Shown: positions 1 to 30,041 of the stretch, one piece after another
How the letters are laid out: every line of letters begins with the position of its first letter
Numbering within the stretch: the first letter of the stretch is position 1
Source of the DNA: Woeseia sp.
GTDB taxonomy: Bacteria; Pseudomonadota; Gammaproteobacteria; Steroidobacterales; Woeseiaceae
NCBI GenBank assembly: GCA_046760025.1
Contig: JBHIDG010000001.1
Span: forward strand, 1-30,041
Length of the DNA stretch: 30,041 nt
Reading direction: 5' to 3'
The notes under the pieces: generated by a model
What the model saw: only the letters and a program-made list of their open reading frames with translations
What the model was told of the DNA's origin: nothing
The model's database searches: none
Program-made: the position numbers and the translations under genes

Positions 1-57
1 TCAAATAATTCCGGTGCCGGGCACCGACTTATTTGACTAATTGAATTCCGGTGCCAG
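1..57. repeat. REP-like hairpin element (family A, copy 1), possibly cut by the window start
   Basis: CGGTGC-CGG-GCACCG hairpin at 12..26 flanked by TCAAATAA (1..8) and TTATTTGA (29..36). Bases 12..40 are the exact 29-nt reverse complement of 7115..7143. AATTCCGGTGCC occurs at 7..18 and 44..55. Confidence 0.8.
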
Positions 58-1221
58 CTGATACGAGCGCAATCGCGCCGCAAATTCTTCCAGTACTTTA
101 ATACCGCTGGCCTCCGCGTCGGCGCACCATTGCTTGAGTTGGGCGAGCAGCTTGTCGTTACTCACGTAGGCGCCGCTCCACAACTCCTGGAGTTTCTCGC
201 GGAACTCGTGAACCGTGTGCAACGCTTTGTTATTCGACAGCAGTTCGCCGAGCCGCAGTTTCGCTTTCTCGTCCAGCAGCATGGGTTGACGAACCAGCAG
301 GCTTTTCGCCTTGCGAAACGCCCGATCGCCCGCGGCAATCGCTTTTTCTGTCCTGAAAACCGGCAGCGTCACCTGTTTCGTGTAATCGCGCAGCACATGC
401 ATGCGATTGATGATGATGGCGCGTAGATTCTCGAGATCGATCTGCCTGGCGGGTTCCGACTGCAGCACCGGTTGCGGCGCAATCTTGTTGACCTTCGCCA
501 GGCCAAGCGCCTGAAACAGGCCAATGTAAAGCCAACCGATGTCGAACTCACAGCGCCGCACGGAGAACTTCGCCGAGCTAGGAAACGCGTGATGGTTGTT
601 GTGCAGTTCCTCGCCGCCGATCAAAATTCCCCACGGCACGAGATTGGTCGAAGCGTCATCGCATTCGAAGTTTCTGTAGCCGGCGTAATGACCGAGCCCG
701 TTTATCACGCCTGCGGCAAAAACCGGCATCGATACCATCTGAATGGCGATGATGATGATGCCGGGAACGCCGAAGAAGAGCAGGTCCGCCAGCACCATCA
801 AGATAATTCCGCCGTACGGGAATCGTAGATAGACTTGCTTCTCCAGCCAATCGTCCGGCGTCCCCCGGCCGAATTTCTCCAGCGTCTGCGGATTGTCCTT
901 CTCGGCGCGATAGAGTTCCGCGCCTTCCAGCAATACCTTTCTTATGCCGTATATGACGGGGCTGTGTGGGTCATCGGGGGTCTCGCAATAAGCGTGATGC
1001 TTGCGATGGATCGCAACCCACTCCCTGGTCAGCATCCCGGACGTACACCAGATCCAGAACCGGAAGAAGTGCCGGAGTAGTGGATGCAGATTCAGCGCCT
1101 TGTGGGCCTGATCGCGATGAAGATAAAGCGTTACCGACACCATCGTGATTTGGATCATGATGAATGTCGTCAGAACATATTGCCAAAAGGAGAGATTGAG
1201 CAGGCCGTATAAGTATTCCAT
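37..1221 (-). CDS. desA: DesA-family membrane fatty acid (acyl-lipid/acyl-CoA) desaturase with C-terminal helical tail
   Basis: Three His boxes (HRDQAH, HRKHH, HNNHH), hydrophobic segments, GEELHNNHHAFP motif; about 130-aa soluble C-terminal tail typical of proteobacterial DesA. Confidence 0.9.
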   Translation of the reverse strand: MEYLYGLLNLSFWQYVLTTFIMIQITMVSVTLYLHRDQAHKALNLHPLLRHFFRFWIWCTSGMLTREWVAIHRKHHAYCETPDDPHSPVIYGIRKVLLEGAELYRAEKDNPQTLEKFGRGTPDDWLEKQVYLRFPYGGIILMVLADLLFFGVPGIIIIAIQMVSMPVFAAGVINGLGHYAGYRNFECDDASTNLVPWGILIGGEELHNNHHAFPSSAKFSVRRCEFDIGWLYIGLFQALGLAKVNKIAPQPVLQSEPARQIDLENLRAIIINRMHVLRDYTKQVTLPVFRTEKAIAAGDRAFRKAKSLLVRQPMLLDEKAKLRLGELLSNNKALHTVHEFREKLQELWSGAYVSNDKLLAQLKQWCADAEASGIKVLEEFAARLRSYQLAPEFN

Positions 1222-1253
1222 TCGTAAGTTCGCGGTTTCAGACGATGCCGGGC

Positions 1254-1282
1254 ACTATAGCCAATGCACCGATCGTCTCCAA
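1254..1282 (-). promoter_or_regulatory. Candidate sigma70 promoter for desA
   Basis: Minus strand reads TTGGAG (1282..1277), 17 nt, TATAGT (1259..1254), ending 32 nt before the ATG at 1221. Confidence 0.4.
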
Positions 1283-1283
1283 G

Positions 1284-1315
1284 AGCAAATCACGCAGTTT
1301 TGGAAATGATTTGCT
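1284..1315. promoter_or_regulatory. Operator-like inverted repeat AGCAAATCA-N14-TGATTTGCT
   Basis: Perfect 9-bp arms at 1284..1292 and 1307..1315 in the divergent desA/mutM intergenic region. Confidence 0.5.
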
Positions 1316-1392
1316 AATAAGCGACCGTAGGCGGTTCCCGTCCGCCTGACATACAACTATAGTGTGCACCGCATCACACTTAATGAGCCGAT

Positions 1393-2205
1393 ATGCCCGA
1401 GCTACCCGAAGTCGAAACCAGCCGGCGTGGCATCGCACCCTGGATCGAGGATCAGCAGATAAGTGGGGTCGTCGTGCGTCAGTACGGCCTGCGGTGGCCG
1501 ATCGCCAGCGAGCTCGAGCAGATGCTGCCCGGGCAGAAGGTCCGGTCACTCAGCCGGCGCGCCAAGTACCTGCTCATCGGCACGGACGCCGGCACGGTAA
1601 TGCTCCATCTCGGCATGTCCGGCAGTTTACGGATCATCGATGCGGGCGCTCCTGCCGGCGTGCACGATCACGTGGATATCGAACTGGCGAGCGGCAAGGC
1701 GATTCGCTTCAGGGACCCGCGCCGATTCGGCTCGCTGCTGTGGACCGACGATCCGTTTGCGCACCGACTGTTGCGCAAGCTTGGGCCGGAACCGCTCGAC
1801 GAGGCATTTGATGGAGTGTATCTCCGGAGGGCGGCCCGGGGACGTCGCGTATGTATCAAACAGTTTCTGATGAACTCCTCGATAGTGGTCGGCGTCGGAA
1901 ACATTTACGCGAACGAAACACTTTTCGTCGCCAGCATTCATCCGAAGCGACAGGCCGGCCGGATCGCGCTGCCGCGCATGGAGTTGCTGGCCGAAGCGGT
2001 CAAGACGGTCCTCAAGCGCGCCATCGAGGCCGGCGGCACGACGCTGCGTGATTTTCACGGCGGCGACGGTGAGCCGGGATATTTTCGGCAGCAGCTCGAA
2101 GTGTACGACCGGGAAGGCGAACCCTGCCTGCGGTGCCGGCGCCCGATTTCGGTAATCGTGCTGGGGCAGCGGGCCACTTATTACTGCAAGAACTGCCAAA
2201 GATGA
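1393..2205 (+). CDS. mutM: Formamidopyrimidine-DNA glycosylase (Fpg)
   Basis: N-terminal PELPEVE, RRAKYL, HLGMSG, DPRRFG, H2TH motif GVGNIYANE, C-terminal CxxC...CxxC zinc finger. Confidence 0.98.
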   Translation: MPELPEVETSRRGIAPWIEDQQISGVVVRQYGLRWPIASELEQMLPGQKVRSLSRRAKYLLIGTDAGTVMLHLGMSGSLRIIDAGAPAGVHDHVDIELASGKAIRFRDPRRFGSLLWTDDPFAHRLLRKLGPEPLDEAFDGVYLRRAARGRRVCIKQFLMNSSIVVGVGNIYANETLFVASIHPKRQAGRIALPRMELLAEAVKTVLKRAIEAGGTTLRDFHGGDGEPGYFRQQLEVYDREGEPCLRCRRPISVIVLGQRATYYCKNCQR

Positions 2206-2209
2206 TGAT

Positions 2210-2298
2210 GGGGACAGTTTACTATTCCGGGGACAGTTTACTTATCTCCCGTAAGAGATAAGTAAACTGTCCCCGGAATAGTAAACTGTCCCCGGAAT
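2210..2298. repeat. Perfect 39-bp inverted repeat built from tandem 19-bp units (REP/BIME-like, family B)
   Basis: Left arm 2210..2248, loop CCGTAA, right arm 2255..2293, exact complements. Unit AGTAAACTGTCCCCGGAAT at 2261..2279 and 2280..2298, inverted at 2224..2242, partial at 2210..2223. Lies between convergent mutM and coaD. Confidence 0.9.
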
Positions 2299-2299
2299 A

Positions 2300-2785
2300 T
2301 CAGGTCTGACCGCAGCGCTCCATCAGGGCCAGCTTTACCCTGGGTGACACGAACTCGGAGACGTCACCGCCCATGCTGCAGATCTCCCGGACGAGGCTCG
2401 AGGAAATGAAGGTGTAGGTTTCGGTCGGAGTGAGGAAAACAGTTTCGACGTCCTCGATCAGATGACGGTTCATGTTAGCCAGCTGAAACTCGTACTCGAA
2501 GTCCGAAATTGCACGAAGCCCCCTGATAATGGCCTGCAGGTCGTTATCCCTGGCGAAATTGACGGTGAGCCCTTCGTAGCCCACCACTTCGACGCTGTCG
2601 AATTCCGCGAGTGCTGCTTGTGAAAGCCCGACGCGTTCGTCGAGTGAGAACATCGGTTCCTTGGCCGGATTCGCGGCGATCGCAACCACGACCCTGTCGA
2701 ATAGCAGAGTTGCGCGGCGAACCAGGTCTTCATGGCCGAGCGTGATCGGATCGAATGTGCCCGGATACATCGCAGAGACAGCCAT
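2300..2785 (-). CDS. coaD: Phosphopantetheine adenylyltransferase
   Basis: YPGTFDPITLGH, IIRGLRAISDFEYE, ISSSLVRE motifs; 161 aa. Confidence 0.97.
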   Translation of the reverse strand: MAVSAMYPGTFDPITLGHEDLVRRATLLFDRVVVAIAANPAKEPMFSLDERVGLSQAALAEFDSVEVVGYEGLTVNFARDNDLQAIIRGLRAISDFEYEFQLANMNRHLIEDVETVFLTPTETYTFISSSLVREICSMGGDVSEFVSPRVKLALMERCGQT

Positions 2786-2797
2786 TGCGTCGCTCCT

Positions 2798-3391
2798 TCA
2801 GGATTTCGTGTTCACCAGAGAATAGCTTACTTTCCCGGCGATTTTCCGGTGCGTCGTAACCCAGCCTTCCGGCAGCTCCGTTCGGGCGCCATCGCTGCCC
2901 TGCTCGAGATATACGACCGCGTTGTCGTCGAGCCAGCGGTTCCCTACCAGCGATCTGCACAGTTCAGACAGCAGGTCCTTTTCGAACGGCGGATCGAGAA
3001 AAACGATGTCGAACGGTTCGGGGTCGGCCTCGCGCAAATATGCGAGCGCGTCGCGCCGGTAGACCTCGACGTTCACAGCGTGGAGTTCCGAAAGGTTTTT
3101 TCGCAATGCGGCGACCACATGGGCGGAATTATCGACAAAGACGACCCGGGCGGCGCCGCGCGACAATGCCTCGATCCCGAGTGCGCCCGTACCGGCGAAA
3201 AGGTCGAGGCAGCGCGCACCGCCGATCACCGGAGACAGCCAGTTGAACAGCGTCTCGCGGGTCCTCTCGGAGGTCGGCCTTAAGCCCGGTTCATCCATTA
3301 TCCTCAACAGACGACTGCGCCATTTTCCCGCTACAATACGCAGCCGTCCCGGGAATGATCGATCGTGGCCTGTGCGTTTAGGTCTTGCCAT
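2798..3391 (-). CDS. rsmD: 16S rRNA m2G966 methyltransferase
   Basis: LRIVAGKWRSR, LRPTSERTRETLFNWL, LDLFAGTGALGIEALSRGA, FLDPPF. Confidence 0.96.
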   Translation of the reverse strand: MARPKRTGHDRSFPGRLRIVAGKWRSRLLRIMDEPGLRPTSERTRETLFNWLSPVIGGARCLDLFAGTGALGIEALSRGAARVVFVDNSAHVVAALRKNLSELHAVNVEVYRRDALAYLREADPEPFDIVFLDPPFEKDLLSELCRSLVGNRWLDDNAVVYLEQGSDGARTELPEGWVTTHRKIAGKVSYSLVNTKS

Positions 3392-3434
3392 GTCTCCCTC
3401 GCACCAAGCCCGGAAGCATTAACAAAAATTGACG

Positions 3435-4400
3435 ATGCATCAAGCAGAGAACTCATCCGACTCCGGCAAGCGTGGTGGATTTGTCAAGCGCCTTCGCGCC
3501 CGGCTCAACAGGGGCGATTCGTGGCTGACCCACGACCTCGCCAGTCTCGCTCCCGGCGGCAAGATCGACGACGAGGTGCTCGATGAACTCGAGGCACGCC
3601 TCGTTATGGCGGACGTGGGCATCGAGACCGCAGAGAGAATCATCGGCGGCCTGCAAAATCGTCTCGCCCGTAAGGAATTGAGGAACGTGGACACACTGAT
3701 GGAGGGCTTGGGCCAATCGATGACGGAAATCCTGGAATCGGTGCAGCAGCCGCTCGTCGTTCCCGGATGCGTTAGTCCGTTTGTGATTCTGGTGGTCGGC
3801 GTTAACGGTTCCGGCAAGACAACGACGATCGGCAAGCTGGCGAAAAGGCTCCGGGATGAGGGACATACGATCATGCTGGCAGCGGGAGATACCTTCCGGG
3901 CCGCTGCCGTCGAACAGCTGCAGGCCTGGGGTGAGCGCAATGATGTGCCAGTCATTGCCCAACAGATGGGCGCGGATCCGGCTGCCGTGGTTTTCGACGC
4001 ATATGTTGCCGCACGGGCCCGAAAAGTCGATGTCCTGCTCGCCGACACGGCCGGGCGCTTGCAGAATCAGACAGGCCTCATGGACGAGCTCACAAAAGTG
4101 AAGCGGGTATTGACGACGCACGACGTGTCCGCACCGCAGGAGATAATGCTCGTGCTGGACGCCAGCCAGGGCCAGAACGCCCTGGTGCAGGCGCAGAAGT
4201 TCGATGACGCACTGGGGCTGACGGGAATCACCGTGACCAAGCTGGACGGAAGCGCCCGGGGGGGTATTCTGCTGTCGGTGGCCGACAGGCTCGGCGTTGC
4301 CGTTCGCTTCATCGGCATCGGCGAATCGGCCGAGGACATGCAGCCGTTTAAGGCCAGCGAATACGTCGACGCCCTCTTACAAGGTCAGCCAGGCACATGA
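3435..4400 (+). CDS. ftsY: Signal recognition particle receptor FtsY (NG domain only)
   Basis: GVNGSGKTTTIGK, DTFRAAA, DTAGR, TKLDG motifs. ATG at 3435 preferred over TTG at 3429. Confidence 0.97.
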   Translation: MHQAENSSDSGKRGGFVKRLRARLNRGDSWLTHDLASLAPGGKIDDEVLDELEARLVMADVGIETAERIIGGLQNRLARKELRNVDTLMEGLGQSMTEILESVQQPLVVPGCVSPFVILVVGVNGSGKTTTIGKLAKRLRDEGHTIMLAAGDTFRAAAVEQLQAWGERNDVPVIAQQMGADPAAVVFDAYVAARARKVDVLLADTAGRLQNQTGLMDELTKVKRVLTTHDVSAPQEIMLVLDASQGQNALVQAQKFDDALGLTGITVTKLDGSARGGILLSVADRLGVAVRFIGIGESAEDMQPFKASEYVDALLQGQPGT

Positions 4401-5122
4401 TACGGATCGAGAACGTGACGAAGAGATTTCCCGGAGGCCAGGAGGCCCTGAAAAATCTGTCGGTATCGGTCGAACGGGGTGAAATGGTTTTTATAACCGG
4501 TCACTCGGGTGCCGGCAAAAGCACGCTCCTGCGACTGATTGCCCTGATCGACAGACCGACGAATGGACAGGTAATCGTCGACGGGCAAAACACCTCTCGC
4601 GTATCGATACGAAGAATACCGGCTTACCGGCGGCAGATCGGCATGGTGTTTCAGGACCACAAGTTGCTCTACGACCGCCCCGTGTTCGACAATGTTGCCT
4701 TGCCGTTGATCATATCCGGCGTGGGTCACCGCGATGCCGGCAGGCGCGTACGTGCGGCACTCGATCAGGTCGATCTCCTGAACAAGGAGAAACAGCTTCC
4801 CGAGACCCTGTCGGCAGGGGAGCAACAACGGGTCGGCATCGCACGTGCCATCGTCAGCCGGCCGAAGCTTCTGATTGCGGACGAGCCGACCGGCAACCTC
4901 GATCCCGACCTGTCGCTCGAGGTCATGCGCATCTTTCGACGCTTTAACGAAGTCGGTGTGACCCTGATGATCGCCAGCCACGACCTCGCGCTGATCGACC
5001 AGCTTGGCTGCCGTCGGATTCCGCTCGAGAACGGCCAATTGAAGATCGAGGAAGAATTTGACGACGTCGCGGACTATTTCGGGCACGTCGAACCGCATTC
5101 ACATGAAGACCAATGGCTGTAA
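4397..5122 (+). CDS. ftsE: Cell division ABC ATPase FtsE
   Basis: Walker A GHSGAGKST, signature LSAGEQQRVGIARA, ADEPTGNLD; lies between ftsY and ftsX. Confidence 0.96.
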   Translation: MIRIENVTKRFPGGQEALKNLSVSVERGEMVFITGHSGAGKSTLLRLIALIDRPTNGQVIVDGQNTSRVSIRRIPAYRRQIGMVFQDHKLLYDRPVFDNVALPLIISGVGHRDAGRRVRAALDQVDLLNKEKQLPETLSAGEQQRVGIARAIVSRPKLLIADEPTGNLDPDLSLEVMRIFRRFNEVGVTLMIASHDLALIDQLGCRRIPLENGQLKIEEEFDDVADYFGHVEPHSHEDQWL

Positions 5123-6078
5123 ATAAGCTCAGCGCGCCCATTCCGTCGAGCAGATCCACGGGCCCAGTATCCACCTGGTTTCTGCGCCATGTTAGCACCG
5201 CCGTCGGCGCGCTCGGCCGTCTGGTCCGTCAGCCTTTTGCCAGCCTGTTGACGCTGCTCGTCATTGCCGTGACGCTCGCGCTGCCTGCTTCATTACATCT
5301 CGTTATCAAGAATGCGCAGTCCCTCAGCAACAACTGGGAGAACGCGCTCGACTTCTCACTATATCTGAAAAGCGACGTGACGCTGGAGGCTGCGACCCGC
5401 CTGGCCAGCCTGATCGAACAGCGAGCCGACGTTGCCAGGGTGACCTTGGTCACAGCTGAAGATGCTTTCGAGGAATTCAAATCCGCTTCGGGATTCGGCG
5501 CGGCGCTCGATCATCTGCAAACAAACCCTCTGCCTCACACGCTGATCGTCAGGCCGAGCGGCGCGAGTACCGAACAATCGATGAACTTGTTGCACGAGGA
5601 ACTGGGCAATCTTCCGGAGTCCGAACTGGTGCAGATCGACACCGATTGGGTACAGCGTTTCCACGCGATACTCGACATCATGCGACGTGCAATTTCGGTT
5701 GGCGCCATGTTGCTCGGCGTCGCGATCGTCGTGGTCATCGGCAACACGATTCGGTTGGACATTCAAAACCGGCGGGAAGAAATCGAAGTCACGAAGCTCA
5801 TCGGGGCCAGCAACGCATTTGTCAGGCGGCCGTTCCTGTACTCCGGTCTGTGGTACGGCCTCGGCGGCGGCCTGCTTGCATTGGCACTCGTCGGCTATGG
5901 GCTGTACGCCCTGGAACGACCGGTCGGACGCCTGGCCGGGTTGTATAACAGCGCTTACACAGTCCTCGACCTCGACCTCGGCGAGAGTCTCACGATCGTC
6001 GGAATCGGCGTGCTCCTGGGGCTGGCCGGCTCATGGCTGGCTGCCGCGCGACATATGCGAAGAATCGAGCCCAGATAG
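5113..6078 (+). CDS. ftsX: Cell division permease FtsX
   Basis: Four-TM layout, NPLP motif, IGNTIRLDIQNRREEIEVTKLIGA, RPFLY. Confidence 0.96.
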   Translation: MAVNKLSAPIPSSRSTGPVSTWFLRHVSTAVGALGRLVRQPFASLLTLLVIAVTLALPASLHLVIKNAQSLSNNWENALDFSLYLKSDVTLEAATRLASLIEQRADVARVTLVTAEDAFEEFKSASGFGAALDHLQTNPLPHTLIVRPSGASTEQSMNLLHEELGNLPESELVQIDTDWVQRFHAILDIMRRAISVGAMLLGVAIVVVIGNTIRLDIQNRREEIEVTKLIGASNAFVRRPFLYSGLWYGLGGGLLALALVGYGLYALERPVGRLAGLYNSAYTVLDLDLGESLTIVGIGVLLGLAGSWLAAARHMRRIEPR

Positions 6079-6154
6079 GCTATTAAACATAACCCGGGCG
6101 CGGACTTCGTGTATATCTAGTTGATAACAAAAACGTTTATCCGCCGCTCCCCGC

Positions 6155-6183
6155 GGAACTCCGAGGCCTCGTTAGCACTCTAA
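6155..6183 (+). promoter_or_regulatory. Candidate sigmaE (RpoE/AlgU)-type promoter for rpoH
   Basis: GAACTC (6156..6161, preceded by G), 17 nt, TCTAA (6179..6183); resembles the GAACTT-N16/17-TCTRA consensus. Confidence 0.35.
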
Positions 6184-6198
6184 GTGCTTGAGTGCTAA
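6172..6198. promoter_or_regulatory. CIRCE element (HrcA operator)
   Basis: Exact consensus TTAGCACTC-N9(TAAGTGCTT)-GAGTGCTAA, ending 32 nt upstream of the rpoH ATG. Confidence 0.92.
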
Positions 6199-6201
6199 AA
6201 T
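6193..6201 (+). promoter_or_regulatory. Candidate extended -10 (TGnTAAAAT) for rpoH
   Basis: TGCTAAAAT overlaps the right CIRCE arm; RBS GAGGAGG at 6212..6218. Confidence 0.4.
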
Positions 6202-6230
6202 CTCGTGGGAAGAGGAGGTATTGAAATCAA

Positions 6231-7109
6231 ATGACTACGGCCCTGGCAACCACGAATCATGACCTGGCCCTCGCCGGCCCGGTCGGCAGTCTCGATGCCT
6301 ATATCCAGGCGGTCGGCGCGATCCCGGTTCTGTCCCGGGAAGACGAACAGGCGCTGTCCCGCCGTTTCCGTGATGAGAACGATCTCGAAGCCGCGCGCGA
6401 ACTGGTCATGGCGCATCTTCGTTTTGTCGTCCATATCGCCAAGGGATACACGGGCTATGGCCTGCCCCTGAATGACCTGATTCAGGAAGGCAATGTCGGG
6501 CTCATGAAGGCCGTAAAGCGATTTGATCCCGACTTCGGTGTGCGGCTCGTGTCATTCGCCGTTCACTGGATCAGGGCAGAAATTCATGAGTTTGTGTTGC
6601 GCAACTGGCGGATCGTCAAGGTGGCCACCACCAAGGCCCAGCGCAAGCTGTTCTTCAACCTGCGCAAAGCCAAGAAGAGCCTTGCCTGGTTATCGCACGA
6701 CGAGACGCAGGCCGTCGCCAGAGACCTGGGTGTCAGCCCGACCGAAGTGACCGAAATGGAACGCAGGCTTACCAGCCGTGATGCGGTGTTCGATCCGGTT
6801 CCGGATGCTAACGACGACCACACGTTTACGCCGGCCGCCTATCTTCCGAGCCCCGACGCCGATCCCGCCGTGCTTGTCGAAAAAGTTGACTGGCATGACG
6901 ATGCGACGACCCGAATGAAGGGCGCCCTGACCACCCTCGACGAGCGCAGTCGGCATATTCTGGAGTCCCGGTGGCTTTCCGAGGAGAAGCAGACGCTACA
7001 CGAACTCGCCGACGTATATGGCGTATCGGCGGAGCGAATCCGACAGATCGAAAGTAACGCCATCAAGAAACTGAAAACGGCAATGTGCGGTGCCGGGCAC
7101 CGTTCTTAA
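6231..7109 (+). CDS. rpoH: RNA polymerase heat-shock sigma factor sigma32
   Basis: DLIQEGNVGLMKAVKRFDP, RLVSFAVHWIRAEIHEFVL, RpoH box KVATTKAQRKLFFNLR, region 4 GVSAERIRQIE; follows ftsX. Confidence 0.98.
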   Translation: MTTALATTNHDLALAGPVGSLDAYIQAVGAIPVLSREDEQALSRRFRDENDLEAARELVMAHLRFVVHIAKGYTGYGLPLNDLIQEGNVGLMKAVKRFDPDFGVRLVSFAVHWIRAEIHEFVLRNWRIVKVATTKAQRKLFFNLRKAKKSLAWLSHDETQAVARDLGVSPTEVTEMERRLTSRDAVFDPVPDANDDHTFTPAAYLPSPDADPAVLVEKVDWHDDATTRMKGALTTLDERSRHILESRWLSEEKQTLHELADVYGVSAERIRQIESNAIKKLKTAMCGAGHRS

Positions 7110-7143
7110 GCGACTTAGTCAAATAAGTCGGTGCCCGGCACCG
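7088..7143. repeat. REP-like doublet (family A, inverted pair)
   Basis: CGGTGCCGGGCACCG (7088..7102) and its exact reverse complement (7129..7143) with a 26-nt spacer; 7115..7143 is the reverse complement of 12..40. Lies between convergent rpoH and the OmpA gene. Confidence 0.85.
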
Positions 7144-7152
7144 TTGTTGTTT
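7129..7152 (+). terminator. Possible intrinsic terminator of rpoH formed by the repeat hairpin
   Basis: CGGTGC-CCG-GCACCG stem followed by TTGTTGTTT. Confidence 0.45.
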
Positions 7153-7816
7153 ATGCCGTCACCGGCACCATCGTAATCTCGACCCTTCGGTTTGCCTGTT
7201 TGCCCGCGGCGGAGCCGTTATCTGCCACCGGAGCCGTTTCGCCCATGCCAACAGTAATCAGGCGTTGATTGTTAATGCCCTGAGTACGCAAATACGTAGT
7301 AACCGACCCGGCACGGCGCTCCGACAGGCTCTGGTTATAGCCCTGACTGCCGTCGCTGTCAGTGTGGCCTGCGACCTCCACGACTGTCTGGTCGAACTCG
7401 GTCAGCACTTTTGACACCGAATTCAGCACATCGAAAAACGCGGGGCTCAGGTCGGAACTGTCGGTTGCGAAGGTGACGTTACCCGGCATATTGAGCGTTA
7501 TATTGTCGCCGATCCTCGTGACGCTGACGCCGGTTCCCTGTAACTCGGCCCGAAGCTTCGCTTCCTGCCGGTCCATGTAGTAACCTACGGCACCGCCAGC
7601 GAGCGCACCGATTCCTGCGCCGATCAAGGCCCGTTTGCGCCGCTCAACCGAGTCGTCTCCCGAGACGAGCCCGACGACGGCTCCCGAAACGGCTCCGATA
7701 ATGGCGCCCTTCGTGGCCTTGCTGGTCTTCGCATCCCCGGTATAGGGATCAAGCGTTTCACAGCCGCTCAAGACAAAACCAACTGCCAGCACAACAGCAA
7801 CGAATTTGGTATTCAT
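7151..7816 (-). CDS. OmpA-family lipoprotein with glycine zipper (YiaD-like)
   Basis: Start MNTKFVAVVLAVGFVLSGC (ATG 7816, AAGG RBS, lipobox LSGC), Gly-zipper repeats, OmpA domain GHTDSDG...NQSLSERRA...NRRVEI. The longer upstream ORF extension is rejected. Confidence 0.92.
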   Translation of the reverse strand: MNTKFVAVVLAVGFVLSGCETLDPYTGDAKTSKATKGAIIGAVSGAVVGLVSGDDSVERRKRALIGAGIGALAGGAVGYYMDRQEAKLRAELQGTGVSVTRIGDNITLNMPGNVTFATDSSDLSPAFFDVLNSVSKVLTEFDQTVVEVAGHTDSDGSQGYNQSLSERRAGSVTTYLRTQGINNQRLITVGMGETAPVADNGSAAGKQANRRVEITMVPVTA

Positions 7817-7979
7817 GGCCCTTACCTTTTCTGCCCAAACGATTTTTATGCAGGCGCGTATTGTACGCCTTGGATAGCTGAACGAAGTCTTAACCGGCTG
7901 CTTCAAGTCCAAAAATGAGAAGCCGTTCTCATCGGGGCACCGTGTAAAATACCGGTCTCCTGACGGAAGAGGCGAATCC

Positions 7980-8447
7980 GTGTCCGAAACCGACCAGTGG
8001 CTCATCGATTATGGTGAGACTCACCAGCAGATCGACAACGCCGGGCTTTACTGGCTGGCGGTGCCGGTGCTTGTCGTGGGTATCGTCGGACTGTTGTGGT
8101 CGGCGCCCATACCGGAGGCCTTCGGCAATATCTCTCCGTTCTTGAACTGGGGAACTGCCTTCCTGATGGCCACAGTCGTCTACTACTTCGTAATTTCCGT
8201 GTCGCTCGCAATCGGCATGTTGCCCTTCCTGCTCGGCGTCGCCGCCATAACGTTGTGGCTCGAGGTCTCGGACTACCCCCTCGTGTGGGTTTCCGCCTTC
8301 CTGACTGCGATCGCCGTGTTCGGTCTGTGGCTCGGGCAACATGCGAACGGTGGCGCAAAAGCCGTGCTGCGGGACATTCAGCTCATGATGATCGCGCCCG
8401 TGTGGTTATTATCGAAACTCTACCGGCGGTTGGGCATACCATATTGA
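7980..8447 (+). CDS. DUF962/Mpo1-like membrane protein (divergent)
   Basis: W..YGETHQ..N...W.AVP N-terminus and LYRRLGIPY C-terminus match the family pattern; several TM segments. Confidence 0.75.
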   Translation: MSETDQWLIDYGETHQQIDNAGLYWLAVPVLVVGIVGLLWSAPIPEAFGNISPFLNWGTAFLMATVVYYFVISVSLAIGMLPFLLGVAAITLWLEVSDYPLVWVSAFLTAIAVFGLWLGQHANGGAKAVLRDIQLMMIAPVWLLSKLYRRLGIPY

Positions 8448-8498
8448 AAAATCCGTTAGAATCGATCGTCCTGTCGTTACCGCTCATGAGGAATCGCT

Positions 8499-9701
8499 GT
8501 GGCCAGCATCAAGCCGCTTGAGAGCGCCAAAACCTCGAAGGCACAGCTCGATCCGATGGATCTTTTCGACATTCGCTCCGAGCTTACAGACGAGGAACGC
8601 ATGGTTCAGGAATCCGTCGCGCGCTTCGTCGACGAGCAGGTACTTCCGATCATCCGGGACGCATTCGAGCAGCACTATTTTCCGAAAGACGTCGTACCCC
8701 GGATCGCCGAACTCGGCCTGCTCGGTAGCTCCATAAAAGGATACGGCTGTGCAGGCCTGAACAGCATCTGTTATGGCCTGATTTGCCAGGAACTCGAACG
8801 GGGCGACAGCGGTATCAGGAGCTTCGCGTCGGTTCAATCAAGCCTCGTCATGTTTCCGATTCATGCTTATGGCTCTGACGAACAAAAGGATCGCTGGCTG
8901 CCCGCGATGGCAAAGGGCGAGGCGATCGGTTGCTTCGGCCTGACTGAGTCGCAGGGCGGTTCCGATCCCGGCAACATGAAGACCCATGCGAAGCGCGATG
9001 GCGATGACTGGATATTGAACGGCTCAAAAATGTGGATCACGAACGGCAACATCGCAGATGCAGCCGTCGTGTGGGCGACGAGTCCTGAGGGCATACGTGG
9101 CTTTATCGTCGAGACCGACATGAAGGGATTCACGGCACAGGAAATCGAAAACAAGTTCTCTCTTCGCGCCTCGGTCACCTCCGCGCTGTTCCTCGACAAT
9201 GTCCGTGTGCCGGATGCAAACGTCCTTCCGGGAGTCGTCGGGCTCCGCGGCCCACTCAGCTGTCTGACGCAGGCCCGTTACGGGATAACCTGGGGTGTCA
9301 TCGGCGCAGCACAGGCCTGCCTGCAGGAAGTAATCAATTACACGCGGGACCGGGTTCTTTTCGGCAAACCACTGTCGCACAACCAGGCAATTCAGGAACG
9401 TCTGGCCGACATGGCAAGGCGCATCACGTCGGCACAACTGCTGTCGCTACGATTGGGCCGGATCAAGGATCAGGGGCGACTCAAACCCACACAGGTCTCG
9501 CTTGCAAAATGGAACAACGTGCGCGCCGCACTGGAAATTGCCCGTGACGCACGCGATATGCTCGGTGGCAGTGGTATCAGTGCCGAGTACGTGCCGATCC
9601 GACATATGCTGAACCTGGAAAGCGTCGTCACTTATGAGGGCACCGAAACAGTGCATCAGCTCGTCGTCGGCAAGGAGCTGACGGGCGTCAACGCCTTCTG
9701 A
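8499..9701 (+). CDS. gcdH: Acyl-CoA dehydrogenase, glutaryl-CoA dehydrogenase-like
   Basis: YGLICQELERGDSGIRSFASVQSSL, CFGLTESQGGSDP, NGSKMWITNG, C-terminal TYEGT with the catalytic Glu. Confidence 0.8.
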   Translation: MASIKPLESAKTSKAQLDPMDLFDIRSELTDEERMVQESVARFVDEQVLPIIRDAFEQHYFPKDVVPRIAELGLLGSSIKGYGCAGLNSICYGLICQELERGDSGIRSFASVQSSLVMFPIHAYGSDEQKDRWLPAMAKGEAIGCFGLTESQGGSDPGNMKTHAKRDGDDWILNGSKMWITNGNIADAAVVWATSPEGIRGFIVETDMKGFTAQEIENKFSLRASVTSALFLDNVRVPDANVLPGVVGLRGPLSCLTQARYGITWGVIGAAQACLQEVINYTRDRVLFGKPLSHNQAIQERLADMARRITSAQLLSLRLGRIKDQGRLKPTQVSLAKWNNVRAALEIARDARDMLGGSGISAEYVPIRHMLNLESVVTYEGTETVHQLVVGKELTGVNAF

Positions 9702-9703
9702 AC

Positions 9704-11017
9704 TTGTCTCTCCCCGATAACAGCGACGTATGGCGCATCGCCGCGCCGATGATCCTCTCGAACGTCTCCGTGCCGCTGCTCGGCATGGTCGATACCGGCG
9801 TCACCGGTCACCTCGAGGACGCCTCCTACCTGGGTGCGGTCGCGGTCGGGGCCACGATCTTCGGCTTCCTTTACATGGGCGTCAATTTCCTGCGGATGGG
9901 CACGACCGGTATCGCCGCTCAGCGATATGGGGCAAATGACTTCGACGGGCTCCGCGTTGCGCTGGGGCAGGCGCTTGTTGTCGCCCTGGGCATAGCCACC
10001 ACCCTGATTCTGCTTCAGGTTCCGATCGGTGCTCTTGCTCTTGGCCTCATCGGTCCCGAGGCAAGAATAGCGACATTCGCCGAGCAGTATTTCTCGATAC
10101 GCATATGGAGCGCCCCGGCGACGCTCGCCAGCTATGCGCTGATCGGATGGTTCCTCGGCCTGCAGAACGCCCGCGTCCCATTGATTATTGTGCTCGCCAT
10201 CAACATTACAAACATTATTCTCGACCTCATTCTGGTCATTGTCGTGGGAATGAAAGTCGACGGCGTGGCGCTTGCTTCCGTGATCGCGGAATATGTCGGG
10301 GTCGCGGTCGGGCTTTATTTTGTTGTCAGGGAACTGACACGTCATGAGGGACATTGGTCTGTTGCCAAACTGACCACACTTCGTGAATACGCGGCGTACT
10401 TTTCCGTCAGCGGCAACCTTTTCATCCGCACGATGGCGCTCGCCTTCACGTTCGCCTTCATCACGGCACAGGGTGCGCGCCTGGGCGGTTTGATTCTTGC
10501 GGCAAACGCCGTTCTCATGAATTTGCAGCACCTGCTTTCTTTCGCGCTGGACGGATTTGCGCATGCCGCAGAAGCCCTGGTCGGCAAGGCCGTCGGCGAA
10601 AAGAACAGGGCTGCGTTGAATCGTTCCGTCGTACTGGCCCTGCGATGGTCGCTGATCGTCGCCGCCGGCTTCAGTCTGTCTTATGCGATCACCGGTAAAT
10701 GGATTATCGCGATACTGACCGATCTGCCGGACGTTCGGGCGACATCGGGCCGTTATCTGCCATGGTTGATTCTTTCGCCGCTCGTCGCCGTATGGTCTTA
10801 TCTCTATGACGGCGTATTCGTCGGAGCGACGCTCGCGAAAGAGATGCGGGACATCATGCTGATCGCCGCATTTATGGTATTCATACCTGCCTGGTACGCA
10901 CTACAGTTTCTGGAGAACGACGGATTGTGGCTTGCGTTTCTGTGCTTCCTTGCAAGCCGTGGCATTGGCATGCATGTCTTCTATCGGCAACGACTCGCCG
11001 CTAGATCGCCTCTGTGA
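9704..11017 (+). CDS. dinF: MATE family efflux transporter, DinF subfamily
   Basis: IAAPMILSNVSVPLLGMVDTGVTGHL, FLRMGTTG, DGFAHAAE; about 12 TM. TTG start inferred. Confidence 0.85.
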   Translation: MSLPDNSDVWRIAAPMILSNVSVPLLGMVDTGVTGHLEDASYLGAVAVGATIFGFLYMGVNFLRMGTTGIAAQRYGANDFDGLRVALGQALVVALGIATTLILLQVPIGALALGLIGPEARIATFAEQYFSIRIWSAPATLASYALIGWFLGLQNARVPLIIVLAINITNIILDLILVIVVGMKVDGVALASVIAEYVGVAVGLYFVVRELTRHEGHWSVAKLTTLREYAAYFSVSGNLFIRTMALAFTFAFITAQGARLGGLILAANAVLMNLQHLLSFALDGFAHAAEALVGKAVGEKNRAALNRSVVLALRWSLIVAAGFSLSYAITGKWIIAILTDLPDVRATSGRYLPWLILSPLVAVWSYLYDGVFVGATLAKEMRDIMLIAAFMVFIPAWYALQFLENDGLWLAFLCFLASRGIGMHVFYRQRLAARSPL

Positions 11018-12380
11018 CAACCACCGGAGTTGCATGTTTTTCGCATTGTTCCTCTACAGTCCTTCTTGCCCAGGTATACGCAAAGAACCCGGTAGCCACG
11101 TTCGCTATCGCATAGGCCGCGAAGATCCCCGAAACGCCGAAGAGAAGATCGCCCACCAGTGCGAGGGGAATATAGATGACGGCCATGCGCGCGACGCTCA
11201 CGACCACGGCAGGCATCGGTTTGCCCATGCCGTTGAACGATGCGTTCATGACCATGACCATGCCATAAGCGCCATAGCTGACGGGCGCGATCCAGAGGTA
11301 CACCGCCGACACGGCGGTAACGTCCGGGTTGTCGCTGAAGAGCGAAGGCAGCCAGTTGCTCCCCATGGCCAGCAACGCCGCGATCAATAACCCGAAGCTC
11401 AGACAGAACACCGTGCAGAGCCTCAGTGCGAGAAAAATTCGCTCCGCCTTTCCTGCCGACAGGTTCTGGCCGACGAACGGCCCGATGATCGACGACATCG
11501 CGTAAAACACGACGAGCGTGACGGACTCGATGCGGCTGGCGACGCCGAAGCCGGCCACCGCATCGGGTCCATACCTCGCGATCATCGCCGTGATGACACC
11601 GGTTGCTATCGGGATGATCACATTGGTTCCCGCAGCCGGCAGGCCGACGTGCAGAATATCCGACCACGAATTCCTGATCTCGGACGCATGCGGCATCTTG
11701 AAACTCAACAGGCGGTCCCGGCGGTGCATCAGAATGATCGCGCCGATGAACAGCGCGGTCCGCGACGTCAGCGCCGCCATGGCTGCACCGTTCAGCTCCA
11801 TCCTGGGAACGGGGCCTATCCCGAAAATCAGAATCGGATCGAGAATGACATTGGCGATTGCCGCCATGACCATCAGCACGCCGGGCACCCTTGTGTCCCC
11901 CGTCGCCCGCATGCTGCTCATGCCGACCATGCCGACGACCACGAACGGCACGGCAGAGTAGAATATCTTCATGTATCCCGCGATCAGCGGGATCATGTCC
12001 TCCGGTGCGCCCATCGCCCTGAACAGGGGGCCGATCGTAGCCACACCCACGGCGCAGATGGCCGCCGTAATCAGAAAGCAGAGCAGTAGGCTGTCCGTCG
12101 CGAGACGCCGCGCCCGTCGCAAATCGTGGGCGCCGATGGCGCGCGCCACGACTGACGACGTCCCGGCACCGAGACCGATCGCGACGCTGGTCGTAACCAT
12201 TAGGATCGGAAACGCAAAACTGAGCGCCGCCAGCGCCCGGTCGCCGACCTGCCCGATGAAGTAGGTATCGGCGAACATCTGCATCATCAGGGTGAAGATG
12301 CCGAAGAGCATAGGCACGGTCATATCGACCAGGTGTCTGCCTACTGGCCCTTCCGTCAGTCTGGCTGGTTTCGATTCCAT
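11001..12380 (-). CDS. MATE family efflux transporter
   Basis: Start MESKPARLTEGPVGRHL (ATG 12380), DTYFIGQVG..ALAALSF.FP, two-fold internal repeat, about 12 TM. Confidence 0.9.
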   Translation of the reverse strand: MESKPARLTEGPVGRHLVDMTVPMLFGIFTLMMQMFADTYFIGQVGDRALAALSFAFPILMVTTSVAIGLGAGTSSVVARAIGAHDLRRARRLATDSLLLCFLITAAICAVGVATIGPLFRAMGAPEDMIPLIAGYMKIFYSAVPFVVVGMVGMSSMRATGDTRVPGVLMVMAAIANVILDPILIFGIGPVPRMELNGAAMAALTSRTALFIGAIILMHRRDRLLSFKMPHASEIRNSWSDILHVGLPAAGTNVIIPIATGVITAMIARYGPDAVAGFGVASRIESVTLVVFYAMSSIIGPFVGQNLSAGKAERIFLALRLCTVFCLSFGLLIAALLAMGSNWLPSLFSDNPDVTAVSAVYLWIAPVSYGAYGMVMVMNASFNGMGKPMPAVVVSVARMAVIYIPLALVGDLLFGVSGIFAAYAIANVATGFFAYTWARRTVEEQCEKHATPVVVTEAI

Positions 12381-12437
12381 AACAGTTTGCCGCGCTAGGT
12401 TATCATCTGCAGACTCCGGTTGATCCTGGAAAGAACG

Positions 12438-12890
12438 ATGAAAATGAAATGTGAACAGATCATTCAGGCCAGCCCCGAGTTCGTCTGGGCCATGTTCGAC
12501 AACCCGGACAACCTGAAGCGCTGGCAGCCCACTCTGGCGTCCTACGATCATAAATCAGGTAACCCAGGCCAGCCGGGCGCCGTCTCGGAGCTCGTCTACG
12601 ACGAGAACGGCAGGGAGGTCACGATGACGGAAACGGTTACAGAAAGGCGGGAACCGCATTTTCTGGCCGGCATCTACGACAACGCCTGGGCGAAATCGAT
12701 CATCGTCAATCACTTCGAAGCAATCGACGAGAATACGACACGGTTCGTTTCCTATTCGAACATGCGCTTCAAGGGGTTCATGAGAATCATGTCCCTGTTC
12801 GTCGCAAAAGCGATTCGTGCCAGGGTCGAGGCCGATCTGAATCGCTTCAAGCTGCTCGTCGAGAGCGAGGCAGCCGGCAATCCGTCGTGA
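12438..12890 (+). CDS. SRPBCC/START-like (polyketide cyclase 2) family protein
   Basis: I.ASPEFVWAMFDNPDNLKRWQP N-terminal pattern and C-terminal helix DLNRFKLLVE. Confidence 0.75.
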   Translation: MKMKCEQIIQASPEFVWAMFDNPDNLKRWQPTLASYDHKSGNPGQPGAVSELVYDENGREVTMTETVTERREPHFLAGIYDNAWAKSIIVNHFEAIDENTTRFVSYSNMRFKGFMRIMSLFVAKAIRARVEADLNRFKLLVESEAAGNPS

Positions 12891-13438
12891 CCTGGAAGAA
12901 GCTCGGTTCACGCGTCGTGTATGACAACCCGTGGATCACCGTCTACGAGGACCGTGTCATCAACCCCGGCGGCGGCGAGAATCAATACGGGCACATTCAC
13001 TTCAAGAACGCGGCCGTTGCCATAATTCCCCTGGATGACAGCGCCAACACCTGGCTAGTTGGCCAGGAACGGTACACCCTTGGCGCATACTCCTGGGAGC
13101 TGCCGATGGGCGGCGCCGCAGGCGACGAGGAACCTTTAGACGCCGCCAAGCGCGAGTTGAACGAGGAGACCGGACTCAGCGCCCGAAAGTGGACGCAGAT
13201 CATGCGCCTTCATATCAGCAATTCGATAACAGACGAGGAGGGATTCGTCTTCGTCGCAGAAGATCTGACCGAGGGCGAGCCCGGGTTCGATGAAACCGAA
13301 GACCTCGAGATACGCAAGCTACCGCTCACTGAAGCCGTGGACATGGTCGGCCAGGGCGAGATCACCGACGCGATCAGCGTTTCCGCGATCCTGAAAGTCG
13401 CGGCATCGCGCCGGCGAAAAAAGGCGTCGAACCGCTGA
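12887..13438 (+). CDS. Nudix hydrolase (ADP-ribose pyrophosphatase-like)
   Basis: Nudix box G-GAAGD-E-EPLDAAK-RELNEETGL; VYDNPWI, QERY..G..SWELP.G, GEITDA. GTGA overlap with the upstream gene. Confidence 0.9.
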   Translation: MTWKKLGSRVVYDNPWITVYEDRVINPGGGENQYGHIHFKNAAVAIIPLDDSANTWLVGQERYTLGAYSWELPMGGAAGDEEPLDAAKRELNEETGLSARKWTQIMRLHISNSITDEEGFVFVAEDLTEGEPGFDETEDLEIRKLPLTEAVDMVGQGEITDAISVSAILKVAASRRRKKASNR

Positions 13439-13479
13439 GGATCTGTGGCACTCCAGATGGTCAGCGGTTCGACCCCTTT
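13420..13479. terminator. 60-nt imperfect hairpin between convergent nudix and sortase genes
   Basis: GTCGAACCGCTGA (13426..13438) pairs perfectly with TCAGCGGTTCGAC (13461..13473); extra stems AAAGG/CCTTT and ATCTG/CAGAT. Confidence 0.55.
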
Positions 13480-13503
13480 CCTTCTGACAATCGCGGCGTC
13501 TGC

Positions 13504-14094
13504 TCAATAGATCATCTGTGCCGAAACGACGTAGCGCATCGGTCCGCCTACTTCGGGCGAAGCAAACGGGTAACAGGTAACGAGGCTCAACATCGGCGAG
13601 TCGGTATCCAGAATCAGGGAGCCGCGGCGCGAGTCGACCACATCGATGCCGGTCACCCGGTACCGGTGCTTCCTGCCTTCGGTCGTCTCGATGAGCACCG
13701 CCTCACCCTTTGTCATGTATTGCAGGAACTGGAAATGGGTATCGCGATGCCCGGCGATGATGCTGTTGCCGATCTCACCGGGCAACACGCTGGCACTCAG
13801 GTGTCCGGGGGCGAAGGCGAGCGTCCGGCCCGAACCGCCTTCGAGAACGATCAGATCGATATCGCCGCCTTTTGCCGACAGCCGCGCGACCGGGTAGGTA
13901 TCGGCCCAAGGCCAGGGCGTGGCTTGATGCTCGCCTGCGCCGGCACGTCGCCACGCACGCTGCATGAGTTCTTGCGCGACCCAGGCTTTCGCGGGGATAT
14001 AGGCTCCCTGTCCGAACTGCCAGAATCCGAAACACAGCAGACAGGACATTATGATATGTCCCGGCGCAAGCCTATGGCGCAGTCGCAGCAACAA
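13504..14094 (-). CDS. Class GN (marine proteobacterial) sortase
   Basis: N-terminal TM then IPAKAWVAQ.L, PWPWADTYPVARL; catalytic H (AGHRDTHF), C (LVTCYPF), R (RYVV). Start uncertain (TTG 14094 or ATG 14049). Confidence 0.92.
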   Translation of the reverse strand: MLLRLRHRLAPGHIIMSCLLCFGFWQFGQGAYIPAKAWVAQELMQRAWRRAGAGEHQATPWPWADTYPVARLSAKGGDIDLIVLEGGSGRTLAFAPGHLSASVLPGEIGNSIIAGHRDTHFQFLQYMTKGEAVLIETTEGRKHRYRVTGIDVVDSRRGSLILDTDSPMLSLVTCYPFASPEVGGPMRYVVSAQMIY

Positions 14095-16255
14095 GAATCG
14101 AACCCTGAACGCGTGAGAGCAAAAGCAGGAGCAGTGTAGCCAGCAGGCACGCTATACCGATAAGCCGGTGTTCGGGGGCATCGGTCGCGGTTGCCGGGAA
14201 ACTGAAAATCGCCTCATGGCTTTGCCCGTAAGGCAGAAGGTTCGGAACCTGTTCCGAATCGAGACCTGCCGAGATCGGCCGGACCGGCGTCTTGTCCACG
14301 GCGACGAGGCTCGTGAACTTGCTCACGAGATGGTGGTCGAGCGCTGTCTTGACGACGGCTGCTCTGGTTTCATCCGGATCGGCGCCGCGTCGCTCGTCGT
14401 CGAGCAGTTTCTCGATCCGGGCCCGCGCCCACAGCGCGGCAATCCCCGGGCTGTCGCTCGAACGCGCAAGCGCCAGCTCGCCGCCCCAGCTTCCGCCGGC
14501 CGAATTGCCGCCGACCGAAACGAGGTCTCCGCGCCGCGGTTTCATTGCCAGCCGCGCCTTGACGACGACCGGTTCACCGGCATAGAGGTCCGGAACGGTC
14601 TCCGGATAGCTGACCGGGCCGAGCCCGTCCGGCCATTTAATGCTTATATCCGTTATCTGCGGCTGCTCCAGCCTGCGAATGAGACGCTGCATTTTCTCGT
14701 CGATTTCATGCAGCGCGCTGATATAGCTGTACGTGCCGCGCCCCGCCTCCGCCGCCTTGCGCATGAACCAGCCGTTCGGCGCCGATCCTATGCCGACGGT
14801 AAACAACCGCGCCGAGCCGAGATCGCGCTCGATGAGCCTGTAGAGTTCCTGTTCGTTTCCGACACTGCCGTCCGTGATGAAAATGACTTGCCGCAGGTGT
14901 GTCTCGCTCGTAGCTGCGGCCAGCACCCGCTCGAGCGCCGGCCGCATGTTGGTGCCGCCATTGGCCTCGAGGCCGCGGATGTAAGCCCTGGCCATTCGAA
15001 CCAGTCCCGGTGTCGCCGCGACGCTCTGTGGAGACATCGAGCTTGTTACGGAGTTGAACTGAATGATGTTGAATCGATCCACGCTCTTGAGCCCGTCGAG
15101 TGCGAGATACAGTGCCCGCTTTGCCTGTTCGATCGATGTGCCGTGCATCGAGCCCGAGGTATCGATGACGAAAATCAGCTCTCTGGGCACGATCGCCGGT
15201 TGCGCACCGGCGTCGTTCGGCGGAAGCATCATCAACAGGACGTACGGGGTTTCCCCGAGCATTTCCGAGAACAGCATTGCTCGCGGGGCTGCATCCGGGA
15301 CGGGCCGCCAGAGGAGCTCGAGATCGTGATCGAGCGGCGCCGTGCCGTTCATCAGCGTCACGACGTAGCCGTCGTCGACCGGCTTGACCTCGATCGGATG
15401 ATATCGGCTGGCCACGATCTGCAGCGGCACGCCGGCATTGATCCCGGCGTTCAGCGTGAGCTTGTGATCCTTCGACTTCGTCACGACCGGCGGCGTGATC
15501 AGGGATGCATCCGGGACGCGGGTCGTGTCCGCCGACCAGCCCGATCCTCTCCGGTCGGGCAGCGGCGCGCCGGGAATGAATCGCGGCGTCAGCGTCAACG
15601 GAAAACGGAGGCTGAACGTGCCTTCCTCGTACTTCAGGTTTTGCAGATACCCGACCTCGACCGTTACCTTCTCGCCCGGACCGATATTTGCGACCGACGT
15701 CGTGAACAGGTTGGCGCGCTGCTGTTCCACCAGGCTTGCCCTTTTACCCAGGGCTTTCGCCTCCCGGTATTCCCTCTTCGCTTGCTCCCTTGCGCGAATC
15801 TCCCCCTCGATGAATCGCTCCCCGATGCGAATACGCAGCCGATCGACGGCCGCGTCGTCGGGCAGGGGAAATACATACATACCCTCGACCCATTCGTCGC
15901 CGTCGTTCAGAAAATTCTGTCGCACCGATACGCGGGCGATGAGCCCGCTCACGCTGAGGTCGATATCGGTATTCATGCGCGTGGCGACGCGATAGCCTGA
16001 TTGCATCCGCATCAGCAGGCTGCCGCTCTGCATCTGCGCAGGCCGCAGCTCGTCGACTATGGAATCCGGTACCTCGCTGGCCAGGCCGGGCCCCGTGAAG
16101 CAGACGAGCAGCGCCAGCGCCGGCCAGCGCCACGACGCCCTGCGCTTCAGGAGTTCGCACATCCGATGACCGGTATGTCGGGCCGGCACGACCGGGTGCC
16201 AGCGCCTTGGGCGCTCGCGCCGGGATTTCCTCGTGCCTGATACCCGGTATTCCAT
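14072..16255 (-). CDS. Marine proteobacterial sortase target protein (VIT + vWA domains, C-terminal sorting signal)
   Basis: Signal-peptide-like WRWPALALLVCFTGPGLA; VIT region (EGMYVFPLPDDAAV, ASLVEQQRANLFT); vWA MIDAS DTSGS...GGT...ITDG; C-terminal FPATAT plus hydrophobic stretch. Start chosen at ATG 16255 (GGAG 8 nt upstream); ATG 16162 is an alternative. Confidence 0.9.
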   Translation of the reverse strand: MEYRVSGTRKSRRERPRRWHPVVPARHTGHRMCELLKRRASWRWPALALLVCFTGPGLASEVPDSIVDELRPAQMQSGSLLMRMQSGYRVATRMNTDIDLSVSGLIARVSVRQNFLNDGDEWVEGMYVFPLPDDAAVDRLRIRIGERFIEGEIRAREQAKREYREAKALGKRASLVEQQRANLFTTSVANIGPGEKVTVEVGYLQNLKYEEGTFSLRFPLTLTPRFIPGAPLPDRRGSGWSADTTRVPDASLITPPVVTKSKDHKLTLNAGINAGVPLQIVASRYHPIEVKPVDDGYVVTLMNGTAPLDHDLELLWRPVPDAAPRAMLFSEMLGETPYVLLMMLPPNDAGAQPAIVPRELIFVIDTSGSMHGTSIEQAKRALYLALDGLKSVDRFNIIQFNSVTSSMSPQSVAATPGLVRMARAYIRGLEANGGTNMRPALERVLAAATSETHLRQVIFITDGSVGNEQELYRLIERDLGSARLFTVGIGSAPNGWFMRKAAEAGRGTYSYISALHEIDEKMQRLIRRLEQPQITDISIKWPDGLGPVSYPETVPDLYAGEPVVVKARLAMKPRRGDLVSVGGNSAGGSWGGELALARSSDSPGIAALWARARIEKLLDDERRGADPDETRAAVVKTALDHHLVSKFTSLVAVDKTPVRPISAGLDSEQVPNLLPYGQSHEAIFSFPATATDAPEHRLIGIACLLATLLLLLLSRVQGSILVAATAP

Positions 16256-16271
16256 CTGCGCCACTCCATTG

Positions 16272-16373
16272 TTGCCGCACAAAGCTGCGATAAGTCCAGT
16301 CCAACAAGGCATTCAGACGTGCCACGGGCACCGGCATGGCAATACACCGGCGTAATGTGGCAAATTGTGGCAA
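16272..16373. promoter_or_regulatory. Candidate PdsR operator: phased TGYGGCAA repeats in the divergent promoter
   Basis: TGTGGCAA at 16356..16363 and 16366..16373, TGGCAA at 16337..16342, TGCGGCAA on the minus strand at 16279..16272. Confidence 0.4.
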
Positions 16374-17065
16374 TGTCCAAACGAATAGCGATTGTCGAAG
16401 ACGAGGCCGCAATTCGTGAGAATTATGCAGCAGCATTCAGGCGCGAAGGCTATGCAGTCGAGTTGTACGACGCCCGCCGGCCCGCAATGCAGGCGTTCGA
16501 AGCGCGGCTGCCGGATCTCGTCGTCATCGATGTTAATCTGAAGGATGAGGTCGAGGGCGGTTTCGACCTGTGCCGCGATCTCCGCAGTCTTGCCAGCGAT
16601 TTGCCGATAATCTTTCTGACGGCCAGGGACAGTGAATTCGACGCCGTCTCGGGGTTGCGGCTGGGAGCCGATGACTATCTGACCAAGGACATCAGCCTTC
16701 CCCACCTGATGGCGAGAGTCGCGGCCCTGTTTCGGCGATTGGACGCGATGCAGAAACCGCAGGGCATAGAGTCCCGGCTGACGCGTGGTGATCTCGAGCT
16801 GGACATCGAGCGCATGACGGTGCGATGGCAGGATCAGCCCGTCGCATTGACGTTGACGGAATTCTGGATGGTTCACGCACTCGCCCGCTACCCGGGTCAC
16901 GTGAAGAACCGGCAGCAGCTGATGGACGCAGCGCAGGCGGTGCTCGATGACAATACGATCACCTCACATATAAAGAGAATACGACGCAAGTTCGTCGCTA
17001 TCGATCCGGAATTCTCAGGGATAGAAACCGTTTACGGAATGGGGTATCGCTGGCTTAGCGATTGA
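16373..17065 (+). CDS. pdsR: OmpR-family response regulator of the proteobacterial dedicated sortase system
   Basis: MSKRIAIVEDEAAIRENY, phosphoacceptor D53, FLTARDS, winged helix LTLTEFWMVHALARYPGHVK...TITSHIKRIRRKF; divergent from the sortase target. Confidence 0.88.
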   Translation: MSKRIAIVEDEAAIRENYAAAFRREGYAVELYDARRPAMQAFEARLPDLVVIDVNLKDEVEGGFDLCRDLRSLASDLPIIFLTARDSEFDAVSGLRLGADDYLTKDISLPHLMARVAALFRRLDAMQKPQGIESRLTRGDLELDIERMTVRWQDQPVALTLTEFWMVHALARYPGHVKNRQQLMDAAQAVLDDNTITSHIKRIRRKFVAIDPEFSGIETVYGMGYRWLSD

Positions 17066-17074
17066 CCACCCGAA

Positions 17075-19117
17075 ATGAACCTTCGACGCCAGTTGCTGTT
17101 GGTTAGTCTGCTGACCCTGGTGCTGCCGTGGGCGGGTTGTCAGTTTATCCGTGAGACCGAGTCCGCTCTCAGGGAGGGCCAGCAACAGATGCTGGCCGGC
17201 ACGGCGTTGGCGATCACCGATTCACTTGCACAGTTTCCCGACGAATTTTCGGTCGATGCGCCTGCCGATCAATTCGGCGAGTACCAGGTATATGGCCACC
17301 CGCTCTCGTCGGCGCCGGTGATCGACGGTTACTTCGACGACTGGCCGATCGAGCCCGAGTCAGCCAGGACGCTGCGCGGGGTCGACGGACCCATCCGTTT
17401 CGCCATCGGCATTCACGCGCAGCATGCTTACCTTTTTGTCGACGTGCCGGACGATGACATCGTTTACGCCGGCCCCGGTGCGAACGTCGTTACCGAAAAC
17501 ATCTATTCCGACCGCGTCATACTCGTTTCAGCCAGCGAATCAGCGATAACTTCACGGTTAGACTTCGCGGCCGAGGCACCGGGATCCCTGGTTGCGATAA
17601 ACAGGGCAGGCGATCAGCGGTTCGCCGAGCCGAGAATCCACGCGCACTGGCAGGATACGCCGACCGGTTATCGGCTGGAAGCCCGCCTGCCGAGGCACTT
17701 GCTCGATTCTCGACTGGGTATAGTCGTCACGAACACCAGCCGTTCGGACGATCCGGGGATTCGCAGCTCGAGTTTCAGCGGCCCGTTGCCGGGACGCCTG
17801 ATAAGCAGCTCTGCGCTCCTGCAGAGCGTCGTCACCGGTTACGCACAGCCGGGCCTGAGACTCATCGTGACCGATCGGACCGGCTGGCGGCTGGCACGCG
17901 CCGGCGGCATTTCGCTTCCCCGAAGCGACGGCGGGGCAACCAAGAGAACGTCGCGCTGGATGCGCATCGCGTATAACAGCTTGTTGGAGCCGGGTAAAGA
18001 GGCGTTGCTGGCAGAGCCGCATCCCTCGGGGCGTGAGCAGCAAAATTATGTCGCCCGCGCGCTGCACGGATCAGCGGCGACAAGCTGGTTTCGCAGCAGC
18101 AGCGACGGCCGCGCCGTAGTCGCCGTGGCGCAACCGGTCTGGTTCGGAAACGTACAGACGGGCGCCGTCATCCTGCAGCAGGGCACCGATGCAATTCTCA
18201 GTCTTACCAATCGGGCATTGACGAGGCTGATGAACTTTACGCTGATCGCGACGCTCGGGGCGGCGGGTGTTCTTCTCGGCTACTCGAGCTGGTTGTCCTT
18301 GAGGATTCGGCGCCTGAGCAGCGCAGCCGAGGCCGCCCTTGACGAGGACAGGGTGAAGACAGACCTCCCGAGCGTGCTGGCGAATGATGAAATCGGGGAC
18401 CTCTCACGCAGTTTTGCCGACGTGCTTCAACAGCTCGGCGACTACAACGAGTATCTCCGCTCACTGGCGGCCAGGTTGTCACATGAGCTGAGGACGCCGC
18501 TGACTATCGTCACCTCATCGCTCGAGAATCTCGAGCACGAACCGCTGACGGAGGAAGCCGCCAATTACACAGCACGCGCGAAGGACGGTACCACGCGTCT
18601 GCAGAAGATCCTGAACGCGATGAGTGAGGCGAGCAAGGTCGAAGAACTCATGGCAAATGTGGAACTCGAACGATTCAATCTGCATGATGCGCTCAGGGCC
18701 ACCGTTGCCGCCTATGCCGACGCGTATCCGGAGAGGCGATTCTCTTTTGCATCAGACGCCGACGATGTCTGTATCGAAGGCGCACCGGAACTGATAATTC
18801 AGATGCTCGACAAGCTGGCCGAAAACGCCGTTGAATTCAGCGCTGCCGGCGATCAGATCGACATATCGCTGTCGCCGGACACCAAAGGCGCGATCGTGGC
18901 CGTGTCGAACCCGGGTCCACGGCTGCCTGAGAAAATGCGCACCCAACTGTTCGACTCGATGGTGTCGGTCAGACCCGATCACGCGGACAAGCATCTGGGC
19001 CTGGGCCTGTACATCGCCCGAATGATAGCCGAGGGCCACCAGGGCACCATCAGCGCTGATAACATTGAGGGCGGGGTCGCGTTTCAGGTACGACTGCCCG
19101 CCGCAAGTGCTAATTGA
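17075..19117 (+). CDS. pdsS: Sensor histidine kinase of the proteobacterial dedicated sortase system
   Basis: N-terminal TM LRRQLLLVSLLTLVLPWAG, large periplasmic region, second TM, HAMP (DEIGDL), H-box SHELRTPL (H470), N-box LAENAVEF, G-box HLGLGLYI. Confidence 0.88.
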   Translation: MNLRRQLLLVSLLTLVLPWAGCQFIRETESALREGQQQMLAGTALAITDSLAQFPDEFSVDAPADQFGEYQVYGHPLSSAPVIDGYFDDWPIEPESARTLRGVDGPIRFAIGIHAQHAYLFVDVPDDDIVYAGPGANVVTENIYSDRVILVSASESAITSRLDFAAEAPGSLVAINRAGDQRFAEPRIHAHWQDTPTGYRLEARLPRHLLDSRLGIVVTNTSRSDDPGIRSSSFSGPLPGRLISSSALLQSVVTGYAQPGLRLIVTDRTGWRLARAGGISLPRSDGGATKRTSRWMRIAYNSLLEPGKEALLAEPHPSGREQQNYVARALHGSAATSWFRSSSDGRAVVAVAQPVWFGNVQTGAVILQQGTDAILSLTNRALTRLMNFTLIATLGAAGVLLGYSSWLSLRIRRLSSAAEAALDEDRVKTDLPSVLANDEIGDLSRSFADVLQQLGDYNEYLRSLAARLSHELRTPLTIVTSSLENLEHEPLTEEAANYTARAKDGTTRLQKILNAMSEASKVEELMANVELERFNLHDALRATVAAYADAYPERRFSFASDADDVCIEGAPELIIQMLDKLAENAVEFSAAGDQIDISLSPDTKGAIVAVSNPGPRLPEKMRTQLFDSMVSVRPDHADKHLGLGLYIARMIAEGHQGTISADNIEGGVAFQVRLPAASAN

Positions 19118-19133
19118 TCATTCGGAGGTCTGA

Positions 19134-19769
19134 GTGACTCTACTCGACGGCAAAGTGGCGCTCGTGACCCGTGCATCGGGCGCAATAGGGCGCGCGATCG
19201 CCGTCAAACTGGCGTCGCGCGGCGCGGCCATTGCGGCCCGCTATGGCAGCAACGTCGCAGCCGTTACCGAAACGGCCCGGTTAGTCGACGCCGCCGGCAG
19301 CAATGTGGAGATTTTCAAGGCCGACATGGCCGACGCCGCGCAGATCAGGGCTATGTTTGCCGTGATCGACGGCGCCTACGGCCGGCTCGACATACTTATT
19401 AATAACGCCGGCGTAGGCATTCAAAGAAACATCTGCGACATCTCCGAAGAAGACTTCGAGAAAACCTTCGCAATAAACACGAAGGGCTATCTTTTCTGCA
19501 TGCAGGAAGCAGGCAAGAGAATCGGCGAGGGTGGCCGTATCATCAACATATCGTCGGTCCTCGCACAACTCAGCCGCCCCGGGCCGGTCGAACCGGGAAT
19601 GTTTCAGGACACATCGGAGACCATCAGGGAGCGCGCCCGCGCACTGTCTCCCTTCAATCGGGTCGGCGCGCCGGAGGACATCGCCGACATCGTCGCTTTC
19701 CTGGCCTAGGACGAGGCCCGCTGGATTACCGGGCAGGACATCGTGGCCGCCGGCGGCGCGGTCGGCTAG
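19134..19769 (+). pseudogene. Degraded short-chain dehydrogenase/reductase (SDR)
   Basis: GKVALVT, LDILINNAG, GRIINISS present. NAD motif altered (TRASGAIG), YxxxK segment missing (LSR-PG-PVE junction), in-frame TAG at 19707..19709 followed by the expected tail DEARWITGQDIVAAGG to TAG 19767..19769. Confidence 0.85.
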
Positions 19770-19787
19770 TCTGCGTATTGCTCCAGT

Positions 19788-20279
19788 TCATTCGCCGAGG
19801 ACGCGGGCAGCCAGCAACTCAATGCTTCCGCTGCTGGAAAACTCGAGCGGCTTCGCATAGGGAATGTCGACCGTGAGGCTGCCGCTCAGTTCGTAATCCA
19901 TCTGGCGGCGTATGCCCGTTCGAATCAGCGTGGAGATAGCTGAAGTGGTCCGGAACAAATTCAATTCGGCGCTGATAGTAAATTCACCGTCGCCGTTCGA
20001 TGGCACAGTGAAGCCGCCTGGAGTTTCGCCACTGGCGAAGTGCTGATCGCCGAGCCGGACGCGATAGCGTACCGACCTGACCCGCAGTGGAAACGGATTC
20101 GGGTTGCTGACATCGAACCCGAGCAGGCAGGTCTGTCGGTCGAAGTCGATGTGCGGCATCTCGACGCTGGTAAGGGCTACAGAGGGCGTGCTTATCACTG
20201 CATCCATGCCGGCACAACCTGTGGTGGCGACAATGGCGACGAGTGATACGGCTTTCAGGCTGACTATTCGAGTATCCAT
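19788..20279 (-). CDS. LEA type 2 / WHy-domain putative lipoprotein
   Basis: Start MDTRIV (ATG 20279, GGAG RBS), hydrophobic stretch ending TTGC, hallmark V.NPNPFPL...Y, ASG motif. Confidence 0.82.
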   Translation of the reverse strand: MDTRIVSLKAVSLVAIVATTGCAGMDAVISTPSVALTSVEMPHIDFDRQTCLLGFDVSNPNPFPLRVRSVRYRVRLGDQHFASGETPGGFTVPSNGDGEFTISAELNLFRTTSAISTLIRTGIRRQMDYELSGSLTVDIPYAKPLEFSSSGSIELLAARVLGE

Positions 20280-20302
20280 GTCCACTCCCTGGCGAGCGAC
20301 GC

Positions 20303-20746
20303 TCAACGAAGCTCCTCTCCAAGCTCTCCCCAGCGGGCGCCGATCAGCATCCATTCGTCGTCGTCCTTGGCAAGCTCCAAGGCGAACCGGTATGCATCGG
20401 CATTGACTCCGAGCGCGCGAGTCGTCGTCCCGACGCCGGCGACCGTAAGCAGGATTTCTGCGGCCGTGCCACCACTCACCATCAGCTCGTCGATCCCGAA
20501 AACCAGTGCGACCGACTTCTGGCGCAGGAAATAGGCGCGCAGAATCTTGTTGATTGCGTCCCGGTCATTGCCCCTGGCGTCCTCATAGTTCTCCGAGACC
20601 ATGGCAATCAGCGCTCGACGGTCCAGGTCCCCGGCGGCGGCGGAGGCAGAAGCGACCCAGTCGCGCAGCTCCTCTTCGGGTCCGACGGAGGGACCTCCGC
20701 AGGCAGTCAACAATGCACATATCATGCAAAAGGGAATCAAACGCAT
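20303..20746 (-). CDS. Hypothetical lipoprotein, probable NTF2/SnoaL-like fold
   Basis: Lipobox LTAC; helix-then-beta pattern with SENYED and a C-terminal DDEWMLIGARW strand. Fold is inferred. Confidence 0.7.
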   Translation of the reverse strand: MRLIPFCMICALLTACGGPSVGPEEELRDWVASASAAAGDLDRRALIAMVSENYEDARGNDRDAINKILRAYFLRQKSVALVFGIDELMVSGGTAAEILLTVAGVGTTTRALGVNADAYRFALELAKDDDEWMLIGARWGELGEELR

Positions 20747-20844
20747 AGAGCCCGCCCCTCTTTAGTGCTAAAACACACTATGGGCGGTTGGACTTGCCCT
20801 GTTCTGTGACGTAGTTCTCAGATCGGGCCTGATCGGATATCGAT

Positions 20845-21507
20845 ATGGCAGTCAAATTACTCAGCGAAAGTGCGGATGCGACGATCACCGACGACGACCA
20901 GCTTCGCATCGATGCGATTCTATCATTCTGGTTCATGGAGGCCGAACTCGGTGCGCCGCAGATCGACGGCCGCATGGATATCTGGTTTGGCGAGGATCCC
21001 GTATTCGATCACGAGATTGCAAAACAGTTCGCAGGAGATGTCGACAAGGCATCGGCTGGCAATCTCGACCACTGGGCGCACGAACCACGGGGTCGGCTGG
21101 CCCTGATCCTGCTGCTCGATCAGTTCCGGCGGAATATATATCGCAATACACCCGAAGCTTTCGAGAAAGACAGGGCCGCCCTGAAACTCTGCGTCGAAGG
21201 GGCCATGGAGAAGAAAGACAAGGGCCTGGCCCCCATACAGAAGGTTTTCTTTTACATGCCCCTTCAGCACGCCGAGTCCCGCAAGGTACAGGCTAAATCC
21301 CGTGAGCTCTACAAGCGCCTTGCGAAGGCAGTATCACCGACCTACAAAGAAACCTTCGAGACCATTGCCCAGTTTGCCGATCTCCACGCCGATATCGTCG
21401 AGCGCTTCGGCCGGTTTCCCCACCGAAACAAAGTACTGGATCGCGAGAACAGTCCTGAGGAAGAGGAATACCTTTCGGGCGACAGCCCTGATTTCGGCCA
21501 GGGCTAA
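20845..21507 (+). CDS. DUF924 family protein
   Basis: ILSFWF, WF..D..FD..I...F, LALILLLDQFRRNIYR, FFYMPLQHAES, IVERFGRFPHRN..L.R. Confidence 0.9.
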   Translation: MAVKLLSESADATITDDDQLRIDAILSFWFMEAELGAPQIDGRMDIWFGEDPVFDHEIAKQFAGDVDKASAGNLDHWAHEPRGRLALILLLDQFRRNIYRNTPEAFEKDRAALKLCVEGAMEKKDKGLAPIQKVFFYMPLQHAESRKVQAKSRELYKRLAKAVSPTYKETFETIAQFADLHADIVERFGRFPHRNKVLDRENSPEEEEYLSGDSPDFGQG

Positions 21508-21552
21508 TTCAGGGAACAGGAACGGATCCCAGGGGGTCTGTCCCCAATTTAG
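21505..21552. repeat. Degenerate REP-like element related to family B
   Basis: GGGGTCTGTCCCC mini-hairpin (21533..21545) containing the family-B core CTGTCCCC; GGGAACAG (21512..21519) pairs 7/8 with it. Lies between convergent DUF924 and MATE stops. Confidence 0.5.
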
Positions 21553-22904
21553 CCCGGAGGTTGCCGAGATACCCACAAAAACCGAATCGTCAACAGCAGC
21601 GCCGCGACCGACAGGCCCAGTACGAAACCTCCCCAGGTATAGTGAGGCTCGAGTCGGTAGGTGATAGTCGCCAGATAGGCGAGCGGAAACGCGAGAAACC
21701 AGTACGAGAATATGTTGATGAACATGGGCACCCGCGTATCCTTGTAACCGCGCAGCACCCCCGCCGCGCCGATTTGTACACCGTCTCCGACCTGAAATAT
21801 CGCAGCCATTAGCAGTAGGCTGACGGCGATCGCCTGAACCGCCGCGTCGTTGGTATAGAGTTTCACGACGATGTCTCTGAACACCAGCAGCAACAGCGCC
21901 GTGCAGCTCATGAAGACCGCGCACATCAGAATGCCGGTCGTTCCGCCGAAACGGGCTGCTGCCGGGTTCCCGGAACCCAGGGCGTGACCGACGCGAATCG
22001 TTGCCGCCGAGCTCAGCGCGAGTGGAATCATGAACATCGTTGCCGCGAAATTGATCGCAATTTGGTGGGCCGCGGTGATGTTGGCACCGCGCGTACCCAT
22101 GAGGATAGAGACCGCCGAAAAAAGGCCGGCTTCAGCCGTAATCGTCATCGCGATGGGAATGCCGAGCGCGAAAATCTCCCTGATGATCTCGAGTCGTACC
22201 GGCGCCACGCGGACGAATATCTGCAACGGCCGATACGCAGGATCAAGGTATATCCAGGAACCAAGCACGATCATGCCGAGCCACATCGAGATTGCGCTCG
22301 CGAGACCGCAACCGACGGCGCCGAGCGCGGGTGCACCGAAGTGGCCAAACATCAAAACGTAATTCAGGAACACGTTGCACGCCAGCGCGAAAACGGTCGT
22401 GTACATGATCGGCCGCGTATAGCCGATGCCTTCGGTCGTAAACCGGAAAGCGAGGAAGGCACAGATTGCAGGCGCACCGAACATGATCGCCCGAATGTAG
22501 CCAACGGTCAGATCGCGGAACTCGGTCGCGATCCCCACGAAGCGCATGGCCGGCTCGACCAGTATCTGGGCCACGACCAGGATGGATATGCCGAGCCCTG
22601 CGGCTATCCAGAGCCCCTGACGAGTGTATCGCCCGATCAGCGACGGATTGCCGGCGCCGAAATGCCGGGCCGCGATCGGCGAGATCGCCATCATCAGGCC
22701 GAGCATGACGGTAAAGCCCAGAAACCAGACACTGCCCCCGACTGCGACGGCCGCTAGCGCCTCCGCCCCAAGACGACCGGCCATCACTGCATCCGAGAAG
22801 TGCATACCTGCAATCGCAAGGTTATTAATGATCAGCGGACCGGCCAGGCGCAACAGCACCGAGGCTTCGTGACACCGGCTTTTGGTCGATGTAAAGGTTG
22901 TCAT
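21549..22904 (-). CDS. MATE family efflux transporter, NorM/MdtK-like
   Basis: LRLAGPLI...D.VMAGRLGAEALAAVAVG, LGIPIA...EAGLF, AAHQIAINF, GVLRGYKDTR.PM. Confidence 0.9.
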   Translation of the reverse strand: MTTFTSTKSRCHEASVLLRLAGPLIINNLAIAGMHFSDAVMAGRLGAEALAAVAVGGSVWFLGFTVMLGLMMAISPIAARHFGAGNPSLIGRYTRQGLWIAAGLGISILVVAQILVEPAMRFVGIATEFRDLTVGYIRAIMFGAPAICAFLAFRFTTEGIGYTRPIMYTTVFALACNVFLNYVLMFGHFGAPALGAVGCGLASAISMWLGMIVLGSWIYLDPAYRPLQIFVRVAPVRLEIIREIFALGIPIAMTITAEAGLFSAVSILMGTRGANITAAHQIAINFAATMFMIPLALSSAATIRVGHALGSGNPAAARFGGTTGILMCAVFMSCTALLLLVFRDIVVKLYTNDAAVQAIAVSLLLMAAIFQVGDGVQIGAAGVLRGYKDTRVPMFINIFSYWFLAFPLAYLATITYRLEPHYTWGGFVLGLSVAALLLTIRFLWVSRQPPG

Positions 22905-23013
22905 TCTTCTCTTTCTGGTTTCATGTACGACTGTAGCACGCGGTGCTTATGTTCAATGGCGGCAATAGTGTAAAGTTGCGCACGGCTCACTCTTTTGAAC
23001 GTCGGAGGCAGGC

Positions 23014-24300
23014 ATGTTGCACGATGGACAATCCATTCGAGTGGCGGTGGTCGGGGGATTGAGGATTCCGTTCTGTCGGGCCCACAGTGTTTACAGAGGC
23101 TCGAGCAACCATGACATGATGACGGCCACCTTGCGGGCGCTGGTCGACAAATACAGCCTGAAGCACCAGACATTCGGCGATGTCGCGCTCGGCGCGGTGA
23201 TCAAGCACTCCAGGGACTGGAATCTCGCCAGGGAGTCGGTCATCGGTTCCGGCCTGTCTTTGAAAACGCCGGCTTTCGATCTGCAGCGCGCCTGCGGCAC
23301 CAGTATCGAGGCCTGCATTCACATAGCGAACAAGATTTCCCTCGGTCAGATCGAGGCCGGTATTGCCGGCGGCACGGATTCGATAAGCGACGCGCCGATC
23401 GTATTCAGGGAAGGGCTGCGCCGGATCCTGCACGACAGTCATGGCGGTGGTTCCATATTGAAAAAGATTGCGCCCTGGTTCCGGCTACGTCCGACGTATC
23501 TCCTGCCCGAGTTCCCCGGCGTCACCGAGCCGCGGACGGGTCTGTCGATGGGCGAGAGCATGGAGATTACGGCGAAAGAGTGGGAAGTGGCCCGAGAGCA
23601 TCAGGACCAGCTCGCATTGACGAGCCATGTGAAAGCGGCAAATGCATACGAGGAAGGTTTTTACGATGATCTCGTCGTTCCTTACAAAGGCGCCGAAGAG
23701 GACAACAATATCCGCCGGAATACCAGCTACGAAAAACTCGCCGCGCTCAAACCGGTATTTGACAAGAGCAAAGACGGGACACTGACGGCGGGAAACAGTA
23801 CGCCGTTGACCGATGGTGCCGCCGCCGTGTTGCTGGCATCGGAAGCGTGGTCAAAGAAGAAGGCCCTGCCGATTGTTGCTTACATAACGTTTGTCAAAGT
23901 TGCTGCCGTCAACTTCATCAACGAGGACGGACTTCTCATGGCGCCGGTTTTCGCCGTGTCCGACATGTTGAAGAAGGCAAACCTTCGGCTGCAGGATTTC
24001 GACTATTACGAGATTCACGAGGCATTTGCCGCACAGACTATCGCTACGCTCAAAGCCTGGCAGTCTGAACAGTTTTGCCGAGCGCGGCTCGGTCGAAATG
24101 AACCGATGGGCCCGATCGACCTCGCCAAGCTGAACGTGAAAGGCGGCAGTATCGCAATCGGTCACCCGTTCGCTGCGACCGGCGCCCGTGTCATAGCAAC
24201 GATGGCCAAACTGTTGAACCAGAAAGGTTCGGGACGCGGCCTGGTATCCGTCTGCACCGCCGGCGGCATGGGAGTGACAGCAATCATGGAAGCGGCCTAG
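23014..24300 (+). CDS. Acetyl-CoA C-acyltransferase (FadI-like thiolase)
   Basis: QRACGTS (nucleophile Cys), TAGNSTPLTDGA, HEAFAAQ, GGSIAIGHPFAATG, CTAGGMG. Confidence 0.92.
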   Translation: MLHDGQSIRVAVVGGLRIPFCRAHSVYRGSSNHDMMTATLRALVDKYSLKHQTFGDVALGAVIKHSRDWNLARESVIGSGLSLKTPAFDLQRACGTSIEACIHIANKISLGQIEAGIAGGTDSISDAPIVFREGLRRILHDSHGGGSILKKIAPWFRLRPTYLLPEFPGVTEPRTGLSMGESMEITAKEWEVAREHQDQLALTSHVKAANAYEEGFYDDLVVPYKGAEEDNNIRRNTSYEKLAALKPVFDKSKDGTLTAGNSTPLTDGAAAVLLASEAWSKKKALPIVAYITFVKVAAVNFINEDGLLMAPVFAVSDMLKKANLRLQDFDYYEIHEAFAAQTIATLKAWQSEQFCRARLGRNEPMGPIDLAKLNVKGGSIAIGHPFAATGARVIATMAKLLNQKGSGRGLVSVCTAGGMGVTAIMEAA

Positions 24301-24310
24301 AGCCGGGAGC

Positions 24311-26023
24311 ATGGGTCTCAGCGAAGCACTGGCGACGGTCAACGCCGTGCTCTGGAACGAGACCTGGCTTTATATCATCGTCGGCACGGGCGTTCTTTTC
24401 ACCATATGGAGCGGCGTCTCACAGTACAGGGTGCTTACGCATGGCCCCGCCGTCGTACGCGGCGTGTATGACGATCCGGACGATCCAGGCGCTATCAATC
24501 ACTTCCAGGCGCTCTCGGCGGCACTCTCGGGCACGGTAGGTCTCGGCAATATCGGCGGCGTGGCGCTCGCCATCACCCTGGGCGGTCCCGGCGCAATGTT
24601 CTGGATGTGGGTGGTCGGGTTCCTCGGCATGGCGATCAAGCTGACCGAGGTGACGCTGTCGATGCTGTACAGAAACACCGATGATCCGCACAACCCGCAT
24701 GGCGGACCGATGTGGGTGGCCGACAAGGCGGTGGCGCGCTTGACACCGGACTTGAGGTGGCTCGGCAAGACGATCGCGGTCATTTTTTGCATTTGTCTGC
24801 TCGTGTCATCGGCGACCGGCGGCAACATGTTCCAGGCATGGAATGTCGCCGAGGTCACCAACGAGTACTTTGGCGTTCCGGGATGGGTATGCGGCATCAC
24901 TCTGGCATTGCTGGTCGGGGCGGTCATCATCGGCGGCATCAAGCGAATCGGCAAAGTCGCCGGCACGCTCGTGCCCTTCATGGTGGCACTTTATCTGCTG
25001 GTGGGCTCTTACGTTCTGCTTCTGAACATAGAGAAAATTCCGGGGATATTCGCGATGATCATCGGCAACGCGTTTACTCCGACCGAGGCAAGCGGTGCCT
25101 TTATCGGTGGCACCGTGGCATCCGCGTTTCTGTTCGGCATGAAGCGCGCCGTGTTTTCGAATGAGGCCGGTCAGGGATCGTCGCCTATCGCCCACTCCGC
25201 GGCGAAGACTGACGAACCCGTTCGTGAGGGCGTTGTCGCGGGCCTCGAGCCGTTCGTCGATACCATAGTGGTTTGCACGTTTACGGCACTGATTATTCTC
25301 ACAACCGGCATCTGGAACCGCGGGCCGGACGTCGTGCTCGACCGCATTCCCGAACTGTCGCGGGCCGGGTCCGGCTGGCAATACCAGGATACGTCGCTGC
25401 CTGCCGGCGAATGGCGGGATGGCGAGATCGTGACGCTCGTGGTCAGGGCAGGTGATAATCCGGCGACCGGGCAACCATATCATCGCATCGACGGCGTCGT
25501 CGCCTCCGACGCAGGCCGATTTATCATCCGCTGGAACAAACTCCAGTCCGCGGCAAAACCGCAAATCGTCGGTGACGGGCTGTACAAGACCTACGTAGGC
25601 GCGACATTGACAGCGAAGGCCCTCGATTCGGTGACACCGGGACTCGGCAAGTGGCTGATCACGATCGCGTCCTGGCTATTCGGGATATCGACCATCATCG
25701 CCTGGGCCTATTACGGGGAACAGGGCTTGCAGTACCTGACCGGCGATCGGGGCGTGCTGGCGTTCAAGCTCATCTATTGCGGTCTGACCTTCCTCGCAAC
25801 GCTCGGCCACATCAAAACCGATGCTGATCTCGACAACATGACGGGGATCGGGCTCGGTGTCATAATCTGGGCGAATCTGCCGATTACCTGGATATTCGGC
25901 TACCAGGCGATGCGCGCCTACAAGGACTATATCGGCAGGCTCAAAGACGGTCGCATGGGCCCGGATCATCCGCCGCCGAGCATTGACGACCTCCTGTCCG
26001 GCAGGGACGTCGAATCCCGTTAG
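24311..26023 (+). CDS. Alanine/glycine:cation symporter (AGCS/AlsT family) with a large loop insertion
   Basis: FQALSAALSGTVGLGNIGGVA.AI..GGPGA.FWMW, FSNEAGQGSSPIAH, PFVDTIVVC, STIIAWAYYGE. Confidence 0.92.
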   Translation: MGLSEALATVNAVLWNETWLYIIVGTGVLFTIWSGVSQYRVLTHGPAVVRGVYDDPDDPGAINHFQALSAALSGTVGLGNIGGVALAITLGGPGAMFWMWVVGFLGMAIKLTEVTLSMLYRNTDDPHNPHGGPMWVADKAVARLTPDLRWLGKTIAVIFCICLLVSSATGGNMFQAWNVAEVTNEYFGVPGWVCGITLALLVGAVIIGGIKRIGKVAGTLVPFMVALYLLVGSYVLLLNIEKIPGIFAMIIGNAFTPTEASGAFIGGTVASAFLFGMKRAVFSNEAGQGSSPIAHSAAKTDEPVREGVVAGLEPFVDTIVVCTFTALIILTTGIWNRGPDVVLDRIPELSRAGSGWQYQDTSLPAGEWRDGEIVTLVVRAGDNPATGQPYHRIDGVVASDAGRFIIRWNKLQSAAKPQIVGDGLYKTYVGATLTAKALDSVTPGLGKWLITIASWLFGISTIIAWAYYGEQGLQYLTGDRGVLAFKLIYCGLTFLATLGHIKTDADLDNMTGIGLGVIIWANLPITWIFGYQAMRAYKDYIGRLKDGRMGPDHPPPSIDDLLSGRDVESR

Positions 26024-26025
26024 CG

Positions 26026-26466
26026 TCACTGTCGTGCTTTGTCCCGTCGCCTCGCCTTTCTGTGCAAGAGGTCGAGCGCATAGTCCAGGCGTCCCTTCGC
26101 CTGTGCGGTAACGCCTCCCTTCCGGTACTCATCTACGAGGAAGGACTCGACGCGCGAAACCATTTCATCGATATCCTCGACCGCAAACCTGTCTTCCTCT
26201 GTCGGGGGGCCATGGTAGCGCGAAGCTGCGCCGAACAGATTGATCCATCGTTCACTTCGCCGGCCAAGCTTCATGAGGTCATAGAACTCCGCGCTCGGGA
26301 CCGCGCCTCCTTTGACCAGGCTCACAAGACCGGCAACCAGGGAGACCGGCACGAGTAATACGTCGCGCAGGCCGTCGAAAAGAAGTTTGACCTGGAGCAC
26401 CGCAACGTCCCGAATGAGCGTCCATCGGTCGGCCCTGTCTTCGGTTGTTTCCGTTTCGTTCGCCAT
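26026..26466 (-). CDS. Hypothetical protein
   Basis: 146-codon ORF from MANETE (ATG 26466) fills the gap between convergent AGCS and divergent hemH; one amphipathic/hydrophobic segment; no family recognised. Confidence 0.7.
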   Translation of the reverse strand: MANETETTEDRADRWTLIRDVAVLQVKLLFDGLRDVLLVPVSLVAGLVSLVKGGAVPSAEFYDLMKLGRRSERWINLFGAASRYHGPPTEEDRFAVEDIDEMVSRVESFLVDEYRKGGVTAQAKGRLDYALDLLHRKARRRDKARQ

Positions 26467-26581
26467 GGATCGCCTGCCGCACAACACGGCCAATATAGCA
26501 TGCGCCAGGCTAGCGTCGGTTCCGGTGATTTAGTACTGTTACTCAAGCACTTAGCCGATAAGAACACGGCCAGGCCGGAAA

Positions 26582-27694
26582 ATGCCACCATTTGAATCTT
26601 CGCCCGACTACGAGCACGGACTACCGGAGTCACTGGGCATTCTTCTCGTAAACACGGGCACGCCCGACGCACCGACGCCCGAGGCTGTTCGTCGTTTTCT
26701 GAAATCCTTCCTGTCCGATGCGCGCGTTGTAGAGGTGCCGCGGCCGATCTGGTGGATCGTTCTCCACGCGTACATACTCCGCGTGCGACCGGACCGGTCG
26801 GCGGCCGCCTACAGAAAAATCTGGACAGACCAGGGCTCCCCCCTTCTTCTGCATTCGAAGGACATCGCCGCCTCCATTCAGGAAAAACTCTCCGCGCGAT
26901 TGTCCGGCGCAACGCATGTCGAGTTCGCGTTGTCGCACGGCAATCCTTCCATACAGTTCGCGCTGGAGAAAATGTACCAGCAGTTCGTTCGGCGAATTCT
27001 GGTACTACCACTCTATCCGCAGTACTCGAGCGCAACGACGGGATCCGTATTCGACGCGGTGACCAGCGTGCTCAGCCGGCGGCGCTGGGTGCCCGAATTA
27101 CATTTCATAAACCATTATCACGACGCTGCCGGTTATGTATCCGCAGTCGCCGCCAGCATTCGCGATTACTGGGACTTGCATGGGCGCGGCGAGCGTCTAT
27201 TGTTCTCGTTTCACGGCGTGCCTCGCCGGACACTGGACCTGGGAGATCCTTATCACTGCCACTGCCAGAAGTCAGCGAGGCTGGTTGCCGAATCGCTGGA
27301 ACTCGACAAGGAAAGCTGGCAGGTGAGTTTTCAATCGCGCCTCGGTCGTGCCGAATGGTTGCGACCCTATACCGACGAAACAATCAGGGCCTGGGGCGCC
27401 GAAAAGCTCGGCAAGATCGATGTGGTATGCCCCGGCTTCGCCGCCGATTGTCTGGAGACCCTCGAAGAAATCGCAATCCGCTATGCAGTCGATTTTAGCG
27501 ATGCCGGCGGTTCGGAGCTTCGTTACATCCCGGCACTCAACGCCCGCGACGATCACGTCGGTTTCCTGAGCCGCCTGATCGAGCGAAACGTTGCCGGCTG
27601 GCCGGAAGCATCGCCGGACTGGAGCCTTTCGGAAGCGTCGCGCGAGATGGACAAGAGTTTGAAGCGTGCGCGTGACATGGGTGCGGAGCGCTGA
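26582..27694 (+). CDS. hemH: Ferrochelatase
   Basis: GILLVNTGTPDAP, FLSDARVVE, LPLYPQYS..TTGS, LFSFHGVP, SFQSRLG..EWL.PYT, PGFAADCLETLEEI. Confidence 0.97.
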   Translation: MPPFESSPDYEHGLPESLGILLVNTGTPDAPTPEAVRRFLKSFLSDARVVEVPRPIWWIVLHAYILRVRPDRSAAAYRKIWTDQGSPLLLHSKDIAASIQEKLSARLSGATHVEFALSHGNPSIQFALEKMYQQFVRRILVLPLYPQYSSATTGSVFDAVTSVLSRRRWVPELHFINHYHDAAGYVSAVAASIRDYWDLHGRGERLLFSFHGVPRRTLDLGDPYHCHCQKSARLVAESLELDKESWQVSFQSRLGRAEWLRPYTDETIRAWGAEKLGKIDVVCPGFAADCLETLEEIAIRYAVDFSDAGGSELRYIPALNARDDHVGFLSRLIERNVAGWPEASPDWSLSEASREMDKSLKRARDMGAER

Positions 27695-27696
27695 CT

Positions 27697-28425
27697 ATGC
27701 TCGGGCAGTTTCTGGAATTCGGTGTACGGTCGTCGGACATTCTGGAGTCGCTCGGCTTCTACAAGGCGCTCGGTTTTACCGAGCTGGAGAGCGGCGACGT
27801 CTGGCCTCACAAGTATGCGGTTGTGAGTGACGGGCACATATGTATTGGCCTGCATGATCGGCCTCTCGACGAGCCGGCACTGACATTTGTTCATCGGGAT
27901 CTCGCCCGGCATGCGCGTGCAATGGCAGACCATGGATTTGACTTCAAGTTGCTGAAGATCGACACCGACGTTTTTAACGAGCTCGGCTTTCGCGATCGCG
28001 ACGGTCATATGATCAGCATGATCGAGGCGAGGACGTTTTCGCCGCCCGACGAGGATGTCGAACGGTCGATCTGCGGTGACTGGTTTGAGTTGAGCCTGCC
28101 CGCAAGAGATGCCATGCGTGCCGGTCGATTCTGGGCACCACTGGCGCCGGTAATGCTCGAGCTCCGGGAAACACCGACGCCACACCTGCGTTTCGATGCC
28201 GCGGGCATGTCGCTGGGTTTGAGCGAGCACCCTGCACTGAGAAAGCCATCTCCCTGTTTCGTCTGCGACGACCTGACGTCTGTACTCGCCGACGTCGAGC
28301 GGCACGGCCTCAATATCGATACGAATCCCAGGTACGAGTCCGCTTTCATGTCGATCGAAGCGCCCGAGGGGACGACGCTCTACCTGTTCGAGGCCGATTT
28401 TCTTACGGGAGAGGCCGGAAATTAG
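27697..28425 (+). CDS. VOC/glyoxalase-like two-domain protein
   Basis: Repeated beta-alpha-beta-beta-beta pattern (SLGFYKALGF, FRDRDGH, APEGT.L.LF); starts 2 nt after the hemH stop. Confidence 0.65.
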   Translation: MLGQFLEFGVRSSDILESLGFYKALGFTELESGDVWPHKYAVVSDGHICIGLHDRPLDEPALTFVHRDLARHARAMADHGFDFKLLKIDTDVFNELGFRDRDGHMISMIEARTFSPPDEDVERSICGDWFELSLPARDAMRAGRFWAPLAPVMLELRETPTPHLRFDAAGMSLGLSEHPALRKPSPCFVCDDLTSVLADVERHGLNIDTNPRYESAFMSIEAPEGTTLYLFEADFLTGEAGN

Positions 28426-29297
28426 CGCGGGATCCGCGAATCGATATCGCGGATCAATTGCATCGCCCTGCCGAGATACGACCTGCCGAACAGATTCAGG
28501 TGATTCAGGACATGGTAGAGCTGATAAAGCCTGCACCTGTCATCGGAACCCGGCCCCATCGGCCAGCTCTCCTCATACGCCGAATAAAAACTTCGTCCAA
28601 AACCACCGAACAGTCGCGTCATCGCGATATCGGTTTCCCGGTCGCCGTAGTACACGGCCGGATCGAATATGACCGGCATACCTGCCGTCGCCGCCCAGTT
28701 GCCGCCCCAGAGATCACCATGCAAGAGCGACGCACGGGGTTCGTAGTCGCGAAAGAAAATCCCGAGATTCTCCATTGTTCTCGCACCGGCCGTTTGCAGT
28801 TCTCCGCCAAAGCCTTTGCTCGTAGCAAGCTGTAATTGCCAACCAAGGCGCCGGTCCCTGAAGAACGCCACCCAGTCATCAGACCACTGATTGCATTGCG
28901 GGGTCAGCCCGATGCTATTGTCGCGGTGCCAACCAAACCGTTTCTTGCAGTGGCGATGCATGCGCGCCAACTGCCGCCCGAAGAGCCTCTCTGTGTCACT
29001 GCCGGGCCTGTCGAACTCTAACCACTCCATCGCCAGATAGGCATCGCTTCCTGCCGTGCCACAACTCAGGACCTCCGGCACGCGAACGGCATCCGCAGCA
29101 CGGAGCTCGCGAAGCCCTTCGGCTTCGGCCTCGAACATGTCGAGCGATTCGGAGGCACCGGTCTTGAGAAAGATTGCCGGGCCGACGTGCCAGGCGGCGC
29201 TGATGTCGCCGCCACCGACGGAGTGTGCATTTGCGTTGTCTGCTACGGATACGCCGTCGTCGCGAAGGGCCACGAAGATGTGCTGCCAGTCGGGCAT
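28422..29297 (-). CDS. Fructosamine kinase family protein (YniA-like)
   Basis: VGGGDIS.AW, FLKT, FEAEAEGL, FGWHRDN.IG, LLHGDLWGGN, FDPAVYYGDRETDIAMT.LFGGF, YQLYHVLNH.NLFG. Confidence 0.93.
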   Translation of the reverse strand: MPDWQHIFVALRDDGVSVADNANAHSVGGGDISAAWHVGPAIFLKTGASESLDMFEAEAEGLRELRAADAVRVPEVLSCGTAGSDAYLAMEWLEFDRPGSDTERLFGRQLARMHRHCKKRFGWHRDNSIGLTPQCNQWSDDWVAFFRDRRLGWQLQLATSKGFGGELQTAGARTMENLGIFFRDYEPRASLLHGDLWGGNWAATAGMPVIFDPAVYYGDRETDIAMTRLFGGFGRSFYSAYEESWPMGPGSDDRCRLYQLYHVLNHLNLFGRSYLGRAMQLIRDIDSRIPR

Positions 29298-29303
29298 TTT
29301 CTC

Positions 29304-30041
29304 CTACGATAACTCCGAGACCCGTTCGGCCTGTCGCCGCAGCGCCTGGCCGATGCCGGCTTCGTCGAACAGCGAGTTGATCTCGCCGAGGTCGGGAGCG
29401 ACGGGTCGCAGCCCGGATGCGGGACGCTCGACAGGTGCATCACAGGCAATACAGGTCAGCTTGCGCGCAAGCATCGCCGAATCCTTGTGGGTGTCCAGCT
29501 TGTCGCCGAGCGTTTTTGCGCCACGCACGTTTACCTCGTAAACCTTGTGGAGATTTTCATATACGTTTTCGAGGCTGCCAAAGTGCTGCAGTAGCGCAGC
29601 GGCAGTTTTCTTTCCTACACCGGGAACACCCTTTATGTTATCGACGCTGTCCCCGGCGAGCGCGAGAAAATCTGCGATCTGCTCCGGCCACACGCCGAAG
29701 AACTCCGGAATCTGGTCGTACCGGATGCGGCCCTTGCCCGCGAAATCCCAAAACACGTCGTTCCTGGAAACGAGCTGCGCAAGATCCTTATCGCGGCTGA
29801 CAATCGTCGATGGCCGGCCCTTTTCACGCCCCTGGGCAACGAGCGTCCCGATAAGGTCATCCGCCTCGTAGTTCGGGCTTGCGCACTCCATCAGGCCGAG
29901 AGCCCTCGTGAAACGGCGGCACTGCACGAACTGCCGCTTCAATTCCGGCGGTGCAGGTTCGCGGTTCGCTTTGTATTCCGGATAGATCTGGGTCCGAAAC
30001 GACGTCTTAAGACTTTCATCGAACAGTACGGCGACGTAATC
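29304..30041 (-). CDS. 5'-3' exonuclease/flap endonuclease (ExoIX/Xni-like), 5' end beyond the window
   Basis: Frame is open to base 30041: FDESLKTSFRTQIYPEYKANR, EADDLIGT, IVSRDKDLAQL, H3TH LAGDSVDNIKGVPGVGKKTA; no polymerase domain before the stop. Confidence 0.9.
   Translation of the reverse strand, partial: DYVAVLFDESLKTSFRTQIYPEYKANREPAPPELKRQFVQCRRFTRALGLMECASPNYEADDLIGTLVAQGREKGRPSTIVSRDKDLAQLVSRNDVFWDFAGKGRIRYDQIPEFFGVWPEQIADFLALAGDSVDNIKGVPGVGKKTAAALLQHFGSLENVYENLHKVYEVNVRGAKTLGDKLDTHKDSAMLARKLTCIACDAPVERPASGLRPVAPDLGEINSLFDEAGIGQALRRQAERVSELS

Follow-up and report, generated by a model that had tools for sequence, protein, structure and literature searches.

A Four-Gene Proteobacterial Dedicated Sortase (Pds) Module in a Woeseiaceae Genome From Marine Sediment

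The window analyzed here is a stretch of 30,041 bp from the genome of an uncultured Woeseia-like MAG obtained from marine sediment (genome 88% complete). Genes were assigned to families with NCBIfam models and their cut-offs, and domains were called with Pfam. The region 13504-19117 is almost certainly an intact four-gene proteobacterial dedicated sortase (Pds) module in its Woeseiaceae copy. This locus is a further member of an already catalogued Gram-negative dedicated sortase gene set. The genes and features are as follows:

13504..14094, minus strand: class GN sortase gene (TIGR03784, 208 bits, cut-off 158; Pfam Sortase)
14072..16255, minus strand: sortase target gene, ITIH-like VIT + vWA (MIDAS) protein (TIGR03788, 728 bits, cut-off 552; Pfam VIT and VWA_3)
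14075..14176, minus strand: hydrophobic membrane stretch and short tail of the sorting signal, target residues 713-746 (hydropathy, alignment)
14183..14200, minus strand: sorting motif FPATAT, target residues 705-710 (C-terminal alignment of 80 loci)
15149..15163, minus strand: MIDAS motif DTSGS of the vWA domain, target residues 384-388 (homolog alignment)
16079..16162, minus strand: predicted Sec signal peptide of the target, MCELLKRR...GPGLA/SE, cut at the slash (sequence reading and 80 homolog N-termini)
16337..16374, no strand assigned: candidate PdsR operator (conservation across loci)
16373..17065, plus strand: pdsR (= pghR), OmpR/CreB-like response regulator (TIGR03787, 391 bits, cut-off 336; Pfam Response_reg and Trans_reg_C)
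17075..19117, plus strand: pdsS (= pghK), sensor histidine kinase (TIGR03785, 540 bits; Pfam HisKA and HATPase_c)

The initial annotation had identified the cassette by TIGR03784, TIGR03785, TIGR03787 and TIGR03788, and the NCBIfam searches showed this identity to be correct. HMM confirmation was obtained for three of the four genes, the class GN sortase, the VIT-vWA target and PdsR all scoring above the cut-off. PdsS scores 540 bits, under the TIGR03785 cut-off of 612; it is syntenic and its alignment is full-length (residues 3-675 onto 1-703 of the model). We count this sub-threshold score as a point against our best explanation. The pdsR and pdsS genes run in the same direction with 9 nt between them, and together they diverge from the target-sortase genes. 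The 117-bp divergent gap described earlier is found as given if the target starts at ATG 16255, and only the wording that placed pdsR and pdsS themselves in divergent orientation was loose. The sortase and target genes, said to overlap or abut, overlap by 20-23 nt with the favored sortase start (TTG 14094 or 14091) and lie 22 nt apart with ATG 14049.

Comparison with relatives makes TTG 14094 or 14091 the likely start of the sortase, with ATG 14049 as the alternative; a TTG start is favored because it gives a basic N-terminus and a membrane anchor, as in the relatives. From its sequence, the sortase is predicted to consist of an N-terminal membrane anchor and a periplasmic catalytic domain. 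The catalytic residues H (in GHRDTH, residues 115-120), C174 (in TCYPF) and R187 (in MRYVV) are present, as are the MIDAS, D53 and H470 that had been listed with them and the FPATAT signal. The nearest solved sortase by sequence is Bacillus anthracis SrtC (2ln7), and class D sortase models score 75-80 bits on the Woeseiaceae sortase, far under their cut-offs. Complex prediction of the sortase (residues 16-196) with the target tail (676-746) gave a score of 0.02, which weighs neither way on binding. In the literature searched, no biochemical work on class GN sortases came up, nor any experiment showing cleavage at the sorting motif or an acceptor for this class. Genome searches found one sortase and one canonical sorting-signal protein encoded by the MAG, in agreement with the single substrate noted before. 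An IPGTAT match on another contig (C191) was dropped as a second substrate because it lies within a polytopic HXXEE-type membrane protein lacking a signal peptide.

The target ORF is open up to 16312; translation probably begins at ATG 16255, preceded by a GGAG Shine-Dalgarno sequence, and this combination is kept in the window and in two related loci (L008 and L009). The N-termini of 80 homologs are ordinary AxA-type signal peptides without a conserved Cys. A lipoprotein reading of the target (an Lpp-like tether) was rejected because no lipobox is conserved among these 80 N-termini. Residues D384, S386, S388, T454 and D481 are invariant in 49 homologs. The 80-locus C-terminal alignment shows FPATAT to be the Woeseiaceae variant of [LMWFY]PxTAT, and the motif and the 20 residues preceding it are strongly conserved among homologs. 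The AF2 model of the target (pLDDT 85.8) matches ITIH1 (6fpy) with E 1e-36 and TM 0.64/0.68 over about 620-650 columns; pilus-tip adhesins appear only among the weaker fold matches. Sequence matches extend to PARP4, ITIH4 and ITIH1, and sequence identity is low at about 16%. The earlier analogy with ITIH proteins is thus supported over the full length: as in the inter-alpha-inhibitor heavy chains and the VIT-vWA region of PARP4, the predicted fold covers the whole mature protein, and the MIDAS is intact. In the model the folded body stops about 15 residues before FPATAT, so transfer would have to occur at the membrane surface, the site of lipid II.

The pdsR ORF spans 16319..17065(+), and its phospho-acceptor D53 is numbered from ATG 16373. 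PdsS carries its phospho-acceptor H470 in SHELRTP, and two membrane segments flank a periplasmic sensor of roughly 360 residues (17150-18229). The top PDB fold matches of the AF2 sensor model (pLDDT 82) are the CBM9 structures 7nwn, 7nwo and 1i82 (probability 1.0, TMt 0.53-0.55), and the sensor is predicted to adopt a CBM9-like fold. CBM9 escaped the Pfam and PDB sequence searches of the sensor and came up in the fold search alone. Both regulator and kinase have CreBC as their next-best family (CreB 186 bits, CreC 155 bits), and creD belongs to the Shewanella PghR regulon; however, these scores are far under the CreB and CreC cut-offs, and the PdsS sensor is much larger and CBM9-like.

Three TGGCAA boxes begin at 16337, 16358 and 16368, at intervals of 21 and 10 nt and with one degenerate box in between; they constitute a candidate PdsR operator that abuts the pdsR ATG and lies 82 nt upstream of the target start codon. 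The sequence is invariant in six Woeseiaceae loci. The same 0/21/31 box layout is found upstream of the target in L012, a locus without an adjacent two-component system, and tandem TTGCCAT-N4-TTGCCAT boxes are located in the divergent promoter of canonical loci, ahead of pdsO, and in distant loci ahead of pdsR. The candidate operator is kept from Woeseiaceae to canonical pdsO loci and tracks the target promoter even where the two-component system is elsewhere. The strict three-box form occurs as a single copy in its own genome; a genome-wide search for further copies gave loose two-box matches only (9 and 17 vs. 1-9 in shuffled genomes), none with the three-box layout. With no second strict operator in this 88%-complete genome, there is no sign of a wider regulon of the Shewanella type. 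A sigma-54 promoter reading of the boxes was rejected for lack of a conserved -12 GC (L011) and for the helical phasing of the repeats. A sigma-70 consensus scan of 13300-19400 found no promoter-like site. This negative scan and the box abutting the pdsR start codon, which bears on transcription of pdsR itself, are counted as points against our best explanation.

The sortase is near-universal in Woeseiaceae: it scores above the cut-off in 77 of 101 genomes and is detected at E <= 0.001 in 58 of the 64 high-quality ones. The sortase gene lies directly beside the target in all 80 related loci, across phyla, and divergent PdsRS is found upstream in 35 of them. A profile search detected no PdsO (TIGR03789) in the window and none above the cut-off in the 88%-complete MAG genome, where the best match (111 bits vs. 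152) is on another contig. This PdsO-like gene adjoins two coiled-coil vWA genes, and the PdsO-like protein and the two other vWA proteins form a conserved trio in Woeseiaceae. PdsO was also not found inside the fetched flanks of many related loci. The OmpA-like gene at 7151..8005 was rejected as PdsO, being a YiaD-family lipoprotein (264 bits). Without a linked PdsO, the cassette has four genes where the canonical one has five, and this is a further point against our best explanation.

The Woeseiaceae module is orthologous to SO2192-SO2196 of Shewanella oneidensis, without the linked pdsO. The S. oneidensis proteins are named PghK/PghR (= PdsS/PdsR), PdsO, the ITI-family target SO2195 and the marine sortase SO2196. 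Like this locus and the pds locus of S. algae, the Woeseiaceae locus has the same sortase, target and response-regulator families; as in Shewanella, the two-component genes diverge from the target-sortase operon, the sensor is CBM9-like, and one sortase is paired with one VIT-vWA substrate. The Woeseiaceae locus differs in lacking pdsO, in its motif (FPATAT vs. PQTST in the mBio paper) and in the length of the intergenic region (117 bp vs. 232 bp). PghKR is activated by peptidoglycan-targeting antibiotics and induces pdsO-SO2195-SO2196, its response is specific to such drugs and to PBP1a loss, and the PghK sensor has been reported as CBM9-like (bioRxiv 10.1101/2023.05.05.539549). PghR-dependent induction is seen with ampicillin, carbenicillin and D-cycloserine, and the wider PghR regulon includes blaA, relV, creD and phoPQ. 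In S. algae a pdsS G547W mutation up-regulates all five pds genes. The target SO2195 is required for beta-lactam and D-cycloserine tolerance and preserves spheroplast envelope integrity; its deletion raises inner-membrane but not outer-membrane permeability; SO2195 alone restores tolerance in a pghR mutant, while sortase overexpression is without effect; and the authors state that the anchoring site of the target is not known (PMC13712847). The initial annotation had regarded the system as uncharacterised, with its function unresolved. The PghKR and SO2195 experiments make that view outdated except as regards the acceptor and the role of the sortase. The same experiments match the signal-induced envelope scaffolding or repair that had been proposed, and a stress-response role of the Pds module is nearly certain.

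We consider it fairly probable that the four-gene module acts through damage sensing, PdsR-driven induction, target anchoring and envelope stabilization; the acceptor and the cross-linking step are offered as hypotheses. PdsS would detect peptidoglycan damage via its periplasmic CBM9-like domain, as shown in Shewanella, and phosphorylate PdsR at D53. PdsR would then bind the phased TGGCAA boxes of the divergent 117-bp gap (an operator predicted from conservation) and activate the target-sortase operon, a regulation demonstrated in Shewanella. The ITIH-like VIT-vWA protein would leave the cytoplasm by Sec and stay in the inner membrane via its C-terminal anchor until the membrane-anchored sortase cuts FPAT/AT (at the slash) and joins the threonine carboxyl to an amine. 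The likeliest acceptor is meso-diaminopimelate with a free side chain, either in lipid II or in stem peptides that lack cross-links. This acceptor is favored because the nearest solved sortase, B. anthracis SrtC, uses m-Dpm: it cleaves LPNT/A (cut at the slash) with m-Dpm as the nucleophile, and its substrate BasH is anchored in the wall compartment between two membranes (PMC3297441). The class D SrtC locus (with BasI/BasH and SctRS) resembles the Woeseiaceae locus in the T/A scissile pair of an xPxTA motif and in combining a sortase, very few substrates and a two-component system, and m-Dpm is the diamino acid also present in Gram-negative peptidoglycan. SrtC is unlike the Woeseiaceae enzyme in its sortase class and its unrelated substrates, and its biology is that of sporulation in a Gram-positive host.

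Once attached, the target may stabilize the damaged envelope, possibly through Mg-dependent MIDAS self-association, by analogy with ITIH1, which self-associates via its MIDAS site and so cross-links hyaluronan (PMC7170535). This cross-linking idea was suggested by the full-length ITIH1-like fold, the invariant MIDAS and the self-association of ITIH1. C-terminal cleavage followed by covalent hand-over to a polymer would also be shared, as the sorting signal indicates for the Woeseiaceae protein. The chemistry differs: heavy chains form a C-terminal Asp ester to a glycosaminoglycan via TSG-6, whereas the sortase signal implies a Thr amide. No DPHFII-type Asp-Pro cleavage site was found in the translated target, whose C-terminal region has the sortase signal instead. 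A more specific suggestion, which we regard as doubtful, is that ITIH-like proteins on meso-diaminopimelate amines accumulating at failed transpeptidation would pair through their MIDAS and form a damage-directed staple replacing lost cross-links. Protection in Shewanella was observed in spheroplasts, with scant peptidoglycan for attachment, and we count this as a point against our best explanation.

The result that SO2195 alone rescues the pghR mutant implies that the protective phenotype may not need transpeptidation. It is conceivable, if unlikely, that the sortase mainly processes or releases the target with water as the nucleophile, or that the target works while anchored in the inner membrane, and that protection comes without covalent attachment. 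The sortase was barely induced in that rescue and its overexpression was ineffective; the permeability effect of the SO2195 deletion on the inner and not the outer membrane, and the position of the modeled target body directly on its membrane anchor with no linker, point the same way. However, basal sortase may suffice in the rescue experiment, and sortases in general favor transpeptidation when given a nucleophile. The sortase gene right after the target in 80/80 loci across phyla and the strong conservation of the motif with its 20 preceding residues also argue for attachment.

That transfer would necessarily take place at the membrane surface also fits an acceptor other than peptidoglycan, such as the phosphatidylethanolamine head group or a lysine on a partner (an OmpA-like protein of PdsO type or a protein of the outer membrane); the product would then join the target to a lipid or to another protein. 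In canonical loci the OmpA-like PdsO is co-transcribed with the target, and the Woeseiaceae trio hints at a vWA/OmpA-like partnership. We judge such an acceptor to be quite improbable: PdsO is unlinked here and was not found in the fetched flanks of many loci, a pilin-type lysine motif was not seen in an unsystematic look, and the nearest characterized sortases use a peptidoglycan cross-bridge amine. A role of the target as surface adhesin or matrix protein of a biofilm, with a two-component system that reads environmental polysaccharides rather than cell-wall damage, is very improbable: vWA/MIDAS proteins are commonly adhesins (and some weaker fold matches are pilus-tip adhesins), polysaccharides of plants and algae are bound by CBM9 modules, and the habitat is marine sediment, but the genes of the locus include no outer-membrane export device, the Shewanella system is specific to peptidoglycan-targeting drugs and PBP1a loss, and the top fold match, which covers the full length, is ITIH1 and not a pilus adhesin.

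No sortase pathway other than Pds is widespread among diderm bacteria, and the Shewanella system is linked to beta-lactam tolerance as well as resistance. The locus itself does not settle the acceptor; concrete handles on that question come from the conserved candidate operator, from the ITIH1-like fold over the full length and from the invariant MIDAS. The staple, if true, would be a bacterial counterpart of the heavy-chain cross-linking of hyaluronan. In Woeseiaceae, which are among the most abundant bacterial groups of marine sediments, the copy described here shows the module as a core, vertically kept feature of the family, one that lacks a linked PdsO and uses FPATAT as its signal.

The dedicated sortase (Pds) module at 13504-19117 was confirmed, and its identification as such was right. 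It is made up of four ORFs:

14072-16312, minus strand: target ORF, 746 codons
13504-14094, minus strand: sortase ORF, following the target ORF, 196 codons
16319-17065, plus strand: pdsR ORF, 248 codons
17075-19117, plus strand: pdsS ORF, 680 codons

All four proteins matched the families to which the initial annotation had assigned them (NCBIfam). The sortase scored 208 bits against the class GN sortase TIGR03784 (cut-off 158), the target 728 bits against the marine proteobacterial sortase target TIGR03788 (cut-off 552), and PdsR 391 bits against TIGR03787 (cut-off 336). PdsS scored 540 bits against TIGR03785, below the cut-off of 612, but it aligns over the entire model. Pfam domains VIT and VWA_3 are found in the target, and the other three proteins carry the expected sortase, receiver/winged-helix, and HisKA/HATPase domains. 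Every catalytic or functional residue named earlier is present, and the five MIDAS residues of the target are invariant among 49 aligned homologs.

For the target, ATG 16255 is the most likely start; this ATG and the GGAG eight bases before it are kept in the two closest relatives. With this start, the reported 117-bp gap to the pdsR ATG (16373) holds. The genes pdsR and pdsS had been described as divergent; they are in fact co-directional and 9 nt apart, and it is the pair that diverges from target-sortase. For the sortase, the probable start is TTG 14094 or 14091, which gives a basic N-terminus ahead of the membrane anchor as in its relatives and an overlap of 20-23 nt with the target stop. 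The alternative start ATG 14049 would leave a gap of 22 nt. The target homologs begin with ordinary Sec signal peptides without a lipobox.

The sorting motif is FPATAT in Woeseiaceae and [LMW]P[QKRAG]TAT or YPxTAT in other lineages. The 20 residues ahead of it (NLPxG......[IV]FG; target residues 683-704, 14201-14266, minus strand) are conserved across phyla, and the recognized signal may extend beyond the hexapeptide. Scanning the genome in six frames gave a single canonical sorting signal; a second hit lies inside a polytopic membrane protein and was rejected as a substrate.

The 360-residue periplasmic part of PdsS has no Pfam domain. Its AF2 model (pLDDT 82, built on 30 homologs) best matched the CBM9 modules 7nwn, 7nwo, and 1i82 in the PDB (probability 1.0, TMt 0.53-0.55), with PAS/Cache-type sensor domains as weaker matches lower in the list. 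The CBM9-like fold agrees with the published description of PghK, the Shewanella PdsS, which suggests that the kinase, despite its score below threshold, is a genuine but divergent PdsS.

The initial annotation considered the system uncharacterized and its function unresolved. That statement is outdated, as experiments on PghKR and SO2195 (the target ortholog) in Shewanella are already published. In S. oneidensis, the two-component system orthologous to PdsSR, renamed PghKR, is switched on by antibiotics that target peptidoglycan and by PBP1a loss. It depends on its CBM9-like periplasmic domain, and its induction of blaA, relV, and the neighboring pdsO-SO2195-SO2196 operon exceeds 17-fold (bioRxiv 10.1101/2023.05.05.539549). 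SO2195 is needed for tolerance to beta-lactams and D-cycloserine and preserves spheroplast envelope integrity (2026 mBio paper, PMC13712847). In S. algae, the pdsS mutation G547W, which was selected during therapy, raises expression of all five genes (PMC11580497). The earlier guess of signal-induced envelope repair was therefore a good one: damage sensing, induction, and a protective target are all shown in Shewanella. The Woeseia copy would work likewise, from sensing of peptidoglycan damage through PdsR-dependent induction to protection by the target.

How the target protects is less certain. Our literature search turned up no biochemical work on class GN sortases. The nearest solved sortase is B. 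anthracis SrtC, which cleaves LPNT|A and uses m-Dpm (PMC3297441). The Woeseia sortase would cleave between T and A of the motif and transfer the target to an amine. In the AF2 model of the mature target (pLDDT 85.8), the fold extends to about 15 residues short of FPATAT, with no wall-spanning linker, so cleavage and transfer would have to occur at the membrane surface. As the acceptor we favor the meso-diaminopimelate side chain, on lipid II or on uncross-linked stems, because of the SrtC precedent, this membrane geometry, and the same amine being offered by diderm peptidoglycan. The target model aligned to ITIH1 (6fpy) over about 620-650 columns (E 1e-36, TM 0.64/0.68), and sequence search with the target also found PARP4, ITIH4, and ITIH1. 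ITIH1 cross-links hyaluronan by self-association through its MIDAS site (PMC7170535). By analogy, as the target shares the ITIH1 fold over its full length and has an invariant MIDAS site, it might staple wall strands.

A competing explanation, which we keep alive, is that a membrane-anchored or released target acts without covalent attachment. In Shewanella, SO2195 expressed alone rescued a pghR mutant, sortase overexpression had no effect in the tolerance assay, and the spheroplasts that were protected are wall-poor; the authors leave the sortase requirement and the anchoring site open (PMC13712847).

A candidate operator was found between target and pdsR. An invariant block of TGGCAAT, 14 nt, and TGGCAAA is common to the six Woeseiaceae intergenic regions; a third TGGCAAT, 10 nt further, occurs here (block at 16337-16374) and in the closest relative, L008. 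A Woeseiaceae locus without a two-component system nearby shows the same 0/21/31 layout 66 nt ahead of its target ATG, which assigns the element to the target promoter. In distant gamma- and betaproteobacterial loci, pdsR is preceded by tandem TGGCAAT-type repeats at 10-11 bp, and tandem TTGCCAT-N4-TTGCCAT precedes canonical pdsO genes scoring over cut-off. The strict TGGCAA element occurs in this genome (88% complete) only in the target/pdsR intergenic region, suggesting a narrow regulon as far as the genome is complete. An inverted repeat, GTGCC-ACG-GGCAC (16319-16331), lies just upstream of the first box and is partly common to the closest relative.

No gene for PdsO, the OmpA-like protein of canonical five-gene loci, was found in the 30,041-nt window. 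The OmpA-like gene at 7151-8005 (minus strand), 5.5 kb from the sortase, was rejected as PdsO; its product is a glycine-zipper/OmpA-like lipoprotein of the YiaD family (264 bits, above cut-off). Genome-wide, the highest PdsO score (111 bits, cut-off 152) belongs to a PdsO-like protein encoded on contig 22, where its gene follows two paralogs that code for membrane-anchored coiled-coil vWA proteins:

contig 22, 233-3170 (3' part also as locus L001, 1-2154): vWA/vWA/PdsO-like trio, MIDAS DNSAS and DTSGS in the vWA pair

This trio is kept in two other Woeseiaceae genomes (L088 and L089) and may form a vWA/OmpA-like envelope system of its own. Sedimenticola has a PdsO-like gene of similar score between pdsR and target. 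Directly after pdsS, a short-chain dehydrogenase ORF (19134-19709, plus strand) matches only positions 1-150 of roughly 250-position models; the remainder was not found in the overlapping frame 19531-19860, and the gene is probably truncated. Three MATE-family efflux transporter genes flank the module: 9704-11017 (plus strand, DinF-like), 11001-12551 (minus strand, generic), and 21549-22904 (minus strand, NorM-like).

The sortase follows the target in every one of 80 related loci, and in 35 of these PdsR and PdsS are upstream and divergent. Most Nitrospira-type loci lack the pair within about 6 kb, so the module there is regulated differently or from a distance; target-sortase pairs without it include L020, L031, L036, L040-L042, L048-L050, and other Nitrospira-type loci. 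Woeseia and Woeseiaceae MAGs hold the nearest target homologs (84% to 57% identity). The FPATAT motif, the lack of a linked PdsO, and the single operator copy are lineage-specific details of the Woeseia copy. The sortase is single-copy in this genome (3.39 Mb, 551 contigs, of which the window is contig 1). Within the family it scores over cut-off in 77 of 101 genomes and, among 64 high-quality genomes, 58 have a match at E <= 0.001; in the 101 genomes, three genera gave no hit, one of them with very small genomes. This distribution indicates that the sortase is an old, vertically kept trait of the family.
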